Source: Candidatus Nomurabacteria bacterium (GTDB lineage: Bacteria; Patescibacteriota; Minisyncoccia; Phycocordibacterales; UBA918). Taken from it: a stretch of DNA of 64,000 nt. The notes under the pieces are model-generated. The model did no database searches. It saw nothing but the letters and a program-made list of their open reading frames with translations, and had not been told where the DNA came from. Positions 1 through 64,000 of the stretch are shown here, piece after piece. The first letter of the stretch is position 1. Each line of letters begins with the position of its first letter. The stretch lies in contig JACKGJ010000001.1 in assembly GCA_020631995.1 (NCBI GenBank), positions 97,753 to 161,752 on the forward strand. Direction: 5' to 3'. The translations under genes were made by a program, and so were the position numbers.

Positions 1-740
1 GATTGTTTAACATCTTTCCTAGCACGGTCAGTAAAAATATCAGACAGTCTTTGTAATTCACTTTTTCTTTGAACAAATTGACGAACTGCTGAGATGTTGG
101 TAATCGTATCAACACCTTCACCTCTAGATTTTGAAGAAGCCTCGGCATAAGTTACCACTAGAGGACGGCGTCTTTTTACAGCGAAAATATTGAAAGCGAG
201 GACCACTATAAACATAGCTAGTAGAATTGAACCTACCCTTACATCAATAGAAAAAAACAAGACCAACGTAACGACCAAACCAATAAACTCAGAAAAAAAT
301 GTCCATAGTATCTGGAACATAATTCCAGCAGCACTATCGACCGCATTAGAAATCTTATTGGATAATGCTCCAGCAAAGCGATTACTAAAGTAGACATGGC
401 TATGCTTAGTCATGTATTCAAATAACTCATTGTAGCCATCTTTGTGAAATTTAATAATCCAACCAATAGCTGTAAAGCCACTTAATCTATAAAACAAACT
501 GTTCCCTATATAGGCCAGCAAAAACACACCTCCCCAATGTATAAGAACTTCTTTTTGTTCAACTAAAGTCTGTGCGGATGTGAAAGCATCAACCAATTTG
601 GCAGATACATAAAAAATTAAGATATTCAGTGTCTCAGCCACTAAAACCAGCAAAAAAGAGGCAATTCCAAGAAATTTATATTTACTACCTAAGTACCACA
701 AAAAATACAGTGGTGTATTGGGTATTTTTTGCTCTGACAT
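1..740 (-). CDS. ABC exporter, N-terminal transmembrane domain (gene continues past window start)
   Basis: Not in ORF track (no stop in window). Own translation from ATG at 738-740: MSEQKIPNTPLYFLWYLGSKYKFLGIASFLLVLVAETLNILIFYVSAKLVDAF...SNRFAGALSNKISNAVDSAAG...; frame open to position 1; resembles MsbA-type ABC membrane domains. Confidence 0.6.
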   Translation of the reverse strand, partial: MSEQKIPNTPLYFLWYLGSKYKFLGIASFLLVLVAETLNILIFYVSAKLVDAFTSAQTLVEQKEVLIHWGGVFLLAYIGNSLFYRLSGFTAIGWIIKFHKDGYNELFEYMTKHSHVYFSNRFAGALSNKISNAVDSAAGIMFQILWTFFSEFIGLVVTLVLFFSIDVRVGSILLAMFIVVLAFNIFAVKRRRPLVVTYAEASSKSRGEGVDTITNISAVRQFVQRKSELQRLSDIFTDRARKDVKQ

Positions 741-825
741 TAGTAAAATATAGCATAGAGGGCAAGCCTTCGGCCCACTCACCTACGTTCCATCCAATCC
801 TTACTTATGCTAGTATTTTGCCACC

Positions 826-897
826 GCGCGATTAGCTCAGTGGTAGAGCGCTTCATTGACATTGAAGAGGTCGGAAGTTCAATCCTTCCATCGCGCA
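826..897 (+). tRNA. tRNA-Val (anticodon GAC)
   Basis: Cloverleaf folded by eye: acceptor GCGCGAT/ATCGCGC, D arm GCTC-AGTGGTA-GAGC, anticodon loop TTGACAT, T arm GGAAG-TTCAATC-CTTCC, discriminator A. Confidence 0.9.
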
Positions 898-912
898 CAA
901 TTTAAAAACAAT

Positions 913-949
913 CCGACAGAGGCCTGTGGCCTCTGTCGGGTTGTTTTTT
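913..949 (+). terminator. rho-independent terminator after tRNA-Val
   Basis: 12-bp stem CCGACAGAGGCC/GGCCTCTGTCGG followed by a T run. Confidence 0.75.
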
Positions 950-972
950 ACCTTATATAGGAACAAAAACCT

Positions 973-1845
973 TTAGCCAATCGCCTTCCTGGCTGCTTCC
1001 AAAGCCCCTTCCTTACTCCTCGCCACGAAAAGAAAACCTGCCTTGTGACAAAATACTGCGTCAGACACGTCTGACACTTTCGCTAATTCCTCGTCGCGCA
1101 AACCACCCCACTCTGCCGGAAATTTAACTCTGGTTTCGAACGAATCGTGACTCTTACGAACCATTGCCGCTGACCACCTATCTCCTTCTTCACTAGGATA
1201 AACTGCCACAAAAACTTCAGGATAATCAATCAGGTGAAAAGTTGAAACGGATTTATCAAAAATTAACACTTGTTTATTAATGGCTTCTGTATAAATCGAC
1301 TCTACATATTGTTTTTGGGCAATATCACCTTTAGTTTGCAAGATAGCTCTCAAAATAGTATCTCGAGCAAAAGCACAGGCTTCGGTAAATCCGATATCGT
1401 CATCAGCAATACTTCCCCAGACTGGACGCCAAAGTGACATTAAATCTTGCAGAGTAATTGGCGCAATATTTTTGTCATTAAGGTCATAGAGAGAGATACC
1501 AACATCATTAGCATCTATAGGTAGTACAAAGCGTCTTTCAATATCAGCTGCGGCCTCTGGACTCCCCGCCACCTGTTCACCATAGTGTTTCCAAATCAAA
1601 CCAAATGCAGCATAAGGAATTCCATTGTCCCGGACTGGGGCGCCATTTTGGTGATGATCAAAACGTTGTTTCTCTGCATCATAAACTCCTCCCACATCGA
1701 CTACAATGTCACCTGAGGCGATTATTTCCTCATCACGAGTTCGTATTACCTCAACATTTTCGACCCCAAAATGTAGTTGCAGGGTGGCGACTGCAAATAT
1801 ATCGTCAGAATGAAAACTACCACTATGAGTTATGATCTTTTGCAT
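973..1845 (-). CDS. MYG1/UPF0160 family metal-dependent hydrolase
   Basis: 290 aa; N-terminus MQKIITHSGSFHSDDIFAVATL matches the MYG1 GSFHxDE motif; DHHQ motif present. Confidence 0.8.
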   Translation of the reverse strand: MQKIITHSGSFHSDDIFAVATLQLHFGVENVEVIRTRDEEIIASGDIVVDVGGVYDAEKQRFDHHQNGAPVRDNGIPYAAFGLIWKHYGEQVAGSPEAAADIERRFVLPIDANDVGISLYDLNDKNIAPITLQDLMSLWRPVWGSIADDDIGFTEACAFARDTILRAILQTKGDIAQKQYVESIYTEAINKQVLIFDKSVSTFHLIDYPEVFVAVYPSEEGDRWSAAMVRKSHDSFETRVKFPAEWGGLRDEELAKVSDVSDAVFCHKAGFLFVARSKEGALEAARKAIG

Positions 1846-1876
1846 ATCGCTTCACTATACAATATATTGGTCACTT

Positions 1877-3064
1877 ATGAAGATTTTATCTATCGAAACC
1901 TCCTGCGACGAAACAGCCGTAAGCCTTATCGAGGTCATAGGTGACTTTCCTAATGCTGAGTACAAGATTCTGGGAAACGCTCTGTTCTCGCAAATTGATA
2001 TTCATCGTGAATACGGTGGTGTATTCCCAGCAGTGGCTAAACGCGAACATGCCAAGACATTGGTCCCTATGCTCAAAAAAACCCTTGATGAAGGATTCTC
2101 TGAGACATCCAACAAATCTACAAACTCGACAATACCATCGATTGAAATTATGGCCGAGTTACTTGAGAGAGAGATAGGGTTGTTTGATGAACTTAAAAGT
2201 TACTATGAGACTCACAACAAACCCGATATTGACCTGATTGCAGTCACTGCTGGCCCTGGCCTTGAACCTACCCTTTGGGTTGGAGTGAATTTCGCCAAAG
2301 CTCTGGCTTTACTCTGGAACATACCTGTTGTCGGAGTGAATCATATGGAGGGTCATGTGCTGTCTTCTGTGTTTGATGGTGAGCACTTAGCAAAACTACA
2401 ATTCCCTGCGCTGTCACTTTTAATCTCAGGTGGACATACCGAACTAATTAAAATGGACGACTGGTCTAGTTACCAAAAAGTTGGACAGACCCGCGACGAC
2501 GCTGTTGGAGAAGCCTTTGATAAGGTTGCAAGATTGGTGGGACTCCCATATCCGGGTGGTCCAGAAATAAGTCGCTTAGCGAGCGAAGCTCGAGGCGTCA
2601 ACTTGTCTTTGTTCCAGAAACTCCCGCGCCCGATGCTCGACTCTAAAGATTTAGATTTCTCTTTCTCAGGTCTTAAGACAGCTGTACGATACGCAGTACA
2701 AGACAAAGAACTAACCGGAGATGAGATTCGTTCTGTGGCGAGAGAATTTGAAGACGCTGTCACTGAAGTACTGCTTAAAAAGACTGAGGAAGCAATCAAT
2801 ACATATAATATTAAGTCACTAATCCTTGGTGGCGGTGTATCAGCCAATAGCTACATCCGCAATACCTTCACTGAGTTCTTTAAGCGTGAATATCCAGACC
2901 TTACGTTATATCTACCTGACCCTAAACTATCTACCGATAACAGCATAATGATTGCCCTCGCAGGGCACAGAAGAGCCTCTGAGGCGCTAGCACCCAACAC
3001 TGAGGCTCTTGCTACACTTGTCGCTTCTGGCAACCGCTCACTTTCAGAGGAGTCGAGTCTGTGA
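1877..3064 (+). CDS. tsaD: tRNA N6-adenosine threonylcarbamoyltransferase TsaD (Kae1/Gcp family)
   Basis: MKILSIETSCDETAV start, NHMEGH metal motif. Start moved to the internal ATG at 1877 because the track start at 1832 would overlap the divergent MYG1 gene. Ends in TGA. Confidence 0.85.
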   Translation: MKILSIETSCDETAVSLIEVIGDFPNAEYKILGNALFSQIDIHREYGGVFPAVAKREHAKTLVPMLKKTLDEGFSETSNKSTNSTIPSIEIMAELLEREIGLFDELKSYYETHNKPDIDLIAVTAGPGLEPTLWVGVNFAKALALLWNIPVVGVNHMEGHVLSSVFDGEHLAKLQFPALSLLISGGHTELIKMDDWSSYQKVGQTRDDAVGEAFDKVARLVGLPYPGGPEISRLASEARGVNLSLFQKLPRPMLDSKDLDFSFSGLKTAVRYAVQDKELTGDEIRSVAREFEDAVTEVLLKKTEEAINTYNIKSLILGGGVSANSYIRNTFTEFFKREYPDLTLYLPDPKLSTDNSIMIALAGHRRASEALAPNTEALATLVASGNRSLSEESSL

Positions 3065-3079
3065 TAAATTGACTAAGTT

Positions 3080-5269
3080 ATGGAACCCAAAGAAAACGCT
3101 ATAAATCCAGACTTTTTGAAGCCCTATTCCCCTCAGGACAATGAGAAGAATTTGTATAAAAAGTGGGAGGAATCAGGATACTTCAATCCTGATGTCTGTA
3201 TTGAGAGAGGAATCACTGCATCTGATGCTGAGACATTCTCTATTGTGCTTCCTCCACCAAACGTGACTGGAGTACTTCATATGGGTCACGCAGCCATGTT
3301 GGCCGTTGAGGATCTACTAGTGCGTTACCACCGAATGCTCGGCAAGCGTACCTTGTGGATTCCTGGCACCGACTCAGCAGCCATCGCTACTCAGTCAAAG
3401 GTAGAAGGTGAAATCTATAAAAAAGAAAAAAAGACACGACATGATATCGGCCGTGATGAACTCCTTAAAAGAGTAGGAGAATTTGCTGAAGCTAGCAAAG
3501 ACACAATCATTAGTCAGACCAAGAGTATGGGCTCGAGTTTAGACTGGAGTCGTTATGCATACACACTAGATGAAACGCGGTACAAAGCGGTAATGGAAGC
3601 TTTCATGCGGATGTATGATGCCGGACTTATTTACCGTGGTGAGAGGATTGTTAACTGGGACCCAAAGGGACAAACGACCATTTCTGATGATGAGATTGTT
3701 CATGAAGAACGTAAAGAGAAATTCTACTACTTAAAGTACGGACCATTCACTATTGGTACATCACGACCCGAGACAAAGTTTGGTGACAAGTATGTAGTGA
3801 TGCATCCAGACGACGCTCGATATAAGGAGTATGAGCATGGCCAAACGCTTGAACTCGAGTGGATTAATGGACCAATTACCGCCACTGTAATCAAGGATGA
3901 GGCAATTGATATGGAGTTTGGTACTGGTGTAATGACAATCACTCCGTGGCATGATGCAACTGACTTTGAGATTGCAGGTCGTCATAACTTAGATAAGGAA
4001 CAAGTTATTGATGAGCGTGGAATACTACTTCCTATTGCTGGTGAATTTGCAGGTCAACATATTAAGAAGGCGCGTGAAAACATTCTCGAAAAACTTCGCA
4101 GTAAAGGTCTACTGGAGAAAGAAGAGGACTATACACACAACGTTTCAACTGCAGAACGTACCGGCGAGGTTATCGAGCCACAAATTAAGGCCCAGTGGTT
4201 TATTGCAGTTAACAAGAAAGTTGAGTTCCCTGACGGAAGAGTGATGACCCTTAAGGAGCGTATGCGTGAAGCTGTCGAAGGTGAGGAAATAAAGATAGCG
4301 CCAGACCGTTTCAATAAAACCTACTATCACTGGATAGATAACTTACGTGACTGGAACATCTCTCGTCAGATTTGGTTCGGACATCGGGTTCCAGCGTGGT
4401 TCACAGGAAACGAAGTAAAAGTACAAATTGAGTCACCGGGAGAAGGTTGGGAGCAAGATCCTGACACACTGGATACTTGGTTCTCTTCTGGGCTTTGGAC
4501 TTTCTCGACTCTTGGTTGGCCAGAGGAGACAGCAGATTTCAAAACTTACCACCCAACCACTGTCTTAGAGACAGGTTACGACATTTTATTCTTCTGGGTA
4601 GCAAGAATGATTTTGATGAGCACTTTCTTAGTAGGTGAGGTTCCTTTCAAGAATGTTTACCTACACGGTATGGTCCGAGATGGAAAAGGACAAAAAATGT
4701 CAAAGTCTAAAGGAAATATCATTGATCCTTTGGATATGATTGAAAAGTACGGTGCAGACGCAACTCGCTTATCACTAGTAGTGGGAGCTGCTCCAGGGAA
4801 TGACGTACCTCTTTCTGAAGATAAGATTCGCGGCTACAAACACTTCGCTAATAAACTCTGGAACATTAGTCGTTTTGTACTTACTAACACAGAGGGGAAA
4901 AAAGATATTGATAAGTCTTTACTTTCCCCACGTGACCAGGAAATATTAGATGGATTTTACACTGTCGCTAAAGAAGTAGGTGACGATATTGAAAAATTCG
5001 GCTTATACCTTGCAGCCGACAAAGCTTACCATTATGTATGGGATGAACTGGCTGCAAAAATACTCGAGGAATCAAAGCCAATACTAAATGGTGACGATAG
5101 TGAAGCAAAACAAGCACGCCAGCAAGTTTTAATTGAGTGTCTAATTGGTTCATTGAAACTCCTACATCCATTTATGCCGTTTGTAACTGAGGCTGTATGG
5201 CAGAGACTTCCAGAAGATATGAAGGATACTGAATTCTTGATGGTTGCAAAGTGGCCCACAAAGAACTAA
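3080..5269 (+). CDS. valS: valine--tRNA ligase (short form, 729 aa)
   Basis: PPPNVTGVLHMGHA (HIGH), KMSKSKGN (KMSKS), DTWFSSGLWTFSTLGWPE, WNISRQIWFGHRVPAW are ValRS-type class I motifs; lacks the long C-terminal coiled coil. Confidence 0.85.
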   Translation: MEPKENAINPDFLKPYSPQDNEKNLYKKWEESGYFNPDVCIERGITASDAETFSIVLPPPNVTGVLHMGHAAMLAVEDLLVRYHRMLGKRTLWIPGTDSAAIATQSKVEGEIYKKEKKTRHDIGRDELLKRVGEFAEASKDTIISQTKSMGSSLDWSRYAYTLDETRYKAVMEAFMRMYDAGLIYRGERIVNWDPKGQTTISDDEIVHEERKEKFYYLKYGPFTIGTSRPETKFGDKYVVMHPDDARYKEYEHGQTLELEWINGPITATVIKDEAIDMEFGTGVMTITPWHDATDFEIAGRHNLDKEQVIDERGILLPIAGEFAGQHIKKARENILEKLRSKGLLEKEEDYTHNVSTAERTGEVIEPQIKAQWFIAVNKKVEFPDGRVMTLKERMREAVEGEEIKIAPDRFNKTYYHWIDNLRDWNISRQIWFGHRVPAWFTGNEVKVQIESPGEGWEQDPDTLDTWFSSGLWTFSTLGWPEETADFKTYHPTTVLETGYDILFFWVARMILMSTFLVGEVPFKNVYLHGMVRDGKGQKMSKSKGNIIDPLDMIEKYGADATRLSLVVGAAPGNDVPLSEDKIRGYKHFANKLWNISRFVLTNTEGKKDIDKSLLSPRDQEILDGFYTVAKEVGDDIEKFGLYLAADKAYHYVWDELAAKILEESKPILNGDDSEAKQARQQVLIECLIGSLKLLHPFMPFVTEAVWQRLPEDMKDTEFLMVAKWPTKN

Positions 5270-5321
5270 CACGTTTTCTGTCCCCACCTACAAGTTCATA
5301 ACCACGAGTCTAGAACCTATA

Positions 5322-6020
5322 ATGAAAGAGATGGAGTTCATCAATTTCTCCATAGCGATGCTTGGCGGATTATTGCCCGCACTGTTTTGGTTATGGTTTT
5401 GGTTAAGAGAGGATAGTAAGAAGCCGGAACCGTCTGGCCTTATTCTGCGTACCTTTGTGGCGGGTATGATTGTCGTGCCCCTAGTGTTACCTCTCCAGAA
5501 ACTTGCTTTGACTTTATACTCTGGCACCTCATTAATATTAGTCTGGGTAACAATTGAAGAGACTCTTAAGTATGCACTGGCATTAGGAGTTATTCTTTGG
5601 CATAAGGCGGTTGATGAACCAATAGACTACATTGTCTATATGATTACCATTGCAATTGGTTTCGCTGCCCTTGAAAACGCACTATTTATTTGGAATCCTC
5701 TAGTAGCTGGAGATCTGTCAGGTAGCATTATTACCGGTAACTTCCGTTTCTTAGGAGCAACGCTACTCCATATTCTGGCATCAGGAACTATTGGTGTCTT
5801 CTTAGCTTTTGCATACTATCGTAGTGATACGATCAAGCTTTTAGCTGGTACTTTTGGGTTGTTCGTGGCCATTCTATTGCATACTCTCTTTAATCTTTTT
5901 ATAATGGATGCTAACGGAGAAACAATTCTCAGCATTTTCCTTACTGTTTGGGTACTTGTTATCGCACTGTTTCTCATTTTTGAAAAAGTTAAGCGCATCC
6001 GACCGAGTCGCTCTAAATAA
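5322..6020 (+). CDS. PrsW-family intramembrane protease
   Basis: Polytopic; EETLKY (EExxK), GFAALEN and HTLFN (HxxxN) motifs. Start set at MKEMEF after the valS stop. Confidence 0.7.
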   Translation: MKEMEFINFSIAMLGGLLPALFWLWFWLREDSKKPEPSGLILRTFVAGMIVVPLVLPLQKLALTLYSGTSLILVWVTIEETLKYALALGVILWHKAVDEPIDYIVYMITIAIGFAALENALFIWNPLVAGDLSGSIITGNFRFLGATLLHILASGTIGVFLAFAYYRSDTIKLLAGTFGLFVAILLHTLFNLFIMDANGETILSIFLTVWVLVIALFLIFEKVKRIRPSRSK

Positions 6021-6022
6021 TT

Positions 6023-6526
6023 ATGAAAAAACCTTCTTTCCTACAAAGACTAACCGGTGTTATACCATCAGATGATTTTGATGACGTATTGGATAATGAG
6101 ATAGATGATGAAATCGAAGTGGCTGATGATGGTAGGTTTGCTGGTGAGTCCGAGTGGCCAGGCCACAATGAGCCTGAAGCTGAGCAAGAGGGTGAATTGC
6201 CAGTTGATATGTATCAAACTCCAGATAGTATCGTTATTCGTGCCCTGGTGGCTGGTGTACTGCCTGACGACCTAGATATCGCTATCACTCGCGATATGGT
6301 GACCATCCGTGGCCGTCGTGAGGAAATCCGTGAAGCCCCAGATCAGGATTATTTTCATCACGAGCTGTTCTGGGGTAGCTTTACCCGCACCCTACTCCTC
6401 CCTGAAGAAGTTTTAATTGACGAAGCTGCCGCTAAAGAAAAACACGGTCTTTTAGAAATCATTTTGCCTAAGGTTGATAAAGACAGAAGTACCAGACTGA
6501 AGGTTAAGAGCGCCACCGTTAAGTAA
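6023..6526 (+). CDS. Hsp20/alpha-crystallin small heat shock protein
   Basis: 167 aa; alpha-crystallin domain pattern DMYQTPDSIVIRALVAGV...FWGSFTRTLLLPEEV...HGLLEIILPK; acidic N-terminus. Confidence 0.85.
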   Translation: MKKPSFLQRLTGVIPSDDFDDVLDNEIDDEIEVADDGRFAGESEWPGHNEPEAEQEGELPVDMYQTPDSIVIRALVAGVLPDDLDIAITRDMVTIRGRREEIREAPDQDYFHHELFWGSFTRTLLLPEEVLIDEAAAKEKHGLLEIILPKVDKDRSTRLKVKSATVK

Positions 6527-6542
6527 CCACACACAAAGATTA

Positions 6543-6575
6543 ACCGCCGACCCTATGGGTCGGCGGTTTGTTTGT
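6543..6575 (+). terminator. terminator after hsp20
   Basis: Stem ACCGCCGACCC/GGGTCGGCGGT followed by TTGTTTG. Confidence 0.7.
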
Positions 6576-6753
6576 ATTGCAACGATAGCATCGGATGATA
6601 ACAGGTCCTCTCAACCCCACCATCAGTAGAAAGAACACCAACACCAAAGAACTGATCAATAACAATAACGTAACCAAGACTTTCCAGAGCCGAAAGAACT
6701 GGTTCGTCAGAAGCTATTAAAGCCTCTATCTGCTTACTTAGGTCCCTATTCAC
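6553..6753 (-). CDS. hypothetical small protein (66 aa)
   Basis: GTG start preceded by AAGGGAGG 8 nt upstream; no recognisable family. Confidence 0.45.
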   Translation of the reverse strand: MNRDLSKQIEALIASDEPVLSALESLGYVIVIDQFFGVGVLSTDGGVERTCYHPMLSLQYKQTADP

Positions 6754-6965
6754 TTAACTTCCTCCCTTAAGTGACTTTTTGTACTTCCTGAAACGAAAAT
6801 CCGCCTCAGGAGGCGGATTTCGTATTCATACAAAAGCTCCCTCCTAGCGCGGATTTGAATTAGAGGACGATGTGCAGAAACTGCTCCAGGTGGCGATTGT
6901 AGTGGTGATTTTCATCACTATAATTATAGTCTCATAATTAAACCTGTCCAGAATGATGATGTGCA

Positions 6966-6993
6966 TTGAAAAATGACGCAAAACCAGTATAAT
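6966..6993 (+). promoter_or_regulatory. sigma70-like promoter of tRNA-Phe
   Basis: TTGAAA, 16-nt spacer, TATAAT; the -10 ends 9 nt before tRNA position 1. Confidence 0.55.
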
Positions 6994-7002
6994 CGTGGAA
7001 CC

Positions 7003-7075
7003 GCTTGGGTAGCTCAGTTGGTAGAGCGCTGCCCTGAAGAGGCAGATGTCGGCAGTTCGAGCCTGCCCCCAAGCA
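7003..7075 (+). tRNA. tRNA-Phe (anticodon GAA)
   Basis: Acceptor GCTTGGG/CCCAAGC, anticodon stem CTGCC/GGCAG with loop CTGAAGA, T arm GGCAG-TTCGAGC-CTGCC. Confidence 0.9.
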
Positions 7076-7290
7076 CAGAATAAAATAACCCTGCCTACGC
7101 AGGGTTATTTTATTCTGTGCTTGGGGAGGAAGCCAAAGGCTTGGCTTCCGTGCAGGCTCGAAGCGCCGCAGGATGTTTTTGTGAGCCTGTCCTAGCAAAC
7201 AAAAACCCGATGCGCCGACCAGGAAAGCGAGCTTATTTTGTAAATGTAATGATACAAAATAACCGCTATTCCGGGTCGAGTCTGCTCAAT
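7067..7290. repeat. tRNA-Phe-linked composite element (28-bp perfect palindrome, antisense copy of tRNA 3' half, extra hairpins)
   Basis: 7067-7094 pairs perfectly with 7099-7126, and the left arm includes the last 9 nt of the tRNA. 7152-7162 is the exact reverse complement of T-arm nt 7056-7066, separated by a 25-nt inserted hairpin. Hairpin TTATTTTGTA/TACAAAATAA at 7233-7262. Confidence 0.7.
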
Positions 7291-7306
7291 GATTAAAACT
7301 AGATTC

Positions 7307-7600
7307 CTACTCCCCTCCTAAACCAAAAAAGTTTTCAAACTGTGAATACCCTGGAATCTCTTTTATACTTGCACTAAATTCTCCGTTAGAAAATCCTAGC
7401 GCTTCTACATAAGGACCAATGATGTAGTAATAAACGGCAAATGGAAGTCCCACCAATAGAGCGTACCAAATCATCGTCAACCAAAAAGTGGTGGTCTGAT
7501 AACGACGTAGCTTGTGAAGCATCTGGTTGTTTTCTTCCAGCAAGACGTTCTGTTTTTCTACAGCTTTCTTTAAACTGCTTATATCTGAATCTGGTGGCAT
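7307..7600 (-). CDS. hypothetical membrane protein (97 aa)
   Basis: Track ORF; central hydrophobic helices (FWLTMIWYALLVGLPFAVYYYIIGPYV). Confidence 0.5.
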   Translation of the reverse strand: MPPDSDISSLKKAVEKQNVLLEENNQMLHKLRRYQTTTFWLTMIWYALLVGLPFAVYYYIIGPYVEALGFSNGEFSASIKEIPGYSQFENFFGLGGE

Positions 7601-7677
7601 ACAAGTACTTAATTCTGTAATTGCGCTAATTATAACACCTCTTTTGGGCTAAATATGCTAAAGTATTGCCCACAGTT

Positions 7678-7749
7678 GCCCTCGTAGCTCAATGGATAGA
7701 GCTACCCCGTCCTAAGGGGGAGATGTGGGTTCGATTCCTGCCGAGGGCA
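7678..7749 (+). tRNA. tRNA-Arg (anticodon CCT)
   Basis: Acceptor GCCCTCG/CGAGGGC, D arm GCTC-AATGGATA-GAGC, anticodon loop GTCCTAA, T loop TTCGATT; 27:43 mismatch noted. Confidence 0.8.
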
Positions 7750-7763
7750 CAAATTAAAACAAA

Positions 7764-7799
7764 ACAGCGCAGGCTTTCAGGCCTGCGCTGTTTTGTTTT
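7764..7799. terminator. bidirectional terminator (tRNA-Arg / glutaredoxin-like gene)
   Basis: Stem ACAGCGCAGGC/GCCTGCGCTGT flanked by an A run and a T run. Confidence 0.75.
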
Positions 7800-7803
7800 A
7801 AAC

Positions 7804-8037
7804 TTAAATCTTAAGTAACTCTTTTATTTTGTCTTCATCAAAGCCCACAATAATATCATCATCAATTTTTATTACCGGCACTCCCATCTGACCTGTCATT
7901 TCAATCATCTCAGTGCGCTTGTCCATATCGGACGCTACATCATGTTCGGTAAAAGCGACTTTGTTTTCTGTGAAAAATTCCTTGGCAGCGTGGCAGAAGT
8001 GACAAGTGGGCGTGCTATAAATTGTTACATTTGACAT
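7804..8037 (-). CDS. glutaredoxin-like / NrdH-like redoxin
   Basis: 77 aa from MSNVTIYSTPTCHFCHAAKEFF (CxxC) with GVPVI motif; start chosen downstream of the ftsB-like stop. Confidence 0.8.
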   Translation of the reverse strand: MSNVTIYSTPTCHFCHAAKEFFTENKVAFTEHDVASDMDKRTEMIEMTGQMGVPVIKIDDDIIVGFDEDKIKELLKI

Positions 8038-8048
8038 AGGCTCACATT

Positions 8049-8438
8049 TTACCACGGAATAAGATTACGCCAAAAACCTTGATCCTCCACCTCTGTATCT
8101 TGCTCTATACGAGCAGTTGGAGTAGGGGTGGCAGTATCACCCATTATCACAACAACCTGCTCCCCTTCCTTCGAAACATCAAAGTGGCGTCTGATTTCTG
8201 TCTCTAAACCTTGTTCATTACTTAGGTAATCTACTCTTTCCTCCAATTCCACTCTATGAGCCTTTAGTTGTTCTAATTCCTTCTCAGCGTTGTGTCGTCT
8301 ATCTCTCACATCCTGCTCAACTACGTATCTATCATAGACAGCAAAAGAGAGTGTAAACGAAGCAATAAAAAGTACTACGATAGTTAATCGTGAACTTATA
8401 ATGCTTTGCCACCAACTTTTTTTACTGAGTAAACCCAT
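8049..8438 (-). CDS. FtsB/DivIC-family septum formation initiator
   Basis: 129 aa; one N-terminal TM helix then a coiled coil (KELEQLKAHRVELEERVDYLSNEQGLETEIRRHF). Confidence 0.65.
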   Translation of the reverse strand: MGLLSKKSWWQSIISSRLTIVVLFIASFTLSFAVYDRYVVEQDVRDRRHNAEKELEQLKAHRVELEERVDYLSNEQGLETEIRRHFDVSKEGEQVVVIMGDTATPTPTARIEQDTEVEDQGFWRNLIPW

Positions 8439-8440
8439 AT

Positions 8441-8608
8441 GCTAGAATACTACCATCGTCAGTTAACGCTTGGATAAAAGCAGATTTTGAAATTTCGAGC
8501 GCAAAACAAGCTGGAATCCAAACTTTATCTAGATAAGGCTTGGATGAAGCGAAGTTTTGCAGCCGAAATTTCGAAATGTGTGTCCAATGGCTAATTGACG
8601 ATGGTATC
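8441..8608 (-). ncRNA. hairpin-rich leader/sRNA element, copy 1 (paralog of 32539-32750); a small ORF is the alternative
   Basis: About 165 nt folding into one long irregular hairpin (outer stem TACCATCGTCA/TGACGATGGTA, inner GAAATTTCG/CGAAATTTC, apical CTTATC-TA-GATAAG). Shares conserved blocks with the gatC-upstream copy. Starts just after an extended -10. Confidence 0.4.
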
Positions 8609-8610
8609 AC

Positions 8611-8616
8611 ATTGTA
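8611..8616 (-). promoter_or_regulatory. extended -10 box (TGtTACAAT) driving leader element copy 1 and the ftsB operon
   Basis: Minus-strand read AAAATGTTACAATGTGATACCATCG. Confidence 0.4.
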
Positions 8617-8638
8617 ACATTTTGAGTCAGTCCGATAT

Positions 8639-8755
8639 ATGAGTTTTCTATATAATCAAAAAACCAAAAAGGCTATAAAGTGGGTATGGATTGTGATTGC
8701 GACTTTGATTGCGATTAGTATGGTGTTTGCCTATTCTGGCGGCCTAGGAATCTAA
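8639..8755 (+). CDS. possible small hydrophobic peptide (38 aa)
   Basis: Own translation MSFLYNQKTKKAIKWVWIVIATLIAISMVFAYSGGLGI; below the track cutoff; no SD seen. Confidence 0.3.
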   Translation: MSFLYNQKTKKAIKWVWIVIATLIAISMVFAYSGGLGI

Positions 8756-8762
8756 AAAAGTT

Positions 8763-8868
8763 AAAACGGGAGAATTTGCATTCGCTTCAGCCAAATCCCT
8801 CCTGCACTATAGTTTTCTATGTTTTAGTCGTGACTTGTCCTCCAGCGAAAGCAACTTCATCCCGTTTT
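8763..8868 (-). repeat. rod-like palindromic element, family 2 (ATGAAGTTG...CTGAAGCGAA...CAAATTC core)
   Basis: Outer stem AAAACGGG/CCCGTTTT encloses a core whose reverse complement aligns with the elements at 39909-40021 and 46887-47065. Confidence 0.55.
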
Positions 8869-8927
8869 ATTCTTTTTAGAAAATATTTATCGAAATTAGC
8901 ACCACTGCCTCGGTTTTTGGCGTAATC

Positions 8928-10709
8928 TTATTCCTCTTTAATCATTTTCATGAATACTTCTTGAGGTATATGTACTCGGCCACGTTCCAACATCTTCTTC
9001 TTACCCTTCTTTTGCTTATCAAGAAGCTTATTCTTACGTGATACGTCACCACCATAAAGCTTTGCGGTAACATCCTTTCGCATCGCCGAAAGGGTCTTAG
9101 AGGCAATAAAGCGTCCCAGAGCCTTTGTTTGAATTTTTGTAACAAATTGTTGCTTAGGAAGAGTGTTATATAGTTTATCTACTAATACTCTGGCATCGGC
9201 TTCAATTCTCCTAGTGCCAACCACTCGTGAGAAAGCTGGAACAATCTCCTCAGCTACGAATACATCAAGTCGAGCCACATCTGCGGGACGCATCTCGGCA
9301 ATTTCGTAAGAAAGTGAAGCGTAACCACTGGAGGTATTCTTTAACTTATCAAAGAAACCACGCATCAATTCACGAAGAGGCATTTCGATAGTGAGGAGAG
9401 TGCGGCCATCACCGAAGATTTCTGTGTCAATAAGACTAGACTCATGGTCGTAGAGAAGGTTCATTATGTTTCCGATATAGTCAGAAGGGGTAATGATTTG
9501 TCCCAATATCCAAGGTTCACGTACCGTAACACTAGCTCCAAAGTCAGGGAAGCGTGATGCTGCATATATACTCTCTATCCTTCCGTCGTTATAAGTAATT
9601 TCATAAGCAATGGATGGTGAGGTAATAATGATTTCAATATTAAATTCGCGACGCAGTCGCTCGGTCACAATCTCTAAGTGAAGCATACCTAAGAAACCAC
9701 AACGAAAACCTCGTCCCAACACTCCAGACGATTCTTCTTCGTATGATAGTGATGAATCAGACAGACGTAGTCTATCTAGTGCTTGGCGCAAAATAGTGAA
9801 GTCATCTTGGCTGTCTGGGAAAATACTGGCCCAAACAACCGGTTGTACTTCCTTGTAACCTGGCAGTTCCTCTGCCGGACTTTTTTCATTTATAATCGTG
9901 TCGCCCACGTTTGCTATACCAGCCTCTTTAATACCAGTCACAATGTAGCCAATTTCACCAGACTCTAAAGTAGCAGTCGGTATCTCTTGTGGAGAAAGGA
10001 TTCCAACCTCTAACGCTGGGAAGCTTCGCTTCCCAGCCAAAAATCGTAACGTATCTCCTTTCTTAAAACTTCCATCGAACACTCTTAAATAAATAATTAT
10101 TCCGCGATGATTTGAGTATTGAAAGTCAAAAACCAACCCACGTGGCTTTTCGTTCACCGACGACAGAGGTGGTGGTATACGGTCACAGATTAAATCAAGC
10201 AACTCTCGCACTCCCTCCCCCGTCTTACCGGACACTTTCACTATTTCACTCTCGTCACAGTCAATTAACTTTCGTAGCTCTTCTCCCACCTCCTTTATTC
10301 TGGAGTGTGGCGCATCAATTTTGGTGAGAACCGGAATAATCACCAGGCCAAGATCTTTGGCCATCTGGAGAGTACTTAGTGTCTGTGCCTGCACACCCTG
10401 AGTAGAATCCACAAGCAGTAGCACGCCCTCAATCGCACGTAATGCTCTTGAGACCTCATAGGAGAAGTCAATGTGACCTGGTGTATCAATAAGGTTTAGG
10501 ATGTAGTCTTTGCCACCAAATTTGTGCTTCATACGGACCGGCTGCATTTTGATAGTGATGCCCCGTTCCCGCTCCAAATCCATCGAGTCGAGCACCTGAT
10601 CCTTCATTTTGCGAGCTTCCACAGTAGAAGTAACCTCAAGCATACGATCAGCTAGAGTCGACTTTCCGTGGTCGATATGCGCGATAATCCCAAAGTTTCT
10701 AATCTCCAT
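8928..10709 (-). CDS. lepA: elongation factor 4 (LepA)
   Basis: 593 aa; IIAHIDHGKSTLADRMLE G1 motif, DTPGHIDF, LepA-type C-terminus. Confidence 0.95.
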   Translation of the reverse strand: MEIRNFGIIAHIDHGKSTLADRMLEVTSTVEARKMKDQVLDSMDLERERGITIKMQPVRMKHKFGGKDYILNLIDTPGHIDFSYEVSRALRAIEGVLLLVDSTQGVQAQTLSTLQMAKDLGLVIIPVLTKIDAPHSRIKEVGEELRKLIDCDESEIVKVSGKTGEGVRELLDLICDRIPPPLSSVNEKPRGLVFDFQYSNHRGIIIYLRVFDGSFKKGDTLRFLAGKRSFPALEVGILSPQEIPTATLESGEIGYIVTGIKEAGIANVGDTIINEKSPAEELPGYKEVQPVVWASIFPDSQDDFTILRQALDRLRLSDSSLSYEEESSGVLGRGFRCGFLGMLHLEIVTERLRREFNIEIIITSPSIAYEITYNDGRIESIYAASRFPDFGASVTVREPWILGQIITPSDYIGNIMNLLYDHESSLIDTEIFGDGRTLLTIEMPLRELMRGFFDKLKNTSSGYASLSYEIAEMRPADVARLDVFVAEEIVPAFSRVVGTRRIEADARVLVDKLYNTLPKQQFVTKIQTKALGRFIASKTLSAMRKDVTAKLYGGDVSRKNKLLDKQKKGKKKMLERGRVHIPQEVFMKMIKEE

Positions 10710-10718
10710 TGTTGGCCT

Positions 10719-10724
10719 ACTCTA
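10719..10724 (-). promoter_or_regulatory. -10 box (TGTGCTAGAGT) 9 nt upstream of the lepA ATG
   Basis: Minus-strand read GATGTGCTAGAGTAGGCCAACAATG; same TGTGCTA(A/G)AGT motif upstream of tRNA-Arg and tRNA-Gln. Confidence 0.45.
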
Positions 10725-10894
10725 GCACATCAGTTTACAGTTACCAGTTTTAGTTTCTAGTGACAACAGACTTTTTTCAAAAGTAGATGCAGATGTGCTG
10801 GTTGGAAGAATTTTGAGAGGAAGCCTTAGTTAACCTAAGGTGACTGAGCAAAATTCTGAAACCAGTGCAGATGTGCTAATTTTGAAAGAAAGGC

Positions 10895-12559
10895 TTATAT
10901 AATCTCCTCCTGTGGGGCTACCACGTCAGTCTTAAGAAGCTTCTTTTGGAATGATATATAAACCTCGTGAAGTTCTGGACTTTTAAACCAAGCATAAGTA
11001 ATAACAGTACCAAACACTCCAGCACAGCCAGCCAAAAATCCTTGAATAAGGATACCCACGAAACGGGCTTGATCAACCCCCTCTACAATGAAATTAAGAG
11101 TTACGTAGGCAAAGAGTCCTCCAACTGTAGCGGCGCAAAACGCATATATAAGTGACCGTCCAATCCACCTCATTGGTATTGAAAAGGCGCGTGACATAAC
11201 AAACAGCAGAACTAACGACTGCAAGATGACTGCTAAGGTGTATCCGAAGGCGATAGCTAACACTTCTGAGCCAGTCACCCCTTCAAGTCTCATAAAGGCA
11301 GAGACCACCGTATGGATACTAGTTTCAGCTAGATAGAAAGATAAGAAACCGTAAGCTGAGGCGATAGCTAAGAGTGAACCAAGAAAAGTGACTACGAAAG
11401 GTACCAGAGTTTTGCCCCCAGCATAGAAAGCTCGTATCACTACTAAGTTAATGGCCTGAGCAAGAAGTGATATGACTAGAAGTGCCAAAACTGCCGCAGT
11501 GAGCCGTGTGTCGGCCCAGTCGAAAGCACCACTACCAAGCACTACACGCACTATCTGTGCACGCAAAACAACAATGAGTGCAATAGCTGGAACTGACCAA
11601 AAGACAATATGCCGGAGTGAGGTTGTTATATGCAGAGAGAATTCTGCACGCATTTGCTTACCATAAAGTTCAGCCAACATTGGAAAAGCAGCTACCGAAT
11701 AAGACACCCCAATGATAGCAAGTGGTACAGATTGAAGGTTGTACGCAAACTGGAATATAGCTACCGACCCCACCGTCATCGCACTCGCTAGCCCCACCAA
11801 GAACAACAGTACGATTTGTTGCATCGAGAGGGTAAGAGCTCGCGGGATTGATAGAGTCAGGATTCTGCCAATTTCCTGCCAATTGAACTTGAAGGCTAGA
11901 CCAATAGATAACTCACTCCGTCTAACAAACGGCCACTGCACAATGAGATGAAGAAAAGCACCTAATACAACACCAAGTCCAAGTCCAAGAAGTCCGAAGA
12001 GTGGATAAAGGAAAAGAATACCGATGATAATACCGAAGTTGTATGTGAGTGGTGAGATGGCATAGAGCACAAATCTGTGACCGAGCTGAGTCACCACTCC
12101 GAAGAGGCTTGAGATACCAAGCAGAAATGGTTGAAGGAGTAGTAGTTGGGAAAGCAGGACAAGAGACCCAGTATCCTCAATACCTGGAAACAACTTTGGT
12201 ACAAAGTATGGAGCCGAAAAGAATGCTAATATCCCAAACAACGAGTAGGCTAAAAGAAACAAGGTAAAGACTTGAGATAAGAGGTGACTCCCCTCTTTTC
12301 CCGCTCGAGTTACAAACGGTATCAAGACATAGACCGACAAGGTCGATGCGAACAGTACAAACAGTAAGTCTGGTAAACGGAAAGCTGCGTAATAAATATC
12401 GAGCTCGGCACCAGCACCAAACTGATGAGCTAAGAGACGATCGCGCAGTAATGCCAGGAGCTGTGAACCGATGGCGAACATCGCCAACACGTACGCAGCC
12501 TGATGTAGGCCACGTACCTCTTGATACATTAGAGCAAAGACTCGCCGTACCATAAGCAA
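10895..12559 (-). CDS. murJ: lipid II flippase MurJ (MviN family)
   Basis: 554 aa polytopic; N-terminal pattern SQLLALLRDRLLAHQFGAGAELDIYYAAFRLPDLLF typical of MurJ. Confidence 0.85.
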   Translation of the reverse strand: MLMVRRVFALMYQEVRGLHQAAYVLAMFAIGSQLLALLRDRLLAHQFGAGAELDIYYAAFRLPDLLFVLFASTLSVYVLIPFVTRAGKEGSHLLSQVFTLFLLAYSLFGILAFFSAPYFVPKLFPGIEDTGSLVLLSQLLLLQPFLLGISSLFGVVTQLGHRFVLYAISPLTYNFGIIIGILFLYPLFGLLGLGLGVVLGAFLHLIVQWPFVRRSELSIGLAFKFNWQEIGRILTLSIPRALTLSMQQIVLLFLVGLASAMTVGSVAIFQFAYNLQSVPLAIIGVSYSVAAFPMLAELYGKQMRAEFSLHITTSLRHIVFWSVPAIALIVVLRAQIVRVVLGSGAFDWADTRLTAAVLALLVISLLAQAINLVVIRAFYAGGKTLVPFVVTFLGSLLAIASAYGFLSFYLAETSIHTVVSAFMRLEGVTGSEVLAIAFGYTLAVILQSLVLLFVMSRAFSIPMRWIGRSLIYAFCAATVGGLFAYVTLNFIVEGVDQARFVGILIQGFLAGCAGVFGTVITYAWFKSPELHEVYISFQKKLLKTDVVAPQEEII

Positions 12560-15031
12560 CTATTGGTCCGTTTCGTTAATTTCAGTTGCAGTGTTATCAG
12601 ATGGTACCGGATTTGGTGAAGTGACCAAACCGCTTTGAAGATCACTTTCAGTCACTGGACCGTCTTCTGGGTCACGCTCGGGCACAACTTCACCTTCGGT
12701 TAGAGATTGTGAGAGTGAACCATTTTCTCGTAACTGTGTAATTAGATCATCAACAACGGTATTTGATTCATTTAACCCACGAACCACCATCAACTGCTCA
12801 ATTGCCGCTTCAACCTTACCTTGCTCAGCATAACCAAGAGCTAAGAAATATCGTGCATTCGCATATTGTGGATCTAGTAGCACTGCCTGTTCAAAAGCAG
12901 TAACTGCCTCATTTAGTTGATTGTTGGAAGCTAATAAAACTCCTAATTGATATCGGCGTGCAGGATTTTGTGGTTCTAATTGAGCAATACCATTCACAAT
13001 AACAATCGCTCGCTCAACATTTCCATCATTAATATCAAGCTGAGCTAGGAAGAACAGTGCCTCAGTGAAGTTACCTTTCTTGCGTACTGCCTCTTCTGCA
13101 CCAACTCGAGCCAAGGCTGTATCACCAGAAGATATTGCTAAATCAGCTTCTAACAAATCAAGAATCGGATTTTGAGGGTCATATGTTTTTGCTGTAGCAA
13201 ATGACTCACGCGCCCTATCTCCCGCACCCTCAAGACCAATCAGTGATAAGACCGAGTAAACTTGTCCAGCTAATTGATGATTGAAAGGATCAGTCGGGTC
13301 AAGTGTGATAGCTGTGTTGGCAGCTTCGATTGCTCTAGATGCTGATTCCTGGAAGATTTGTTGTTCAGTAGCACTTGGTTCGGAGACACCAAGGATCGTG
13401 CGCATTCTGGATAGGTTGTGGAAAGCAATCTGTTGAGCAAAAACATCATTAGCAGAGATATTAAATGCCCCTACGATCTTATCGTTCAGAGAATCTACAG
13501 TATCCCCTTCTGCAACCGTACCCATTGCATGATTAAACTTATATACTGCCAGCATCTCAGTAGCTCCTGCGTAAGCGACATAACCAGTAGCAGAAACTGC
13601 ACTAACTGCTAACACAATAAGAACGATGCCGTAAGCTTTTCCTTTGGAAGCATTAATAACAATCGAGCGGACTGGCATTAATCTGAGGTAGGAAGCCAAG
13701 AAAATACCTGTGGTAATAGCACCAAGCAATAAAATACTTGGTGGTGGAACATATACCAGACTCATTACTAATAGATACACACTAGAAGTTAATGACGATA
13801 GACCAATGAAGTGCCAGAATTGATCAGTTGTCGGAGCTCTCATAACGAAGCGAGAACCACTCCAAATTAGTCCTCCTATAAATATTAAGTAGGCAATAAC
13901 ACCAGCCAAACCAGTACCGATTATTGATGTTGCAACATAACTAAAGCCGGAATCAAATGGGGTGTTCCAAAATATAGTTTGGTTAATAGCTTGGTCCTTA
14001 TGAACTCGCCACACATCTACAAAACGATTGGGACCGGCGCCTAGGAGTAAATTATCTTCATACACAGCGCGGGTAATATCCACCGTCGCACTCATTGATG
14101 GTCTTACTTCAAGGAAGGATATATTCAACTTTTCACCAATCATTGCTCCTAGAGTATTCCCACCCAAAATGAATATAACTGCCATTACAAAGATCACAAC
14201 AGCAGAAATTAATATATCGAATGAATCCTTTTGATCGTCACGTCCATCCTTTTTCCAGATATGGCGCACCAGGTGATACAAACCGATTACTCCACTAACG
14301 ATCGCCAAGACCCACCAAGCTGGTACGAAATTTATAACTGCAAGCATCAAGAGAGACAAAACCATCACACCCATTGCAATATTGCGTCCAGTGCGACTAA
14401 GTGGCAGTTGTTGAAGAGCCATTAAAACCAAAAGTACAATTAGTCCATACAAGATAGCTAAACCATTCCAACTACCTACTAGCGAAGATGTTGGACTATT
14501 GAATACAGAAAATGACAACACTTCTGGGCCAAATATGATTCTAATGATATGAAAGAGTGATAACACGATCGCAGAAAAAATCAGTACGCCATACAAGCGA
14601 ATCACCATTTGCTTACTATGATGAAACGAAGCAGTCACCGTTACTATCAATGCAACCAAGAAAGCGAAGTAAGCAGTGTAACTATCAAGTCCGTTCCCAA
14701 AAAGGGCGTCTCGAGTATCACCAGAAAGTAAGGCTGAAACGAAGGTTACAACTGCAATACTCCATACACCTAATAAAATTGGAGAGAAACGCAAATTTAG
14801 ACTACCTTCACGCAACATTGCCATCACGATGAACAACATTGCTAACACAACAGCTAAAGTAATCAACAATACTTTACCTCCAGAAAAAGGAACAAAAGTT
14901 GAGGGGATAAATAAGATTGGTAATAGTCCCCCAACAGCTACCAAAATAACCTGAGCAATAGCGAGTAATTTTTCAGCTAACTTATCCTTGGTGGAAGTGG
15001 CAGAAGCAGGGTGAAACATTGGTAAATCCAT
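12560..15031 (-). CDS. large polytopic membrane protein with C-terminal TPR repeats (O-antigen-ligase/Wzy-like topology suspected)
   Basis: 823 aa; about 450 aa of TM helices, then TPR-like repeats (DPQNP..., EPQNPARRYQLGVLLASNNQLNEAVTAFEQAVLLDPQYANARYFLALGYAEQG). Confidence 0.6.
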   Translation of the reverse strand: MDLPMFHPASATSTKDKLAEKLLAIAQVILVAVGGLLPILFIPSTFVPFSGGKVLLITLAVVLAMLFIVMAMLREGSLNLRFSPILLGVWSIAVVTFVSALLSGDTRDALFGNGLDSYTAYFAFLVALIVTVTASFHHSKQMVIRLYGVLIFSAIVLSLFHIIRIIFGPEVLSFSVFNSPTSSLVGSWNGLAILYGLIVLLVLMALQQLPLSRTGRNIAMGVMVLSLLMLAVINFVPAWWVLAIVSGVIGLYHLVRHIWKKDGRDDQKDSFDILISAVVIFVMAVIFILGGNTLGAMIGEKLNISFLEVRPSMSATVDITRAVYEDNLLLGAGPNRFVDVWRVHKDQAINQTIFWNTPFDSGFSYVATSIIGTGLAGVIAYLIFIGGLIWSGSRFVMRAPTTDQFWHFIGLSSLTSSVYLLVMSLVYVPPPSILLLGAITTGIFLASYLRLMPVRSIVINASKGKAYGIVLIVLAVSAVSATGYVAYAGATEMLAVYKFNHAMGTVAEGDTVDSLNDKIVGAFNISANDVFAQQIAFHNLSRMRTILGVSEPSATEQQIFQESASRAIEAANTAITLDPTDPFNHQLAGQVYSVLSLIGLEGAGDRARESFATAKTYDPQNPILDLLEADLAISSGDTALARVGAEEAVRKKGNFTEALFFLAQLDINDGNVERAIVIVNGIAQLEPQNPARRYQLGVLLASNNQLNEAVTAFEQAVLLDPQYANARYFLALGYAEQGKVEAAIEQLMVVRGLNESNTVVDDLITQLRENGSLSQSLTEGEVVPERDPEDGPVTESDLQSGLVTSPNPVPSDNTATEINETDQ

Positions 15032-15087
15032 AAACGTTGTAGGTAAACTAAATTATTAAACTTTAATAAGCTAATTTTAACACAACA

Positions 15088-15110
15088 CAAAACCCCCTTG
15101 CGGGGGTTTT
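15088..15110 (-). terminator. terminator of rnpB
   Basis: AAAACCCCCGCAAGGGGGTTTTGTG on the minus strand. Confidence 0.75.
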
Positions 15111-15506
15111 GGTGTTCATAAGCCGGATTCTGTGCCGTCACAGGCAAGCCTGTGACGGCGATGGTCATATACCTGGGATGAATGTTGCCATCCACCTCTT
15201 GCGGCTCTCAACTCTAGAAACAAAAGCATCTAGAGAAGCACGGCCTTGCATACGGGTAGGAATTTTGCCGTTTCACCTGACTGTTTCCAGCCAACTAACC
15301 CTTACGGGTCTCTTTGCCTCTCAGCGCAGACGTCTCTGCTCGCATCCCTCTCAAGTACAACACATAAATGCTATGCGCTTGAGCGACGGGTGTTACCCGC
15401 TACCTGTTTACGACCGAAGTCGTGTATGTCCGGACTTTCCTCCCCCCATCACTTTTAAGTATGTTACAAAAACCTACGCAAAAGTGATGGGGGGCGACCA
15501 TCGAAC
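15111..15506 (-). ncRNA. rnpB: RNase P RNA, bacterial type A
   Basis: Minus strand contains GGAGGAAAGTCCGGAC (CR-I) and ACAGAATCCGGCTTATGAAC (CR-V/P4) at the expected spacing. TATAAT box at 15513-15518. Track ORFs 15109-15531 and 15246-15458 are artefacts of this RNA. Confidence 0.9.
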
Positions 15507-15512
15507 TTTAAT

Positions 15513-15518
15513 ATTATA
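15513..15518 (-). promoter_or_regulatory. -10 box (TATAAT) of rnpB
   Basis: Minus-strand read CAATTGTATAATATTAAAGTTCG. Confidence 0.5.
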
Positions 15519-15532
15519 CAATTGTTTTTAAT

Positions 15533-16033
15533 TTAACGCAAATCTGACGGCAACTTATTTTCTGGAATAGTAACCTTATCACCCACATTTATATTGAAAG
15601 TGGAGGTAAAGAAAGCATTCACCTCCACCACAAAGCGTGCAGGCACAGGAGAATAATACGTAGCGGGGTATGATTCAGGCCGCACATTTCTTTCTATATG
15701 GACTATTTTCTGGTTGTTATTTATCCAAATAATATCTAGTGAGATTAATGTGTCTTTCATCCAAAATCCGTGTCTCCCCTCCTTTTCAAAGACAAAAAGC
15801 ATACCTTCGTTTTCAGGTAGCGCACTCACTCCAGACAGTCCCTTCTCTCGTTCTTCTGGTGTAACTACTGTAGTTACCAGAACTGGCACATCACGTAAAA
15901 AGACTGATGACTTTTGTACTCCATATAAATAATTAAGCACAGGACCACTGTAGTTTTGGTGCAAAAAAAACACGACACCAAAAATTGTCAGGATAATGAT
16001 CACATCTATTAAAATGCGGAGAATGGAAGACAC
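15533..16033 (-). CDS. DUF192 family protein
   Basis: 166 aa; signal anchor, then GLSGVSALPENEGMLFVFEKEGRHGFWMKDTLISLDIIWI... typical of DUF192/COG1430. Confidence 0.75.
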   Translation of the reverse strand: MSSILRILIDVIIILTIFGVVFFLHQNYSGPVLNYLYGVQKSSVFLRDVPVLVTTVVTPEEREKGLSGVSALPENEGMLFVFEKEGRHGFWMKDTLISLDIIWINNNQKIVHIERNVRPESYPATYYSPVPARFVVEVNAFFTSTFNINVGDKVTIPENKLPSDLR

Positions 16034-16128
16034 GAGTTCATACTAGCACTTTCAAGTCATTCAAATGTGTGACGCTTGAAATATTTGGGGATATATGGTA
16101 TGGTGTGCGCAAGCTTTTGATACTTGTG

Positions 16129-16342
16129 TGGTGTGAGAAAGCTTACAGTGCTTTCGCAAGACCTTTTGAGATATTTTGTAATTCCGAGCTTGTCGAGGAA
16201 GAAACAAAATATACAAAAGGTGTACCGCATCCGTAGGATGAGGAAGCCTGGGAGGCTTTCGCAAGACCTTGCCTGACAATTTATGAGGCGTATAAGCCTC
16301 TATCAATAAATGTCGATAAGGTGTACAGCGACTGTAAGTCGC
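16129..16342 (-). repeat. two tandem copies of the family 1 hairpin core (not tRNA-linked)
   Basis: Minus-strand reads CATCC-TAC-GGATG-C-GGTACACC + long hairpin ACCTTTTGTATATTTTGT/ACAAAATATCTCAAAAGGT + GGTCTTGCGAAAGC..., and GCGAC-TTACA-GTCGC-T-GTACACC + ACCTTATCGACATTTAT/ATAAATTGTCAGGCAAGGT + GGTCTTGCGAAAGC... Confidence 0.65.
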
Positions 16343-16483
16343 AACTACCTCAAGTTTCACCTAATATTACTATCCGCACACCCCTACAGCTACTTTACAT
16401 ACTATTAGAAGAGCGCTTGACGGCGCGATGAAAAGTGACGAGGGTAAACAAGGAGCGCAAGATGCGCTTCTAAAATTAAAATA

Positions 16484-17764
16484 ATGCAAACAAAATATTC
16501 CCGACCAGCCAGAAGTGGCGGTCGCCGTCCGTTTTCGGGTGGTGGCGCAACACGTTCAAGTGGAGGAGCATCACGACGTTTTTCAAGTGGAGGACGCTCT
16601 CAAGGTGGTTCTCGTTATCCATCTCGCGGTGGAGGTGGTGGAGGTGGACGTCGTAAGACCCCAACCTTTGACCCATCAAAATTTATAAATACTAATCCCC
16701 AGTCAGAAACTGAGGAAGTATACGAAGCAAAGAACCGTTTTTCCACTTTTGGTTTAAACGACCGCTTTGCTCGTGCCATCGTTGCCAACGGACTAGAAAT
16801 ACCTTCTCCAATTCAGGACCAGGTTATTCCACTTATTCTTGATGGTCACGATGTTATCGGACTAGCTGAAACTGGTACTGGTAAGACTGCTGCTTTCTTG
16901 GTTCCTTTGATTGAAAAGACTCTGCGTGATTATTCACGTCAGACTCTAATTTTAGCTCCAACTCGTGAACTTGCTATCCAGATTGAAGCTGAGCTTCGTA
17001 AGTTGGCTAGTAAAGAACGTATCTACTCAACAGTATGTGTTGGTGGTACCAGTATGCACCCACAAGTGCGCGCACTTCGTCGAAAAAACCATTTCGTTAT
17101 CGGTACTCCAGGGCGTGTCTTGGACCTAATCGAAAGAGGTTATATTAAGACCGAGAGCTTCAGTGCTGTCGTTCTTGATGAAGCTGACCGTATGCTTGAT
17201 ATGGGATTCATTACCGACATTCGTGAAATCTTAAAATCAATTCCAAAAGAACGTGACACCCTCTTCTTCTCTGCCACCATCACTGATGATGCTAAGAAGT
17301 TGGTTAACGACTTTATGAAGGACCCGAAGACTGTTTCAGTAAAGAAAAAGGATGTTATCAATAGCATCAAGCAAGATGTGGTCACTCACGGACATCATAA
17401 TAAGTTCGAAACACTAGCTAACCTTTTGAAACAACCAGAATTTGCTCGTGTAATTATCTTCGGAGCAATGAAACACAGTGTTGAAAAGCTGGCTAATGAA
17501 CTTACTGCCGCTGGAATCAAATCAGAATCGATTCACGGCAACAAGAGCCATCCACAACGACAACGTGCTTTAACCTCTTTCAAGAGTGGTCGGGTACAAG
17601 TATTGGTAGCGACAGACGTAGCTGCTCGTGGTATCCACGTCGACAACGTCACTCACGTTATAAACTACGATTTACCTAATACTTTTGAAGATTACGTACA
17701 CCGTATCGGTCGTACTGGTCGTGGCTCTAAGCGAGGTATCGCTCTCACTTTCGTAGCCGGTTAA
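16484..17764 (+). CDS. DEAD-box ATP-dependent RNA helicase with N-terminal Arg/Gly/Ser-rich tail
   Basis: AETGTGKT, VLDEADRMLDMGF, SAT, HRIGRTGR motifs; the first ~60 aa are RGG/RSS repeats. Confidence 0.9.
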   Translation: MQTKYSRPARSGGRRPFSGGGATRSSGGASRRFSSGGRSQGGSRYPSRGGGGGGGRRKTPTFDPSKFINTNPQSETEEVYEAKNRFSTFGLNDRFARAIVANGLEIPSPIQDQVIPLILDGHDVIGLAETGTGKTAAFLVPLIEKTLRDYSRQTLILAPTRELAIQIEAELRKLASKERIYSTVCVGGTSMHPQVRALRRKNHFVIGTPGRVLDLIERGYIKTESFSAVVLDEADRMLDMGFITDIREILKSIPKERDTLFFSATITDDAKKLVNDFMKDPKTVSVKKKDVINSIKQDVVTHGHHNKFETLANLLKQPEFARVIIFGAMKHSVEKLANELTAAGIKSESIHGNKSHPQRQRALTSFKSGRVQVLVATDVAARGIHVDNVTHVINYDLPNTFEDYVHRIGRTGRGSKRGIALTFVAG

Positions 17765-17789
17765 ACGACTATAGACTGAAGAACAACAA

Positions 17790-17822
17790 AAACCGACAGC
17801 ATAGCTGTTGGTTTTTGTTTTA
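17790..17822 (+). terminator. terminator after the helicase
   Basis: Stem ACCGACAGC/GCTGTTGGT plus TTTTTGTTTT. Confidence 0.65.
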
Positions 17823-17824
17823 CC

Positions 17825-18481
17825 TTACAAACATACGCCATCAGCCCATAGACCACGCTCCCCTTCCTTAGCTTTCTTCTCTGCTTCCATAAACTCAGCT
17901 TGATACTGATACGGTAGGTTGTAGGTATATTCATAAGCAAAACCTTGGCGGATAAGTTCTAGGTTTATAAAGTAACCATCAGCTCTAAGAACGTAGCCAA
18001 GCATTCGTCCATATTTATCACGTGTACCTTCCTGAGAATCTATCTCTATATAGACATTCTCGCCTTGAAGCCACGCGCGAGTTTGATCCGAGGCCTCCTT
18101 TCCAAAACATTGTACTGGCTTTGAAGGATGAACGGTTTCAGGAGTATCGATTCCAATCAATCTCACGGTTTCATTTACACCGTCTTTCTCAATAACTATG
18201 GTATCTCCATCGATGACTCGAACAACAGGATAAAGTACTCGCTCTCCAACAATTGCATCAGCCACAGAGGCTGATTGTGTTTTTGTAATCTGTTTTTGGT
18301 CTTCAAATAATGAATCCATTATTTCCTCCTCTTCTACATTTTCTTCCAGAATAATCTCTGCACTCTTTTCTAATAGTTCCTCTGCCTCCCGTGGACTCAA
18401 AAGTCCCGCAATGAGGGTAATAGTGAAGATTATACTTAGTACAGCAGAGATGCCTTTGATTTTCATTGGGCCATTATACAA
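17825..18481 (-). CDS. secreted thermonuclease (SNase/micrococcal nuclease family)
   Basis: Signal anchor; VVRVIDGDTIVIEKDGVNETVRLIGIDTPET...DKYGRMLGYV SNase motifs. Confidence 0.85.
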   Translation of the reverse strand: MYNGPMKIKGISAVLSIIFTITLIAGLLSPREAEELLEKSAEIILEENVEEEEIMDSLFEDQKQITKTQSASVADAIVGERVLYPVVRVIDGDTIVIEKDGVNETVRLIGIDTPETVHPSKPVQCFGKEASDQTRAWLQGENVYIEIDSQEGTRDKYGRMLGYVLRADGYFINLELIRQGFAYEYTYNLPYQYQAEFMEAEKKAKEGERGLWADGVCL

Positions 18482-18533
18482 AGACCGGCGGTGATAAACC
18501 GTCGGTCTTTGTATAACATAACTACAATATTTA

Positions 18534-19253
18534 CTATTTCTCTAGCTTCACACTAAGCTCCAGTGTCACGATGTCACCAATAATATTATCGGTAATTGTT
18601 TCCGCGACAGAAGCAGAACCTTGGCTAATACCCCACTTAGTTCTATCAATTTCAAGGTTAGCAGTAGCCCAGACTTCATTATTTTCGTTTACCACTACCT
18701 TCATTGGGAACTGCACCTCGTTAGTCTGACCCTTCAGAGTCAAGTTACCAGTTGCGGTGTAATCAGAGTGGTCAGGGCTTGGTAAGACCTTAGGAGTAAC
18801 GTCAGTAATGGTGAACGTTGCAGTACTGTGTGTATCAGCATCAAAGAACCGCTCACCTTTCAAGTGTGCTTCTAAGGCACTTTCTTGCCCAGCCTTACCA
18901 CCACCCAGTGATGTTATCTTGAGAGAATTAATATCGACAACAAATTCTCCAGTTAAACTCGAGTCTTCTAGGGTTATCTGTCCGCTCTGGATAGAAAAAT
19001 TGCCTCGATGTACATAACCAGCAATAGCTGGTTTACCAGCTGCGAAATTAATGACCGAGCTTTCACTATCTACCTCATAACGTCCGGGCTCCATCGTAGC
19101 AGTCGAAGAATTTGGTATCTCTGAAAGTGTCTCCATCTCAGTCTCATTTTGAGCACTAAACTCGTTTGGGGCGTCCGATGAACGTGACATAAGCCAATAA
19201 CCTGCTGACGCAGCCACCAATATCACTACTAAAATCAATACTGTTTTATTCAT
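18534..19253 (-). CDS. YceI-like domain protein
   Basis: 239 aa; signal anchor plus YceI-like pattern (INFAAGKPAIAGYVHRGNFSIQSGQITL...FVVDINSLKT). Confidence 0.7.
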   Translation of the reverse strand: MNKTVLILVVILVAASAGYWLMSRSSDAPNEFSAQNETEMETLSEIPNSSTATMEPGRYEVDSESSVINFAAGKPAIAGYVHRGNFSIQSGQITLEDSSLTGEFVVDINSLKITSLGGGKAGQESALEAHLKGERFFDADTHSTATFTITDVTPKVLPSPDHSDYTATGNLTLKGQTNEVQFPMKVVVNENNEVWATANLEIDRTKWGISQGSASVAETITDNIIGDIVTLELSVKLEK

Positions 19254-19350
19254 ATGTTTTCAATTAAATCTTAATTACGTACTAACTAATTAGACAAATG
19301 CCCAACTAGCTTGACCAACTGTCCTAGTTCATACGATTTCTTGATCTGTA

Positions 19351-19842
19351 TTATTTCGCCAAAAATCGGTGCATCACCCTAAGCAGATAGGCTACGATAA
19401 ATATGGCAGAAATATATCCTATTAAATAGGTTGTGAAATCATATGGCAAACGACCAGCTAGACCTAGCAGTGTAGCACCCCACCACGAAGTGAAGGATAC
19501 ACTAGCTCCCAACCAAAGTGGTACCCAACGCTTAGTTAAAGCCACTGCATTTACGATGATAGCAACAAACATCAGGTCCTTGATCCAAATCTTTTCACTG
19601 GACCAAATGAAATTATTCCCTTGACTTAAGTGATACCAAAACATCGCAATGACTGACACGAGCATTATCGCCATACCAACTCGTATCATCGTATAATTCA
19701 CATGCATCAGTGCACGTTCATCGTCGCTAACTTTTTTATCTTTAAGAGCTCGGGTGATTTGAAATTCTGCAATAGTAGCCCCTCCAGTTCCCAATATAGT
19801 TGCAACAACGTGCGACGCAACAATGATTTGATATATATCCAT
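19351..19842 (-). CDS. hypothetical polytopic membrane protein
   Basis: 163 aa, 4-5 hydrophobic helices. Confidence 0.6.
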   Translation of the reverse strand: MDIYQIIVASHVVATILGTGGATIAEFQITRALKDKKVSDDERALMHVNYTMIRVGMAIMLVSVIAMFWYHLSQGNNFIWSSEKIWIKDLMFVAIIVNAVALTKRWVPLWLGASVSFTSWWGATLLGLAGRLPYDFTTYLIGYISAIFIVAYLLRVMHRFLAK

Positions 19843-20028
19843 ATCGTTTGATTATATCAGCCTAACTATTGTAGATAGTTAATAACTACAATAATGTTTA
19901 CGGATAGTTCTTATACACCATCAGTTATTTGCAGTGCGATATTGGTGTTATGCTATATGTATAAACGTGCGTCAAGGCTGGAAGTACGTTTTTAATAATT
20001 AATAACCTTAATCGGTTACAAATAAATT

Positions 20029-20235
20029 ATGAACAAACTTAACATTATGGACTGGGTGGCACTTACCCTCGTAATTGTCGGTGGCCTCAATTGGGGATTA
20101 GTAGGGGCGTTCAGTTTTAATCTTGTAGAGACAATATTTGGTGGTATGTCTGCAGTATCACAAATTATCTACATCCTCGTAGGAGTGTCAGCTATCTACG
20201 TAGCTGCAATATCAATGAAACTTTCCAAACAATAG
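20029..20235 (+). CDS. DUF378 family membrane protein
   Basis: 68 aa; WVALTLVIVGGLNWGLVGAFSFNLV is the DUF378 signature. Confidence 0.75.
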   Translation: MNKLNIMDWVALTLVIVGGLNWGLVGAFSFNLVETIFGGMSAVSQIIYILVGVSAIYVAAISMKLSKQ

Positions 20236-20253
20236 GCTAGTTTCTGATAAAAG

Positions 20254-20283
20254 AAAAAGCCCTGATAATCAGGGCTTTTTCTT
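20254..20283. terminator. bidirectional terminator
   Basis: AAAAAGCCCTGATAATCAGGGCTTTTT. Confidence 0.8.
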
Positions 20284-20288
20284 TTCAT

Positions 20289-20693
20289 TTAAAACCAAGC
20301 TTTTGCAATAAGGTAAATGACGCTAGAAACAGTTCCACAAAGCAATGTTCCCCAAATCATATCAACTACAACAAAGTGCACTGTCCAATCAGATAGGGTG
20401 GCGAGATTAGTTAGGTCATACAAACCATATCCAATAAGACCAAATAATGCACCGTATAGGAATGCTGTACCTAGACCTAAGGTATGCGGGTATACCAACA
20501 CACTCACACCAACGCCCATCAATAAGTATGCCAACAAAGCCGGTAAGTAGCGCACATTCCAATCGCCTTCGGGAGTCAGACGTGCGATTGAACCAATCTC
20601 TGACTTAAAGAAGTTTCCAGCAAAATAAAACCAGATGAAATCTAGGATAATAAAAAGTACCGCCCCCACAATAGTTAATATAACAATTTGCAT
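20289..20693 (-). CDS. membrane protein (DUF2177-like)
   Basis: 134 aa, four TM helices; family call from memory only. Confidence 0.6.
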   Translation of the reverse strand: MQIVILTIVGAVLFIILDFIWFYFAGNFFKSEIGSIARLTPEGDWNVRYLPALLAYLLMGVGVSVLVYPHTLGLGTAFLYGALFGLIGYGLYDLTNLATLSDWTVHFVVVDMIWGTLLCGTVSSVIYLIAKAWF

Positions 20694-20703
20694 AGTTTTT
20701 TAA

Positions 20704-20922
20704 TTAAAGTTTTTCAATTTCTCTTAAATCTTTATCAGGAATATAAAGCACAGCTACTCCGACTAAAATACCTAATATTGCTGTCCAGAAGTGATGTCCA
20801 CCAAACAGCCAAATATCCACAGCGTCTAAAACATACCAGATTCCTCGCCAAATCAGCACTAGACCAAGGACAATAGAAAGGTTGCGAGTAAAGTACCCAA
20901 TTGGTTTTTGAATCTGCTTCAT
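20704..20922 (-). CDS. hypothetical small membrane protein
   Basis: Start set at MKQIQK because TATAAT lies 5 nt upstream (GCTATAATTTTGGATG); two TM helices. Confidence 0.5.
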   Translation of the reverse strand: MKQIQKPIGYFTRNLSIVLGLVLIWRGIWYVLDAVDIWLFGGHHFWTAILGILVGVAVLYIPDKDLREIEKL

Positions 20923-20970
20923 CCCAAAATTATAGCACCAGTGCACATACACCCGCTTATTTTGATGCTC

Positions 20971-22215
20971 CTAGGCGTGATTACCGGCAATGTAGCCAGT
21001 TGTCCAACATAGCTGCAGTGAAAACCCGCCAGACGGACGTTTGATGTTGAGTAAATCACCAACAATAAATATGTTTGGTGAACGCAGTGAACGAAAGGTA
21101 CGCATATCCATTTCTGTTAGAGGTACACCACCGTCGGCTACCACCGCTTTATCATAACCCATAAGCCCTGAGATATTAACCGGAAGTGTTTTAAACGTAT
21201 CAATCAGTGACCGCCTTTCTTCTCGCGTAATGCTATGAACTTTCTTCTCAGGGTCGATACTTGGAACCAGTGCCAATAGTCCGTCCGCTGTACCAGGTGG
21301 CAAAAGCTCGCGTATTACGTTTTTAAGCAGTTTATTTTTATAATCTTCAAAATAGTCAACTAACATTTTGTCCGACTCACCAACATCAAGTTTAGGAAAA
21401 AGGTCAATGCGCGCCGTGACAGGACCAGTATGAAGTAAGTCGGAGACCGCTCCGGCAGAGTTCAAAATAGTTGGGCCTGATAAACCGAAGTGAGTTAAAA
21501 GAATGTCACCACTACTAGCAAAACATTTTTTATTGCCCTGATAAAAAGTGATCTTGGTAGCAGTGAGAGTTTTCCCCATCAAAGTACGTATCCAAGCATC
21601 CCGAGCCTTCAGGGGAACAATCGTGGGTGTTGGTTCTTTTACTGTATGTCCAAGTTCACGAAGCCAAGCGAAACCATCTCCGGTCGAACCAGTCTCCGGA
21701 TGCGACACTCCTCCACTGGCAAATATATAAGAGTCAGCCGTGTATTCCCCGCCACTTGCAACAACACTCTTTATCAAACCGTCAGCAACGAGGATCTGTC
21801 TAACTGGTGTACCAAGTCTTAAATCAACATTTTCATTTGCTACGTATTCAGTAAGGGTAGACACCACATCAGGAGCCTTCTCACTCTTAGGGAAGACCCG
21901 CTTACGCTCCTCAACTTTAAGTGGCAACTTCCTAGACTCAAAAAATTTAAAAGTTTCTTTCACCCCAAACTCAGAAAAGGCAGAATACAAAAACTGTTCT
22001 GACGAACCATAGTTTGAAAGCAGTACCTTGAGGTCCTCCTCGGCATTAGTGATGTTACAGCGCCCCCCTCCTGAAATACTGAGCTTCTTTCCGACTTTTT
22101 TATTCTTCTCAAAAAGTAGTACCTTGCGTCCACGCTCAGCCGCACGACCAGCCGCCATCAGGCCAGCCGCCCCTCCTCCTATTACAATGACATCAAAATG
22201 ATGAGTGTTATCCAT
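20971..22215 (-). CDS. FAD-dependent oxidoreductase, HI0933/aminoacetone-oxidase family
   Basis: DVIVIGGGAAGLMAAGRAAERGRKVLLFEKNKKVGKKLSISGGGRCNITN is the HI0933-like N-terminus. Confidence 0.85.
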   Translation of the reverse strand: MDNTHHFDVIVIGGGAAGLMAAGRAAERGRKVLLFEKNKKVGKKLSISGGGRCNITNAEEDLKVLLSNYGSSEQFLYSAFSEFGVKETFKFFESRKLPLKVEERKRVFPKSEKAPDVVSTLTEYVANENVDLRLGTPVRQILVADGLIKSVVASGGEYTADSYIFASGGVSHPETGSTGDGFAWLRELGHTVKEPTPTIVPLKARDAWIRTLMGKTLTATKITFYQGNKKCFASSGDILLTHFGLSGPTILNSAGAVSDLLHTGPVTARIDLFPKLDVGESDKMLVDYFEDYKNKLLKNVIRELLPPGTADGLLALVPSIDPEKKVHSITREERRSLIDTFKTLPVNISGLMGYDKAVVADGGVPLTEMDMRTFRSLRSPNIFIVGDLLNIKRPSGGFSLQLCWTTGYIAGNHA

Positions 22216-22272
22216 AAAGCTGGAACTATAGCTTAATTTATGGATTTAGTCTCACCCAATCAAATCTAAGCT

Positions 22273-22506
22273 TTATAGCAGTCCTTCGAGACTAGCAGTA
22301 TAACTTCTAATGAAAGCTGGAATGATAAACAATAGTGCAATAAGTGGTAGTACCACCATTGCAATAGTTACCCACATAGTTATTTGAAAGTAGCGTCGAG
22401 TTTTTTCAACTGATACATACACTGCATCAATTTTCGTTTCGAGCTCTGAAAGCTTACTTTGAATATTTGGTTCCATATACTTAAGTATAGCAAGCTTCAC
22501 AGACAC
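22273..22506 (-). CDS. hypothetical small membrane protein
   Basis: 77 aa, one TM helix. Confidence 0.45.
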   Translation of the reverse strand: MSVKLAILKYMEPNIQSKLSELETKIDAVYVSVEKTRRYFQITMWVTIAMVVLPLIALLFIIPAFIRSYTASLEGLL

Positions 22507-22763
22507 CTATCTGCTTTATTAGCTCCATATTTTATTAAAATGAGTTTGTCTTCTTTCTTCCAGCTTTTAATTTCAGCTTCACGTTTTAAAGCCAGGGAAC
22601 GACTTGAGTGTTCCTCTGTATAGACGAACTTAACCACCTTCCTCGCACGAGTATAGTGGCCTCCTTTTCCATTTTTATGTGCCTCAAAACGACGCTCGAG
22701 ATTATTAGTAATGCCGGTATATAAGGACCCATCACCGCACAGAAGAATATATACAAAATACAC
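22497..22763 (-). CDS. GIY-YIG nuclease superfamily protein (UPF0213-like)
   Basis: YFVYILLCGDGSLYTGITNNLERRFEAHKNG GIY-YIG motif. Confidence 0.85.
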   Translation of the reverse strand: MYFVYILLCGDGSLYTGITNNLERRFEAHKNGKGGHYTRARKVVKFVYTEEHSSRSLALKREAEIKSWKKEDKLILIKYGANKADRCL

Positions 22764-22799
22764 AGCCTTATTTGGCGTGAGATTAATGAGGAGCTTTTT

Positions 22800-22922
22800 T
22801 TAGTGGTTGCCACGATTCTTTCCTCCTCGCTCCATTCGAGACGCTACTCGACGTGGCTCCTGTTGAATATCAGAATGCTTAGTTGAACGAACCTCACTGG
22901 AATCTTGATGCTTTTTGCTCAT
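22800..22922 (-). CDS. possible small basic protein (40 aa)
   Basis: Own translation MSKKHQDSSEVRSTKHSDIQQEPRRVASRMERGGKNRGNH; TATAAT upstream, no SD. Confidence 0.25.
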   Translation of the reverse strand: MSKKHQDSSEVRSTKHSDIQQEPRRVASRMERGGKNRGNH

Positions 22923-22980
22923 AATTTTATTTTATTCAATTTAATTATAGCAGAATTTTAAACTGAAGATTTTCCTTTTG

Positions 22981-23196
22981 TTAAATATAATTTTCAAACT
23001 CCTCGACAACCTCCTCCAAAATTTCTCTCTCTACATCATCAATACGTCCCTTATGCAGTTTTGCTAGTACGGTATGGATTTCCTCGGGACGGTATCCTTT
23101 ATCTTTAAGTCGCAGAGCTTCTTTGAGCACCAAGTTATCCATTGGGGTGCTGTCCTTAAGGGCAGTGGTAAACATTTTTGCGAAAGGGTGGGTCAT
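22981..23196 (-). CDS. hypothetical small protein (71 aa)
   Basis: Track ORF trimmed to MTHPFAKMF... because its 5' part overlaps tRNA-Gln. Confidence 0.5.
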   Translation of the reverse strand: MTHPFAKMFTTALKDSTPMDNLVLKEALRLKDKGYRPEEIHTVLAKLHKGRIDDVEREILEEVVEEFENYI

Positions 23197-23223
23197 GTTA
23201 TGAATGTTTACCTCTTTATTTTG

Positions 23224-23294
23224 CTGCCGGACCAGGGCTCGAACCTGGATACCATGGACCAAAACCATGTGTCCTACCATTAGACGATCCGGCA
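23224..23294 (-). tRNA. tRNA-Gln (anticodon TTG)
   Basis: Acceptor TGCCGGA/TCCGGCA (U1-A72), anticodon stem CATGG/CCATG with loop TTTTGGT, T arm CCAGG-TTCGAGC-CCTGG, discriminator G. Confidence 0.85.
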
Positions 23295-23418
23295 ATATGG
23301 TTCGGCTACTTTAGCACATTAGTGAAGTTTTTTCATTTTTCAGCAGTTTGAGTATTTTGTAAAATTGAGTATGATTGTTTAGACATAGTTCCTATCACCA
23401 CATACCCGGGAGAGTTCA

Positions 23419-23775
23419 ATGAATGACGTCGTCAGACTTTTACTTCAAATTGAAAAACTTCCTGAAGCATCTTTCAAACCTGGTGCTTCACCCTCTTCAA
23501 GAACAAAAGAGCTTTCACTACTCGACACCCTGTTACCTGTCCTGACCATGTCTGATGTGCCGGCAGTGGCTCGTAAATGCATAAGAAAACCTGAGAGTTT
23601 GAGTATGCATTACCAGCTTCGCAATAACGGCCATCACAACGTGTTCATAACCTATAACAGAAATACTCAGGAAGTGTCTATGACAGTGAACGGACAAACA
23701 ATATCACCATCACCTAGCTCGACAGATGACCTGATGCTTATCCTTAAGCAGTTACTTGAGGGGAAAGGACCATAA
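23419..23775 (+). CDS. hypothetical protein (118 aa)
   Basis: Track ORF followed by GC-rich hairpin GGCCGGCGCAAAGATTTGCGCCGGCC. Confidence 0.55.
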   Translation: MNDVVRLLLQIEKLPEASFKPGASPSSRTKELSLLDTLLPVLTMSDVPAVARKCIRKPESLSMHYQLRNNGHHNVFITYNRNTQEVSMTVNGQTISPSPSSTDDLMLILKQLLEGKGP

Positions 23776-23828
23776 AGGCCGGCGCAAAGATTTGCGCCGG
23801 CCTAAATTACCCTTATTTTTAGAAACCT

Positions 23829-24749
23829 TTAAACTCTAAGGTACCGTGATACTGCGAGCGCACTAGATATAAGTCCCATCACAATACCGGAACCGGCAAT
23901 CACTAGGAAAATATACCCGAAGTTACTAATAAAGTAGCTTAGGATATTAAATTGGAAGAAACTTTCTGTACCAGGCCCAAGCCAGATTAGGATTGGGTAC
24001 ATAATTATTAGTGAAACCACACCAGATACTAAACCGTAAAGAATACCTTGAAGCATAAAAGGACCACGAATGAAGGTGTTAGACGCCCCTACCAAACGCA
24101 TCACTGAAATTTCCTCACGAGAGGTGTAGATGGCAAGGCGGATAGTGTTAAAGGTAATAGCAACTGATGCAACGATAAGTACCAACATCGCTATGATACT
24201 AGCTCTCTCTACCACATTAATAATAGAAGAGAGCTTCTCAATCGCCTCGCGGTTTTTAACAAAGTTCACTCGGTCGATAACAGGTGATTGTGGTGATTCA
24301 GCAGACTGCTGTTCATCTAAAAAGAGGGCGATGCCTTCATACTGTCCAGTATTGTTAGCACGAATAGCTAGAGATGCCCCAAGTGGATTCTCCCCCAACT
24401 CTTCGAGAGCTTGAATGGTGAGTTCGTCACCACTGTGACGTTCACGAAACTCTACCAAAGCCTGTTCACGGGACGTATAGTTTACCTCAGCCACTTCTGG
24501 CAGCGCTTCAAGCCGAGTCTGGAGGGCTTGAATATCTGACTCTGGTGCTTCCACGGTGAAGTATACGTTGATATCAACCTTGCTTTCAATTTGAGCCAGT
24601 GACGCGCCAAGAATCTGATCTATCATCATAATACTGCCAATCACAAAGAGAGCGACAGTCATTACAAATACTGAAGACAATGACACAAAAGCATTTCGCC
24701 AAAACCCAATCCCTCCTGCTCTGATGATTCGTTTAAACGCTACCCACAT
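23829..24749 (-). CDS. ftsX: cell division permease FtsX
   Basis: 306 aa; TM1, large extracytoplasmic loop, three C-terminal TMs; directly downstream of ftsE. Confidence 0.85.
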   Translation of the reverse strand: MWVAFKRIIRAGGIGFWRNAFVSLSSVFVMTVALFVIGSIMMIDQILGASLAQIESKVDINVYFTVEAPESDIQALQTRLEALPEVAEVNYTSREQALVEFRERHSGDELTIQALEELGENPLGASLAIRANNTGQYEGIALFLDEQQSAESPQSPVIDRVNFVKNREAIEKLSSIINVVERASIIAMLVLIVASVAITFNTIRLAIYTSREEISVMRLVGASNTFIRGPFMLQGILYGLVSGVVSLIIMYPILIWLGPGTESFFQFNILSYFISNFGYIFLVIAGSGIVMGLISSALAVSRYLRV

Positions 24750-24779
24750 AAAAATTTAAATTTAAATACCAAAATGAAA

Positions 24780-25463
24780 TTATAAGACGTACTTCCCACT
24801 AGCATCATCGCGCACAATCTTGCCACTATCCATAGTAAGGACACGACGACCCAGCTCGTCTATGACGCCCTTATTGTGTGTAGTCATTATGACCGTTGTA
24901 CCGAGATCATTAATCTTCTTTAAAATCTGCACCACTTCATAAGTAGCAATAGGGTCTAAGTTACCAGTTGGCTCATCAGCAATGATGATGTCCGGCTGAT
25001 TCACGATAGCGCGGGCTATTGCGACTCTTTGTTTTTCACCACCAGATAATTCGTGGGGGAAATTAAATATTTTGTCTTCAAGGTCAACCAGAGCCAATGC
25101 CTGCGGAACGTTTTCTGTAATTTCCTCGTCGGTGCGACCATTTGCCTCCATAGCAAAAGCAATATTCTCAAAAGCAGTCTTATGCGGAAGAAGCTTGAAG
25201 TCTTGAAACACAGTACCAATCTTTCGTCTATATTTAGGCAACTTGCCACGAGGAATCTTATGAATATCTATAGATTCGTAAAAGACCGTTCCCTCGGATG
25301 GTTTATCCTCAGCAATCAACAATTTAAGTAGGGTGGACTTACCAGCGCCGGAGTGTCCGACGATGGAAACAAATTCGTGTGGCGCAACTTGAAAAGTAAT
25401 ATCTTCTATAGCTACGGAATTTCCCCCACTGTACCATTTGGAAACTTTATCGAAGTAAATCAT
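24780..25463 (-). CDS. ftsE: cell division ATP-binding protein FtsE
   Basis: GHSGAGKST Walker A, LSGGEKQRVAIARA signature, IIIADEPTG Walker B. Confidence 0.9.
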   Translation of the reverse strand: MIYFDKVSKWYSGGNSVAIEDITFQVAPHEFVSIVGHSGAGKSTLLKLLIAEDKPSEGTVFYESIDIHKIPRGKLPKYRRKIGTVFQDFKLLPHKTAFENIAFAMEANGRTDEEITENVPQALALVDLEDKIFNFPHELSGGEKQRVAIARAIVNQPDIIIADEPTGNLDPIATYEVVQILKKINDLGTTVIMTTHNKGVIDELGRRVLTMDSGKIVRDDASGKYVL

Positions 25464-25548
25464 GAATTTAAATTCTAGGTTGCCGGTTATAGATTCTACT
25501 TACAAAGATGGAGTTATCTAACTTCACTAACACAACCTATACATTGTA

Positions 25549-26433
25549 TTACAGCTCACGCTCTGCGTCTATGAATTCCTGTATATTGCCGTTCAAAACT
25601 GCCTCAATATTGCGAACTTCCACACCTGTGCGGTGATCCTTAACCATCTGATAGGGATGTAGTACGTAGGAGCGAATCTGACTACCCCATTCGATTTTCA
25701 CGGTTTTTTCTACCGAAAGACCTTTAAGCTCTCTCTCCTTTTGCTCTTCAAGAAAGGCAAATACTTTCCCCGAGAGAAGAGCTAGTGCCTTATCACGATT
25801 TTGTTGTTGGCTACGTTCAGATGAGGTGTGAACAGTGAGTCCAGTTGGTCTATGTGTTGCTCGCACAGCCGTCTCACGCTTGTTCACGTTTTGTCCGCCC
25901 GCTCCCCCACTACGAGCAAAAGTAATTTCAACTTCGTCATCTGTTAAGGGAATTTCTTCTGACGTCTCTACGGCCGGAGAAACCTCGACAAGAGTGAAAG
26001 ACGTTTGTCTTTTATCATTGGCATTGAAAGGTGAGATACGTACTAAACGATGCACTCCACTTTCTCGCTTCAGAGTGCCGTACGCATCCTTACCAACGAT
26101 TTCAAATACAACGTTTCGATAACCACCATGATTGTTAGTATTCTGATCAAGCATCATTATCTGCCAACCACGGGTTTCTGCATAACGCTGATACATCTCT
26201 AGTAGAATGCGGGCAAAGTCTTCTGCATCATCCCCACCCGCTCCAGCCACGATAGTAAATACCGCACCAAGCCGGTCGTACTTACCCTTACCCTCTACTT
26301 CATCTTTAAGCAGTTGTAGCTCTTTTATCTGTGCTTGTGCGTCTTTTGGGTCATTCCAAAAATCAGCTCGAGTCATTTCGCGTTCTATCTCGGCAATTCT
26401 CTTTGCTACTTTAGATTTATCGTGAAGGGTCAT
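25549..26433 (-). CDS. prfB: peptide chain release factor 2 (short, 294 aa, no frameshift site)
   Basis: SPF tripeptide (RISPFNAND) and GGQ ([16 protein letters not shown]). Start at MTLHDKSK, 2 nt after the upstream stop. Confidence 0.85.
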
Positions 26434-26435
26434 AA

Positions 26436-26933
26436 TTAGATCGACGGAGAATACTGACGACCCATAGGTAGTGGCTCTGGTGTGACAGCCATAAGCCATT
26501 TAGAACATTTGCCTAGTTCATCACAGGTCCAACGCTTTTCAAACTCGGTGCGAGACAGACGTGTCTCTGGACCGTGCCATGGGTCATTTAAAAGCACTTC
26601 ATTATCAGAAAGACCGACAACTACCGCATAATGGTCTTCGTTATATTCTTTCTCTAGGTATCGGATGATACTCGGGGCTCTAAATGTAGTCAACAAATAT
26701 GAAATTTCTCCGAGCGTTGCCTCATTGTTCATATAAACATAAAAATCGTTTTGACGGGCAACCTCTAACATATGCTGTATTGAAGTGCCTTTATCTGAAG
26801 TAGTCTTTAATTGTTCAGATAGTGTTGATTCAGACTGACGCATTCCGTAATATGCTAAAACCATCTGCAGAGCAGTGGGGCCACAAGTGTATATTGTGTC
26901 TTGTTTGAAGTACGGAACTTGAAGGCTACGCAT
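26436..26933 (-). CDS. peptidase C39-like (papain-fold cysteine peptidase) domain protein
   Basis: [25 protein letters not shown] (catalytic Cys context) and DHYAVVVG (His). Confidence 0.7.
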
Positions 26934-27072
26934 AGGGATATTATACCAGCATTGTTTGAGGTGGTTTTAGGGAATGTAGGCCACCTAGAAAATTAACCCG
27001 GAATCAAAATATTGTAATTTGCGTTTGCTTAGTATTTTGTTATGCTTTGCACGCAAACGGAGAGATTCGATT

Positions 27073-27145
27073 GCCATCTTAGCTCAGTTGGTAGAGCGCA
27101 TCCATGGTAAGGATGAGGTCCCCAGTTCAATCCTGGGAGATGGCT
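27073..27145 (+). tRNA. tRNA-Thr (anticodon GGT)
   Basis: Acceptor GCCATCT/AGATGGC, anticodon stem CATCC/GGATG with loop ATGGTAA, T arm CCCAG-TTCAATC-CTGGG. Confidence 0.9.
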
Positions 27146-27147
27146 CA

Positions 27148-27186
27148 GAATGAAAAAACCACCGTTATGGGTGGTTTTTTCATTCT
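27148..27186 (+). terminator. terminator after tRNA-Thr
   Basis: AGAATGAAAAAACCAC/GTGGTTTTTTCATTCT. Confidence 0.8.
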
Positions 27187-27202
27187 TCTTGAACTTAGTT
27201 AC

Positions 27203-27997
27203 CTAGTCAGAAATAGAAACTGAGTTAACTAATTCAATTCTTTTTACATCTACTCCAGTTTCAGACATCTGACCTTGTACACGTGCTGGCATAGTCTCTT
27301 TCAGAAGAGACTCATCACAAGCAGCGGTATCACCCTCAGCGTTCACGCAGACAGTGTCAGCATCCATAAATAGTGGTACGGCGTGCCCTAGTACTCCCGC
27401 CTCTTCATAAACCAAGTGCCAGTAATTGGAATCGAGTGGGGCTGGAACTTGCTTCAAAAGAAAACCGGACTTATCGAAAGAAAATTCTCCCTGTGGTCCG
27501 CTTTCTGCATTACCACAAGTAATATCAGTAATCTGCCACAAACCATCTTTAGCAACCATATCAACTATGGCCTGACCTGTCTGACCATCAGTCGTTGACA
27601 TCACGAGTATCTGAGCCACCTCCTCTTGCTGATAAACAGGAATAGTACGTAGACCTTCAGGTATTCCAACCTGACAAAGTACTGGATCGGTAGTTTCATC
27701 ACTTAGCTGACCTTCCTGTGCCTTAAGCTTTTCTTTAAGTTCTGGACCTACCTGCTCGTAGTCTAGTAGACCTAGAACAAAAGGTTCATTAGGACCAACG
27801 GTACGTGCCCCGAGCCAATCTTCGTAAAAATCTAAAGTAACGTTTATTGGGTCTCCAGCTACTCCCTTCCAAGGTTCCTTAATTAAAGAACCTCCGCCTG
27901 AGGTAAGCCATACAATCAAGCCAATAATAAGCAGTACACCCGCAACCAACAATACTGGTAACAATTTACTACGATCAAAATATCTACTCATAAACAT
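27203..27997 (-). CDS. hypothetical membrane-anchored extracytoplasmic protein
   Basis: 264 aa; N-terminal TM (LLPVLLVAGVLLIIGLIVWL); no family recognised. Confidence 0.6.
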   Translation of the reverse strand: MFMSRYFDRSKLLPVLLVAGVLLIIGLIVWLTSGGGSLIKEPWKGVAGDPINVTLDFYEDWLGARTVGPNEPFVLGLLDYEQVGPELKEKLKAQEGQLSDETTDPVLCQVGIPEGLRTIPVYQQEEVAQILVMSTTDGQTGQAIVDMVAKDGLWQITDITCGNAESGPQGEFSFDKSGFLLKQVPAPLDSNYWHLVYEEAGVLGHAVPLFMDADTVCVNAEGDTAACDESLLKETMPARVQGQMSETGVDVKRIELVNSVSISD

Positions 27998-28011
27998 ATT
28001 TTTCTATGATA

Positions 28012-28608
28012 TCACACCTTTTTACTTATAGTATGGGCAAGTATTATACCAATAATTGCCCCACCAAAGTTAAAAATCAAGTCTAACATAGCGTTTTCGT
28101 AGCCACCAACGCCATGGTGTTCTAAATTCATAGCTATCAAAAACTCCATTATTTCATTCATTGCCGAGACTCCCATTGAGGCCATTACTGCTAAGAGTAT
28201 AAGTATCCAAGCAGGACCAGTGGACCTAAGAGTGTTTTTGAGAATATGCAGAAAAACCACAGCCATAACACCATAGAGGTACGCGTGCACTACTTGGTCA
28301 TATTTTAGAATATAAAAATCACCACCCAAATCAAGAAAAGGATAGATGCGGTATGCAAACAGAGCCCCGTCTACTGTTTGTACCGAACCACCTAAGATAT
28401 GCATCAGTCCCCAGATACTTATTAACCACAATATATATGATGGAAACTTGGTTATGTGAAGCGTACCAAAAAGTAGCGCAAAGGCAGCAATAATGACACC
28501 GACATAAATCATAAATTCCAAATTGGAATCTTGGAGAAAATACACACCACCAAGCAACAAGTACAAGGCAATGAAACCTAGAACAAAACGATGCTCTGAA
28601 AGTTGCAT
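28012..28608 (-). CDS. hypothetical polytopic membrane protein
   Basis: 198 aa, about 6 TM helices. Confidence 0.6.
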   Translation of the reverse strand: MQLSEHRFVLGFIALYLLLGGVYFLQDSNLEFMIYVGVIIAAFALLFGTLHITKFPSYILWLISIWGLMHILGGSVQTVDGALFAYRIYPFLDLGGDFYILKYDQVVHAYLYGVMAVVFLHILKNTLRSTGPAWILILLAVMASMGVSAMNEIMEFLIAMNLEHHGVGGYENAMLDLIFNFGGAIIGIILAHTISKKV

Positions 28609-28830
28609 ACGTACTAAGAAATTATACTAACCACTTCACGTGCAAAGGTGAGAACGAGATTGAGTCCAGTAATCATAAAATCCACAAACAATTCCAATAG
28701 CTTGAGTAAGAAGTTGAGAAAAGTTTTGATGATAGCAATAAGGCTGTCCATAGGTAGATTTTATCATATGTTTATTGAAAGAAGGGACTTGGTCATGAAA
28801 ATTTTACTGCGTAAAATTTCTCGACCCGTG

Positions 28831-29076
28831 AAAAGCAAAACTGTTTGCTTTTCACCGCTTGGCTACGGCATCGCTCCGGTCTTCAAGTCCCTATACCAGC
28901 AAAGCAGTTGTTTGTGAGGGGACTTGAAACTTACAGTTTCAGTACACCTTTTCGATATTCCCCTTCACAAGTTCTGGGAATATCTGAAAAGGTCTTCAAG
29001 TCCCACAAGACAGTTCCCCGAACTGTCTTTTTCGCTCACACAAAATAAAAGCCCCCATTAGGGGGCTTTTATTTTG
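28831..29076 (+). repeat. tRNA-Asp-linked composite element (family 1 core plus copies of the tRNA-Asp T-arm/acceptor 3' half)
   Basis: GAAACT-TAC-AGTTTC hairpin, GTACACC, long hairpin ACCTTTTCGATATTCCCC/GGGAATATCTGAAAAGGT. Then TTCAAGTCCC, a 26-nt hairpin and TTCGCTCACACAAAATA, which together are the reverse complement of tRNA-Asp nt ~29071-29096. Extra GGGACTTGAA/TTCAAGTCCC copies at 28882-28926. Confidence 0.7.
29044..29076. terminator. bidirectional terminator next to the tRNA-Asp 3' end
   Basis: AAATAAAAGCCCCCATTAGGGGGCTTTTATTTTG. Confidence 0.75.
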
Positions 29077-29150
29077 CGCGAGCGAAGGGACTTGAACCCT
29101 CAACCTCTGCCGTGACAGGGCAGCGCTCTAACCAGTTGAGCTACGCCCGC
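29077..29150 (-). tRNA. tRNA-Asp (anticodon GTC)
   Basis: Acceptor GCGGGCG/CGCTCGC (G4:U69), anticodon stem CTGCC/GGCAG with loop CTGTCAC, T arm GAGGG-TTCAAGT-CCCTT, discriminator G. Confidence 0.9.
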
Positions 29151-29221
29151 AAAACGCTATATAAGCGGGCAAAGTATAGCCTGTTCAGACCGCTTTTTCA
29201 ATAGCCACGTAATATCGGTCA

Positions 29222-29384
29222 AATTTGTGTCGACGGGAGGGATGAAGCTTACAGCTTCCGTACACCTTTTCGATATTTCCTTTCATTACTTCAGGAAATA
29301 TCTGAAAAGGTCATCATTCTCTCCCGCGCACAAAATCACTCTTGCGCAAAGCTCCATGCATTCGCTTTACGCTCGGTGTTTTTG
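29222..29384 (+). repeat. tRNA-Met-linked composite element (family 1 core plus direct and inverted copies of the tRNA 3' half)
   Basis: 19-nt exact direct repeat TTTGTGTCGACGGGAGGGA at 29224-29242 and 29381-29399 (the latter inside the tRNA). GAAGCT-TAC-AGCTTC hairpin, GTACACC, 17-bp hairpin, then inverted copy TCATCATTCTCTCCCGCGCACAAAAT at 29311-29336. Confidence 0.7.
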
Positions 29385-29458
29385 TGTCGACGGGAGGGAA
29401 TGATCCTCCGACCTCGGCTTTATGAGTGCCGCGCTCTAACCAACTGAGCTACGTCGAC
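29385..29458 (-). tRNA. tRNA-Met or tRNA-Ile2 (anticodon CAT), elongator type
   Basis: Acceptor GTCGACG/CGTCGAC, D stem GCTC/GAGC (Y11:R24), anticodon loop CTCATAA, T arm GGAGG-ATCATTC-CCTCC (unusual A54/T58). Confidence 0.8.
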
Positions 29459-29500
29459 GTGTCAAGAGAATAGCATTAGACCACCCCTTGTTCAACCCAT

Positions 29501-29532
29501 AAACCAAAAAGCTACGCACAGCGTAGCTTTTT
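29501..29532 (-). terminator. terminator after the intron-containing tRNA
   Basis: AAAAAGCTACGC-TGT-GCGTAGCTTTTTGG on the minus strand. Confidence 0.75.
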
Positions 29533-29540
29533 GTTTCTTG

Positions 29541-29872
29541 TTGCGGGGCCTGGAATTGAACCAGGGTCTGGAGGTTCTGTTATTCGCTCACTTTCATGAG
29601 TGCATGGACTATCCCATATTCCTGGATTAAAATATCCTTAGGAACTCTCCATTATAGTCTCTGAACCTTCCGTCTGCTTTCGCAGAGGGCTTGGCTGCCG
29701 ATTGCCGAATCTTTACTTTTTTAAAGCATTCACACTCACCCTCTCAGGTCATGTTGTAGCAAGCAAAGCTCTAACGGTATTCCAGCAATTTAGAAGATTT
29801 TTCCATACCGCATTACTGCGATAGGTCACAGTTTCCTATGAGCCTCCCGAGGTACCACTCCTCTACCCCGCT
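29541..29872 (-). tRNA. tRNA(CAT) with initiator-like features, interrupted by a group I intron (exons 29872-29838 and 29576-29541)
   Basis: Spliced sequence gives AGCGGGG-TA-GAGG-AGTGGTA-CCTC-G-GGAGG-CTCATAA-CCTCC-AGAC-CCTGG-TTCAATT-CCAGG-CCCCGCA-A. Features: 1:72 mismatch (A:A) and A11:T24. Confidence 0.8.
29577..29837 (-). ncRNA. group I self-splicing intron (261 nt, no ORF) in the anticodon loop after CAU
   Basis: 5' exon ends in U and the intron ends in G. P1 UCAU/GUGA; P2 hairpin AUCGCA-GUAA-UGCGGU. Classical P/Q/R/S elements: AAAUUGCUGGAAU, AAUCGGCAGCC, GGUUCAGAGACUAUAAUGG, GGGAUAGUCC. Confidence 0.8.
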
Positions 29873-29974
29873 GTGTGCTGAAAGATTGTACCACTTACTA
29901 CCTAAAAGTCCAGCATTATCTCTTTGTGTAAGAAGCCTAAAATTTAGACGATTTCGAGGCACGCGAGGAAAATG

Positions 29975-30115
29975 GCACGAGCCGTATATGGACATACGGT
30001 GTGAGAAAGTCTAGGAGACTTTTGCAAGAGGTTGGCAGCTATTCTGACGCAAGGAAGAATAGCGACAACCTAAACAGCTTCTGTAAGAAGTGACATTTTG
30101 TCGAAGCGTAACAAA
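29975..30115 (-). repeat. hybrid repeat: CGTATATGGACATACG hairpin (family 2) plus a divergent family 1 core
   Basis: GTGTGAGAAAGTCTAGGAGACTTTTGCAAGAGG parallels 16129-16160. Hairpin GGTTGGCAGCTATTC/GAATAGCGACAACC replaces P3. CTTC-TGTAA-GAAG replaces P2. Confidence 0.45.
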
Positions 30116-30142
30116 GAAAGCGACAAATTTTAGACTTCTTGG

Positions 30143-30787
30143 CTAGATGAAGTTGAATTCGTCGAACACCATCTTATACTCCGCTACAGTCTGTCTCGCC
30201 TCCTTTTGACTTAAATTGAAATCCGCCCCCTCGTGCGCAATTTTATTTCGCACATTATGGGCACGCCAAGCTTGATTAATAGTTGTGAAAGAAGTCGGAG
30301 AGGCGCTTTTCAATTTTTCGCCAATGGTAGTACCGGCGTACCCTAGAGTATTTAAAAGTTCGTCCAAAATTATATCTGCTTCGATAATAGCGAGTTTCCA
30401 ATCATTTGGTCTTTCACTGTCGCTATGCACAAGCACATCCTGCCAGCGCAAGTTTTTCACATCCTTTTTGTGTATCTTTGCAAAGGCCTCTTCCTGTCTT
30501 TTTAAGATTTCAGCAAATACTTCACCAAGCTGATTGTGTTTTATATATGCATAAATGATGCCAAAGATAAGCAAGAATGAGGCAAACCAAGACAATACAA
30601 CAAAAACATTCCACGCATCAGAAAGCCAAGCGAACACCGCGCCTGGTGACCAATTCGAAACCACTCCTCCACCTGCACCACCGTCGCCTGCTCCTCCCCC
30701 GCCAAACAAGAAAGCAAAGACGTAGTCTATGAACGCAAAAAAATCCAGTGAATACTCGTTAAATAAGATGTCGTTATTATCAGGCAC
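30143..30787 (-). CDS. hypothetical membrane protein with C-terminal HEPN-like (Rx4H) helical domain
   Basis: 214 aa; Gly-rich segment, one or two TM helices, C-terminal AWRAHNVRNKIAHEGADFNLSQKEARQTVAEYK. Confidence 0.6.
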   Translation of the reverse strand: MPDNNDILFNEYSLDFFAFIDYVFAFLFGGGGAGDGGAGGGVVSNWSPGAVFAWLSDAWNVFVVLSWFASFLLIFGIIYAYIKHNQLGEVFAEILKRQEEAFAKIHKKDVKNLRWQDVLVHSDSERPNDWKLAIIEADIILDELLNTLGYAGTTIGEKLKSASPTSFTTINQAWRAHNVRNKIAHEGADFNLSQKEARQTVAEYKMVFDEFNFI

Positions 30788-30823
30788 AGATTTATTTTAT
30801 CACAAACCAAACTCTAGATAATA

Positions 30824-32242
30824 TCAAGCCTGCCTATCATCAAAGACCTTTTTTCCAATATCAAATAGCCTCGCTTCACCGTTATGTGGCGCAATGTACT
30901 GCACTCCGACCGGTAGCATCTTACCCTCTCTCTCTACTTCCTCCATTGGTAGACTCATAGCTGGTACACCAGTGAGGTTCACTGGTACGGTAAAGATATC
31001 TTGTCGATACATCGATAGAGGATCTTCCTTTTCTCCAAGCTTAAAGGCTGGGGTTGGTGCAGTTGGAGTAATAACTAAATCAACATTTGAGAAGACTTGG
31101 GAGAGTTCTTCACGCATCAAGGTACGCACTGCTTCTGCTTTACCATAATAGGCATCATAGTAACCAGAAGAAAGCACATAGGTACCAAGTAGTATGCGAC
31201 GCTTGGCCTCAGGACCAAAGCCTTGGGCACGTGACTCGAGATAGGTATCCAGAAGGTCTTCCCCTTCTTTCCGCACCCCATAACGGATACCGTCGTAGCG
31301 AGCAAGGTTAGATGACACTTCAGCCGGCATAACGATGTAGTAAGCGGCAAGTCCAGCTTCGAAGAGTGGTAATTCAATATCGACAATCTTGTGTCCGTCC
31401 TTTTTTAAAGATTCAAGATGAGCTTCGAAACGCTCCATCACGTCACGGTCAATACCATCTTTCAAAAAAGACCTTGGTACACCAATGGTGTAAGTTTCCT
31501 TTACAGGTACCTCTGGATAGGTGTCTGACGAAACAGTAGTCATATCACTCTCGTCTTGCCCTTTCATAACATTAAGAACCACCTCTGCATCAGCCACGGA
31601 GTTTGCCAGTACGCCCGCCTGATCAAGAGAAGAACCCATAGCCATTAGGCCAAAACGAGACACCGCACCATATGTTGGTTTTATACCCACGAGCCCACAA
31701 TAACTAGCAGGCTGGCGGATAGAGCCTCCTGTGTCTGTACCAATAGCAATCGGTACCGCTCCCATCGCTACAGCCGCCGCTGAACCTCCACTGGAGCCCC
31801 CTGGTACTCGGCTAGTGTCGTGTGGATTCTTAGTTGGACCGAAGGCAGAAGTTTCAGTTGAGCCACCCATTGCAAACTCATCTAGATTAGTACTACCGAC
31901 AATAACCGCGCCTGCGGCTTTTAGCTTTTCAATAATGGTAGCGTCATAGGAAGCAATGTAATTTTCTAAAATCCGTGAAGCACCAGTCGCCCGCTTTCCC
32001 TTTACTAAAATATTATTCTTAACCGCAATTGGCACACCAAGCAACGGCTTTGACTCGTAGTCCTTTTTACCAAAGGCTTCTGTGGCACTTTCGGCCACCT
32101 CCTTAGCATCGTCATATACATCTAAAAAAGCGTGGATTTCTGTATCTTTTTCATTTATTACCTTCATTGTGTCAGCCAAGGCTCCTACCGGAGTCTCGTC
32201 ACCTTCAATGAATTGTTGTCTTAGCTGTGTAATAGTCTTCAT
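30824..32242 (-). CDS. gatA: Asp/Glu-tRNA(Asn/Gln) amidotransferase subunit A
   Basis: 472 aa; amidase signature GGSSGGSAAAVA; follows gatC. Confidence 0.95.
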   Translation of the reverse strand: MKTITQLRQQFIEGDETPVGALADTMKVINEKDTEIHAFLDVYDDAKEVAESATEAFGKKDYESKPLLGVPIAVKNNILVKGKRATGASRILENYIASYDATIIEKLKAAGAVIVGSTNLDEFAMGGSTETSAFGPTKNPHDTSRVPGGSSGGSAAAVAMGAVPIAIGTDTGGSIRQPASYCGLVGIKPTYGAVSRFGLMAMGSSLDQAGVLANSVADAEVVLNVMKGQDESDMTTVSSDTYPEVPVKETYTIGVPRSFLKDGIDRDVMERFEAHLESLKKDGHKIVDIELPLFEAGLAAYYIVMPAEVSSNLARYDGIRYGVRKEGEDLLDTYLESRAQGFGPEAKRRILLGTYVLSSGYYDAYYGKAEAVRTLMREELSQVFSNVDLVITPTAPTPAFKLGEKEDPLSMYRQDIFTVPVNLTGVPAMSLPMEEVEREGKMLPVGVQYIAPHNGEARLFDIGKKVFDDRQA

Positions 32243-32244
32243 AA

Positions 32245-32538
32245 TTATGAGTCGGGATTAAGAATCTTTTTGACTTTGAGATAATCACCGATTTTTTCAG
32301 GAAATGCTGATACTAAAGCATCTGTGTCCTCTTTTGATTTCTCCACCACCACATCCTCACGCATCACATTCTTAACAACACCAGGAGTCTTTTTTAATTC
32401 CAAGTCAGAAACAATCCGGTTAACCGCACCAACATAATCCAAAATAGATTCTATTTCGGTCTGAAATTTAGTTACCTCCTCATCGCTCATCTTTACTCGA
32501 GAGAGGTTGCCAAGTTGTAGTATCTCTTCCTTAGTCAT
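32245..32538 (-). CDS. gatC: Asp/Glu-tRNA(Asn/Gln) amidotransferase subunit C
   Basis: 97 aa; typical GatC size and position (LSRVKMSDEEVTKFQTEIESILDYV). Confidence 0.85.
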   Translation of the reverse strand: MTKEEILQLGNLSRVKMSDEEVTKFQTEIESILDYVGAVNRIVSDLELKKTPGVVKNVMREDVVVEKSKEDTDALVSAFPEKIGDYLKVKKILNPDS

Positions 32539-32750
32539 CTGTTAGAAATTATTGCTTACTTATATGAGCCCGCTCCAGCGAGAAAGATATACCATTTCCA
32601 GTTAACGCTCCTACATTAAAACCTTTCATAATTTCGAGCGAAAGACGAGCTGGAGTCCGAGCTTTATCTAAATAAGGCGAGGACGAAGCGAAGTTTTGTA
32701 GCCGAAATTCTGCAAGGTTTATGGGGTGTTTAACTGAGGATGGTATAGGT
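32539..32750 (-). ncRNA. hairpin-rich leader/sRNA element, copy 2 (paralog of 8441-8608)
   Basis: Conserved blocks ATACCATC, GAATTTCGGCTnCAAAACTTCGCTTC, CCTTATnTAGATAAAG, TCCAGCT, CGCTCGAAATT, AGCGTTAACTG, ATGGTA shared with copy 1. Outer stems ATACCAT/ATGGTAT and CAGTTAA/TTAACTG. Confidence 0.4.
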
Positions 32751-32754
32751 GGCA

Positions 32755-32760
32755 TCATAG
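32755..32760 (-). promoter_or_regulatory. extended -10 box (TGcTATGAT) for leader element copy 2 and gatCA
   Basis: Minus-strand read GCGCTGATGCTATGATGCCACCTATACCAT; lies at the 3' end of ligA. Confidence 0.4.
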
Positions 32761-32762
32761 CA

Positions 32763-34778
<2,016 letters not shown>

Positions 34779-34861
34779 TTAACCTTGATTCTACCCTTAT
34801 TTTATAAGGAAAAAAAGCTCTGTTTCTCAGACAATTAGTTGAAACCTGCCCATTAGCTAAA

Positions 34862-35093
34862 CATCTAAAATTGGAGGCAGTTGTGCACCACAAGAGTACT
34901 TCCATTTTTATACTCCTTCCAGTCGTTAAAAATTTGGTCGTCGGTTGGAGGGATTTTTACGAGAGAGACGTATATAGATATACGGTGACTAAGACAACTT
35001 TCTGAAGCAAACGCATCACGGGCATTTCGTTTTTATAGTCGCACTGCGGCGCTCCTTAAAAACTAGTCACAATTCGCCCATTTGGGGGATTTA
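34862..35093 (+). repeat. family 2 rod-like element with extra module (shares a 46-nt identical block with 46914-46959)
   Basis: 34886-34931 is identical to 46914-46959 (CACCACAAGAGTACTTCCATTTTTATACTCCTTCCAGTCGTTAAAA). Contains CGTATATAGATATACG hairpin, CTGAAGC motif and CAATTCG end. Confidence 0.6.
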
Positions 35094-35096
35094 GTC

Positions 35097-35213
35097 TAAA
35101 CCTTAAAACTGGATGAGTGGCGAGGAGTTTAGGCGAACGAGTTGCGAGTGGGACATATTGTCCAACGAGCAACACGTTAGCCGTGACGACAAAGCCAGTC
35201 GCCAGTTTTAAGG
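35097..35213 (+). repeat. palindrome-ended element related to family 2
   Basis: 16-nt arms TAAACCTTAAAACTGG / CCAGTTTTAAGGTTTA enclose ATGAGTGGCGAGGAG...GGGACATATTGTCC...GACGACAAAG; abuts the stop of the last pilin-like gene. Confidence 0.5.
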
Positions 35214-35214
35214 T

Positions 35215-35871
35215 TTAGTACTCAATGGTGATTTCGCGTTGGATAGTGAAGATTGAATCCAACTGATCACAAGGTCGATTATAACCACGTGCAAAAATCA
35301 CTGTACAAATAGTTCCAGCGGTACATTCAATTGTTCCTAGCCCTTCATCAGTCAAATTATAAGAAAGGTCACTGTCAGCATCACGTAAGTCAGCAACATA
35401 AAGACTTGGTTCTGCACACTGGGTACTGTTTATAGTGTACTGATACTGATAGTTATATAAAAGACGGTCACTATTGTTAAACAGAGTAGTGGCTTGTACG
35501 CCAGGGGGGATATTCGGATTCATACCAGCACAAGCAACCGAAGGTGGCCAAGCGCCACTTTCTCTTAAAAATTGTTGCTTGGTTGTTGGTTGAGCTCTAT
35601 GATAACGCATACACTCGAGTCCGATCTGTGCTGACTGAAACGCTTTTTCTGATTCAATAGCAGTTACAGCCAAGAGATATTGTTTGGTTGTAACAAAGAG
35701 CAGTGATAGACCAATGGCCAGAACCACACTTACGACCACTAGAGTAATAAGTAGTGCAAAACCTCTGTTAGATTCTAGTTTTGTAGAAAGCCTGTTAGAG
35801 GAAAATAGCTTTGCATTTTTTTGCAAATGGGCAACTAAAAACTTTAAGTTAAAAACTGATTTAAGGTTCAT
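35215..35871 (-). CDS. PilX-like minor pilin / pilus-associated protein
   Basis: 218 aa; N-terminal NRGFALLITLVVVSVVLAIGLSLLF prepilin-like hydrophobic segment (no Glu5); last gene of the minor pilin set. Confidence 0.55.
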   Translation of the reverse strand: MNLKSVFNLKFLVAHLQKNAKLFSSNRLSTKLESNRGFALLITLVVVSVVLAIGLSLLFVTTKQYLLAVTAIESEKAFQSAQIGLECMRYHRAQPTTKQQFLRESGAWPPSVACAGMNPNIPPGVQATTLFNNSDRLLYNYQYQYTINSTQCAEPSLYVADLRDADSDLSYNLTDEGLGTIECTAGTICTVIFARGYNRPCDQLDSIFTIQREITIEY

Positions 35872-36508
35872 AATAAATATTATAAATATAACTTTCGAGA
35901 GTCACACTGTCAGAAGGATCATCGCCCCAAGAAACTTCTGATCGTACTCTAGCCAATGAATCGCTTACAGTGATTGAGAGTTCACGAGTATAGATTGTAG
36001 GTGTCCCTCCTGATGCCCGTTGTTTCAGTGGTACTCGAGCGCCTTCGTATTTATTAATTGCACAGTTACTACCACTACAGCGATAAAAACTACTGGTAGT
36101 AATAGATCCATCGTCACCGATTTGTACCCCGCACCTATCATCACCCCCTACAGGACACAAAGAAGCTATTGTGGTCATATTACCCCAAACATCTCCTAAG
36201 TCATTATATCCACTTGCATCCAACGCATCATCCTCGCGCAATTTAACTAGAGCCTCAATACCCTCTTGTGCCAAAAATACCGCCAACGTATTATCTTTTG
36301 ATTCAATCGCTCGCTTGAGTCCAGAATGAGCAATGGTAAGGGGACCCACTAATGCAATTAAGAGAACAGTAATTGCCACCAAGACTTCAACTAGTGAATA
36401 ACCCATCTGTTTAGTTGACAGTGACTCTGTGTGTTTAGAAGCAAAAAAACGCAAAACGATTTTTCGCGTATTGAGAACTAGAGACTTTATACTAAAACCT
36501 GTTTTCAT
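35861..36508 (-). CDS. prepilin-type minor pilin (PilV-like)
   Basis: QMG/YSLVEVLVAITVLLIAL class III signal peptide with Glu5. Confidence 0.65.
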   Translation of the reverse strand: MKTGFSIKSLVLNTRKIVLRFFASKHTESLSTKQMGYSLVEVLVAITVLLIALVGPLTIAHSGLKRAIESKDNTLAVFLAQEGIEALVKLREDDALDASGYNDLGDVWGNMTTIASLCPVGGDDRCGVQIGDDGSITTSSFYRCSGSNCAINKYEGARVPLKQRASGGTPTIYTRELSITVSDSLARVRSEVSWGDDPSDSVTLESYIYNIYYEP

Positions 36509-37134
36509 AAATCAAGCACTCGCTTAGTGATAGTAGTTTGGAGCATAAATCCTGATCCAGTCTGTCCAATACCAGCCACCTCTCCCTCTATAAAGATAGT
36601 AACATTTGGTTGAAGTAAGTTACCATCATCTTCCTTACGAGCGGTATTGGATACATTGAAGTGCATATTGGTTATATCAACTGTCGGATTAGTTAGCCTT
36701 ACCCACGAACCAGTACCAATTTTTCGTTCGATAGCTCCGCTAGATGAATTAAAACGATACGCAATACGTCTATTATTATCCCCGTCGGTCAGACTCTTGC
36801 CTCCCTCGATTATTGATAAATAAGTCCCTTTATTGCAACCTTGATGAGTATCAGCATCACCAGTGGTTTCTGTCCCGCTTGAACAATAGAATGCAAAACC
36901 AGTCCTGAGTTCACGTGCCATACTGTCTAGAGCAAACTGGATGTTACTAACTGATTCTTGGGTATTTTGAGCCTTAGCATTAGCGTTGATCAAAACCAGC
37001 AAGGCACCGATACCCATAGTGAGAACAACAGTAAAGAGGGCCATAGAAACCAGGAGTTCTATTAGGGAGAAACCTTTCTGAGAGACAGATTTCTGAACCA
37101 TTGTGACATCTAGTGAAAACTTGAAACCTAACAT
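36505..37134 (-). CDS. prepilin-type minor pilin (PilW-like)
   Basis: QKG/FSLIELLVSMALFTVVL class III signal peptide. Confidence 0.65.
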   Translation of the reverse strand: MLGFKFSLDVTMVQKSVSQKGFSLIELLVSMALFTVVLTMGIGALLVLINANAKAQNTQESVSNIQFALDSMARELRTGFAFYCSSGTETTGDADTHQGCNKGTYLSIIEGGKSLTDGDNNRRIAYRFNSSSGAIERKIGTGSWVRLTNPTVDITNMHFNVSNTARKEDDGNLLQPNVTIFIEGEVAGIGQTGSGFMLQTTITKRVLDL

Positions 37135-37136
37135 AA

Positions 37137-37727
37137 TTATTCGACAGTTATTTGGCCCGCAGTGTTTACTCGTACTAAACGACTTCCAGTATCGTTCAAT
37201 GTTGTAACTCCTATCACGCCCTCTGAAACGGTACCGTTATTCATTACAGCATCGAAATTGGGTCGCCTAAACGTAACTGACAGAGCACTCAAGGCGCAAT
37301 TTGAGCCATTACAAAGTTGGTTAATAGCGAAACGTGTATCCAATCTTCTAGTCTCTAATTCTTCGCCTTCATCATAGTAGCCGTCTTCATCACTGTCACG
37401 AAAAATGATATAGGTACCTGGCTCTGCCGTAGCAAAATATATTCCATATGGACGCCTGAATTCACCACTACTTCCAGTAGCTGATAGAGAGCGTGTTTGA
37501 ACTTCTCTGAGTTCCAATGCAATTTGAAAACTTTGGTTTTTAAGAAGAATCAAATTATTAAATGCTCCATAACGAATAGTTACAATGCCAGTAATTAAAC
37601 CGATAATTGCAGCAGTAACCAAAACCTCGAGGATGGAAAATCCGTTAGTCCCAAAAGGCAGATTACCTTTGAAACCCTTTCTCCTCCCTTTTAGGGTTAA
37701 GTAATATTGATTGTTAGAGGTTTCCAT
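37137..37727 (-). CDS. prepilin-type minor pilin (FimT/GspH-like)
   Basis: TNG/FSILEVLVTAAIIGLITG class III signal peptide. Confidence 0.65.
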   Translation of the reverse strand: METSNNQYYLTLKGRRKGFKGNLPFGTNGFSILEVLVTAAIIGLITGIVTIRYGAFNNLILLKNQSFQIALELREVQTRSLSATGSSGEFRRPYGIYFATAEPGTYIIFRDSDEDGYYDEGEELETRRLDTRFAINQLCNGSNCALSALSVTFRRPNFDAVMNNGTVSEGVIGVTTLNDTGSRLVRVNTAGQITVE

Positions 37728-38535
37728 AGAGTATCAAAATGGACTCCAGTACATTGGCATTAAAAAAGTAAACCATCACAAATGCCATAATCAAAAATGG
37801 CGCGAAGGGCACTTCACTTTTCATCTTAACACGACGAGTAGTACCAAAGCCGAGATACTTGTGTAGATTTATTTGTTGAAAGAGAATCAATGAAACACTT
37901 ATTAAAGCGCCCACCCAAAATGACCAAACTACTAATGAAAATAAGTCGCTTATTCCCACCAGCATCGCAAGACTCACTGCTAACTTAGCATCTCCTAGAC
38001 CAAGCCAGCGTCCGCCGGAAAACCACCATAATGAAAAGAAAAAAAGAAAAGCGACTAAACCTGAAAATAGCGATCCATAAAGCATACTCATACTGTTAAT
38101 TAACCACGCCTCATAGCCAACAATCAATAGAGCTAATATTGCTAAGATAAACGATAGTTCGTCAGGAATGATCATATGATATAGATCATAAATAACTACC
38201 ACCACTAAAACTGACATAAATAATGCAAGCAACAAGAAAACAACCAAATCAGCAGTACTAAGATAGGCCAAGAGAAATGTACCCGCGGTCAGCACCTCTA
38301 CCAAAGCGTAACGATATGGAATAAAAGACTGGCAAGAGCGACATCGCCCCCTAAGGATTAGATATGATAACAGTGGAAACAGCTCGTACCATTTAAGAGT
38401 AGTACCGCAAGACAAACAATGAGATCGATCATTTAGAGATCGGTTGGTATGAAAGCGGTAAATTACAACATTGAGAAAACTACCAATAATAAGTCCGAAC
38501 AACAACACAGTAAAAATGAAAAACCATTCTGGCAT
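37714..38535 (-). CDS. pilD: prepilin peptidase (A24 family, PilD)
   Basis: 273 aa; N-terminal GSFLNVVIYRF...CLSCGTTLKWYELFPLLSYL...RCRSC zinc-binding loop; polytopic with conserved Asp-containing segments. Confidence 0.85.
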   Translation of the reverse strand: MPEWFFIFTVLLFGLIIGSFLNVVIYRFHTNRSLNDRSHCLSCGTTLKWYELFPLLSYLILRGRCRSCQSFIPYRYALVEVLTAGTFLLAYLSTADLVVFLLLALFMSVLVVVVIYDLYHMIIPDELSFILAILALLIVGYEAWLINSMSMLYGSLFSGLVAFLFFFSLWWFSGGRWLGLGDAKLAVSLAMLVGISDLFSLVVWSFWVGALISVSLILFQQINLHKYLGFGTTRRVKMKSEVPFAPFLIMAFVMVYFFNANVLESILILYGNL

Positions 38536-38584
38536 AGGCTAAGTATACCCCCGACATCGGTCCTGAAGTGATGTTGTATGTAGA

Positions 38585-38622
38585 AAACTAAAACAAAAAC
38601 ACCCCACAAGTGGGGTGTTTTT
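38585..38622 (-). terminator. terminator after the second major pilin gene
   Basis: AAAAACACCCCACTTGTGGGGTGTTTTTG on the minus strand. Confidence 0.8.
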
Positions 38623-38649
38623 GTAGATACTATGTAGTACGTCTCCGGA

Positions 38650-39072
38650 TTACGGACAAACAGTGACTGCAGTAGTACTCCAACCAGATGTGTAGCTTTT
38701 TGCTTGACCTGTAGAGTCAACACAATAGTAATGTGCTGTATTAGACATCATACGTGCCTTCATAGCCCATTGAGTAGCGTTACTACTACAAACAGCATTA
38801 CCAGTTCCAGCCGAGGAATTAGCACCCGCTAACATAGTACCGATACCACCCGCTGCTGTACAAACGTTCGTATAAGCACGACCGTTGTTCTCATAATAAA
38901 GTTCTGCTTGTGCACGTGCATTGTTCAAATTGGACTTAGTAGCCGCGTCAGCTCCCTTATCACGAGCACTATTGAGTGAGGCCAACACTACTGAGGCCAA
39001 AATACCAATGATGGCAATAACCACTAGGAGCTCTATTAAGGTGAAACCGCGCCTGTATATTTGTTTAATCAT
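38650..39072 (-). CDS. pilA: type IV major pilin paralog 2
   Basis: MIKQIYRRG/FTLIELLVVIAIIGILASVVLASLNSARDKG; own TATAAT promoter and terminator. Confidence 0.85.
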   Translation of the reverse strand: MIKQIYRRGFTLIELLVVIAIIGILASVVLASLNSARDKGADAATKSNLNNARAQAELYYENNGRAYTNVCTAAGGIGTMLAGANSSAGTGNAVCSSNATQWAMKARMMSNTAHYYCVDSTGQAKSYTSGWSTTAVTVCP

Positions 39073-39210
39073 AAATGTAAATAATTACTTTATTTCATTT
39101 TACACCCTAGGAATTATAAAAAATTAAGGTATGTGAATAACTGAAGCTAAAGATAGATAATAAATTCAATCCATTTTTGACATCACATCAAAAACTCCTG
39201 AAGCCTTATA

Positions 39211-39240
39211 ACAAAAAACAGTGCCGAGGCACTGTTTTTG
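39211..39240 (-). terminator. terminator after the first major pilin gene
   Basis: CAAAAACAGTGCCTCGGCACTGTTTTTTG on the minus strand. Confidence 0.8.
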
Positions 39241-39283
39241 ACGCCAAAGGGGCGATCTATTGATTTAACTAAGCTAAACCTTT

Positions 39284-39685
39284 CTAACTAGCAGGACAAG
39301 CTGTTGATCCTGTAGTAATAGAGCTTGTGGTTGTAACAGCCTTTCCAGTCGAGTCAACACAGTACGAAGAAGTTGAAGCACTTGAAAGACCAGCGAAAGC
39401 TGCCCATACGTCAGCAGTGTCATTACACTCTCCACCAGCTGCAGTTACACCTTGTGCAACATTAGTGTCACTACAAACTCCTAAGTAACTACCACTGTTA
39501 TTATCGTAAAACAATTCAGCCTGTGCGCGAATGTTATTAAGGTTCGACTTTATGGCTGCGTCTTCTCCCTTGTCACGAGCACTGTTGAGTGAAGCCAACA
39601 CTACTGAGGCCAAAATACCAATGATGGCAATAACTACGAGGAGCTCGATGAGGGTGAAACCTCTTTTAAGTTTGTTCTTTATCAT
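39284..39685 (-). CDS. pilA: type IV major pilin paralog 1
   Basis: MIKNKLKRG/FTLIELLVVIAIIGILASVVLASLNSARDKG; C-terminal Cys pair. Confidence 0.85.
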   Translation of the reverse strand: MIKNKLKRGFTLIELLVVIAIIGILASVVLASLNSARDKGEDAAIKSNLNNIRAQAELFYDNNSGSYLGVCSDTNVAQGVTAAGGECNDTADVWAAFAGLSSASTSSYCVDSTGKAVTTTSSITTGSTACPAS

Positions 39686-39908
39686 ATAACTAATTATTTT
39701 ATAACTTTCCCGCTCCAGACATCAGCTGTGTGTCTCGAACAGAACATCCGTTTAATGGATACTATCAATTCTATAGCTATTCTTGGCCATTTTGTTCGAT
39801 GTGTGTGGATAAGACTAGTTTTTTAATGCTCTAGTTTTAAACTTAGAATGTAGTTTTGAAAAATCTGCATATAAACTTTCACAGTTGATCACGACTTAAA
39901 CTAACAGA

Positions 39909-40021
39909 GGATTTTTGGATGCAGTTGTACCAGCTACAAGGAGTTTCGTGCGGAAGGCGTATATGGACATACGACGACCAAGCGAAACGACTGAAGCTGG
40001 TGCAAATGCGCCGAAAATACC
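39909..40021 (+). repeat. family 2 rod-like element (compact copy) between pilC and the pilin gene
   Basis: GGATTTTTGG/CCGAAAATACC outer arms. ATGCAGTTGTACCAGC pairs with GCTGGTGCAAATGCG. Apical CGTATATGGACATACG hairpin. GACCAAGCGAAACGACTGAAGC core. Confidence 0.6.
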
Positions 40022-40023
40022 TG

Positions 40024-41232
40024 TTAGATTGAGGCGGTCATATTGTAGATAGGCAAAAGAACAGACGCCAACAAGGTTCCTACACCAAGACCAAGCATAA
40101 CAATCATTACTGGTTCAATCAGTCCAATCAAAGTGTCGACAGCATTGTTAACCTCACGTACGTAGAACGTTGCTAGTGTCTTCATAATTTCCGAAAGATT
40201 TCCAGTCTCTTCCCCAACTTTGGCCATCTGTGAAAGTACGCCAGGAATTTCAGGATATTCGGATAATGCATCAGCAAATGATCGTCCACCCTTAACTTCT
40301 ACTAAAGTATTTTGTAGGATTTCTTTATAGACAGCGTTGTCTACCACTTCAGCTGTAACTTCGAGTGCCTGCACCATAGAGATTCCACTTTGAAGCATTG
40401 TGGCTAAGTTGTCACAAATGCGGGCAAGATAAAGCTTTTGATAAAGGTCACCCAAATATGGCAAAGTGATTTTTAGCTCATCATAGGCTCGGAGTCCAAC
40501 TGGAGTTTTTATAAAACGCCAAAGGAACACTCCACCAATAGACGCAAGTGCTAATATCACTCCTATGTAATCAGTAAGGACAGTAGATATGGCTATGACA
40601 ATCTTTGTATAGATAGGCAATTCTTGACCGGAATCAAGAAGAATTTGACTAATACGAGGAATCACCATTGTTAGCATCAGACCCATCACAAGTATGAATA
40701 CACCAACAACGAAAGCTGGGTACACAAGAGCGTTTCGAGCTTTTGTTATCACCTGGTAGGTTCTGTCTAGATAATCCGCCAAGTAACCGAACGATTGTTC
40801 TAGAGAGCCAGACTCCTCACCAGCTCGTATCATATTTATATAGAAATCACTAAAGACATCGGGGTGTGCAGACATAGAACGTGAAATTGAACTACCAGCC
40901 TGCAAGTCATCGGCAATATCATTCAACACCTTTTGCATCTGCGGATTCTCAGCCTCAGTACCTAAAAGACGAAATATTCTAAGAGCAGACACCTGAGCAT
41001 CAAAAAGGGTGGCCAACTGACGGGACAGTATAACCACCTCCTTGTTTGATATACGTTGAAACCAATTAATTTCAAAATTTAAAAATTGTTGCTTCTCTTC
41101 TACCGGATCAATTGATATCACTGTATATCCGCGTTTTTGCACAGTCGCAATTGCAGCATCGATATTGCCAGCCTCGACAGTACCGTCACGCTTTACGTTA
41201 GTTTGGTCAATGGCTTTATAGGAGAACAACAT
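40024..41232 (-). CDS. pilC: type IV pilus platform protein PilC (GspF family)
   Basis: 402 aa; duplicated T2SS-F domain architecture with three TM segments. Confidence 0.9.
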   Translation of the reverse strand: MLFSYKAIDQTNVKRDGTVEAGNIDAAIATVQKRGYTVISIDPVEEKQQFLNFEINWFQRISNKEVVILSRQLATLFDAQVSALRIFRLLGTEAENPQMQKVLNDIADDLQAGSSISRSMSAHPDVFSDFYINMIRAGEESGSLEQSFGYLADYLDRTYQVITKARNALVYPAFVVGVFILVMGLMLTMVIPRISQILLDSGQELPIYTKIVIAISTVLTDYIGVILALASIGGVFLWRFIKTPVGLRAYDELKITLPYLGDLYQKLYLARICDNLATMLQSGISMVQALEVTAEVVDNAVYKEILQNTLVEVKGGRSFADALSEYPEIPGVLSQMAKVGEETGNLSEIMKTLATFYVREVNNAVDTLIGLIEPVMIVMLGLGVGTLLASVLLPIYNMTASI

Positions 41233-41375
41233 AGTTATAGCTATAGTTTAAGGTGAAAAGCTGAAAGTTCAAAGGTATAAAGCTGTGTTTAACTTAAATA
41301 GTATGACAGAGAGTTTTGGATGTGCGATGTCTAGAGAACCTATAAATGAGACTCAGTAGTTTTCATCGTTTAAAT

Positions 41376-42446
41376 TTAGATGAGACGTTCGAGACCTTTA
41401 GGATTTACAGAATATGCAAAAGCATTTTCAACCGTAATCTCACCTTTCTTAACCATATTCACTAGTGAACGGTTCATATCAATCATCCCATGTTCGAGAC
41501 CAGTCTCAATTACTGTCTGCACCTCATGTGTACGTCGCTCACGAATCAGGTTAGCGATAGCGCTGTTGTTTATCAAGAGTTCGTAAGCAGGTACCATACC
41601 TCCTTGGATACGAGGAACTAAGCGTTGCGAAAAAATACCAGTGAGCGATCCAGCCAACTGCACACGTATCTGGTCTTGCTGACCAGCTGGAAAACTATCG
41701 ATAATACGATCAATCGTCTGTGACGCGTTATTTGTGTGCAAAGTTGAAAATACCAAATGTCCTGTCTCGGCAGCAGTTACAGCGGTTGCAATCGTTGCCG
41801 GATTACGCATCTCCCCCACAAGAATCACATCAATGTCTTGGCGGAAAATGGCATTCAGGCCGGTAGCGAAGTCGACAGTATCAGTACCAACCTCGCGTTG
41901 TTCGATTAATGCCTGATCTGGTGTATACACATACTCAATAGGATCTTCAATAGTGACGATATGGTCAGGACGACTTTTATTAATCAACTGAATCATCGCC
42001 GCCAATGTAGTTGACTTACCTTGGCCGACTGGACCTACACAAAGAAAGAAGCCCTGAGGTCTTTCGGTAAAGCTTGCAAGGATTGGGGGTAGGTTTAACT
42101 CTTCTAAAGATTTTATTTCGTTTGGAATATGACGGAGCGCAACAGCTGGAGTACCTTGTTGGTGATAAGCATTGCCACGGAAACGCACCCCATCTGGGGC
42201 AGCGAAAGAAAAGTCTACTTCCTTGTCATTTGTAAACTCAGCTCCCTTCTGTTCAGAAAGGAGCACGCCACAAAAACCCATCACGTCTTCTGATGTCAAA
42301 ACAGGCTTCTTCACCAACGGCACTAACGAGCCCATTACCCTAACTACAGGATGAGACCCGACCGACAAGTGTATATCAGAACCTTTTTCCGATACTACGA
42401 TATCTATTAAATCTGCTAGTTCTTTTCTGTAATCTACATTGGCCAT
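41376..42446 (-). CDS. pilT: twitching motility/retraction ATPase PilT
   Basis: 356 aa; GPVGQGKSTT Walker A, ILVGEMRN Asp box, FSTLHTN His box. Confidence 0.9.
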   Translation of the reverse strand: MANVDYRKELADLIDIVVSEKGSDIHLSVGSHPVVRVMGSLVPLVKKPVLTSEDVMGFCGVLLSEQKGAEFTNDKEVDFSFAAPDGVRFRGNAYHQQGTPAVALRHIPNEIKSLEELNLPPILASFTERPQGFFLCVGPVGQGKSTTLAAMIQLINKSRPDHIVTIEDPIEYVYTPDQALIEQREVGTDTVDFATGLNAIFRQDIDVILVGEMRNPATIATAVTAAETGHLVFSTLHTNNASQTIDRIIDSFPAGQQDQIRVQLAGSLTGIFSQRLVPRIQGGMVPAYELLINNSAIANLIRERRTHEVQTVIETGLEHGMIDMNRSLVNMVKKGEITVENAFAYSVNPKGLERLI

Positions 42447-42532
42447 AATTTAAAATTAAAAAGTCAAAATTTAGAATGATAATTAAACATATAAAGGTTT
42501 ACGCTTGACGGTATGTATCAAAAGAGGGCATA

Positions 42533-42898
42533 TTATTTACTACATAACTCCTCCACACGCTTGACCACCTCGCTAGGTATTACTTCGGCTTTTATAATGT
42601 AACCCACGGCGCCAGCCTCATTTGCAGCTGACTGGTCTCCCGCTTCACTTTGATTTGAGAGAACCACGTATTTAGTGCTATTCGTTAAACCTAATTTTTT
42701 AATCTCTTCCAAAAGATCAAGTCCACTCATTCCTGGCATTATCATATCCAACAGAACAACATCGTAATCAGCTTCCTTTATAGACCTCATAGCCTCAGTA
42801 GCATCTGTTGCAGTATCAACTTGATGGCCAGATTCAATGAATTTGGTAGCGTACATATCCCTAAGAAAGGCATCATCATCTACCAGTAAGAGTTTCAT
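42533..42898 (-). CDS. single-domain response regulator (CheY-like receiver)
   Basis: MKLLLVDDD..., DVVLLDMIMPGMSG, terminal GYIIKA; start set at the internal ATG. Confidence 0.8.
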   Translation of the reverse strand: MKLLLVDDDAFLRDMYATKFIESGHQVDTATDATEAMRSIKEADYDVVLLDMIMPGMSGLDLLEEIKKLGLTNSTKYVVLSNQSEAGDQSAANEAGAVGYIIKAEVIPSEVVKRVEELCSK

Positions 42899-43145
42899 TG
42901 CATTATAAGTAAGACGCGGAAAATAAACTCCGCATACCCACACTTAAAAAGCTGTTAATATGGTTTCGACCAGACATCTCTAGATCAAGAGTCGCACGAT
43001 CGTTTCTTCCTAAAACATCCATACCATTCATTATACAACATCACTTTTGGCATAGTGTTGGAGGTGGGTATAGTAAAAACTTCGCTCGCCTGATTCTCTA
43101 CTATCTAAATCTTCATAAAGAAGGACACACGAGCTATACCCACGA

Positions 43146-44999
43146 TCAATCTGGTTCGTTCAACTTGATGTCATTAGTTACATCCTTAGTTTCTGGAGGT
43201 ACAGATTGTTCCCCAGGCTGTACTGGCAGAGTAGTATCGTCAGGTAAAAAGTCCTTTCCGATCGCTGCTTCAGATCCTACTTTAGTACCGAAAGTATTTA
43301 CTTCCTCATAAGGAATAACACCATCCAAAGCTTTCAAAATAGCGTCTTCTTTCATACTCATAAAACCCTCTGCACGAGCTACTTTATATATATCCTCTTC
43401 ACTGCCTTCACGTAAGATCAGATTTTGTATTTCCTGATTAATTTCCAATACCTCCATTACAGCGACACGTCCCTTAGTACCAGCTGCACAACCTGGAACT
43501 GGTACCGGGTGATAGATGTTTTCAAAAGGAGGAATACGATCTCGAAAAGCAGTAGGTAGACTTTCAAATTCCTTATCAAACATCCGTTTAGTGCTCTCGT
43601 CTACTGGAGTAGCCTGTCCAGGCTTACAAAGTCGTCTGGAGAGACGTTGTGCAATAGCTAGTTTCAGAGTTGGCGCAATCAAGTACGGATCCACTCCCAT
43701 ATCAATAAGGCGTGGTATTACTCCAATCGCATTGTTGGTGTGAATCGTAGAAAGTACCAAGTGACCAGTAAGAGCTGCTTGAATAGCTAGTTGAGCAGTC
43801 TCTTTATCACGTATCTCCCCCACCAATATCACGTCCGGGTCTTGACGAAGTGCAGTCCGGAGACCATTCGCAAAAGTATAACCAATCTCTGGACGCACTT
43901 GTGACTGCGATACACCATCGATGTTGTACTCAATAGGATCTTCAAGGGAGAGTACGTTTTTTGTGGCACGATCAATTTCAGATAACATTGCGTAAAGGGT
44001 AGTCGACTTTCCACTACCAGTCGGACCAGAGATCAAAATAATTCCGTAAGGTTCCTTTATCATTCGACGAATAGTTGCAAGATGATACTTAGATATACCT
44101 GTGAGTTCCAGAGTGTGAATTCCTTTTTCGTTATCTAAAATACGCATCACTACTTTTTCTCCATGACTGGTAGGAAAAGTGGAGACACGAAAGTCAATTT
44201 TACGTCCGTCGAAAGTCGCAGAAAATCGTCCATCTTGAGGCTTACGTCTTTCATCGAGACGCATAGAGGAAAGAATTTTGATACGAGCCACAACGGCAGA
44301 CTGTACATTACGTGGAAGCTCAATACTGGTTTGCAAGAGACCATCAACTCGAAAACGTACTCGCACCTTACCATTAGTTGGTTCAATATGAACGTCAGAC
44401 GCTCCACCATCCACAGCATAACGGAGAATAGTTGCAACGATTTTTGTTACCGGAGCATCCTCCTTAATGTGTTCAGCAGATAATTTCTCTCCTTCAACAG
44501 ACTCACTTTTTCTCTCGGCAATTTCTTGATCTAATTCACCCTCGAGAGAAGTTAAAGCTTGTCCGACTTCTCCAGTGAGGTTTTCGTAACCAGACAATAA
44601 TTTTTGCAGGTCCTCTTTCAACAAAAAAATAAACTTATAAGGTATACCGTGCTTAGTACTGACAAAGTTCAAAACCTCACGTAAACGAAAATCATCGGGG
44701 TTATTGACCCCGACCATTAAGGTGTCGTTCTCGAGTCTAAGAGGCACTATCTCATAATTTTTTGCCGCCTCAACAGGAATAAACTCTAAAACATTCTGTG
44801 GCACAGATTCATCCTCAATAGGAGTATGGGCAGGAATATTATAATAACGAGCCAGCCGATCGCGAACCACTTCTTTCGGTACGCCAGCCGACAGAAGCGC
44901 TGTCTCTGGTGACATTCCCTGTTCCACCTGCTTACTCACCGCTAAAGCAGTAGCGGGTGTAATTACACCTTCTTTCTCTAATTCGTTTAAAAAATCCAT
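43146..44999 (-). CDS. pilB: type IV pilus assembly ATPase PilB (GspE family)
   Basis: 617 aa; N-terminal GSPII_E_N-like domain, GPTGSGKSTT Walker A, ILVGEIRD, STIHTN. Confidence 0.9.
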   Translation of the reverse strand: MDFLNELEKEGVITPATALAVSKQVEQGMSPETALLSAGVPKEVVRDRLARYYNIPAHTPIEDESVPQNVLEFIPVEAAKNYEIVPLRLENDTLMVGVNNPDDFRLREVLNFVSTKHGIPYKFIFLLKEDLQKLLSGYENLTGEVGQALTSLEGELDQEIAERKSESVEGEKLSAEHIKEDAPVTKIVATILRYAVDGGASDVHIEPTNGKVRVRFRVDGLLQTSIELPRNVQSAVVARIKILSSMRLDERRKPQDGRFSATFDGRKIDFRVSTFPTSHGEKVVMRILDNEKGIHTLELTGISKYHLATIRRMIKEPYGIILISGPTGSGKSTTLYAMLSEIDRATKNVLSLEDPIEYNIDGVSQSQVRPEIGYTFANGLRTALRQDPDVILVGEIRDKETAQLAIQAALTGHLVLSTIHTNNAIGVIPRLIDMGVDPYLIAPTLKLAIAQRLSRRLCKPGQATPVDESTKRMFDKEFESLPTAFRDRIPPFENIYHPVPVPGCAAGTKGRVAVMEVLEINQEIQNLILREGSEEDIYKVARAEGFMSMKEDAILKALDGVIPYEEVNTFGTKVGSEAAIGKDFLPDDTTLPVQPGEQSVPPETKDVTNDIKLNEPD

Positions 45000-45044
45000 T
45001 TTGTGGTTATTTATTACACCAGAACGTCAATCATTAAAGAATAA

Positions 45045-45329
45045 TTAATCAGAAAAAGGATTAGGACGTCCAGATGAAACGGCTTCTGGACTAGTTTCGA
45101 AGGACACTAAAGAGCGGAATTTTGCATTATCGAAAAAATCACGGGATAGACTGATGTTTTGAATCTCATTGAGTCGCAAGAGAAATTCTGTTGCAAGAAA
45201 CTCGCCTTCACTTACACCACCGTCTACTTCGAGATTAGATTCACTGTTAAGTGTAAAAATGTAATACCCAGCATAAAGTACCCCAGCCAGAATTGTAAAA
45301 ATTAAAATGTTTTTAACTAAGGATGACAT
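45045..45329 (-). CDS. hypothetical pilus-cluster membrane protein (94 aa)
   Basis: One TM helix; in the position where PilP-like genes occur; no family recognised. Confidence 0.5.
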   Translation of the reverse strand: MSSLVKNILIFTILAGVLYAGYYIFTLNSESNLEVDGGVSEGEFLATEFLLRLNEIQNISLSRDFFDNAKFRSLVSFETSPEAVSSGRPNPFSD

Positions 45330-45338
45330 AATTTATCT

Positions 45339-45962
45339 TTAATTTGCAGGAAGTGCATAAGTTTCCACTAATAACGAATACTGTATCAAATTAACGTTGG
45401 TTTCCTCAAGATTGAACTCAAACTCAACTAACTTTAGTGGGTAAGCGTTGCGCTCCAGGTCACGCAACATTTCCTTAATTTGTTCATAACTACCAACCAC
45501 TTCGACCTGGAATCTTTGTGCCATAAATACACCGTTCTTATTTTCTGACAACTCTTCACCAGATGGAGTAACGGTACTTGGTTCGTTAGATACACTACCT
45601 TCATCACTATTAGAAGAAAGGAAAGTCGTAACTGGAATTACCTTCTCAGGGATTATATCCAAGAGCAACATTTGATTCCGAGAGACTATGTTAGAAATAT
45701 CACTGGCCACTAAAGTAGCGTCAATTTCCCTTGGCAGATACCGCTCTAATACTGTTCGATCATAATCACTTAATGCATCAGCCTGATTAATGAGAGTTTG
45801 TAAATGCTGATTATAGCGACCAATATTCTCCATAGCGGTCTGATACGCCGCTACCTCACTTTGAGCAATACGAATAGAGTCAATTTTAGGCTTCACAACA
45901 CTAACAGCGATAACTATCGCTACGACCAACAATGTAATTTGTATACCAACTTGAAATCTCAT
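45339..45962 (-). CDS. pilO: PilO-like pilus assembly protein
   Basis: 207 aa; N-terminal TM plus coiled coil; gene order pilM-pilN-pilO. Confidence 0.55.
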   Translation of the reverse strand: MRFQVGIQITLLVVAIVIAVSVVKPKIDSIRIAQSEVAAYQTAMENIGRYNQHLQTLINQADALSDYDRTVLERYLPREIDATLVASDISNIVSRNQMLLLDIIPEKVIPVTTFLSSNSDEGSVSNEPSTVTPSGEELSENKNGVFMAQRFQVEVVGSYEQIKEMLRDLERNAYPLKLVEFEFNLEETNVNLIQYSLLVETYALPAN

Positions 45963-45964
45963 AA

Positions 45965-46729
45965 TTATTGATTGACTTCTACAGTGGACGTTGCAACTAT
46001 CTGCTCATTATCAGTCACAGGGGGAGCTACAGAATCCGTCGTAGAAGTAGCGCTATCGATTATCACTATGTTTTCCATATCTTCCCCTACCTCCACATTT
46101 GTTACAACTCCAGTCTCTTGTGCGGGCTGATAAGCGATACTAGATATGTCCCTCGTGTCTGAGAAGACGAATGACAGCGTGGCTGAACCGAGTAAGTTAT
46201 TAGTGCCACCCTCTCCCCCACCTATACTGTAATCATACTCAATGACTTTAGCTTCTTTAAGCAAACTACTATTACCAAGAAGATTACGTTGACTAATTAT
46301 TTCGGTGAAATTATCTGCACGACCAGTTAAATCAATTTGGAATTTATTATTTGGTAAGTGCTGATAATGCATACCAGAAAAATAAATATTGGAAGCAACT
46401 ATCGCCTCAATGTCGTCAAAAATACGTGACGGTGCAGAAGAATTATTCAAAAGCGCTTCGGCAGTAGCTAGCCTCTTATGCAGTTGCTTAATACTCTCGA
46501 TGTCACCCAAAGAGAATCTTTGCCTTTCTACTACCAATTGATCCCGCAGTGAAGAAACATCTCGATTCACTATCGCTCCATACGCATACACTCCAATGAC
46601 TGAGAACAACGTACTAAAAAAAACTATATAGCTTATATAAGCCAATATATAGATACGCCGAGTACTCTTAGTGCGTTGCACTGTTTTTACTCCGCTCTTT
46701 GGTATAAAAGAAGTACCTTCAGATGCCAT
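45965..46729 (-). CDS. pilN: PilN-like pilus assembly protein
   Basis: 254 aa; basic N-terminus, single TM (IYILAYISYIVFFSTLFSVIGVYAYGAIV), coiled coil; TATAAT 9 nt upstream of ATG. Confidence 0.55.
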   Translation of the reverse strand: MASEGTSFIPKSGVKTVQRTKSTRRIYILAYISYIVFFSTLFSVIGVYAYGAIVNRDVSSLRDQLVVERQRFSLGDIESIKQLHKRLATAEALLNNSSAPSRIFDDIEAIVASNIYFSGMHYQHLPNNKFQIDLTGRADNFTEIISQRNLLGNSSLLKEAKVIEYDYSIGGGEGGTNNLLGSATLSFVFSDTRDISSIAYQPAQETGVVTNVEVGEDMENIVIIDSATSTTDSVAPPVTDNEQIVATSTVEVNQ

Positions 46730-46738
46730 ATGTATTTC

Positions 46739-46744
46739 ATTATA
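46739..46744 (-). promoter_or_regulatory. -10 box (TATAAT) 9 nt upstream of the pilN-like ATG
   Basis: Minus-strand read GGCGTATAATGAAATACATATGGCA. Confidence 0.45.
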
Positions 46745-46886
46745 CGCCTACTCTGCAAATCGCTTTTATACTCTCTGTGGACAAGGTTTATAAACACTGG
46801 ACGTTCAGTCACTGCAACTTCACCTACCCCTGCGACCATACAGACAACTTTTGTAAAATTAAAATGAGGATGTGACATTATCTAAT

Positions 46887-47065
46887 AAATCCTCCAAATG
46901 AGATGAAGTTGTTCACCACAAGAGTACTTCCATTTTTATACTCCTTCCAGTCGTTAAAACTTTGGTCGTTTGCTGGAGGGAGGACTACGCGGAAGACGTA
47001 GAAAGAACTACGGCGACCAAGTAGTCCGACTGAAGCGAAGACAAATTCGCTCATTTGGAGGATTT
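46887..47065 (+). repeat. family 2 rod-like element (long copy) between pilM and pilN
   Basis: Perfect 16-nt arms AAATCCTCCAAATGAG / CTCATTTGGAGGATTT. ATGAAGTTG...GACCAAG...GACTGAAGCGAAGACAAATTCG core. 46-nt block identical to 34886-34931. Overlaps the pilM stop by 2 nt. Confidence 0.65.
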
Positions 47066-48161
47066 ATTGGAACTTGCGGAGCGCGGCGCCTAACGCCACC
47101 CCAAAAGATGGACCAATCTCCTTAAGGGTATCCTCCATAAATGCTGGATAAGCAACCTTGGCAAAGGGATGAGATAACTCTACAGGCCGAGCAAAGCGGT
47201 CTTTAATATATTCCAAAGCGTACGGAGACGCAGAAACGCCACCCGTAATAACGATACGACCAATCTGCTCATTCAAACGAGCTTCGTACTGTCCAATCAA
47301 TCTACCGAATTCAGAAAGTGAAGTTTCAAGAACTGAAGTCATACACTGATGTATGACCGGACCTTGTTCAACATTTCGATCAAAAGAACGTTTCTGATTT
47401 TCTGCGTCTTCAAAATTTATATTTAAACGCTCTGCAACCAATCGTGTTATTTCACGACCACCTTGACCAACACGATGCAGTCGTTCCAGCATACCACCAC
47501 GCACAATGTACAACTTAGAACTCTTCGCACCAATATCAATAACAGCGAGTGTTGTATCCTTCTGTCTCCACAGAGCCCGAATCAAACTAAACGCTTCTAT
47601 TTCCGCCGCTTCTCCTGTCATACCGATTGAAGAAAATAGTTCTCGGTGTTCTGCTAGGGCTTTATTTTCTATAGCAGCGATGAGTACTTCTTTAAAATTA
47701 CTTTTGTTCTCACCCACTGACGGCAGTTCAGACCAATCAAGCGTAACGTCTGTTAGAGGTAGCGGTACATACTTCCGTGCCTCTACTGGAATACGTGTAG
47801 TGATATCTTCTTGTGGACCGATAGCAACTGGAATGACGGTTAAAAAGCTGGAATAGAGAGACATAGCTAAAGCACCGCTGTGTCCCGTGACTCCAGATTC
47901 ACGGATGACGTCTGTCACAGCTTCTACTTTTTTATCTTTCGGCAAATTCACTATCTCGCCTAAAGGTTTAGCATCATAAGGACCGAGCTGTAACTCACCA
48001 TAAGTGCGCAACATTACAGTACGTGGCGTCTCTTCTATCTCCACAACCTTTATAGAAGCGCTACCAATATCAATACCTACAGTAGTTGGACCAGCGTCTT
48101 TCGCCACCTTTTTCACTCCCCCAAAGATTTTTTTAAAAGAAAAGACCATACTTTGTAACAA
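47064..48161 (-). CDS. pilM: type IV pilus assembly protein PilM (actin-like ATPase fold)
   Basis: 365 aa; VGIDIGSASIKVVEIEE phosphate-1 motif, VIDIGAKSSKLYIV, ITGGVS. Confidence 0.85.
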   Translation of the reverse strand: MLQSMVFSFKKIFGGVKKVAKDAGPTTVGIDIGSASIKVVEIEETPRTVMLRTYGELQLGPYDAKPLGEIVNLPKDKKVEAVTDVIRESGVTGHSGALAMSLYSSFLTVIPVAIGPQEDITTRIPVEARKYVPLPLTDVTLDWSELPSVGENKSNFKEVLIAAIENKALAEHRELFSSIGMTGEAAEIEAFSLIRALWRQKDTTLAVIDIGAKSSKLYIVRGGMLERLHRVGQGGREITRLVAERLNINFEDAENQKRSFDRNVEQGPVIHQCMTSVLETSLSEFGRLIGQYEARLNEQIGRIVITGGVSASPYALEYIKDRFARPVELSHPFAKVAYPAFMEDTLKEIGPSFGVALGAALRKFQ

Positions 48162-48228
48162 ATTTAAAAATTAGAGTGCAAAAAATCAAAGTTACAAGTT
48201 AAAATTTAAAAATGACATTATTACTATA

Positions 48229-48849
48229 ATGTTAACACACAAAATGCGGACATTATTTTTAAAATTATGTGAGTATGTTTTTCCTGAGAGAGATGAGCAC
48301 CGCATCGTGCGCAACCTAAGGCCAGACGACCTTTTGCTTCACCTTTGTCCAATTACTCGAGGTGATATAGTTTCGTTATTACCCTTTAATGAGCCTGTCG
48401 TTCGAGCAGTTGTACACGAAGCTAAATTTCAGCATAACGAAAAAGCCTGGGAATTGCTTGGTGAGGTACTAAAGCAGTATTTAAAGCACTGTGGAAAAAA
48501 CACTCTTCTCATACCGATTCCCTTATCAGAAAAGAGACGTCGTGCGCGTAAATATAACCAGGTGGAGGAAATCACTAAGTGTGCACATAAACTTTTGCCA
48601 CACCTGGAAATTAGCACCGACACACTGTTCCGAAAACGAGACACTGTGCCACAAACAACTCTGTCACGCAAAGATAGACTTAAAAACATCACGGGTGCCT
48701 TCGGCGTCCGTGATGTTGCTTCAATAAAAAACCACAATGTCATTGTCATCGATGATGTATCCACCACTGGCGCTACTCTCACTGTTGCTAAACAGGCTTT
48801 AGATAAGCATCACCCTACCTCTATCACACTACTTTCTCTAGCGCGTTAG
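48229..48849 (+). CDS. comF: ComF-family protein (phosphoribosyltransferase fold, ComFC-like)
   Basis: 206 aa; C-terminal PRTase motif VIVIDDVSTTGATL; divergent from pilM. Confidence 0.8.
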   Translation: MLTHKMRTLFLKLCEYVFPERDEHRIVRNLRPDDLLLHLCPITRGDIVSLLPFNEPVVRAVVHEAKFQHNEKAWELLGEVLKQYLKHCGKNTLLIPIPLSEKRRRARKYNQVEEITKCAHKLLPHLEISTDTLFRKRDTVPQTTLSRKDRLKNITGAFGVRDVASIKNHNVIVIDDVSTTGATLTVAKQALDKHHPTSITLLSLAR

Positions 48850-50053
48850 CCAAACGCTTAAGCGCCAACCTAAAAGCTACTATACGCATCGTCACGCCAG
48901 ATTCCTCAGCATTCTTATATATGACATTAGCCTGTGGGATCAGTGTCTCTTTTAATCTTTCCAACACAACTTCCTCACTCCAATGTTCATTCTTTTTGTT
49001 CTGTTCCCACTCCAAAGTCGAAACCACTACTCCTCCAGCATTCGCCAAAATATCCGGCACAACTTTTATTCCCCGTTTTCTTAAAATCTCATCGGCTTCT
49101 GGTGTAGTTGGTCCGTTTGCCAGTTCCAATACCATCTTTGCTTGTACCCGCTCTGCATTTTCTTCGGTTAATTGGTTCTCGAGAGCAGCTGGTATCAATA
49201 CATCCACTGACAATTCCAACAACTCAGCATTAGTGAACATCTGGACGTCTGGAAAACCCTTCAGAGAGCGATGTTCTGCTTTATACTTCTCCACCGCTTC
49301 TGGATCGAGTCCGTCTTCATTATAAATAGCATCCTTCGAGTCCGACATTGCTACCACCTTGTGACCGTGACTCACGAATGTGCGAGCAGCATTTCCTCCC
49401 ACATTACCCATTCCCTGAACCGCTACCGAGACACTTCTTGGAAGATTGAGTTTTTCTTTTAATGCTTCAAATACATAGTACCCACCCTGACCTGTTGCCG
49501 CTCCTCTTCCTTCTGAACCACCCTGATCGACCGGCTTACCGGTGAAAGAAGCACCAGACGTGTCACCGGTCAGTTTTGCATATTCGTCTGACATCCATGA
49601 CATTATTTCTGGCGTGGTGTTCACGTCGGGTGCAGGCACGTCTACCTCAGGACCTAGGTTACGATACAGTGCTCGGACAAATCCCCGTGACAGACGCTCG
49701 AGCTCTCCGGAAGAAAGTATATCCGGATCTACTACCACTCCACCTTTACCTCCCCCCATTGCTATATCAGCCACTGCTGTCTTCATAGTCATCCATAGTG
49801 CCAGTGCACGCACCTCATCTAAGTCAGCCTCTGGATGAAAACGGATTCCGCCCTTATATGGACCACGCAGGCCCGAGTGTTGCACTCGATACCCCTCAAA
49901 GAATCGGGTCGAACCATCATCCATAGTCAATGGTATCGTCACAGTAATCTCCCTCTCTGCTCGTGAGAGTCGATCGATAAGCTCATTCGAAAAATCACCA
50001 CCCTTTGCCGCTAAATGAAGTTGTCTCTGAGCACTTTCAAACGGATTTACCAT
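48824..50053 (-). CDS. gdhA: Glu/Leu/Phe/Val dehydrogenase (glutamate dehydrogenase-like)
   Basis: 409 aa; GPYKGGIRFHP and GGGKGG motifs, Rossmann VAVQGMGNVGG. Confidence 0.9.
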   Translation of the reverse strand: MVNPFESAQRQLHLAAKGGDFSNELIDRLSRAEREITVTIPLTMDDGSTRFFEGYRVQHSGLRGPYKGGIRFHPEADLDEVRALALWMTMKTAVADIAMGGGKGGVVVDPDILSSGELERLSRGFVRALYRNLGPEVDVPAPDVNTTPEIMSWMSDEYAKLTGDTSGASFTGKPVDQGGSEGRGAATGQGGYYVFEALKEKLNLPRSVSVAVQGMGNVGGNAARTFVSHGHKVVAMSDSKDAIYNEDGLDPEAVEKYKAEHRSLKGFPDVQMFTNAELLELSVDVLIPAALENQLTEENAERVQAKMVLELANGPTTPEADEILRKRGIKVVPDILANAGGVVVSTLEWEQNKKNEHWSEEVVLERLKETLIPQANVIYKNAEESGVTMRIVAFRLALKRLANALEKVV

Positions 50054-50216
50054 GAAAATATAATTATTTAAGTATGATTATCATACATCACAGGGTCATA
50101 TTAACGTACAGATGACCTTTTCCGAGTATTATTAAGTTATACACAGTTCTAGTTGGCAAGGCAAAAAAGGCCATTTTCAGTGCTAGACTATTCACATAAC
50201 AGTAATTTATACCGAA

Positions 50217-50471
50217 ATGCCAAAAGCTAATTCAGCGTTTATGAAGCCAATGAACATCAGTCCAGAGTTGGCTGAGGTAGTTGGAAAAGGTCCAATGCCA
50301 CGTTCAGAGGTAGTAAAGGCCATCTGGGTCTACATCAAGAAGCACGATTTACAAAATCCTCAGAATAAACGAAATATCCTCGCTGACGACAAACTAAAGC
50401 CTGTCTTTGGTGGGAAGGACGAGGTAACAATGTTTGAGATGACTAAACTCGTCTCAGCACACCTCTCGTAA
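50217..50471 (+). CDS. SWIB/MDM2 domain protein
   Basis: 84 aa; ISPELAEVVGKGPMPRSEVVKAIWVYIKKHDLQNPQNKRNILADDKLKPVFG matches the SWIB consensus. Confidence 0.8.
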   Translation: MPKANSAFMKPMNISPELAEVVGKGPMPRSEVVKAIWVYIKKHDLQNPQNKRNILADDKLKPVFGGKDEVTMFEMTKLVSAHLS

Positions 50472-50610
50472 TTTATTCCAAAGTTGGCGCAGGGCTTGTT
50501 GTTCCTTCGCTAAAAACCTTGCTGGAGTTTTTCTCCCACTCGGTTTCTAGCTTCAGTCCACAACTTCGCCTTGCATCCAATTTTGAAACAAATTGTAATT
50601 TGAGACAAAG

Positions 50611-50650
50611 TAAAAAGGCGCCGACAGCATATAGCTGTGGCGCCCTTTTG
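50611..50650 (-). terminator. terminator after the 58-aa ORF
   Basis: GGGCGCCACAGCTATATGCTGTCGGCGCCTTTTT on the minus strand. Confidence 0.75.
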
Positions 50651-50659
50651 CTGACTTGG

Positions 50660-50836
50660 TCAGCAAACGTCGATGCGTTTCTGCGGCTCGTCAGAGTGAT
50701 GACACCCTGGCAACCGTCTTGGATGGACCTCTTTTGGATCCAAGTCCCCGTCGGCGACTGCGCGCCAAAGTTCTGAAGGTGGGCCACACTCAGCCACACC
50801 TTCACCATTGCTTCCAAGGTCAGTTTTATCGGCCAT
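50660..50836 (-). CDS. small Cys/His-containing protein (58 aa), G+C-rich
   Basis: Below the track cutoff. Own translation MADKTDLGSNGEGVAECGPPSELWRAVADGDLDPKEVHPRRLPGCHHSDEPQKRIDVC. AAGGAG 7 nt upstream; terminator downstream. The overlapping 132-aa track ORF is in another frame. Confidence 0.5.
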   Translation of the reverse strand: MADKTDLGSNGEGVAECGPPSELWRAVADGDLDPKEVHPRRLPGCHHSDEPQKRIDVC

Positions 50837-51109
50837 TTTTTACTCCTTGTTGTTGATCGTTTCTTGCTCAAAGTACTAAACCCTCTCCTTAAGACAAAGG
50901 GCCAACCCGTTTCCGGATTGGCTCTTTGTTTCTTGGAGTGTTACCACTACACGCGAGCCAACCCGATTCTATTTCCGAGAATCGCCAGAGACACAAAGAA
51001 AAACCAATTTAGTTTCCCAGTATGCCCTGTTGTCGACTTGCCTGCCATAAAGTGAATATAACTCCGTCTCACAGAACAGTCAACCGAGAGTAGTGCCTAG
51101 TGTGGATAA

Positions 51110-51346
51110 TCTAGAATATTACATCCTCCTTGATTCACTGCGTTCATCTGCGGAGGATGTGAGATTCGGTCACTCTTATGGATATTTTGTATTACTTCGC
51201 TCACAAAATATCTCATTCGCTCAACCCCACCTCACTCGCCTCCGGCATCGTTCCGGTTTTCGAATCTCACCGCGAGACACGCAGGTGTCTCGCTCATCCT
51301 CCGCGAATACAAAAAAGTCGCCAAATGGCGCGCTAATTTGTATTCG
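51110..51346 (+). repeat. tRNA-Ser(ACU)-linked composite element
   Basis: 19-nt exact direct repeat GCGGAGGATGTGAGATTCG (51150-51168 vs 51346-51364 in the tRNA). Hairpin GGATATTTTGT/ACAAAATATC. GGCATCGTTCCGGTTTT module. Inverted copy CGAATCTCAC, 25-nt hairpin, ATCCTCCGCGAATACAAA (18-bp perfect with 51337-51354). Confidence 0.7.
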
Positions 51347-51433
51347 CGGAGGATGTGAGATTCGAACTCACGGGCGGTTTTACCCGCCGGCGGTTTAGTA
51401 AACCGCTGGTTTAAACCACTCACCCAATCCTCC
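51347..51433 (-). tRNA. type II tRNA, Ser-like, anticodon reads ACT (unusual)
   Basis: Acceptor GGAGGAT/ATCCTCC, discriminator G, anticodon stem GCGGT/ACCGC with loop TTACTAA, long variable arm GGCGG-GTAAAA-CCGCC, T arm GTGAG-TTCGAAT-CTCAC. Confidence 0.7.
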
Positions 51434-51493
51434 ATTTGTTTATGCAATGTGACTGAGGGAATTTCTCTCATTACTTTCGAGTGAGCGAGCGAA

Positions 51494-51677
51494 ATGGAAA
51501 TTTATTTACATTTCCGAACGAACGCTGAAAGAAAGCTTGCTTACAGAGCAGTACACCTTTTGGATATTTTATTTCACTTTGCTCATAAACTATCTCAAAA
51601 GGTCTTCGAATCCCTCCTTTTCTCGCAGAATATAATCACAAAAAGCTCCGAGCATTCGCTTTTTGTTCTTTATTCTG
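51494..51677 (+). repeat. tRNA-Ser(GCU)-linked composite element
   Basis: GTACACC plus hairpin ACCTTTTGGATATTTTAT/ATAAACTATCTCAAAAGGT. Then TTCGAATCCCTCCTTTTC(t)CGCAGAATA at 51605-51632, a near-perfect reverse complement of tRNA nt 51671-51697. Loop motif AAGCTCCGAGCATTCGCTTT shared with the Met locus. Confidence 0.7.
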
Positions 51678-51764
51678 CGGAAAAGGAGGGATTCGAACCC
51701 TCGAGGGTTTTAACACCCTACCTCCTTAGCAAGGAGGCACATTCGACCACTCTGACACTTTTCC
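51678..51764 (-). tRNA. tRNA-Ser (anticodon GCT)
   Basis: Acceptor GGAAAAG/CTTTTCC, discriminator G, anticodon stem CCTCC/GGAGG with loop TTGCTAA, long variable arm, T arm GAGGG-TTCGAAT-CCCTC. Confidence 0.85.
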
Positions 51765-51879
51765 TTATGCGACATACTACGTTATTTCAGATACCTTTTC
51801 AAATACTTACGCACCGCACCATCTTTTCAAATCTTTCCTAATCTGCGATTATTGAATCAGTACAGCAAGGAGTATCGTC

Positions 51880-52140
51880 ATGACCGAAGTTTTGAAACCT
51901 ATGACCTATGGGTGTATCGTATGCGGACAGAAAAGCACCCGCCTTCTATCCTGCGATAATCCTGACCATCAGGAAATCGTCGCAGAAATGATGGACACGA
52001 ACGCCGGCATTCCAACAATGGCAAGGGAGGAACCGTCCCGGGATGTCGAGGACTGTGAAGTGTATGACTGGATCATGAGTCAGCCCGAGATTCCTACAAA
52101 TCACTTGATGGAAAGTCCTATCGGGATGAATATCAAATGA
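51880..52140 (+). CDS. hypothetical small CxxC protein (86 aa)
   Basis: AAGGAG 8 nt upstream; MTYGCIVCGQKSTRLLSCDNPDH; followed by hairpin GGCCATGC...GCATGGCC. Confidence 0.55.
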   Translation: MTEVLKPMTYGCIVCGQKSTRLLSCDNPDHQEIVAEMMDTNAGIPTMAREEPSRDVEDCEVYDWIMSQPEIPTNHLMESPIGMNIK

Positions 52141-52164
52141 ACACCAGCTCTACAATGAAATAAC

Positions 52165-52200
52165 GGCCATGCCTCCCTCGGGAAGCATGGCCGAAATTTG
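52165..52200 (+). terminator. terminator after the 86-aa ORF
   Basis: GGCCATGC-CTCCCTCGGGAA-GCATGGCC then GAAATTTGTTTT. Confidence 0.6.
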
Positions 52201-52212
52201 TTTTGCACCCAC

Positions 52213-53409
52213 CTACTTAATCACACTCGCCACCGCCTTAACTAATCCTGGAGTCATAACTGATGGAATTATATTGTCTGCACTTGGCTTCTTCACGAGT
52301 GAAGCGATTTTCTTAGCAGCAGCGAGTTTCATTGTGTCAGTAATCGCTTTAACATTGCGGTCCAAGGCTCCGCGAAAGATACCAGGGAAAGCGAGAGAAT
52401 TATTCACTTGATTAGGAAAATCACTGCGTCCAGTAGCAACTACGGCAGCCCCGGCACGCTTAGCGTCATCGGGGTAAATCTCTGGCACTGGATTGGCAAG
52501 CGCAAATACTACCGCCTTATCAGCCATTTTTTCTATATGGTGACGAGTGATTGTGCCTGGACCAGATACACCAATAATGACATCAGCGTCAGTCACTGCC
52601 TCCATTACCTCACCCTTAACGTGTCGGGGGTTGGTAATCTTGGAAAGCTCTTTTTTATACCCTGAAAGTCCTGGTCGCCCGGCCACGATCACACCACTAC
52701 GGTCAGTCACGATGACATCTTCTACTTTCGCTTCATAAAGTAGTTTTGCAATCGCGCATCCTGCGGCCCCCGCACCCACAATCACCACCTTCATATCCTC
52801 CATCTGCTTCCCTACTACTTTCGCAGCATTGATGAGTCCAGCTAGCACTACGATTGCTGTGCCGTGTTGATCATCATGCATCACTGGAATTTCGAGCTCT
52901 GCCTTCAGTCGCTCTTCAATAATAAAACACTGTGGAGCAGCAATATCCTCAAGATTGATTCCACCAAAAGTCGGTGCAATGGCTTTAACTACCTTAATTA
53001 TTTCTTCTGAGTCGTGTACATCAAGCACAATCGGAAAAGCGTCTACATTCGCCATCGCCTTAAAAATTGCACACTTACCTTCCATTACCGGCAAGGCTCC
53101 CAAAGGACCGAGATTACCAAGCCCCAAGACCGCAGTACCGTCTGATACTACTGCCACCGTGTTGCGCTTAATAGTATAGTCACGGGCTTCTTTTGGTTTC
53201 TTAGCTAAGTGCGAAGAAACCGCGCCAACACCTGGTGTATAGAGAGTACTCCAGTCATCTTTGGTCTTTAACTCCACCTTACTCACTACCTCAAGTTTAC
53301 CTTTTAACTTTTTATGCAGGGATAGAGCTAATTTGTTGTAGTCTTTTTTACTAGACACTTTTCTAACTGGTGTTTTTTTCTTCATAATAACCGTAACAGT
53401 ATACGCCAT
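52213..53409 (-). CDS. NAD(P)-dependent malic enzyme
   Basis: 398 aa; YTPGVGAVS, VVSDGTAVLGLGNLGPLGALPVMEGKCAIFK, GAGAAG Rossmann motifs; exact start uncertain (53409 or 53385). Confidence 0.9.
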   Translation of the reverse strand: MAYTVTVIMKKKTPVRKVSSKKDYNKLALSLHKKLKGKLEVVSKVELKTKDDWSTLYTPGVGAVSSHLAKKPKEARDYTIKRNTVAVVSDGTAVLGLGNLGPLGALPVMEGKCAIFKAMANVDAFPIVLDVHDSEEIIKVVKAIAPTFGGINLEDIAAPQCFIIEERLKAELEIPVMHDDQHGTAIVVLAGLINAAKVVGKQMEDMKVVIVGAGAAGCAIAKLLYEAKVEDVIVTDRSGVIVAGRPGLSGYKKELSKITNPRHVKGEVMEAVTDADVIIGVSGPGTITRHHIEKMADKAVVFALANPVPEIYPDDAKRAGAAVVATGRSDFPNQVNNSLAFPGIFRGALDRNVKAITDTMKLAAAKKIASLVKKPSADNIIPSVMTPGLVKAVASVIK

Positions 53410-53420
53410 TGATGCAATTT

Positions 53421-53458
53421 ACAAAAAGAAAAGGCGGGTGCGCATTGCACCCGCCCTT
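53421..53458 (-). terminator. terminator after the tandem cold-shock-domain gene
   Basis: AAGGGCGGGTGCAATGCGCACCCGCCTTTTCTTTTTG on the minus strand. Confidence 0.8.
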
Positions 53459-53466
53459 GTCCAACA

Positions 53467-53958
53467 TCAGTGGACTGACGCACTTTCCCTGTCGCTAACA
53501 GGCTTGCGTCGAGGTCTCCCGACCTGCTTCGTAACAACCTTCGGCAACCGAACTTCGGTTGCCGAGTAGCGGTTATCGGCGTCGACGGCGACCAAGACCT
53601 CGACTTCCATATCCGCCTCGGGAGTGATACCCACACGTTTGGCAGGAATCACGTGCAAGAAGACATCCTTCTTCAATTCAGCGCAGACCACAAAACCATA
53701 ACCCTTGTCGTCATTAAAGAACTTCACAGCGCCGCGATACCATGGAAAAGTGATTGTCGTTGCAGTTAATCCGCGATTTTCGCGTTGGTACGAAACCATC
53801 ACCATCGCACCTTCTTTCAACTGTGACTCATACTTTTGGCCAACTTCCTTCCCGATATAGATGTCACCTTTATTGGTAACAATAAAACCGAAGCCGTTCT
53901 TTTTGCTAAAAAACTTCACGGTTCCGGCGATCTCGCCTGATTCACACTTCACCAACAT
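53467..53958 (-). CDS. tandem cold-shock-domain protein
   Basis: Two CSD cores: GTVKFFSKKNGFGFIV and GAVKFFNDDKGYGFVV; basic C-terminal tail. Confidence 0.8.
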   Translation of the reverse strand: MLVKCESGEIAGTVKFFSKKNGFGFIVTNKGDIYIGKEVGQKYESQLKEGAMVMVSYQRENRGLTATTITFPWYRGAVKFFNDDKGYGFVVCAELKKDVFLHVIPAKRVGITPEADMEVEVLVAVDADNRYSATEVRLPKVVTKQVGRPRRKPVSDRESASVH

Positions 53959-54074
53959 GCAGATTCTCCCTTGGATAAACTATGACGAGGCACAAGAGCC
54001 GAAGCTCGGTGCTTACTATTCCATATTTAATTATGTTTGTCAATATCATTTCGCATTGTTATTATTAGGCTCAT

Positions 54075-56255
54075 ATGAATCCTTCTGACCGATTAGCTGA
54101 ACATTTCCGAATCGACACCGCTCACCAAAAAGCCCTGAAAAAGCTCAGGATTGAAACCGTATCTGACCTCCTTCATCATCTCCCCTCACGTTATGAGGAC
54201 ATTAGTGATATTCAGTCAGTCTCTGGCCTTACAACCGGTAGTGAAGCAGTGGTATACGGTCAACTCGGTGGCCTCAAGGCACGTAAAGCTTGGAAGAGTA
54301 AACGGCCAATTGCTGAAGGGTGGCTTGAAGATGGAACGTCTCGCATCAAAGTGATGTGGTTTAACCAACCCTACCTCGCTAAGATGTATAAGGACGGACA
54401 GTATGTGAAAGCGTCGGGGAAAGTTACCGGAGTTGGAGACAAAATGTATATAGCCAACCCAGAACTCGAACCATTAGAATCACTCCCTATTGACCGACAC
54501 GATTCAATTTTCAAAAACACTGAGAACATCGACGATACTATTTATCCAGTCTACAAAGAAACAAAGGGAGTCACTAGTCGTTGGTTCTATCACACGGTAA
54601 TGAAGTGCTTTGAAGCCGGAGTACTAGAAAAGGTCACGGACCCTATCCCTACCAAAATATTGGAACGATACAAGCTCTATGAACTAAAGACTGCTCTTCG
54701 CTATATCCACTCACCCAAGAAACTAGATCATGCAACCGGTGCACGCAAGCGCTTTGCTTTTGAAGAAGTTTTCTATATCCAAGTCCAAAAAGCGATGGAG
54801 CGCGCTACGGTCTCGGCTGCCACTTCCTACAACATTGATGCTACGGGAGACAATGTAGAGGAATTTATTTCTCGTTTTCCCTTCCCTCTCACTCGCGCTC
54901 AACAAAGAGCAATTGATGAAATTCTAAAAGACTTCAGTGGACAACATGCAATGTCCCGACTCCTTGAAGGTGACGTAGGAAGCGGTAAAACAGCCGTGGC
55001 TGCAACTACAGCGTACGCTGTAGTGACTTCGCGTCCGCCTGAGGGACGTGGAACTAAAAGTGGAATCGACTATGGAAACCTTCAGGTGGCCTATATGGCG
55101 CCAACTGAAATTCTGGCCAAACAACACTTTGAAAGCTTTATCGAATACTTCGAACACCTTCCAATTCAAATCGGACTCATTACCGGTAGCGGTTGCTACA
55201 AGTTCCCGTCAAAATCCGACCCCACTAAACCTACCAAAATTTCTAAAGCTCAACTAATGAAGTGGGTTAAAAATGGTGAGGTGCCGATACTTATTGGTAC
55301 ACATGCGCTTATTTATAAAAGTGTGGAGTTTAAGCACCTGGCTTACGTCATTATTGACGAGCAACATCGTTTCGGTACCAACCAGCGTAAAGCCTTAACT
55401 AAAAAAGGCGCTCCAATGCCTCATCTTTTATCAATGACGGCTACCCCTATCCCTCGTACGCTTTCTCTCACCATTTACGGAGATCTGGACCTAACCTTAC
55501 TCGATGAGATGCCCAAAGGTCGCAAGCAAGTAATCACGAAGATAATCGGACCAAATCAACAAGAACCAATGTATGAACACGTTAAGGGTGAACTTAAAGC
55601 TGGAAGACAAGCCTACGTTATATGTCCACGTATTGATGAGCCGGACCCAGAAAAAGAAAATGCCTTAAACCTCAAGAGTGTAATCTCGGAAGCTGAACGC
55701 CTACGCACCCACGTCTTTAAGAATGCTCAGATAGATGTTCTTCATGGCAAAATGACGCCATCAGAAAAAGACAAAGTGATGAAACGTTTTCTTGACCACG
55801 AGAGTGATGTGTTGGTAGCAACTTCGGTGGTTGAAGTGGGTGTTAATGTGCCAAACGCTACCAACATCATTATTGAAGGTGCAGAACGTTTTGGACTTTC
55901 GCAGTTACACCAGCTTCGCGGTCGTGTCATTCGTGGTACATACCAGCCATACTGCTTTGCTGTTACAGAATCAAAAAGTGAAAAGACGCGTGACCGATTG
56001 AAGGCGCTCTCTACCGCCAAGAACGGTTTCGAACTCTCTGAATACGACCTACAATTCCGAGGTGCAGGTGAACTATATGGCTCCAAGCAATCCGGACTTT
56101 CTGACCTAGGTATGGAAGCACTAAAAAATCTGAAACTAGTAGAGGCTGCTCGGGCCGAAGCTCGCACCTTAGTTGAGACAGATCCAGAACTTAAAAAACA
56201 CAACAAAATAGCCGAGCGCGTCACCACACTCGGCCTAAATCTTCATTTGGAATAG
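54075..56255 (+). CDS. recG: ATP-dependent DNA helicase RecG
   Basis: 726 aa; wedge domain then GDVGSGKT, DEQHRFG, helicase C motifs (QLRGRVIRG). Confidence 0.9.
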   Translation: MNPSDRLAEHFRIDTAHQKALKKLRIETVSDLLHHLPSRYEDISDIQSVSGLTTGSEAVVYGQLGGLKARKAWKSKRPIAEGWLEDGTSRIKVMWFNQPYLAKMYKDGQYVKASGKVTGVGDKMYIANPELEPLESLPIDRHDSIFKNTENIDDTIYPVYKETKGVTSRWFYHTVMKCFEAGVLEKVTDPIPTKILERYKLYELKTALRYIHSPKKLDHATGARKRFAFEEVFYIQVQKAMERATVSAATSYNIDATGDNVEEFISRFPFPLTRAQQRAIDEILKDFSGQHAMSRLLEGDVGSGKTAVAATTAYAVVTSRPPEGRGTKSGIDYGNLQVAYMAPTEILAKQHFESFIEYFEHLPIQIGLITGSGCYKFPSKSDPTKPTKISKAQLMKWVKNGEVPILIGTHALIYKSVEFKHLAYVIIDEQHRFGTNQRKALTKKGAPMPHLLSMTATPIPRTLSLTIYGDLDLTLLDEMPKGRKQVITKIIGPNQQEPMYEHVKGELKAGRQAYVICPRIDEPDPEKENALNLKSVISEAERLRTHVFKNAQIDVLHGKMTPSEKDKVMKRFLDHESDVLVATSVVEVGVNVPNATNIIIEGAERFGLSQLHQLRGRVIRGTYQPYCFAVTESKSEKTRDRLKALSTAKNGFELSEYDLQFRGAGELYGSKQSGLSDLGMEALKNLKLVEAARAEARTLVETDPELKKHNKIAERVTTLGLNLHLE

Positions 56256-56295
56256 AGTGCCGATGAATATTTTGGGTCAATGATAGAATAAAATT

Positions 56296-57024
56296 ATGTT
56301 AGACATTATTTCCAGAGCCTGCCTACACCCGATTGATTACTCGGGAATACTACGCACAACTACGTTGCAGTTTAAAGAGAAAATTCAAGAAACCGATAAC
56401 ACATACTCATTCATATTTACAGCATCTAAACTACCAAACTGGAAGGCTGGACAACACGCTATCTTTACCCTACCCGAGGCTTATGTCGAAGGTAAAACCT
56501 GGCGACCATTTTCAGTAGCCTCTGCACCGAGTGAGAACGTTATTAGAATTGGCACCATAGTTCCGCCTGAGCCAAGTAGTTTCAAACAAAAACTAGTGTC
56601 TCTGCAACCTGGTGACAAAGTGAGAATGTTTGGACCATACGGTGAACTTTGTCTTAAGTCTAATATGAAGAAAATAGTTGCCGTCGCCGGTGGTATAGGT
56701 ATCACACCGTTTAGGGCAATCATCTGTGATTTGGCGAACAATGGAAAGAATGTAGACTTTCATTTGATTTACTCCGCTAAATCGGAACACGTGTATAAAA
56801 ATGAGCTTGAAAACTGGAAACATAAACTCCCTAATCTGAAAATTACCTACACCACCACAGCAGATGAAGTAAACGCTGAACTACTAAATGAGGTAGACAA
56901 TAGTAAGGATACTCACTTTTTACTCTCAGGTGCTCCCGGAATGATTGAAGCACTAAGAAAAAACCTCATAGATAACCAAGTCACCAAGAACCACATAATC
57001 AACGACCCATTTAAAGGATATTAG
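56296..57024 (+). CDS. ferredoxin-reductase-type FAD/NAD(P)-binding oxidoreductase
   Basis: RPFSVAS (RxYS-type FAD motif) and GGIGITPF (NAD(P) motif). Confidence 0.75.
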   Translation: MLDIISRACLHPIDYSGILRTTTLQFKEKIQETDNTYSFIFTASKLPNWKAGQHAIFTLPEAYVEGKTWRPFSVASAPSENVIRIGTIVPPEPSSFKQKLVSLQPGDKVRMFGPYGELCLKSNMKKIVAVAGGIGITPFRAIICDLANNGKNVDFHLIYSAKSEHVYKNELENWKHKLPNLKITYTTTADEVNAELLNEVDNSKDTHFLLSGAPGMIEALRKNLIDNQVTKNHIINDPFKGY

Positions 57025-57052
57025 TAACCCTGCGTGGCGTTTAAAAACTCTG

Positions 57053-57126
57053 TCCGCCCTCTTGGATTTGAACCAAGGACCCCAGAGGTATAAGCTCTGT
57101 GCTCTAACCAACTGAGCTAAGGGCGG
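57053..57126 (-). tRNA. tRNA-Ile (anticodon TAT)
   Basis: Acceptor CCGCCCT/AGGGCGG (C1:G72), D arm GCTC-AGTTGGTTA-GAGC, anticodon stem CAGAG/CTCTG with loop CTTATAC, T arm CTTGG-TTCAAAT-CCAAG. Confidence 0.8.
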
Positions 57127-57257
57127 ACACAACCTTCAAATCGCACACGAATTAGACCCTACTTTATAGCATCTTAAGACACTGTGCAAAACTGAACATT
57201 TTTATCAAATGCGCTGATACAATAGTTTTAACCTTTTAACAAGTTAAATAAATCATA

Positions 57258-57677
57258 ATGAGTCAAAGAACTATGCACGAAGTGGCCAAGTTTGCGAGCG
57301 GTTTAGTAGCCGCTGATTTAGCAACCAACATCTGGTTTGCATATAGTGACATCCTTCCTATTACCACTATGGGTGTCACCATAACCGAATCAATGATCTG
57401 GCCAGCAATTGTCTTCGATATTGCAGCTCTATCATTCTTGGTCCACTACGCCTGGAGAATTGGCAACATACCATCTCTTCGTGAGCGCAGTTACTTAATG
57501 CTTGCCGGCCTTGTTTTCGCTAGTGTAGCTGTGATTCACTTTGCTCGCATTCTATTTGATGTAGATGTAGCAGTAATGGGTTACGAGGCTCCACACTGGA
57601 TCTCTTGGACCGCTAGCATCGTCACCGCTTACTTGGCCTATATGAGTTTCCGTCTAGCTACTCGGTTGAAGGCGTAA
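57258..57677 (+). CDS. hypothetical membrane protein (139 aa)
   Basis: Four hydrophobic helices; terminator downstream. Confidence 0.6.
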   Translation: MSQRTMHEVAKFASGLVAADLATNIWFAYSDILPITTMGVTITESMIWPAIVFDIAALSFLVHYAWRIGNIPSLRERSYLMLAGLVFASVAVIHFARILFDVDVAVMGYEAPHWISWTASIVTAYLAYMSFRLATRLKA

Positions 57678-57700
57678 CGTTAGAGGTAGTTTAAAAAGAA

Positions 57701-57731
57701 ACCGGCAGTCCTTATGGACTGCCGGTTTTTT
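57701..57731. terminator. bidirectional terminator (57258 gene / ftsH)
   Basis: ACCGGCAGTCC-TTAT-GGACTGCCGGT flanked by A and T runs. Confidence 0.8.
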
Positions 57732-57750
57732 AGTTTAATTGTCTATGTTT

Positions 57751-59769
57751 TTAGACCTCCTTGCCTTTCATATGGTCCGCATCGAATTCAATAGCTCTTG
57801 TGGGGTCACCTAGTCTCTCTTCTTCTAGACGTTGATCGCGATAGAAATCTCTTATCTCCACTCCCTCTGCCTTAAGTATCGCTTCGTACTCCTCGCGCTC
57901 CAAAGTCTCCACTTCCAAAAGACGCATAGAGATGGCATCAAGTGCCTTACGATTCTGAGACAAGATTTCCTTTGCGGTTTCCATTCCTGTCGATATCAGT
58001 TTTGAAACTTCCTCATCAATCGACTTAGCTACATCAGGAGAATAACCACGGTCTTCTCCCACTCCACCACCAATCAAACGTCCACCAGAACCTTCAAAGG
58101 CCACAGCACCGAGCTTATCGCTCATACCATACTTAGTGACCATATCGCGAGCAAGATTTGCCACAACCTGCAAGTCATTTGATGGACCGGTGGTTAGGTC
58201 ATCAAATATCATCACCTCTGCCACATACCCGCCCAAAGTCATAGCAATATCGTCAATAAACTCCTTACGAGAATGCATCTTCCGGTCTTGATCCGGAAGC
58301 TTCAAAGTATATCCAGCTGCTCGTCCACGAGAGATAATAGATATTTTCTGTACTGGGTCAGCATATGGCAAGACTGAAGCAACTAGAGCGTGACCAGCTT
58401 CGTGATAGGCAGTTACCTCCCTTTCTTTTTTAGAGAGTAAGTGACTTTTGCGCTCTGGACCAAGCATCACCTTTTCAATCGAACGAATAATATCAAACTG
58501 GGACACCGTCTTACGTTCTTCGCGCGCAGCCAAGATAGCTGCTTCGTTCATTAGAGATTGTAGGTCAGCTCCAGAGAATCCAGGGGTACGTGTAGCGACT
58601 GTGGCTAGATTCACATCTTCTGCTAGTGGCTTCTTGCGCGCATGTATCTTCAAAATGGCCTCACGGTCATCACGGTCAGGTAGGTCAATGGTGACACGCC
58701 GATCGAAGCGACCAGGGCGCACGAGGGCCGGGTCTAATACATCTGGACGGTTAGTAGCCGCCATCACAATCACCTTTTCAGTTGGCTCAAAACCATCCAT
58801 TTCCACCAGTATCTGGTTTAGCGTTTGTTCACGCTCATCGTTTCCGCCACCTATACCAGTACCACGGATGCGTCCTACCGCATCAATTTCATCTACAAAG
58901 ATAATGGCTGGAGCCGCCTTCTTCGCCATCTGGAATAGATCACGTACTCGACTTGCTCCAACACCGACAAACATCTCTACGAATTCTGAACCAGAGATTG
59001 AAAAGAAAGGCACACCAGCCTCACCTGCTACCGCACGTGCCAGTAAGGTCTTTCCAGTACCAGCCGGACCCATCAAGAGTACTCCCTTAGGAATTTCTGC
59101 ACCGATATCTAGAAACTTTTTCGGGTTCTTCAAGAAGTCCACAATCTCTTCGAGTTCTTGCTTCGCTTCTTTAGCACCGGCAACATCTTTAAAAGTCACT
59201 TTCTGTGATTGATCATTAGGGTCAATCACTCTAGCTTTGGACATTCCAAAGTTCAGTGCCTGCATTCCAGCTCCACGCATTGAGCGGGTGAAGAACCAGA
59301 TAATTAGGAGGAGAAAAATTATCGGGAAGATAAAAGGAGCAAAGGTAGAGAGGTAGTATGAGAAGCCAGTCTCCTTCTGCACATCAATAGTCACACCTGC
59401 AATCTGCTCTGAAGTCACACCAAGGTTAGCGAGTGTTTCTGTGATAGAGGCATCGGTTTCTTTCTTGCCTTCAGCCTTAGGTTTAGAATCATCCTTGTAT
59501 GAAACTTCGAGCTTCGAACCTCGTACAATAATCTCACTGACCTCACCAGCCTTCACACCTTCAGCTATCGCTGATAATGAAGCCTCTACCGGTTCTTCCT
59601 GACGTTCTGCTATATATGAATACCCAGCTACGACCAGCATCAACACTAAAATCGTCGACAACATATTGTTCCAGAAATTGCCTGGACCAACCGGCATCTT
59701 CTTCATAAGGTCAGATGAACGGTTCTTCTTCTCCCCTTCCTTTTTGTTCTTAATTTTTTTATCACTCAT
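57751..59769 (-). CDS. ftsH: ATP-dependent zinc metalloprotease FtsH
   Basis: GPAGTGKT Walker A, AAA SRH region, HEAGHA zinc motif. Start at MSDKKIKN, supported by TATAAT 10 nt upstream. Confidence 0.95.
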
Positions 59770-59779
59770 ATTGCAGGTG

Positions 59780-59785
59780 ATTATA
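59780..59785 (-). promoter_or_regulatory. -10 box (TGTATAAT) 10 nt upstream of the ftsH ATG
   Basis: Minus-strand read TTTTCTGTATAATCACCTGCAATATGAGT. Confidence 0.45.
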
Positions 59786-59832
59786 CAGAAAACGCCCGCA
59801 TTTGCGAGCGTTTCCACAAGATAGTCAGACCA

Positions 59833-60000
59833 TCAAAGGTGCCTCTGTACCGAAGAAATCAGGTCGGCCCAACTTTGGCGGTCGAGAATCAGTCGGAGCT
59901 CTTTTTCATCACCCCTCTCCCCTCGTTCGCGAGCAACAACCGAGAGTCTGTCCCCAGACACACGTCCTACCTGGACCTCCAAAGTACGACCGTTGGACAT
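59833..60000 (-). CDS. possible small protein (55 aa) in a G+C-richer spacer
   Basis: MSNGRTLEVQVGRVSGDRLSVVARERGERGDEKELRLILDRQSWADLISSVQRHL. Three overlapping track ORFs on both strands here, so coding status is uncertain. Confidence 0.3.
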   Translation of the reverse strand: MSNGRTLEVQVGRVSGDRLSVVARERGERGDEKELRLILDRQSWADLISSVQRHL

Positions 60001-60098
60001 GAATTTAGTAACACCTTCTGTATTTGGCACGGCACTCTCCTGTGGTTTGTTTACATTAACTGCTTTGCAGACTATAGTTTCTAGAATAAAAGTCAAAT

Positions 60099-60545
60099 AT
60101 GAGCGACCTGATTAGAAATAAAAAAGTTGGATTTAACTTTGAACTCCTCGAACGCTATGAAGCGGGCGTGGAACTTTTAGGTACCGAAGTGAAGTCTTTG
60201 CGTAATGGTCAGGGCAAACTTGAAGGCTCGCATATAATAGTGCGGGGAGATGAAGCTTACTTAGTAGGCGCCTCCATACCAGCCTTTCAGAAGGCCAATG
60301 CCCCGAAGGACTATGAGCCAGAGCGGGTTCGTAGATTATTGTTGAAGAAAAAAGAGATTTTGGAGTTATTCACAGAGAGTGAAAAGCGTGGTTTGACAGT
60401 AGTGCCAGTTCGGTGGTATAATAAAGACAGTAAGTTGAAACTCGAAATCGCAGTTGGTCGTGGAAAAAAGAAGTACGACAAACGCGAGGCAATCAAGGGT
60501 CGCGACACCAAGCGATCCATCGAGCGGATATTAAAAGGTGAATAA
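60099..60545 (+). CDS. smpB: SsrA-binding protein SmpB
   Basis: 148 aa; NKKVGFNFELLERYEAGVELLGTEVKSLR typical SmpB N-terminus; tmRNA downstream. Confidence 0.95.
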   Translation: MSDLIRNKKVGFNFELLERYEAGVELLGTEVKSLRNGQGKLEGSHIIVRGDEAYLVGASIPAFQKANAPKDYEPERVRRLLLKKKEILELFTESEKRGLTVVPVRWYNKDSKLKLEIAVGRGKKKYDKREAIKGRDTKRSIERILKGE

Positions 60546-60546
60546 G

Positions 60547-60609
60547 CTCAGTTACTAAGTAGTGGTTAGCAACAAGAATTTATATTCTTGCTACTACTTA
60601 GTAACTGAG
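60547..60609 (+). terminator. long hairpin/terminator after smpB
   Basis: 17-bp stem CTCAGTTACTAAGTAGT / ACTACTTAGTAACTGAG with an inner stem. Confidence 0.55.
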
Positions 60610-60642
60610 TTATGTTTGGCACTTGGAAACGGGGAGGAAGAG

Positions 60643-60906
60643 ATGGAAACTGTACTTTACGAAAATGAGGAGATAGAACTGGGGGCAACAACACAAACTC
60701 CCTTCTGTAACACAATGGAGGCCAAACGTCTGGCCATCATTGAAATGCAGAAAGGACTTACACCCTACGATGAGAAAGTTGTGCTTGACTACCTTGAGCA
60801 CTGCAGTGAATTTCGTCTTTCTGAACTTTTTTCCGGTGAAGAGCTGGAAGAGATCAGGGAGAACATCGCGGTCGACTTGTTGGTGTTGAAAATGATTCTT
60901 CATTGA
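60643..60906 (+). CDS. hypothetical acidic protein (87 aa)
   Basis: Start METVLYENEE preceded by GGGGAGGAAG; the upstream part of the track ORF lies inside the smpB terminator hairpin. Confidence 0.5.
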   Translation: METVLYENEEIELGATTQTPFCNTMEAKRLAIIEMQKGLTPYDEKVVLDYLEHCSEFRLSELFSGEELEEIRENIAVDLLVLKMILH

Positions 60907-60994
60907 CGAGCTGGACCCACTACCCACACATGCGATGGCGGCCAACACCCGCCCTCGCATTCCCTCAAAGCACGGAATAATTTCTTTATTTTGA

Positions 60995-61374
60995 GGGGAT
61001 GACAGGCATCGACGGTTTGCATCGTTCATCCACGCAATGCCGAAATTGGAATCAATTCGTTAAGAGGTTCCATCTGTATCTGCAAACAAAGCAATACCAA
61101 GTCCGTTCTCATACGGATTCGCCTTCGCTCGAGCGTAAGTTCGCGTAGGTGACGCTAACCCGCCCTATGTCTAATAAGGTGGCGTTAGTGGAATAGCATT
61201 AGGCTCTAGATAATTAATTTGTTCCATTAGTTATCCGAATTGTTAGGGACTGCTCGCAGTGAGGTTTTGCTAAATTTTTCACTCACTACGCTAAGATTAA
61301 AACTTAGCTATGCATTGTAGAAGTGTATGGACGACCATTCTCGGACGGGAGTTCAACTCTCCCCATCTCCACCA
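60995..61374 (+). ncRNA. ssrA: tmRNA (SsrA)
   Basis: 5' GGGGATGACAGGCATCGACGG, 3' GGACGGGAGTTCAACTCTCCCCATCTCCACCA with G3:U70. Tag ORF 61082-61138 encodes ANKAIPSPFSYGFAFARA*. Confidence 0.92.
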
Positions 61375-61380
61375 AATCTG

Positions 61381-61420
61381 AAGCAAAACGAGCCTTATTT
61401 TATAAGGCTCGTTTTGCTGT
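61381..61420 (+). terminator. terminator after tmRNA
   Basis: AAGCAAAACGAGCCTT-ATTTTAT-AAGGCTCGTTTTGCT. Confidence 0.75.
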
Positions 61421-61464
61421 ATTTGGGAGAGATGTTTGGGAGATAACTAAGTCATCTTTCTTAT

Positions 61465-62082
61465 TTAATTTTTACCACCTTTCACTAATAGCCAGATTGA
61501 AAATGCCATCTCTCCAAAAATACTTGGAATAGCTACTAATGTTAAAAAGATACCAGCATACAAATGATAGTTCTCTAGCAAAAAGTGTGCCCCCGTATCA
61601 ACTATATACATTACACCAGCCGCAAAAAGCAGATACGGAATAAAGGTTATATGTTTGACGATACGACTGAGACACAAAAGATGCACTCCAAAGAATAATA
61701 GGCCAATGAGCCAAATGTTATTAAAAACTGTCACTTGAGCCAGTATTGCCTGAGCACTGTCTTCAACAAAAACATTAAGTAGGGCAAAAACAGCAACTCC
61801 CATAATAATGGCGTGTGCTAGACGAAAATAGGTACTCGGTAGTGAAAGTGGGTGTGATTTATAGAGATCGTAAAGTGCCCAAGCTACAATGACATCAAAC
61901 ACAGCTGTAATAAGGAACGCCATAATACCAACACGAACTATAAAAGACTGTTCAGCTATGGCCTCAAGTGGGCTCTGAAGTAATAGGTCAAGAACAAAAA
62001 AATTGGCAAAGATGGCAGCAACAAAAATGACTAGATAGCTACTACCAGCAATCAATGCGAGTTGTCGTGATGATATGAGCAT
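61465..62082 (-). CDS. polytopic membrane protein (DUF4386-like)
   Basis: 205 aa, 6 TM helices; family call from memory only. Confidence 0.6.
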   Translation of the reverse strand: MLISSRQLALIAGSSYLVIFVAAIFANFFVLDLLLQSPLEAIAEQSFIVRVGIMAFLITAVFDVIVAWALYDLYKSHPLSLPSTYFRLAHAIIMGVAVFALLNVFVEDSAQAILAQVTVFNNIWLIGLLFFGVHLLCLSRIVKHITFIPYLLFAAGVMYIVDTGAHFLLENYHLYAGIFLTLVAIPSIFGEMAFSIWLLVKGGKN

Positions 62083-62212
62083 ATAAATAAACTATACACT
62101 AAACTAAATATCCTTCCTGACCAAAATCCACTGTTTTAAAATTTATAGACTTACTAAAAGAAAAGGCGTCCCGCATACACGGAACGCCCTTTTGAGTTCA
62201 TTCAACCCGAGC

Positions 62213-63367
62213 TCAGGATGTGGGTAACCTAGTTGCCGAAAGAAGGCCCTCATTTACCCAGCTATGAAATCCTTGTTCCATAGAACTATTATCAGAATTT
62301 CTCTCAAGAGAGTTAATTTTGTGAACAACCTGTTCTATCTGCAGGGCTGAGGTAGTGCCAGCTACTACCACCGCCACTATCCATACGACGGCCAAGACAA
62401 CTGTTTTTTGGACGGTAAAGAAATTACGTTTAACCAAGAGACTAGCGCCAACCACAATAAGAACAATCAGCGGGATCGCCAAGGCAACAAACGATGAGAC
62501 TATCACTACCGCTCCGAGTGCACTACCTTGTATTATCTCAAGCACAATTTGAACTTCTTCAGGAAATAAAATCTTATCGGATAGAAGAACTACGCTGTAT
62601 CCAGATACCATGCCTGCAATTCCTAAGGCACCACCTACTATGAAAGCAATACCGACAACATATCGAGCTAGAACAATAATAAACTTAACTAAAGCACCCA
62701 GCACCTGAAACAACTTATTTAAAAGATTACGCAAGTTTATCCAAATACCGTTGGCTGTCTCAAAATCAGTCTCCTCTATGCTTTTAATATTTTTTTTTAC
62801 CCTTTCTGTTATCTCCTTTAATGTCACCCTCTCTCCTCGCATGGCGTACTTATCGGCAGTTGTGGTAGCTACTGGGACAACTAGCCACAAAATAATATAG
62901 GCCAGAATACCTAAACCATTGAAGAAAATTGATATTACAAAAACAAGCCTGACAATCACTGGATCAATGTCGAAGTATCTAGCTATCCCGGATGCAATAC
63001 CAGCAATAATGGCATCGTCTGTATCTCGGTATAATCTTTTCTTCGGTTCATCACCAGATTGTTCGGTATCCTCCGAACCATCAACCCTTTCTCCAGGATT
63101 CTCACCTTCACCAAAATCAGCTGGACTGCCCATTTCACTGATTACTAACTCAACATCAGTCGGTGTCACTGCTATTTTTTCATTTTTCTTCTGTGCGATA
63201 AATTTTTCCGCAATTGCACGCTCAACATCCTCAATAATTTCTTGCGCATCGTCACTGCTCGCAAGATTACTTTTAATTTGCTCTAGATATAACACTAGGA
63301 TGTCATAGGCTTCTTGTTCAATAGCAAATACGACGCTACCGATTGTGATATTAATTACTTTTTTCAT
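62213..63367 (-). CDS. PspC-domain membrane protein
   Basis: KRLYRDTDDAIIAGIASGIARYFDIDPVIVRLVFVISIFFNGLGILAYIILWLVVP is a PspC domain; overlaps the padR stop (operon). Confidence 0.8.
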   Translation of the reverse strand: MKKVINITIGSVVFAIEQEAYDILVLYLEQIKSNLASSDDAQEIIEDVERAIAEKFIAQKKNEKIAVTPTDVELVISEMGSPADFGEGENPGERVDGSEDTEQSGDEPKKRLYRDTDDAIIAGIASGIARYFDIDPVIVRLVFVISIFFNGLGILAYIILWLVVPVATTTADKYAMRGERVTLKEITERVKKNIKSIEETDFETANGIWINLRNLLNKLFQVLGALVKFIIVLARYVVGIAFIVGGALGIAGMVSGYSVVLLSDKILFPEEVQIVLEIIQGSALGAVVIVSSFVALAIPLIVLIVVGASLLVKRNFFTVQKTVVLAVVWIVAVVVAGTTSALQIEQVVHKINSLERNSDNSSMEQGFHSWVNEGLLSATRLPTS

Positions 63368-63713
63368 AGTGTTTAATTAAAGTGTTTACCGAATCATCTA
63401 GTGATTTCCATGAGGCTTCTAATTGTTGCAATATCTCCTTTCCCTGTTCAGTCATTGTGTACATCTTTCGTGGTGGACCACTTTTACTTTCTTGCCATTC
63501 ATACTCCACTAAACCAGAACTCTTAAGCCGAGAAAGAAGTGGATAGAGTGTTCCCTCCACCACCAAGAGATTAGCGTTTTTGAGTTGCTTCAGGATATCT
63601 GGTGCGTAGGTTGGTTTAGCACCAATTATTAAAAGTACCGGAAACTCAAGAAAGCCCTTTCGCATCTGCGACTTAGCATTTTCTATATTGTATTGTGGCT
63701 TTTCATCACTCAT
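63351..63713 (-). CDS. PadR-family transcriptional regulator
   Basis: LVVEGTLYPLLSRLKSSGLVEYEWQESKSGPPRKMYTMTEQG winged-helix PadR signature. Confidence 0.85.
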   Translation of the reverse strand: MSDEKPQYNIENAKSQMRKGFLEFPVLLIIGAKPTYAPDILKQLKNANLLVVEGTLYPLLSRLKSSGLVEYEWQESKSGPPRKMYTMTEQGKEILQQLEASWKSLDDSVNTLIKHYEKSN

Positions 63714-63875
63714 ATTCGGAGTGTATCATGTGGTACTTTGTATTGCAAGGTACCTTATTAACATGTGTTATTCCCTATTTTCAAGTTAGTTATAGTTACG
63801 AAGAATCCACCACTTCTGTTTGACACAGAAACGAACTGGGGACACTATATTAAAGGCAACGAGGAGGCAACGGCC

Positions 63876-64000
63876 ATGGAAAGTGCGGACGACATTTGGT
63901 GGGTGGTGAGCATGATCATTTTCGTATTGGGAGTTACCGCCATCCCATCAGCTTGGTGGCTCACAAAATGTGACTCACTGCGCCGGTGGCACAGCCGGTT
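63876..64000 (+). CDS. hypothetical membrane protein, 5' fragment (runs off the window)
   Basis: GAGGAGG 9 nt upstream of the ATG; MESADDIWWVVSMIIFVLGVTAIPSAWWLTKCDSLRRWHSR...; G+C-richer than its surroundings. Confidence 0.4.
   Translation, partial: MESADDIWWVVSMIIFVLGVTAIPSAWWLTKCDSLRRWHSR

Follow-up and report, generated by a model that had tools for sequence, protein, structure and literature searches.

Why should the 3′ end of an intact tRNA gene be buried in a perfect 28-bp palindrome that is followed by an antisense copy of its own T arm, as is seen for tRNA-Phe in the 64,000-nt stretch of DNA analysed here (the window)? Our answer is that the palindrome is one copy of a widespread family of small, non-coding, modular elements located behind the tRNA genes of the ultra-small bacteria known as Patescibacteria, a family apparently undescribed so far. 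The features described in a first-pass annotation of this locus are all present, at the positions given there or within one or two bases of them. In the following, b denotes the 3′ segment of the tRNA itself, which starts midway through the T-loop and extends as far as the discriminator. A short trailer comes next, then an intrinsic terminator. We use b′ for the inverted copy, in which trailer, acceptor 3′ strand, T-stem 3′ strand and T-loop are reverse-complemented, and b2 for a second forward copy that is often present at the end of a unit. The tRNA-Phe locus comprises the following parts:

6966..6993, + strand: promoter-like site of tRNA-Phe, TTGAAA, 16-nt spacer and TATAAT (11/12 consensus matches), ending 9 nt ahead of the tRNA.
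7003..7075, + strand: tRNA-Phe(GAA), CCA not encoded (Rfam RF00005, 69.4 bits).
7056..7075, + strand: b1, the tRNA-Phe 3′ segment that is copied downstream (sequence reading, tRNA-copy search).
7067..7126, no strand: perfect 28-bp palindrome, arms 7067-7094 and 7099-7126, 4-nt loop CTAC (inverted-repeat search).
7089..7114, + strand: intrinsic-terminator-like centre of the palindrome, stem CCCTGC/GCAGGG, loop CTAC, tail TTATTTTATT (sequence reading).
7105..7126, + strand: first part of b′, reverse complement of trailer, discriminator and acceptor 3′ strand (inverted-repeat and tRNA-copy search).
7128..7149, + strand: hairpin module hpX, GGAAGCCAA-AGGC-TTGGCTTCC, between antisense acceptor and antisense T stem (inverted-repeat search; homologous hairpins at the same position in other genomes).
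7152..7162, + strand: second part of b′, GCAGGCTCGAA, exact reverse complement of T-stem 3′ strand and T-loop (sequence reading, tRNA-copy search).
7163..7277, + strand: structured core, B-family variant, GCGCCGCAGGATG ... CCGCTATTCCGGGTC (inverted repeats, synteny alignment, shared 5′ motif).
7278..7286, + strand: b2, degenerate second forward copy of T-loop and T-stem 3′ strand, GAGTCTGCT against GAGCCTGCC (sequence reading, synteny alignment).

The tRNA ends at 7075 according to Rfam and at 7076 according to ARAGORN (start at 7003 in both), and the discriminator A is read from the sequence at 7075. It is preceded in b1 by the T-loop (7056-7062), the T-stem 3′ strand (7063-7067) and the acceptor 3′ strand (7068-7074). 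The arms of the palindrome are indeed 28 nt long and 100% complementary; by chance about 64000 x 4^-28 such palindromes, effectively zero, are expected in 64 kb. The 25-nt insert with a hairpin is found at 7127-7151 relative to the complement of tRNA-Phe, and its hairpin measures 22 nt in all, with a 9-bp stem (arms 7128-7136 and 7141-7149) and a 4-nt loop. This inserted hairpin is no accident: it is a conserved module that occupies a fixed structural position across loci. Beyond it, direct reading and the copy search agree that 7152-7162 is the exact reverse complement of 7056-7066, and the inverted-repeat search reports a longer inverted match including the antisense T arm (25 nt, 80%). The 28-bp stem is b, trailer and terminator paired with b′, and the 25-nt insert is hpX.

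What follows is a B-type core variant (7163-7277, 115 nt) with inner hairpins at 7164-7217 and 7233-7262, and then a decaying b2 (7278-7286). The further hairpin noticed before corresponds to the arms 7233-7242 and 7253-7262 (TTATTTTGTA/TACAAAATAA, inverted-repeat search). The degenerate T-arm-like copy is present as well: within CGGGTCGAGTCTGC (7272-7285), GTCGAGTCTGC matches the tRNA sequence TTCGAGCCTGC at 9/11 positions. The b2 segment is identical to the tRNA at 7/9 positions in the window and better kept in the loci L155, L162 and L063. Homology of the core is based on a synteny alignment with L155 and L162, on by-eye homology to L063 and on a 5′ motif common to B-type cores. A search of the + strand with R1, a covariance model of the B core built from 13 sequences, left 7163-7277 unmatched; R1 recovers two training copies in the window. 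With ORFs called throughout the window there is no genuine ORF in 7077-7306. The sole overlapping frame is a spurious one of 86 aa (6938-7198, minus strand, antisense to tRNA-Phe), and a protein-coding element was dismissed on this ground.

Part of the palindrome is readily explained by termination. Its centre combines a GC-rich 6-bp stem with a T-rich tail behind a gene, the hallmark of intrinsic terminators, and an A-rich run on the opposite side. This accounts for the centre only, since nothing beyond the inner CCCTGC/GCAGGG and its T-rich tail is terminator-like, and a terminator could do with a much shorter stem, as had been argued. A consensus terminator scan does not list 7089-7114, probably because it extends the stem to the whole palindrome, whose tail is then no longer T-rich. 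The locus could be merely a long, possibly bidirectional terminator that insulates tRNA-Phe from the convergent 97-aa gene (its ORF ends at 7307), with all other similarities coincidental, and the ordinary terminators found in the same place at the empty orthologous sites L163 and L160 are in line with this. However, such a terminator has no need of an exact antisense T-arm copy beyond an inserted hairpin or of the conserved cores that come next, and the same plan recurs at four other window tRNAs and at about half of 106 tRNAs surveyed, each copy matching its own tRNA. We consider the terminator account highly improbable and, as a complete explanation, effectively refuted.

When 7003-7300 is folded as a single read-through RNA, the minimum free energy is −152.8 kcal/mol (z = −12), and the T arm and acceptor 3′ strand of the tRNA are predicted to be locked in a long hairpin. 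The earlier suggestion that read-through unfolds the tRNA thus stands as a structural prediction; to unfolding as the purpose of the palindrome, the mismatches of b with b′ lend no support. Counted in a fixed register, these are of all types and show no wobble bias (13 G.T-type versus 16 A.C-type). An RNA-like wobble signal in an RNAfold-based count (25 GU versus 4 AC) was discarded as an artefact of the folding step on the basis of a mirror-strand control and the fixed-register count. This mismatch pattern fits a decaying DNA-level copy. An A opposite U69 in b′ demonstrates that b′ complements the 3′ strand and is not a copy of the true 5′ strand of the tRNA.

Within the window, antisense copies of their own 3′ end are found at five of the ten tRNAs, several of which also have forward copies. 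The plan common to these five is b, terminator, b′ split by a hairpin at the acceptor/T-stem junction, core and b2. The claim that minus-strand tRNA loci have the same architecture holds for Met, Asp, Ser(GCT) and Ser(ACT), and the architecture is absent from Val, Arg, Thr, Gln and Ile, the tRNAs proposed for comparison. The additional units are:

29227..29383, − strand: unit behind tRNA-Met (tRNA-copy search, module comparison).
28781..29075, − strand: two stacked units behind tRNA-Asp (tRNA-copy search, covariance model).
51551..51676, − strand: unit behind tRNA-Ser(GCT) (tRNA-copy search, module comparison).
51150..51345, − strand: unit behind tRNA-Ser(ACT) (tRNA-copy search, covariance model).
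16131..16340, + strand: two tandem A-type modules with no adjoining tRNA (module search).

The tRNA-Met unit consists of b′ (29313-29326), an A-type core (29260-29312) with a GUA-triloop hairpin, and a b2 (29227-29242) that is identical to the tRNA at 16/16 positions. Behind tRNA-Asp, the first unit contains a terminator, b′ with its hairpin, an A core (28942-28994) and b2 (28916-28928), while the second has b′ at 28882-28892, a B core at 28791-28881 (53.3 bits, E = 1e-11 with R1) and a third forward copy, b3, at 28781-28791. For tRNA-Ser(GCT), b′ (51605-51622) matches at 18/18 positions and adjoins an A core (51551-51604). In the tRNA-Ser(ACT) unit a CTGC-loop hairpin lies between the two parts of b′ (51295-51304 and 51259-51270), followed by a B core (51168-51258) and a b2 (51150-51168) with 19/19 identity to the tRNA. 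The window sequence is also contained in the MAG GCA_020632025.1. At the gathering threshold, Rfam annotates tRNAs, a tmRNA and one group I intron (in tRNA-fMet) in the whole window; group I introns in tRNAs are typical of Patescibacteria according to a published paper.

We then extended the comparison to 106 tRNAs, comprising those of the window and of loci from other genomes, mostly Patescibacteria. In this sample, which is biased towards loci containing the A core described below, 59/106 tRNAs have an antisense copy of at least 9 nt on their downstream side and 0/106 have one upstream, while forward copies are found downstream of 45/106 and upstream of 2/106. This confirms that the element is oriented with respect to the tRNA. 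The copies involve 17 tRNA isotypes, and units of about 90-300 bp occupy the 3′ flank of the gene. A palindrome in the shape of a T or Y can be formed by b, terminator, b′ and hpX together, and most of the 59 loci permit three-way pairing in which hpX emerges from the acceptor/T-stem junction. The module hpX precedes the antisense T stem by 2 nt in most loci and has a co-varying stem of 8-9 bp; its loop is usually CTGC, as in 13 loci.

Perfect inverted copies can also arise without any element, when replication switches template at a terminator hairpin and converts the downstream DNA, as in quasipalindrome correction. The perfect 28-bp arms, the neutral-looking mismatch spectrum and the fact that b′ complements the 3′ strand and trailer rather than the tRNA 5′ strand all agree with such a process, as does the existence of loci with b, terminator and b′ only (L158, L161). 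But template switching can neither place a conserved CTGC-loop hairpin at the same b′ junction in dozens of tRNAs, nor yield cores common to phylum-level lineages, b2 copies or tandem units with unrelated terminators. It is therefore an improbable source of these structures.

The cores themselves are of several kinds. After the same T-shaped palindrome we find at least five types, A, B and at least three more. Type A reads GACCUUUUGAG...CAAAAGGUGUAC and includes a GUA-triloop hairpin, type B reads RRCCGGAG...GAGGYGGGGUC...GUGACC, and in full-length copies the A core is nested within the B core. Compensatory changes affect 13/24 pairs of the A-module hairpins, in which GU pairs outnumber AC pairs on the tRNA-sense strand (19 versus 6), and the alignment of the B core reveals a co-varying 3-bp stem. 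The A-core pattern matches more than 119 genome stretches with tRNA-derived flanks; among the 80 of 119 hosts listed, most are MAGs of Saccharibacteria, Paceibacterota, Kaiser-, Taylor- and Lloydbacteria. Two different MAGs (L040 and L059) share one and the same 53-nt A core, set between different flanking hairpins. These hosts also speak against a cyanobacterial origin, first considered in view of the group I intron in tRNA-fMet, and against Nostoc-type small dispersed repeats; both were dropped because the related loci belong to Saccharibacteria and other Patescibacteria MAGs. The two inverted A modules of L040 might have flanked a transposase; this was rejected, as the DNA between them contains no ORF.

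Such conservation raises the possibility that the units encode a functional structured RNA. Read-through from the tRNA promoter would produce a transcript of b′(hpX), core and b2, or of tRNA, terminator and b′, that mimics the top half of a tRNA: its acceptor/T-stem helix would bear a hairpin at the point from which the D and anticodon arms of a tRNA branch off, and a conserved core would be joined to it. The transcript might be a stable RNA of the 3′ external transcribed spacer (3′ ETS) type, or one matched to the neighbouring tRNA that takes part in processing, acts as a decoy or has a regulatory function. The co-varying hairpins and the conserved loops and junctions of the A, B and hpX modules, the excess of GU over AC in the A module, the strict same-strand orientation, the retention of module sequences across deep Patescibacteria lineages, the exact location of hpX at the acceptor/T-stem junction and the very stable predicted folds are all consistent with this. 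On the other hand, a U-tract terminator separates the tRNA from b′ and a separate promoter was looked for and not found; orthologous loci lack the element or keep it in part, b2 and cores have decayed in one lineage or another, and b:b′ mismatches show no wobble tolerance. The fully paired T-loop would moreover leave an RNA without the T-loop/elbow, which is used by RNase P, RNase Z and the CCA-adding enzyme. There is also no Rfam match: with Rfam 15 at E up to 10 nothing meaningful is obtained on the modules, neither known RNA families nor ribozymes. Overall, we judge an RNA function unlikely. The literature searched contained no description of the element.

Occupied, partial and empty sites can be compared directly at tRNA-Phe. 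Eleven metagenome loci share the same 26-nt tRNA-Phe 3′ end, one of which (L157) ends just past the tRNA. L163, L160 and L164 are empty, i.e. no palindrome reaches into tRNA-Phe, and L163 and L160 have plain terminators. L158 and L161 contain b, terminator and b′(hpX) only. Three different B-type cores are represented by L154/L159, by L156 and by L155/L162, and the window core groups with the last of these. Five loci align in synteny (window, L155, L158, L162, L163), with the same promoter on one side and the same convergent 97-aa gene on the other, so that a single alignment contains full (window, L155, L162), partial (L158) and empty (L163) sites. A lack of the antisense T-arm segment in relatives was to count against the first-pass reading. 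Instead, L063, L071, L101, L121, L154-L156, L158, L159, L161 and L162 all contain the segment, and in each it co-varies with its own tRNA. A large modular family with such presence/absence polymorphism points to an insertional element rather than to a tRNA-specific regulatory device.

The tRNA-Asp array of L081, syntenic to that of the window, contains three b copies with 19/19 identity, each followed by a different terminator, with A and then B cores between them. Decay has proceeded differently in the two arrays: at Asp, b2 and b3 have degenerated in the window but not in L081, where they are intact, and at Met it is the b2 and core of L081 that have degenerated, those of the window being intact. 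Direct repeats of the att type flank the insert at Met (16/16), Ser(ACT) (19/19) and Asp of L081 (three at 19/19). Classic tRNA-targeting integrases yield direct repeats that start in the T-loop and stacked arrays, and the forward copies might accordingly be attR remnants left after the deletion of an island, that is, scars of prophage or ICE integration. Yet only 90-300 bp separate the repeats, an inverted copy is always included, and the intervening material is both conserved and structured in many genomes and behind many tRNA species, with no integrase remnants, no ORFs and no occurrence of the modules in viral contigs. This makes integration scars quite improbable.

In the view that we favour, and to which we give about even chances, the units are mobile, non-autonomous cassettes whose recombination at the tRNA T-loop rebuilds the gene. 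Mobility is suggested by the polymorphism and the arrays. A cassette would recombine with the tRNA gene inside the b segment of about 20 bp in a Campbell-type reaction, with the crossover around T-loop positions 56/57. The gene would be rebuilt from the b of the cassette and gain its terminator, while the previous tRNA 3′ end would be displaced downstream as b2; repeated events would generate stacked arrays. The putative T-shaped palindrome may be the structure recognised by trans-acting machinery, probably in single-stranded form, and would double as tRNA terminator, termination being a secondary use. Among the window genes we found no recombinase or integrase, transposase or reverse transcriptase, and no free or circular form of the element was seen. 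The A-core pattern is absent from IMG/VR viral contigs, where all 29 matches are chance occurrences in coding DNA; a phage origin was dropped for this reason.

The cassette model leaves unexplained how the arms match many tRNAs while the position of hpX stays fixed. Unpaired conserved nucleotides of the A module, its co-varying hairpins and its excess of GU over AC are also expected of a functional RNA. In addition, as no ancestral terminator follows b2 in the window, L155 or L162, a different parse fits just as well, namely a hairpin-closed unit of b′, core and b2 inserted past the tRNA's own terminator. More speculatively, the cassettes may form a system free of protein genes, in which T-shaped DNA (or RNA or single-stranded DNA copies) mimics the acceptor/T-arm duplex and a host enzyme uses the universally conserved T-loop as a generic attachment site. 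Every tRNA gene would then be an integron-like platform that collects non-coding cassettes and is rebuilt at each insertion; in a variant of this idea, the cassettes have a role in the cell as structured RNAs of a new, tRNA-matched class. We put this forward tentatively, as an unlikely extension.

Patescibacteria have genomes of about 1 Mb that are thought to be stripped of mobile DNA, and about half of the sampled tRNA genes carry 100-400 bp of element material. If these are mobile cassettes, they represent a new way to colonise essential single-copy genes without killing them and presuppose a hitherto undescribed recombination machinery. If they are RNAs, a large family of unannotated, tRNA-matched structured RNAs exists in a major bacterial lineage. 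In either case tRNA annotation, assembly and att-site prediction will have to cope with the partial tRNA copies and the long palindromes, and the conserved A, B and hpX modules can be used as markers for Patescibacteria contigs.

How do these units compare with known systems? Some candidates fail on architecture. TIGR-Tas arrays have 36-nt units with two 9-nt spacers, box C/D motifs and an adjoining Tas gene with a Nop domain (PMC12045711). Both these arrays and IS110 bridge RNAs pair with the two strands of a target and were considered for that reason, and the layout here fits neither; there are no TIGR-like arrays at these loci, and the window has no Nop-domain or IS110 gene. A group I or archaeal-type intron in the T-loop and a split or permuted tRNA were rejected because an intact tRNA is always located upstream and the left flank is antisense. 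The 3′ETS-leuZ, the tRNA-like domain of tmRNA and YrlA share structured RNA potential just downstream of a tRNA and an acceptor/T-stem-like helix with one side arm, but in the units the T-loop is fully paired, a terminator intervenes, orthologous loci dispense with the element and Rfam gives no match. The T-shaped inverted terminal repeat of the parvovirus AAV has the layout A-B-B′-C-C′-A′, to which the putative T-shaped fold would formally correspond: a long palindrome, here the T-loop and T-stem segment with its complement, encloses two internal ones, here the acceptor/trailer/terminator arm and hpX. Unlike the AAV repeat, the structure described here is chromosomal and not a genome end, and no Rep/HUH protein or nick site was identified.

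REP/BIME/REPIN, BOX, Correia and MITE-like repeats are likewise short, non-coding, multi-copy, modular and hairpin-forming, and often terminator-adjacent, nested and decaying. In the units, however, the arms are locus-specific copies of the neighbouring tRNA rather than a family consensus, and the orientation to the tRNA is strict. The modules lack a GTAG/CGTC tag and the window genes include no HUH or RAYT gene; nor is there a parent IS for a MITE reading in the window or the inspected loci. The direct repeat, a b segment of 9-22 nt, is longer and more site-specific than typical MITE target-site duplications of 2-9 bp. Parallels are also offered by the tRNA att sites of phages, ICEs and islands (attL/attR of tyrosine integrases), which include a T-loop sublocation class. 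In both, the insert comes after the 3′ end of an intact tRNA, the 3′ segment is directly repeated from the T-loop onwards, and sequence borne by the element restores the gene; tandem arrays at one tRNA and presence/absence polymorphism among related genomes are shared as well. They differ in that the units are only 90-300 bp long, have no ORF and no integrase, contain conserved structured cores as well as the att segment in inverted form, interrupted by a conserved hairpin, and serve at least 17 tRNA isotypes with one family.

The attC sites of integrons and the attP(+) hairpin of CTXphi (XerCD, IMEX) share further traits. Here the junction motif, as read from the sequence, is the T-loop TTCGAA or TTCAAG instead of GTTRRRY, R/L boxes, a dif consensus and, in the window, an intI-like gene are lacking, the cargo is non-coding and the target is the tRNA T-loop. 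The resemblance we propose is purely structural and carries no claim of a dependence on IntI or Xer. Like attC and IMEX sites, the units appear as imperfect palindromes in which structure is kept and sequence varies, with an extra-helical feature at a fixed place, here hpX, and with stacked cassettes. In both cases the chromosomal target would be reconstituted as a duplex when two inverted copies fold back on each other. The arrangement expected after integration of the IMEX type, with inverted arm, loop and target repeat at one junction, corresponds to the order b′, core and b2.

The tRNA-Phe gene of the window is followed by an element composed of the parts listed below.

Parts of the tRNA-Phe element and its upstream signal (window positions)
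6966-6993, plus strand: promoter-like site of tRNA-Phe, TTGAAA-16-TATAAT
7003-7075, plus strand: tRNA-Phe(GAA), CCA not encoded
7067-7094 pairing with 7099-7126: perfect palindrome of 28 bp with a 4-nt loop (sequence reading and repeat table)
7089-7114: normal-looking terminator at the palindrome centre, CCCTGC/GCAGGG followed by TTATTTTATT
7128-7149: 22-nt hairpin (hpX) after the palindrome
7152-7162: GCAGGCTCGAA, after GT, exact reverse complement of the T-loop and T-stem 3' strand at 7056-7066
7164-7217: imperfect long hairpin
7233-7262: hairpin TTATTTTGTA/TACAAAATAA
7278-7286: GAGTCTGCT, degenerate forward copy of the T-loop/T-stem (b2)

The left arm of the palindrome (7067-7094) spans the final T-stem base, the 3' strand of the acceptor, the discriminator base and a 19-nt stretch of trailer; no gene lies inside the element. 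The first-pass annotation had described this locus as a tRNA 3' end within a palindrome followed by an antisense T arm, and its factual statements are all borne out by the sequence and the repeat table. It had also suggested that the stem, if transcribed through, would unfold the acceptor stem. A folding prediction for 7003-7300 as one read-through RNA (MFE -152.8 kcal/mol, z = -12) indeed locks the T arm and the acceptor 3' strand in the long hairpin, while actual read-through or selection for it finds no support. A plain terminator explains only 7089-7114.

We then searched for copies of the last 24 nt of the ten window tRNAs in the 450 nt downstream of each. Antisense copies follow five of them (Phe, Asp, Met, Ser(ACT) and Ser(GCT)), with forward copies as well behind Asp, Met (16/16) and Ser(ACT) (19/19); Val, Arg, Thr, Gln and Ile have neither within this distance. 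Read by eye, the loci share one order: the 3' segment of the tRNA itself from T-loop to discriminator (b), trailer and terminator, an antisense copy of b plus trailer (b'), a conserved core, and a forward copy (b2). In the window loci b' is often divided by a hairpin between its acceptor and T-stem parts. Two hairpin-rich core types recur. The A core, GACCTTTT(C/G)AGATA...TATCNAAAAGGTGTAC followed by a small hairpin, lies behind Met, Asp and Ser(GCT) and also at 16131-16340, away from tRNAs; the B core, RACCGGARCGATGCCG...GTGACC, is found behind Ser(ACT) and in a second unit behind Asp.

The plan is general and directional. Among 106 tRNAs of the window and of loci fetched from other genomes (L006-L124), all with 320 nt or more between them and the nearest locus end, an exact antisense copy (at least 9 nt of the tRNA's own last 22 nt, within 300 nt) occurs downstream of 59 and upstream of none, in a sample biased to A-core loci although many of its tRNAs do not adjoin one. 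Forward copies occur downstream of 45 and upstream of two, and 17 isotypes are affected. The few tRNAs from clearly non-Patescibacteria loci, a very small control, gave trivial matches only.

The A-core pattern, searched in a single genome for each GTDB species, matched at least 119 stretches; among the 119 listed, about 75 are genuine modules and the rest chance matches inside genes. By title (80 of 119) they derive mostly from Saccharibacteria, Paceibacterota, Kaiser-, Taylor- and Lloydbacteria or unclassified MAGs. The pattern yields only chance matches in IMG/VR, and no Rfam family covers the modules. Where a genuine A core follows a tRNA, it does so on the same strand at a distance of 60-170 nt, the tRNAs concerned including Asp, Pro, His, Arg, Leu, Val, Met, Ser, Thr, Trp, Tyr and Phe. 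Such cores are flanked on the left by an antisense T-loop end (...TCGAA or ...TTGAA) and on the right by the forward T-loop 3' part, T-stem and acceptor. Two different MAGs (L040 and L059) have an identical A core of 53 nt between hairpins that differ.

Variants of this arrangement were also seen. At L006 2730-3010, L071 (-) 6587-6940, L084 680-1000 and L077 1-700 an A module sits within partial forward tRNA copies, inserted at the variable-loop position after ..GAGGT, and extra long hairpins replace the anticodon stem. Chains of tRNA-like pseudo-copies follow the real gene in L077, L084 and L006, and the L071 insert is flanked by antisense and forward copies of the anticodon arm. The window region 16131-16340 (+) carries two A-type modules in tandem with no tRNA nearby, the second diverged (GACCTTGCC...GATAAGGTGTAC) and bearing ATGAGGCGTATAAGCCTC; L016 has the related AATGTGAGGCGTA behind A modules, and L040 and L007 have variants of it, which suggests a further module type.

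Full-length copies (L066, L069, L018, L015) have A nested inside B: the antisense tRNA end is followed by AGCCGGAGC-(hairpin)-GAGGCGGGGT, then by [GAG-(hairpin)-GCAA-GACC..GGTGTAC-(GUA-triloop hairpin)], (hairpin)-GTGACC and the forward tRNA end. Alignment of 41 A modules reveals three hairpins with compensatory changes in 13 of 24 pairs. The excess of GU/UG over AC/CA pairs (19 vs 6) is a modest hint that these hairpins matter on the tRNA-sense strand. Thirteen B cores have in common RRCCGGAG-(hp)-CGAGGYGGGGTCG-(hp)-CGTGACC, including a 3-bp stem that co-varies in the alignment read by eye (GCC/GGC, ACC/GGT, GGC/GCC). At least three more core types (GCCYGATTGA.., C(A/C)NGGAAAGGG.. and CRGTTTTTGC..) follow the same structure.

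The hairpin hpX, previously noted as an inserted hairpin, is a module in its own right. In most of the 59 loci with a located antisense T-stem it falls precisely where the acceptor and T-stem parts meet, 2 nt upstream of the T-stem. Its own stem of 8-9 bp varies and co-varies, and its loop is CTGC in 13 loci. The copy at tRNA-Phe (GGAAGCCAA-AGGC-TTGGCTTCC) belongs to a subfamily, AAGC(A/C)AAC-TGC-TT(T/G)GCTT, which no fewer than 12 other loci carry at this position, following different tRNAs. When examples are folded, b, terminator, b' and hpX can form a T- or Y-shaped three-way structure whose helices are T-loop/T-stem with its complement, the acceptor/trailer/terminator arm, and hpX. An hpX-type hairpin (AAGCAAACAGTTTTGCTT, 28833-28850, minus strand) also interrupts the GAGGYGGGGT motif of the B core at 28791-28881 and is missing from the ortholog in L081; thus small hairpin modules seem able to insert alone.

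The tRNA-Phe site itself was compared among relatives. A 97-aa ORF adjoining tRNA-Phe is identical in MAG GCA_020632025.1 and several metagenome assemblies, in which the region is 97-100% identical to the window; other relatives are Saccharibacteria/Patescibacteria MAGs, so that a cyanobacterial origin, at which the group I intron in tRNA-fMet might hint, is rejected. Four of the fetched loci (L063, L101, L121 and an older copy in L071) repeat the order of the window element, i.e. terminator, antisense acceptor, AG-(hairpin)-GT, antisense T-stem/T-loop, B-type core and forward copy, with arms matching the tRNA-Phe of their own genome, and L037 has a plain terminator. Scanning metagenomes with the exact 26-nt tRNA-Phe 3' end of the window gave 11 loci, one of which (L157) ends just past the tRNA. 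The ten uncut loci form a natural series of states.

States of the tRNA-Phe site in metagenome loci
L163, L160, L164: no palindrome extending into the tRNA; plain terminators in L163 and L160
L158, L161: b, terminator and b'(hpX) only
L154, L159: canonical B core
L156: different B variant
L155, L162: same core variant as the window

Aligned in synteny, the site carries the full element in the window, L155 and L162 and is empty in L163; the closest relative, L158, is missing core and b2 (window ~7163-7300). Window and L158 are 86% identical in the upstream flank and 90% in the downstream gene, compared with 73% in the terminator palindrome and 59% in hpX, where compensatory changes preserve the stem. 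The B-core covariance model does not detect the tRNA-Phe core, and its family membership therefore rests on the alignments and the shared 5' motif GCGNCGSAGNATGTTTT.

Units also stack and decay. L081, syntenic with the fMet-Met-Asp locus of the window, contains the cleanest array seen: tRNA-Asp is followed by three identical 19-nt b copies, each with a different terminator and then a b' with hairpin behind it; the first unit precedes an A core, the second a B core. In the window the same array is partly eroded: b2 and the further copy b3 have degenerated, and deletions have removed one terminator and some of a b'. The Met unit shows the reverse, being eroded in L081 (core AAAAGTTGTAC, b2 degenerate) while its window counterpart is intact. 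This opposite erosion indicates that individual parts are dispensable. Palindromes grown by template switching would explain part of these data, accounting for the perfect arms and the palindrome-only loci but not for hpX, the cores, b2 or arrays with unrelated terminators.

The b' of tRNA-Asp has A opposite U69 whereas the true 5' strand has G4, showing that b' complements the 3' strand instead of duplicating the 5' strand; it is also complementary to the trailer of the b on its left, not to that of the b on its right. In fixed register b and b' mismatch at 69 of 986 positions, with all kinds represented (13 G.T-type vs 16 A.C-type), so the arms behave like drifting DNA copies and not like selected RNA helices. 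A strong wobble bias in an RNAfold-based count was an artefact according to a mirror-strand control. These data bear on a possible functional RNA mimicking the top half of a tRNA, for which covariation, conserved loops, sense-strand orientation and deep module conservation argue, and against which stand the intervening terminator, the dispensability and decay of parts and the missing wobble bias in b:b'.

Several tRNAs of the window are unusual in themselves. tRNA-Met(CAT) (29384-29458, minus strand) has a non-canonical T-loop without TTC (GGAGG-ATCATTC-CCTCC), identical in its L081 ortholog and faithfully reproduced in its cassette arms. Just upstream, tRNA-fMet is interrupted by a group I intron (29585-29849, minus strand; RF00028, 61.4 bits); the syntenic L081 tRNA (4534-4605) lacks it, and thus this intron is polymorphic among relatives too. 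A tRNA-Ser with predicted anticodon ACT (A34; 51346-51433, minus strand) lies directly downstream of tRNA-Ser(GCT) and has a B-type cassette to itself; reading AGY codons with an unmodified A34 would be unusual among bacteria. A tRNA-Ile with anticodon TAT (57052-57126, minus strand) represents a rare bacterial route for reading AUA.

Taken together, these loci define a modular, non-coding, hairpin-rich family, strictly tied to the 3' side and strand of tRNA genes, with arms copied from the neighbouring tRNA, tandem stacking, present, absent and partial states at one syntenic site, and lineage-specific decay. No recombinase, transposase, RT or Nop-domain gene was found anywhere in the 64-kb window. 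We infer that the units are most likely non-autonomous mobile cassettes. Ordinary prophage att scars fail as an explanation, being of the wrong size, while here the inserts are conserved and an inverted copy is present.

The simplest route to a-b-terminator-b'-core-b would be one crossover within b that joins the tRNA gene on the chromosome (a-b) to a b-terminator-b'-core molecule, circular or contiguous in some other way. This would rebuild the tRNA, supply a terminator and displace the old 3' end; repetition would yield the L081-type array. Only the 3' side and one orientation would then be seen, because other arrangements destroy an essential, usually single-copy gene. We conjecture that in a single-stranded cassette the pairing of b with b' may rebuild the target as a duplex, from which hpX would protrude as an extra-helical mark. 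Equally consistent is a hairpin-closed b'-core-b unit inserted just after the tRNA's own terminator, which suits the window, where no terminator follows b2. The cassette scheme cannot explain how arms are re-matched to many tRNAs with hpX at a fixed place.

Between ~34000 and 48000 the window contains a type IV pilus/competence-like cluster (PilM, two T2SSE ATPases, T2SSF, prepilin peptidase and several N_methyl pilins), as is typical for Saccharibacteria; it would matter if DNA uptake were how the cassettes spread. A stand-alone GIY-YIG nuclease-domain ORF of 88 aa (22497-22763, minus strand; PF01541, E = 2e-20) adjoins tRNA-Gln; it is the only nuclease-like small ORF noticed near a tRNA.

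We found no published description of this family in an incomplete coverage of the literature, which is absence of evidence only. It seems rather doubtful that it is categorically new, either as a structure-guided cassette system with the T-loop as universal attachment site or as a new class of tRNA-matched RNA. The architecture of TIGR and IS110 is not found here. The folded single-stranded cassette would formally resemble the CTXphi attP(+) hairpin and the integron attC site. In its working the tRNA-Phe element is most like a miniature tRNA-targeting integrative element, though without an integrase, or a MITE/BIME-like modular repeat, though without consensus terminal repeats or a REP tag.

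Follow-up and report, generated by a model that had tools for sequence, protein, structure and literature searches.

The long hairpin upstream of ftsB in the window (the whole stretch of 64,000 nt that was analysed) and its counterpart upstream of gatC are, with a probability of about 0.8, small palindromic non-autonomous transposable elements of a MITE-like and previously undescribed family. Judged from the aligned orthologous loci, both copies are insertions relative to close relatives, made at a T-W-A triplet with a 3-bp target-site duplication. This reading means that conserved hairpins in tiny CPR genomes can be mobile DNA, and it clears a false lead (an ftsB riboregulator, a 6S RNA or a micro-protein) from the annotation. 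The MITE-like family is now defined with exact boundaries, a target site and a covariance model.

Two copies in the window and their empty sites

Copy 1 lies at positions 8451-8606 (plus strand, 156 nt; the minus strand is the ftsB-sense strand), a unit slightly narrower than the 8441-8608 first reported, and it belongs to class A of the family (TACCATC...GATGGTA). A sequence-only reading had described a long irregular hairpin at this place and had considered a leader, a 6S-like RNA or a micro-protein; it raised no mobile element. The hairpin was found with all of the listed stems: the 11-bp outer stem TACCATCGTCA/TGACGATGGTA at positions 8451-8461 and 8596-8606, the GAAATTTCG/CGAAATTTC stem, and the apical CTTATC-TA-GATAAG. 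The RNA fold of the minus strand reached -61.6 kcal/mol (z = -8.3) and that of the plus strand -76.1 kcal/mol (z = -11.1), and 0/200 shuffles folded equally well. The conserved core of copy 1, at positions 8479-8586 of the plus strand, is composed of the inner stem, four G/A-rich internal loops and the apical hairpin. On this core, model R1 scored 105 bits for the plus strand versus 35.6 bits for the minus strand. The ftsB-sense strand had been taken as the structured one; this has to be reversed, since the plus strand was the better folder in copy 1, in copy 2 and in 21/21 family loci examined.

The second copy, which had been placed upstream of gatC, was confirmed at positions 32590-32745 (plus strand, 156 nt), between the ligA stop and gatC. 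It aligns with copy 1 without gaps, in the same orientation, at 74% identity. Its conserved core (positions 32618-32725, plus strand) scored 114.7 bits with model R1 on the plus strand and is near the family consensus. Between the two copies, five pairs are altered on both sides with the pairing kept, and an entire stem segment is swapped for a different complementary sequence pair. Model R1 found these two copies in the 64-kb window. Copy 1 looks like an ageing copy, as judged from the several otherwise invariant core positions at which it departs from the family. The divergence between copy 1 and its orthologue in the nearest filled relative (L001) is about the same in the core as in the arms.

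For the ftsB locus, the region with lepA, the 38-aa ORF and ftsB was located in relatives through FtsB orthologues. The locus was filled in L001 (FtsB ~90% identical), with the same element as copy 1. It was empty in five relatives, L056 (FtsB 83% identical), L046 (74%), L048 (68%), L049 (63%) and L050 (55%). The empty sites read TGTTACAATG-CTA-TTCTAGCATATG in L046, CAATA-TTA-TCTTAGC in L049 and TGTTATAATC-CTA-TTCTAAC in L056. The filled site of the window reads TGTTACAATG-TGA-(156 nt)-GTA-TTCTAGCATATG, and that of L001 reads ...TAA-(156 nt)-TTA.... The gatC locus was empty in four relatives, L052-L055 (GatC 94-75% identical). In L052 and L053 the empty site is GATGCCAC-TAA-CTTGCC/CTGGCC, and the filled site of the window is GATGCCAC-CTA-(156 nt)-TAT-CTTTC. 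Thus, the empty sites of the relatives have the same promoters and genes with exactly one TWA/CTA triplet, and the filled sites have a triplet, the element and a triplet; the flanks align exactly when the single empty-site triplet is counted on both sides of the element. Model R1 detected no copy in any of the empty-site ftsB and gatC loci.

In the window itself, the flanking triplets are degenerate. Those of copy 1 are TAC at positions 8448-8450 on the left (TAA in L001) and TCA at positions 8607-8609 on the right (TTA in L001), both degenerate target-site duplications, and those of copy 2 are ATA and TAG. Elsewhere, direct TTA...TTA flanks were present in 7 of 12 complete copies, covering both end classes, and partial copies in a Nomurabacteria MAG had both TTA and TAA flanks. 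L052 and L001 come from the same JGI sample. They are probably the same organism, which hence would have copy 1 but not copy 2.

A family with two end classes and one core

Homologues were collected with the exact core 20-mer TTTCGGCTNCAAAACTTCGC (minus orientation) through genome and metagenome collections. As the 20-mer comes from the 3′ core, the conservation of that half is inflated and divergent members are missed. The true relatives were all Patescibacteria: a Nomurabacteria MAG, three Saccharibacteria MAGs, a Parcubacteria-group MAG and 'Patescibacteria group' MAGs. The remaining matches to the 20-mer were set aside as chance, the rest of the element being missing from them. Thus, the searched collections showed no member of the family outside Patescibacteria (CPR bacteria). 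The Nomurabacteria MAG CALQZP01 possesses at least 7 copies that are 93-100% identical; five of these are at the ends of contigs, which is what a recently amplified repeat would show. The best FtsB and GatC matches of the window were 90-94% identical, and some were named Kaiserbacteria. By these best matches, the window organism is near Candidatus Kaiserbacteria. Kaiseribacteriota and Saccharimonadota are different candidate phyla (NCBI).

The members fall into two end classes with one common core. Class A elements are 155-156 nt long with the termini TACCATCnCCAATTAAC...GTTAATTGGnGATGGTA, and class B elements are 182-184 nt long with the termini GAAACTGTCTC...GAGACAGTTTC plus an asymmetric extra segment of ~20 nt. 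The termini are inverted repeats; TACCATCnCCAATTAAC and GTTAATTGGnGATGGTA are complementary over at least 17 nt. The genes next to family members are functionally unrelated (ftsB, gatC, VWA, ftsZ, pilM, gdh/PIF1 and a DEAD-box helicase). Viral contigs (IMG/VR) had no match to either of two core patterns. The class A terminus gave 38 single matches there, 0 of which had the element by model R1, so these matches are chance. BLAST of a young copy against PLSDB plasmids and a phage collection gave no match. The element was not described in the papers searched on MITEs, palindromic repeats and structured RNAs of CPR/Patescibacteria. The family is therefore previously undescribed, in that it is absent from Rfam, from the plasmid and phage collections and from the literature searched.

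The element is short (<500 bp), has no transposase gene, and its sole ORF is not conserved. Presence/absence polymorphism at orthologous sites was observed at ftsB and gatC, and several similar copies per genome occur both in CALQZP01 and in the window. A MITE is defined by small size, inverted termini, target duplication, presence/absence polymorphism, amplification and no coding capacity (PMC10969869). Because of its size, its termini, the TWA duplication, the polymorphism, the amplification and the lack of coding capacity, the family falls under this operational definition for prokaryotes. In a search for an autonomous partner that allowed up to 4 mismatches to the termini, all examined loci gave the elements themselves and nothing else, and no unpaired terminus was seen in these loci. 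Pfam scans of 19 neighbouring proteins detected no DDE or Y1 transposase. Since no partner with matching termini was found in these loci, transposase-driven mobilisation is inferred: a DDE-type enzyme acting in trans and leaving 3-bp TWA duplications would move the element. A large serine recombinase is present 1.7 kb from the L027 copy and is probably unrelated.

The conserved hairpin of the sequence-only reading proved to be real, and so did its compensatory changes. In nine class-A copies, 28 of the 58 predicted pairs showed compensatory changes. With 16 cores of both classes, 93.8% of the cells were paired and 21 of 39 pairs covaried; none of 500 shuffles was as good, and slid controls were 32-48% paired. 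The ~80-nt core has a mean pairwise identity of ~88%, a figure taken from the 5′ core half, which lies outside the search pattern, versus 62-66% in the outer arms and termini and 72% at the apex. On the plus strand, the core contains four small G/A internal loops (GA/GYA, GA/GAA, GGA/GA and GA/GA). These loops are invariant, and their purine richness is limited to one strand. Genomes of Saccharimonadota and of the Parcubacteria group share a nearly invariant core on a covarying helix.

The pairing is also asymmetric between the strands. On the plus strand, 34 G-U cells in 22 columns were counted versus 6 A-C cells in 6 columns (p = 0.004 by column); an A-C cell on the plus strand is a G-U on the minus strand. 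In every sequence, the G-U pairs on the plus strand equalled or exceeded the A-C pairs. Across the family, model R1 gave 95-123 bits for the plus-type strand versus ~30-36 bits for the other strand. Mutation bias is an unlikely cause of the G-U excess, because a leading-strand C-to-T bias would favour G-T pairs on the other strand; the plus strand of the window is C-rich throughout (negative GC skew). Since the core with its G/A loops is conserved and the G-U excess is confined to one strand, selection appears to maintain the folding of the family as one plus-polarity strand, be it RNA or ssDNA. The strand asymmetry toward the plus strand makes the folded strand antisense to ftsB and gatC in the window. 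As an alternative, the strand bias may come from selection against an over-stable hairpin in host mRNAs. This would account for the bias, and in ~8 of 11 independent loci the neighbouring genes ran antisense to the folded strand, a trend that is not significant; however, it leaves the compensatory changes without explanation.

Two of these features are against a plain MITE. Conservation is higher in the interior core than at the termini, opposite to what a typical MITE shows, and the pairing is strand-asymmetric, whereas a dsDNA cut-and-paste element needs no such asymmetry. For specialists, the question is why an invariant core with G/A loops on one strand is kept across candidate phyla and two end classes.

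Known motifs were compared with the element and rejected. The apical loop is CGAG/CGGG/CUAG closed by a U-A pair and is not a GNRA tetraloop. Likenesses to the hammerhead, the K-turn, SRP domain IV and the sarcin-ricin motif were seen by eye, without model support. Differences between copies are compensatory and not adenine-specific, which does not fit DGR template/variable repeats. Integron attC sites were also rejected: the ends AATTAAC/GTTAATT misfit the R''/R' consensus (RYYYAAC/GTTRRRY), the interior is the conserved part rather than a variable one, and there is no cassette context.

Promoters, leaders and rival explanations

ftsB (DivIC family) lies downstream of copy 1 at positions 8049-8438 of the minus strand, with its ATG at position 8438. 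The extended -10 box TGTTACAAT named in the sequence-only reading is present on the minus strand at positions 8619-8611; it is older than the insertion and is conserved in the empty-site relatives as TGTTACAAT or TGTTATAAT. On the plus strand, a consensus scan detected a promoter-like TTTACT-16-TAGAAT with an upstream TG at positions 8421-8448. It faces the element and a 38-aa membrane-protein ORF at positions 8639-8755 (plus strand), which is conserved in six relatives with many synonymous changes. The -10 box TGCTAGAAT, which serves the 38-aa ORF, is likewise conserved in the empty sites. There, TGCTAGAAT and TGTTACAAT lie on opposite strands, face to face and almost touching, and copy 1 landed in the 3 nt that separate them. 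The ftsB leader of the empty site is only ~10 nt long and has no Shine-Dalgarno sequence. Copy 1 has thus split two overlapping face-to-face promoters and has probably given a leader of ~170 nt to an ftsB mRNA that was near-leaderless before, which makes it a natural experiment on the tolerance of promoters and leaders.

gatC (positions 32245-32538, minus strand) lies downstream of copy 2. The promoter-like TTTAAA-16-TATGAT of gatCAB, with an upstream TG, is at positions 32754-32781 of the minus strand, 8 nt from the end of copy 2, and is conserved in the empty-site relatives. From the gatC -10 box TGCTATGAT, the landing site of copy 2 is 5 nt downstream. With an extended -10 box immediately upstream of each of them, both copies of the window probably end up in transcripts as long structured 5′ leaders. 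In the mRNAs of ftsB and gatC, this would be the weaker-folding sense form of the element, and the leader of the 38-aa ORF mRNA would carry the stronger plus-strand form of copy 1. For copy 1 this would mean leader transcription of both strands, and for copy 2 of the minus strand. The genome seems to do without Shine-Dalgarno use at these genes. In young copies, the gene-sense junction TGGTA|TAA|N resembles an extended -10 box (TGnTATAAn); in copy 1 this junction is TGGTAGTAT, 8 nt ahead of the ftsB ATG. The junction of the element could therefore supply a putative outward promoter, which would explain why insertions directly behind promoters are tolerated.

The position of the copies bears on the claim of a new leader. 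Copy 1 is physically between the conserved -10 box and the ftsB start, and this part of the claim stands; as both copies are gene-oriented between an extended -10 box and a start codon, and as a co-oriented start codon follows the L005 and L002 elements at a distance of ~25-60 nt, a dedicated cis-regulatory 5′ leader of ftsB and gatC (an attenuator, riboswitch or thermometer) was considered. It is very unlikely. The same leaders in relatives lack the element (FtsB 55-83% and GatC 75-94% identical), the downstream genes share no function, the gene-sense strand is the worse folder, and the elements of L011 and L021 are antisense to their neighbours. Still less probable is a conserved micro-protein of 60-70 aa on the minus strand. 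The similar same-strand ORFs do exist (minus strand, 62 aa and 69 aa, with FRLQNFASS.PYLDK); their peptides are 52% identical, and the same frame is open in both copies and in L001, L002, L005, L027 and L038. However, in-frame stops are present in at least 12 of 21 loci (L011, L013, L016, L020, L021 and seven Nomurabacteria copies), no start codon or ribosome-binding site is conserved, and the peptide identity is no higher than the nucleotide identity. A profile of both ORFs searched against 5.8 billion proteins matched only three called sequences, namely copy 2, the copy 1 orthologue and one other copy. The arguments against coding that the sequence-only reading had itself raised are sound; stops occur in about half of the family. 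Because of these stops and the lack of a conserved start, the shared FRLQNFASS.PYLDK is the translated conserved nucleotide core and no gene product. The rod-like form of ~160 nt, the internal loops and the presence of two copies recall 6S RNA, but a divergent 6S RNA, or a Bacillus-like pair of such RNAs, is the least credible of the rivals. When Rfam was checked for 6S, T-box and leader families, no family matched: the gathering-threshold scan of the whole window returned only tRNAs, tmRNA and a group I intron, and permissive scans (E<=10) of both copies and two young copies returned chance-level miRNA and snoRNA matches only, with no 6S, T-box or riboswitch. Moreover, the largest loop (~8x8 nt) sits close to the apex, and in some members a 3-bp helix spans it. 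At least 7 copies occur in a single genome, and the element has target duplications and is missing in close relatives. We infer that the peptide likeness and the 6S-like rod are by-products of nucleotide conservation in a palindrome.

The conserved core and the strand bias suggest two further explanations. In one, which is possible but held tentatively, the element is primarily a plus-polarity gene for a structured non-coding RNA and runs antisense to ftsB and gatC; its core would bind a protein or act in trans, and mobility would be dispersal only. This would fit the ~88% identity of the core across Kaiseribacteriota, Nomurabacteria, the Parcubacteria group and Saccharimonadota against 62-66% in the arms, the invariant loops with their purines on one strand, the G-U pairs, the better folding and the R1 scores of the plus strand, and the plus-strand promoter-like site that aims into copy 1. 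Against it, promoter scans of the copies found no conserved internal promoter or terminator, either copy is dispensable in close relatives, copy 1 is without some otherwise invariant core positions, and between the window and the L001 orthologue the core diverges about as fast as the arms. In a related form, to which we give a similarly guarded place, the ~80-nt core may be a functional plus-polarity RNA module that at least two transposon 'chassis', those of class A and class B, have moved among CPR genomes. If this were true, the element would be a mobile RNA gene or a protein-binding decoy and not junk, and the strand bias would be selection on the transcript. The other explanation, an HUH/Y1 ssDNA element of the REP or IS200/IS605-derived type whose hairpin forms in ssDNA and which inserts beside TTA, is unlikely. 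Strand-specific folding with G-T-tolerant pairing is consistent with it, as is the finding that, read in the folded-strand orientation, each of the seven intact complete copies is bordered at both ends by TTA rather than TAA, and in L001 the left triplet TAA is the empty-site triplet and the right one is TTA. But the right triplet is TTA or TAA in the partial copies of one MAG and so is not element-borne, the element ends in long inverted repeats, and the surroundings of the copies showed no Y1 or RAYT gene. In addition, the folded strand in the window is the C-rich strand, that is, the leading-strand template, which is the opposite of the IS608 rule. The preferred reading remains that of MITE-like insertions.

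Comparison with known systems

The element is like 6S RNA (Rfam RF00013 and relatives) in forming an elongated irregular hairpin of ~160-190 nt. Unlike 6S RNA, it has no model match and no large central bubble (only the small G/A loops), and it is multi-copy, mobile and absent in close relatives.

Tourist-like MITEs, PIF-Harbinger elements and the IS5 family have a 3-bp TTA/TAA (TWA) duplication, small size and terminal inverted repeats. The present family resembles them in the TWA duplication, the small size and the terminal inverted repeats. The class A termini (TACCATC...) are not known to resemble any IS5-family ends, and neither an IS5-like transposase nor matching termini turned up in the sequence examined.

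Prokaryotic MITEs such as Correia/NEMIS of Neisseria, ERIC, RUP and QMITE of Coxiella have been reviewed (PMC10969869). The present elements share with them a length of <500 bp, terminal inverted repeats, short direct target duplications in young copies, the lack of a transposase gene, AT-rich intergenic targets and a multi-copy state. MITE transcripts fold into very stable stem-loops, and MITEs are often in promoters or leaders, where they can alter expression (PMC10969869). The present family differs from these MITEs in several respects. No cognate IS was found in the loci examined, the entire element is one hairpin, the core is conserved above the termini, folding is biased to one strand, two classes with unrelated termini are built on the same core, and there is no sequence similarity to Rfam, PLSDB plasmids or the phage collection.

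The Rickettsia palindromic elements (RPEs) are palindromic selfish repeats of ~100-150 bp in the reduced genomes of host-dependent bacteria; many of their copies still have an open reading frame, and in-frame fusions with host genes can arise (PMC10969869). Like RPEs, the element of L005 has a frame that is open through the element into ftsZ. Unlike RPEs, the present copies are intergenic or in leaders and not within coding regions. By description, the family is further set apart from RPEs by its ORF, which is often broken, and by the 3-bp duplication and the termini defined here.

Inverted repeat and small ORF beside ftsB

A perfect 23-nt inverted repeat, GGAATAAGATTACGCCAAAAACC / GGTTTTTGGCGTAATCTTATTCC, was found at positions 8056-8078 and 8912-8934 of the window, with a spacing of 833 nt between the arms. 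These arms enclose ftsB, copy 1 of the 156-nt palindromic element and a 38-aa ORF. On the minus strand, the ftsB-side arm encodes the C-terminal residues GFWRNLIP of FtsB, and the lepA-side arm starts at the 3' end of lepA, within its final codon and stop. L001 and L056, two ftsB loci of relatives, lack this lepA-side arm. Both lepA and ftsB would still be open after an inversion between the arms.

The 38-aa ORF (8639-8755, plus strand; MSFLYNQKTKKAIKWVWIVIATLIAISMVFAYSGGLGI) is conserved, has a single membrane pass and lies face-to-face with ftsB. It was retained in six relatives, with numerous synonymous changes. This ORF is probably a genuine gene for a small protein, overlooked by most annotation.

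Other hairpins and MITE-like elements

Between lepA and the 38-aa ORF, a long hairpin spanning about 110 nt (TAAAACGGGA...TCCCGTTTTA; 8762-8870) was detected, which is unrelated to element copy 1. Its fold z-scores were -6.9 on the minus strand and -5.3 on the plus strand. The hairpin is present in the window and in L001, and is missing from the short spacers of the ftsB loci L046, L048 and L050. This presence and absence among relatives suggests that the hairpin is a further palindromic insertion into the intergenic region that also holds copy 1. The hairpin has the stretch CTGAAGCGAA..CAAATTC in common with another MITE-like element, about 190 nt in length, at 46881-47071. The latter element carries terminal inverted repeats of 22 nt (TCTAATAAATCCTCCAAATGAG / CTCATTTGGAGGATTTATTGGA), and a partial copy of it (79% identical) lies 12 kb away at 34868-35011.

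Another long hairpin, with GCGAAG-type loops, occurs on the minus strand at 50465-50595 (-56.6 kcal/mol). Its match to R1, the covariance model of the conserved core of the palindromic element, was weak (17.4 bits, E ~0.04). It may be a distant relative or else an unrelated hairpin.

A copy of the element family is also flanked by ftsA and ftsZ in a Patescibacteria MAG (JBBUBG01; locus L005, 2545-2700). Since an open frame runs through from this copy to ftsZ, FtsZ may be over-extended by about 60 residues in gene calls.

Repeats and an intron among the tRNA genes

A unit approximately 75 nt long (CAGTACACCTTTTCGATATT...TATCTGAAAAGGTC) recurs beside tRNA genes at 28925-28998, 29243-29316 and 51549-51614, and is inverted at 16201-16235. 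It may be a tRNA promoter, leader or processing hairpin that these genes share. ARAGORN assigned unusual anticodons at 51346-51433 and 57052-57126, tRNA-Ser(ACT) and tRNA-Ile(TAT), respectively; the former adjoins tRNA-Ser(GCT). Within a tRNA gene cluster, a group I intron was detected on the minus strand at 29585-29849 (RF00028; 61 bits), neighboring tRNA-Met (29384-29458). In Patescibacteria, tRNA genes with internal group I introns, by which the tRNA is hidden from standard tools, have been described (2026 paper, PMC13011429).

Follow-up and report, generated by a model that had tools for sequence, protein, structure and literature searches.

Tandem hairpin units upstream of a DEAD-box helicase gene

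The intergenic spacer between DUF192/rnpB and a DEAD-box RNA helicase gene measures 450 nt in the window, i.e. the whole 64-kb stretch of DNA that was analyzed; as had been stated on the basis of the letters alone, it extends from 16034 to 16483. Two tandem structured units occupy positions 16137-16342, A2 being followed by A1 on the + strand. Each unit consists of a hairpin X, a further piece (GCAAGACC) and a long hairpin with bulges (LH), then the junction GGUGUAC, which leads into a small hairpin (SH) with UGUAA or GUA as its loop. The features of this locus are:

15103-15513, - strand: rnpB, scoring 82 bits (the Rfam cut-off is 100)
16137..16155, + strand: hairpin X2 of unit A2, GAAAGC-UUACAGU-GCUUUC
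16161..16221, + strand: long hairpin LH2 of unit A2, ACCUUUUGAG...CAAAAGGU
16219..16240, + strand: junction GGUGUAC and small hairpin SH2 of unit A2, GCAUCC-GUA-GGAUG
16242..16260, + strand: hairpin X1 of unit A1, GGAAGCC-UGGGA-GGCUUUC; shared with L149
16266..16322, + strand: long hairpin LH1 of unit A1, an ortholog of the L149 hairpin
16320..16342, + strand: junction GGUGUAC and small hairpin SH1 of unit A1, GCGAC-UGUAA-GUCGC; the L149 sequence is identical
16364..16384, + strand: conserved leader motif AUAUUACUAUCCGCACACCCC; similar motifs lie 3' of the unit in L149, L136 and L161
16452..16470, + strand: hairpin 14 nt 5' of the start codon; an equivalent hairpin, with a different sequence in each, is present in all four lineages
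16484..17764, + strand: DEAD-box RNA helicase gene, with a CshA/RhlE/DbpA-like core and a Gly/Arg-rich N-terminus

The closest relative of the helicase core is the degradosome helicase CshA. LH2 has one G-C pair fewer than in a close strain. On the minus strand, where the pair was originally noticed, both unit sequences are found as quoted: A1 reads GCGAC-TTACA-GTCGC-T-GTACACC-(hairpin)-GGTCTTGCGAAAGCC, and A2 reads CATCC-TAC-GGATG-CG-GTACACC-(hairpin)-GGTCTTGCGAAAGCA. The conserved tetranucleotide, GUAC(ACC), is located between the 5-bp hairpin and the hairpin of more than 20 bp. The TAC loop and the GTACACC junction had been described as fixed; this needs correction, as a divergent copy elsewhere in the window (copy F) has GTTTAGG instead of GTACACC, and the loop of A2 is a GUA/UAC triloop.

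The tRNA genes closest to the pair are about 7-8 kb off. The description of the hairpins as lying away from any tRNA is hence true for the pair, but not for the family to which it belongs, which is tightly tied to tRNA genes. According to both a comparison of spacer similarity and direct reading, the pair possesses no tRNA-derived arms. An 8-bp inverted repeat (16102-16109 / 16375-16382) flanks the pair; it lacks conservation in the other lineages and could be due to chance.

A structure-conserving family in Patescibacteria

The hairpin module is an undescribed, structure-conserving family spread across one large group of ultra-small bacteria of the Patescibacteria/Paceibacteria type. With a covariance model based on 80 copies, precisely the six copies that had been counted before in the window are recovered, all with confidence, along with a degenerate seventh; in about 100 Patescibacteria genomes the model identifies more than 130 copies. 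The copies in the window are listed below, and the strands of A1, A2, B, C, E and F are those of the model ('family'):

16150-16245, - strand: unit A2, covariance model match
16255-16346, - strand: unit A1, covariance model match
28922..29004, + strand (the tRNA-sense strand is minus): copy B, 3' of tRNA-Asp
29240..29322, + strand: copy C, 3' of tRNA-Met and 5' of tRNA-Asp
30018..30095, - strand: divergent copy F, 5' of the intron-containing tRNA-Met(CAU)
51179-51215: degenerate copy D, 3' of tRNA-Ser(ACU)
51532..51614, + strand: copy E, 3' of tRNA-Ser(GCU)

The stems quoted for the other copies, namely GAAACT/AGTTTC, GAAGCT/AGCTTC, CTTC/GAAG and a weak stem near tRNA-Ser-GCU, are all present. 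Other family members adjoin 5S rRNA or occupy the leaders and trailers of mRNAs and the trailers and spacers of tRNAs. Patescibacteria genomes are among the smallest and most streamlined of bacteria, yet about seven copies of the module occur within 64 kb of this one, and its sequence and fold are kept across the class.

None of the RNA-family, phage or plasmid resources that we searched contains the module. A gathering scan of the whole window with Rfam 15 reports tRNA, tmRNA and a group I intron only; a permissive scan of 14500-17000 adds nothing but rnpB and microRNA-model noise (E-values >0.07), and Rfam annotates only rRNA and tRNA on 13 related loci. Phage and plasmid collections give no blastn match to the family. 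Six pattern matches in IMG/VR are chance occurrences that fail the covariance model, which also rejects the pattern matches in Clostridia, Oscillospiraceae and Thermincola. Direct reading and Rfam reveal no core motifs of group I/II introns, retrons, box C/D or H/ACA guides, T-boxes or K-turns, and a full-text literature search of Parcubacteria and Patescibacteria found no account of an element of this kind. In mitochondrial genomes, for example those of sponges, repetitive hairpin-forming or double-hairpin elements invade intergenic regions and stable-RNA genes (PMC2800124). They resemble ours as small hairpin families in very small genomes, but hosts and sequences are unrelated, and they are not known to be linked to tRNA 3' ends.

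Folding, covariation and conservation

Compared with shuffled sequence, the pair folds much better on either strand (z = -5.3 and -5.4), and the + strand is more stable than the minus strand by 8 kcal/mol. Across 80 sequences, the compensatory stem changes postulated earlier are corroborated by a strong excess of pairing over shuffles: paired cells account for 90.3%, which none of 500 shuffles attains, versus 74.5%, and cells changed on both sides number 256 versus 78. The covariation score of this dataset is 0.342, compared with a maximum of 0.129 when the partners are slid.

In divergent lineages, the orthologous units that precede the helicase gene have retained all three hairpins (X, LH and SH), with double changes in 20 of 32 pairs. 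A1 and the unit of L149 are 88% identical, as against 69% for the helicase coding sequence and 45% for the rest of the leader. The A1 variant is found solely upstream of helicase genes. In a 98%-identical strain (L132/L133), the long hairpin of A1 is replaced by an exact copy of that of A2. Because of this swap of a whole hairpin between close strains, some of the apparent covariation reflects recombination, not selection on pairs. The covariation is statistically real; of the paired changes that had been noted in the distal parts of the long hairpin, at least some originate from the replacement of whole hairpins and not from stepwise compensatory mutation.

The sequence-only reading had left the choice between a folded RNA and a hairpin-recognizing DNA enzyme. 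At the helicase locus, the folded RNA is better supported, because orthologous units keep their three hairpins despite sequence change and A1 is better conserved than the neighboring coding sequence; no such enzyme was found in the window or beside the copies.

Promoter-like site, probable strand and proposed leader RNA

Two further features of the locus are predicted on the + strand:

16076..16104, + strand: sigma-70-like promoter (TTGAAA, 17 nt, TATGGT, TG extension), a consensus match only
16111..16483, + strand: predicted 5' leader of the helicase mRNA, ~373 nt, which holds both units

The promoter-like site faces the pair and then the helicase gene, and transcription is predicted to start near 16111, at CAAGCUUUUGA. 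Promoter-like matches number 2, where chance would give 0.8; equivalents, located equally far from the CAAGCTTTTGA motif, are present in L149 (TTGACG-17-TATTTT), L161 (TTGACT-17-TATTTT) and L136 (TTGACA-17-TACTGT). An orientation-neutral alignment of the hairpin arms, which we used for the strand call, yields 34 G.U mismatches on the + strand versus 13 on the other (p = 0.003). A plain MAFFT alignment, with 27 G.U and 27 A.C, is uninformative on the strand, and the comparison of minimum-free-energy folds may be biased by base composition. Because of the promoter position, the helicase linkage, the better folding and the G.U asymmetry, the functional strand is likely the + strand, i.e. the sense strand of the helicase and the opposite of the one on which the hairpins had first been read.

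In five lineages a unit is located 100-330 nt 5' of the helicase start. Distant lineages, whose helicases are ~65-70% identical, have one unit at the same place and different upstream genes: DUF192 is the upstream neighbor in the same species only, and the module stays with the helicase when the neighbor changes. These five lineages hence display the combination typical of a cis-acting leader, namely co-conservation with the downstream gene and structure-preserving changes. Since only 6 of 66 loci with a helicase homolog carry the element, it is not a general feature of this gene. A1 is probably an old unit inherited with the helicase gene. A2 is a lineage-specific extra copy, probably added in this species. 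We rejected a connection with rnpB: the spacer has no significant similarity to rnpB, and in other lineages DUF192/rnpB do not accompany the element. Between 15900 and 16600, no site resembling an intrinsic terminator (G+C-rich hairpin plus U tract) overlaps X, LH or SH on either strand.

It is quite possible, and the reading that we tentatively prefer, that a modular structured RNA, present in the pair as two tandem copies, acts in cis in the + strand leader of the helicase mRNA (~370 nt), and that the family has been homogenized and multiplied by recombination. We infer that the element is transcribed, acts as an RNA, is recognized by a protein and exerts a regulatory effect. LH, a long and nearly perfect duplex with a conserved base and bulge, would be the site of recognition or cleavage by double-strand-RNA machinery; candidate recognizers are a nuclease of the RNase III type and the degradosome-type helicase itself, acting alone or together. 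In the helicase leader, the module would set the stability or the translation of the helicase mRNA, which amounts to feedback, and within transcripts of stable RNAs it would indicate the limits of processing. Recombination between copies would keep the family uniform and occasionally multiply its members. If the module is indeed a cis-acting RNA, it would constitute a widespread regulatory or processing signal in organisms without experimental RNA biology, and the DEAD-box helicase, possibly the main one of the cell, would likely be subject to a feedback loop. This role does not extend to all arm-less copies; the lack of an orientation bias relative to protein genes rules out that each of them is a leader.

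The length of the LH duplex, about two helical turns, fits an RNase III processing stem. Like such stems and the intervening sequences of rRNA-tRNA operons, it is a near-perfect duplex of ~20-25 bp, sited in the spacers of stable-RNA transcription units and able to enclose a stable RNA: in two genomes (L072 and L105) the long hairpin surrounds a complete tRNA-Ile(GAU). Unlike them, the family has a conserved base sequence, a bulge and an adjoining small hairpin, the repeat is dispersed near mRNA genes, and cleavage is only putative.

Long structured 5' leaders are also a property of cold-shock and DEAD-box helicase genes such as cspA and deaD/csdA of E. coli. The resemblance lies in a long structured leader between the promoter and the start of an RNA helicase gene, conserved with that gene; but no sequence or structural homology is known, and the repeat module described here recurs dozens of times at other places in the genome.

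Dispersal of the copies and the search for a mobilizing enzyme

Somewhat less probable, and in our opinion rather unlikely, is that the family consists of selfish interspersed palindromic DNA of the REP/BIME or MITE type, multiplied and moved by a hairpin-recognizing DNA enzyme, either a site-specific recombinase or a HUH/RAYT-type transposase, whose gene would lie in another part of the genome. The RNA structure would then be incidental, and the pair a tandem insertion in the leader. Such an origin would suit the high copy number (seven in 64 kb, extragenic and in mosaic or tandem arrangement), the modular build (X, Y, LH, SH), and the tandem, head-to-head and nested arrays that we observed in several genomes. 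It would likewise suit the lineage-specific gain of A2 and the replacement of a whole hairpin between close strains. The cores of B and C are 85% alike despite different adjoining tRNAs, and copies within a genome are somewhat more similar than copies between genomes (0.61 vs 0.52). Near protein-coding genes, both orientations occur without bias, gene 3' ends being commoner sites than divergent promoter regions, where copies are few. Furthermore, the flanks of most copies consist of duplicated tRNA or 5S gene pieces 8-35 nt in length, as insertion into such genes would leave.

Several results speak against the selfish reading. Pfam annotation of the 64-kb window includes no RAYT, IS200/IS605 TnpA, transposase or integrase. 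When clustered, the 540 ORFs that lie no more than 1.5 kb from a copy, at about 100 loci, form no recurrent family; the largest cluster comprises five loci and is LepA. Beside the copies in about 100 other genomes, no RAYT, IS200/IS605 TnpA or integrase is enriched. The family is also missing from the phage, plasmid and IMG/VR collections, and its conservation across the class, with an orthologous A1 that surpasses the adjacent coding sequence, is unlike that of a neutral parasite.

The comparison with known elements points in both directions. REP/BIME elements of Enterobacteria and Pseudomonas, which are mobilized by RAYT, are equally short extragenic palindromes with many copies, mosaic modules and tandem or inverted pairs; they are often found at gene 3' ends, are transcribed as stable hairpins, and have a conserved tetranucleotide beside the hairpin. 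Instead of a 20-40-nt palindrome with GTAG at its 5' foot, however, our family has GUAC at the junction between two hairpins, larger units (~85-110 nt) and conserved loops; most of its copies are fused to copies of tRNA 3' ends, and no RAYT is present in the window or beside copies. Whereas ordinary REP/BIME elements are conserved at the level of a species or genus, the present family spans a bacterial class. Neither do the copies correspond to IS200/IS605-derived MITEs (PATE), which have subterminal hairpins at both ends and insert 3' of a fixed 4-5-nt target without duplicating it: the flanks of our copies contain no such fixed target, and no TnpA was found in the window or beside copies.

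Copies linked to tRNA genes

Most other copies of the family adjoin tRNA genes and are accompanied by direct as well as inverted copies of the 3' end of that same tRNA. This fusion is the most novel part of our findings. Read along the tRNA strand, the tRNA comes first, followed by a terminator hairpin, the inverted copy, LH, SH and finally the direct copy. The direct copy starts exactly at T54 and ends with the tRNA 3' end; it has at most 3 mismatches of 20 in 13 of 49 cases, nine of which are perfect, versus 0.2% in the control. For the inverted T-part, at most one mismatch is seen in 27 of 49 cases versus 1.7% in the control, and the inverted copy is intact more often than the direct one. 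The space between the tRNA repeats comprises 130-300 nt and includes no ORF. Some copies interrupt pseudo-copies of a tRNA at the D-arm or the anticodon loop, with the intact tRNA adjoining or lying inside.

Almost all tRNAs within 300 nt of a copy (55 of 58) are co-oriented with the equivalent of the pair's + strand. The orientation of copy F, of the 5S-linked copies and of those containing tRNA-Ile is opposite to that of the adjacent RNA gene, and for this reason a strand-specific RNA function is not universal. The processing-site model offers no account of the tRNA-end duplications that most copies have.

We consider it unlikely that the family as a whole is a previously unrecognized Patescibacteria system specific for tRNA genes, being either the folded single-strand attachment site of a miniature mobile element or an antisense 'guide' RNA; the helicase pair would then be a domesticated, arm-less derivative. 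Under this hypothesis, each linked copy would combine a two-hairpin scaffold with a segment of ~20 nt exactly complementary to the T-loop, the T-stem and the acceptor 3' strand of the tRNA. As a miniature element, it would insert into loops of tRNA and 5S genes, an intact gene copy being kept; as a guide, it would be aimed at that tRNA or its pre-tRNA. Either would represent a new way to target tRNA genes or tRNAs.

Improbable in our view is the proposal that the copies are miniature integrative elements targeting tRNA genes. In this case, the inverted and direct copies of the segment from the T-loop to the 3' end would form a stem that imitates the duplex of the tRNA gene and serves as a folded single-strand attachment site; SH and LH would add accessory structure, and the helicase units would have been immobilized, co-opted and left without arms. 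The order of the modules is the one expected of a paired-arm circle integrated at the T-loop, and the exact limits of the direct copy, the excess of direct and inverted copies over the control, the interrupted D-arm and anticodon-loop pseudo-copies beside an intact tRNA, and the G.T asymmetry on the tRNA-sense strand all accord with it. The arrangement is also reminiscent of attachment sites at the T-loop or anticodon loop of tRNA genes, and of folded single-strand sites such as attP of the CTX phage and the integron attC: a tRNA segment from T54 to the 3' end is directly repeated, the intact tRNA persists beside a displaced partial copy, and inverted site copies can fold into a stem. But an 'element' of 130-300 nt has neither an ORF nor an integrase, in contrast to tRNA integrative elements, which are of kilobase size with an integrase inside, and no recombinase is linked to the copies in the window or at the loci beside copies. 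The direct repeat is confined to the tRNA-linked subtype, the helicase pair being devoid of tRNA-derived arms, and the more frequent integrity of the inverted copy suggests selection on complementarity to the tRNA, not an integration scar.

Very improbable, finally, are two independent small RNA genes, or a DUF192-rnpB leader, expressed from the minus strand: this strand also folds well (z = -5.3), bears a weak promoter-like match (16306-16278) and has DUF192 and rnpB downstream, but the match falls inside hairpin LH1, the units have no terminator after them, the element parts from DUF192/rnpB in other lineages, and both fold energy and G.U asymmetry favor the + strand.

Whatever their function, the copies create pseudo-fragments of tRNA and 5S genes as well as spurious ORFs (e.g. 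16061-16360), which can mislead annotation.

Anatomy of the helicase locus

The tandem units A1 and A2 lie upstream of the DEAD-box helicase gene, and each comprises a hairpin X, a long bulged hairpin (LH) and a small hairpin (SH), with GGUGUAC as the LH-SH junction. The minus-strand sequences that the sequence-only reading quoted for both units match the region exactly. Its spacer length of 450 nt between DUF192 and the helicase gene agrees with ours, and the pair is indeed remote from any tRNA, the nearest ones being ~7-8 kb away.

Features of the helicase locus (window coordinates)
15103-15513, minus: rnpB (RNase P RNA, class A), full length, 82 bits, E = 8e-25
15533-16033, minus: DUF192
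16076-16104, plus: sigma-70-like site (TTGAAA, 17 nt, TATGGT, TG extension), a consensus match only
16137-16342: units A1 and A2
A1, read on the minus strand: GCGAC-TTACA-GTCGC, T, GTACACC, ~57-nt hairpin, GGTCTTGCG, further hairpin
A2, read on the minus strand: CATCC-TAC-GGATG, CG, GTACACC, ~61-nt hairpin, GGTCTTGCG, further hairpin
16364-16384: A(U/C)AUUACUA..CACACCCC-like motif downstream of the unit, common to all lineages
16452-16470: hairpin close upstream of the start codon, present in all lineages but variable in sequence
16484-17764, plus: DEAD-box helicase gene

The 231-nt stretch with the pair folds far more strongly than shuffled sequence on both strands (z about -5.3), and the fold of the plus strand is 8 kcal/mol more stable than that of the minus strand. 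Open reading frames of 50-99 codons cross the pair at 16061-16360 (-), 16069-16236 (+) and 16124-16276 (+); the longest of them has no Pfam match, and all three are almost certainly spurious products of the repeat. The score of rnpB is below the Rfam gathering score of 100, so that a scan at the gathering threshold overlooked this gene.

A class-wide family with covarying stems

The element family is class-wide and not peculiar to the source genome. An exact-pattern scan (CTTACAG N4-5 GTACACCTTWT, one genome per species) yielded at least 120 loci; among the matches listed, nearly all belong to Patescibacteria of the Paceibacteria/Parcubacteria type, with Nomura-, Kaiser-, Taylor-, Lloyd-, Zambryski-, Adler- and Azambacteria as hosts. 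In 80 aligned cores, scored for a structure of 23 pairs (SH and the lower 18 pairs of LH), 90.3% of cells pair versus 74.5% after shuffling, a value reached in none of 500 shuffles. Cells changed on both sides number 256 versus 78 in shuffles, and the covariation score is 0.342, falling to 0.129 or less when partners are slid by 1-3 columns. Each of the three variable SH pairs occurs as four Watson-Crick types and almost never as a mismatch. The compensatory stem changes noticed in the sequence-only reading are thus statistically real. A covariance model built from this alignment recovers exactly the six window copies of that reading, adds a degenerate seventh and, across the fetched loci, detects over 130 copies. 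The model rejected a few pattern matches in Clostridia, Oscillospiraceae and Thermincola, as well as all six from IMG/VR.

Rfam 15 contains no family matching the element, phage and plasmid collections no sequence similar to it, and a full-text literature search found no description of it. REP/BIME mosaics and structured leaders are the closest kinds; however, the element lacks the conserved GTAG foot by which REPs are defined.

Linkage to the helicase gene and a predicted leader

Helicase relatives were fetched from metagenomes, and their upstream regions were scanned with the covariance model. Five lineages, including that of the window, carry the element upstream of the helicase gene, always in the same orientation relative to it; in the other 60 helicase loci with sufficient upstream sequence, the model detects none.

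Fetched loci with the element upstream of the helicase gene
L132/L133: helicase protein identity 98%; tandem pair
L149: single unit; promoter-like site TTGACG-17-TATTTT
L136: single unit; promoter-like site TTGACA-17-TACTGT
L161/L162: single unit, weaker score; promoter-like site in L161 TTGACT-17-TATTTT

DUF192 is the upstream neighbour in the same species only. Because other genes take this place in L149, L136 and L161, the element travels with the helicase gene and not with DUF192/rnpB. The single unit of L149 is orthologous to A1, with the same X, an identical SH (GCGACUGUAAGUCGC) and nearly the same LH. Overall, the two units are 88% identical, whereas identity is 69% in the helicase coding sequence and 45% elsewhere in the leader. 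Among all fetched loci, the A1 variant is found only upstream of the helicase gene. All three hairpins recur in the folds of five leader units, and double changes preserve pairing in 20 of the 32 pairs.

The promoter-like sites of L149, L161 and L136 and that of the window are equally distant from a shared CAAGCTTTTGA motif. They predict a transcription start near 16111, which would place the pair within a ~373-nt leader. In an orientation-neutral alignment of the LH arms from 103 distinct copies, transition mismatches would be G.U on the strand that is plus here in 34 cases, versus 13 for the opposite strand (p = 0.003). Taken together, helicase linkage, promoter-like sites, conservation of A1, double changes and G.U asymmetry make a cis-acting leader RNA on the plus strand the best-supported reading of this locus, as far as sequence comparison can tell.

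Origin of the pair and exchange of hairpins

A2 is lacking in the distant lineages and was thus added to A1; its X hairpin contains, in reversed orientation, the loop motif CUUACAG of SH. In L132/L133, both long hairpins are identical over 61 nt (2168-2368, compared with window 16150-16346), whereas A1 of the window retains the ancestral L149-type hairpin, and the flanks on either side are unchanged between these loci. This combination indicates that recombination within the conserved GCAAGACC and AAGGUGUAC borders replaced one LH with another. The A1 LH of L132/L133, an exact copy of the A2 LH, looks like the product of a recent gene conversion or cassette swap. Also in line with such exchange, the cores of copies B and C elsewhere in the window (28922-29004 and 29240-29322, near tRNA-Asp and tRNA-Met) are 85% alike despite different adjoining tRNAs. 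Copy pairs are likewise slightly more similar within a genome than between genomes (0.61 vs 0.52, p = 0.009), although many variants are common to different species at 90-100% identity.

Given this exchange, part of the family-wide covariation reflects swaps of whole hairpins; clearer evidence that the structure is under selection comes from comparing orthologous leaders. The paired changes in the distal LH, initially read as a sign of selection on a folded RNA or of a hairpin-recognising DNA enzyme, stem at least in part from hairpin exchange.

Possible roles of the module

We tentatively propose, at somewhat less than even confidence, that the module is an RNA duplex signal. The plus-strand transcript of the leader would form X, LH and SH, and LH, a long duplex with a conserved base (ACCUUUUGAG/CCAAAAGGU) and a single bulge, would be recognised or cut by double-strand-RNA machinery; candidates are the CshA-like helicase and an RNase III-type nuclease, alone or together. 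In the leader, we infer feedback on helicase expression as the outcome. In stable-RNA transcripts the duplex may mark processing boundaries, a role suggested by a tRNA-Ile enclosed in LH.

The main rival is a selfish DNA repeat of the REP/MITE kind, whose RNA structure would be incidental. We consider this explanation less probable than the duplex signal; a purely neutral parasite is hard to reconcile with an A1 unit more conserved than the adjoining coding sequence and with the class-wide conservation of the family. Co-option of a mobile module would reconcile the leader RNA with the selfish repeat. The sequence-only reading had suggested a search for RAYT or IS200/IS605 TnpA, but the 64-kb window encodes no transposase, RAYT or integrase, and we found no recurrent protein family near element copies. 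Arm-less copies show no orientation bias with respect to protein-coding genes, and they occur mostly in convergent (10) and tandem (14) spacers, seldom in divergent ones (2). A stand-alone 88-aa ORF of the window (22497-22763, minus) has a GIY-YIG nuclease domain, according to a Pfam match on the corresponding NCBI contig.

Copies linked to tRNA and 5S genes

Among the matches listed, 55 tRNAs within 300 nt of a copy lie opposite the strand on which the sequence-only reading described the family, and 3 on the same strand; 46 of the 55 are located 100-160 nt to one side. The usual order on the tRNA strand is tRNA, terminator-like hairpin, inverted copy of the acceptor 3' strand, hairpin H1 (of the X kind), inverted copy of the T-stem 3' strand and T-loop, AAGACC, LH, GGUGUAC, SH and a direct tRNA copy (T54 to the 3' end). 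Of 49 element-tRNA pairs, 13 have a direct copy with no more than 3 mismatches in 20 positions, and in 9 of these it is perfect (control 0.2%); 27 have an inverted T-part with at most 1 mismatch in 11 (control 1.7%), and 21 an inverted acceptor part with at most 1 in 8 (control 6%). The inverted copy is better kept than the direct one, and it forms a long palindrome with the tRNA 3' end and the terminator hairpin. The conserved two-hairpin scaffold is thus fused to exact copies, both direct and inverted, of the adjacent tRNA 3' end; this fusion, which recurs for most tRNA species across the bacterial class, we cannot match to any described system.

Some copies split a partial tRNA, after the D-arm (L015, L035, L039, L075) or in the anticodon arm (L006). 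In L105 (2030-2440, plus), a disrupted tRNA-Ile(GAU) copy contains one unit after the D-arm and a second in the anticodon loop, the latter with a complete tRNA-Ile(GAU) inside its LH; an LH enclosing the same tRNA occurs in L072 (about 1390-1590, minus). At two rRNA loci (L069 312-760, plus; L022 3660-3970, minus), the order is 23S, 5S, terminator and a partial second 5S copy without helix I, split by the element and a hairpin block (CCGCCTCG..CTCCGGC plus a GGGTCCC-type hairpin). A simple leader or processing role does not account for these tRNA- and 5S-linked features, which fit a recombination-driven or mobile history. The tRNA-linked form could be a single strand folded into an attachment site, an RNA one arm of which is complementary to the tRNA, or a side product of palindrome formation. 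That it represents a truly novel system, mobile or guide, that targets tRNA seems to us improbable, with roughly one chance in its favour against three.

Several tRNA genes of the window have further peculiarities. Directly 3' of tRNAs, at 29050-29075 among other sites, the terminators are perfectly symmetric and bidirectional (e.g. AAAATAAAAGCCCCCTAATGGGGGCTTTTATTTT); this symmetry reaches ~20 nt into the 3' end of the tRNA and into its inverted copy, giving ~100-bp palindromes. In the region 7077-7300 (plus), tRNA-Phe is followed by a terminator hairpin and then by a hairpin-split inverted copy of its own 3' end (GTGCTTGGGG ... GCAGGCTCGAAG). The hairpin core that comes next differs from that of the element and is without GTACACC, so that a second family shares this tRNA-end architecture. 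ARAGORN predicts a tRNA-Ser(ACU) beside a tRNA-Ser(GCU) (51346-51433 and 51677-51764, minus); each of the two has its own downstream element, and the pair resembles a tandem duplication that has diverged. A tRNA-Ile(UAU) is predicted at 57052-57126 (minus). The anticodons ACU (Ser) and UAU (Ile) are unusual for bacteria. Finally, a CAU-anticodon tRNA (GCGGGGTAGAGGAGTGGTACCTCGGGAGGCTCAT / AA..CCTCCAGACCCTGGTTCAATTCCAGGCCCCGCAAC; 29543-29893, minus), missed by ARAGORN, has its anticodon loop split by a group I intron (Rfam match 29585-29849, 61 bits).
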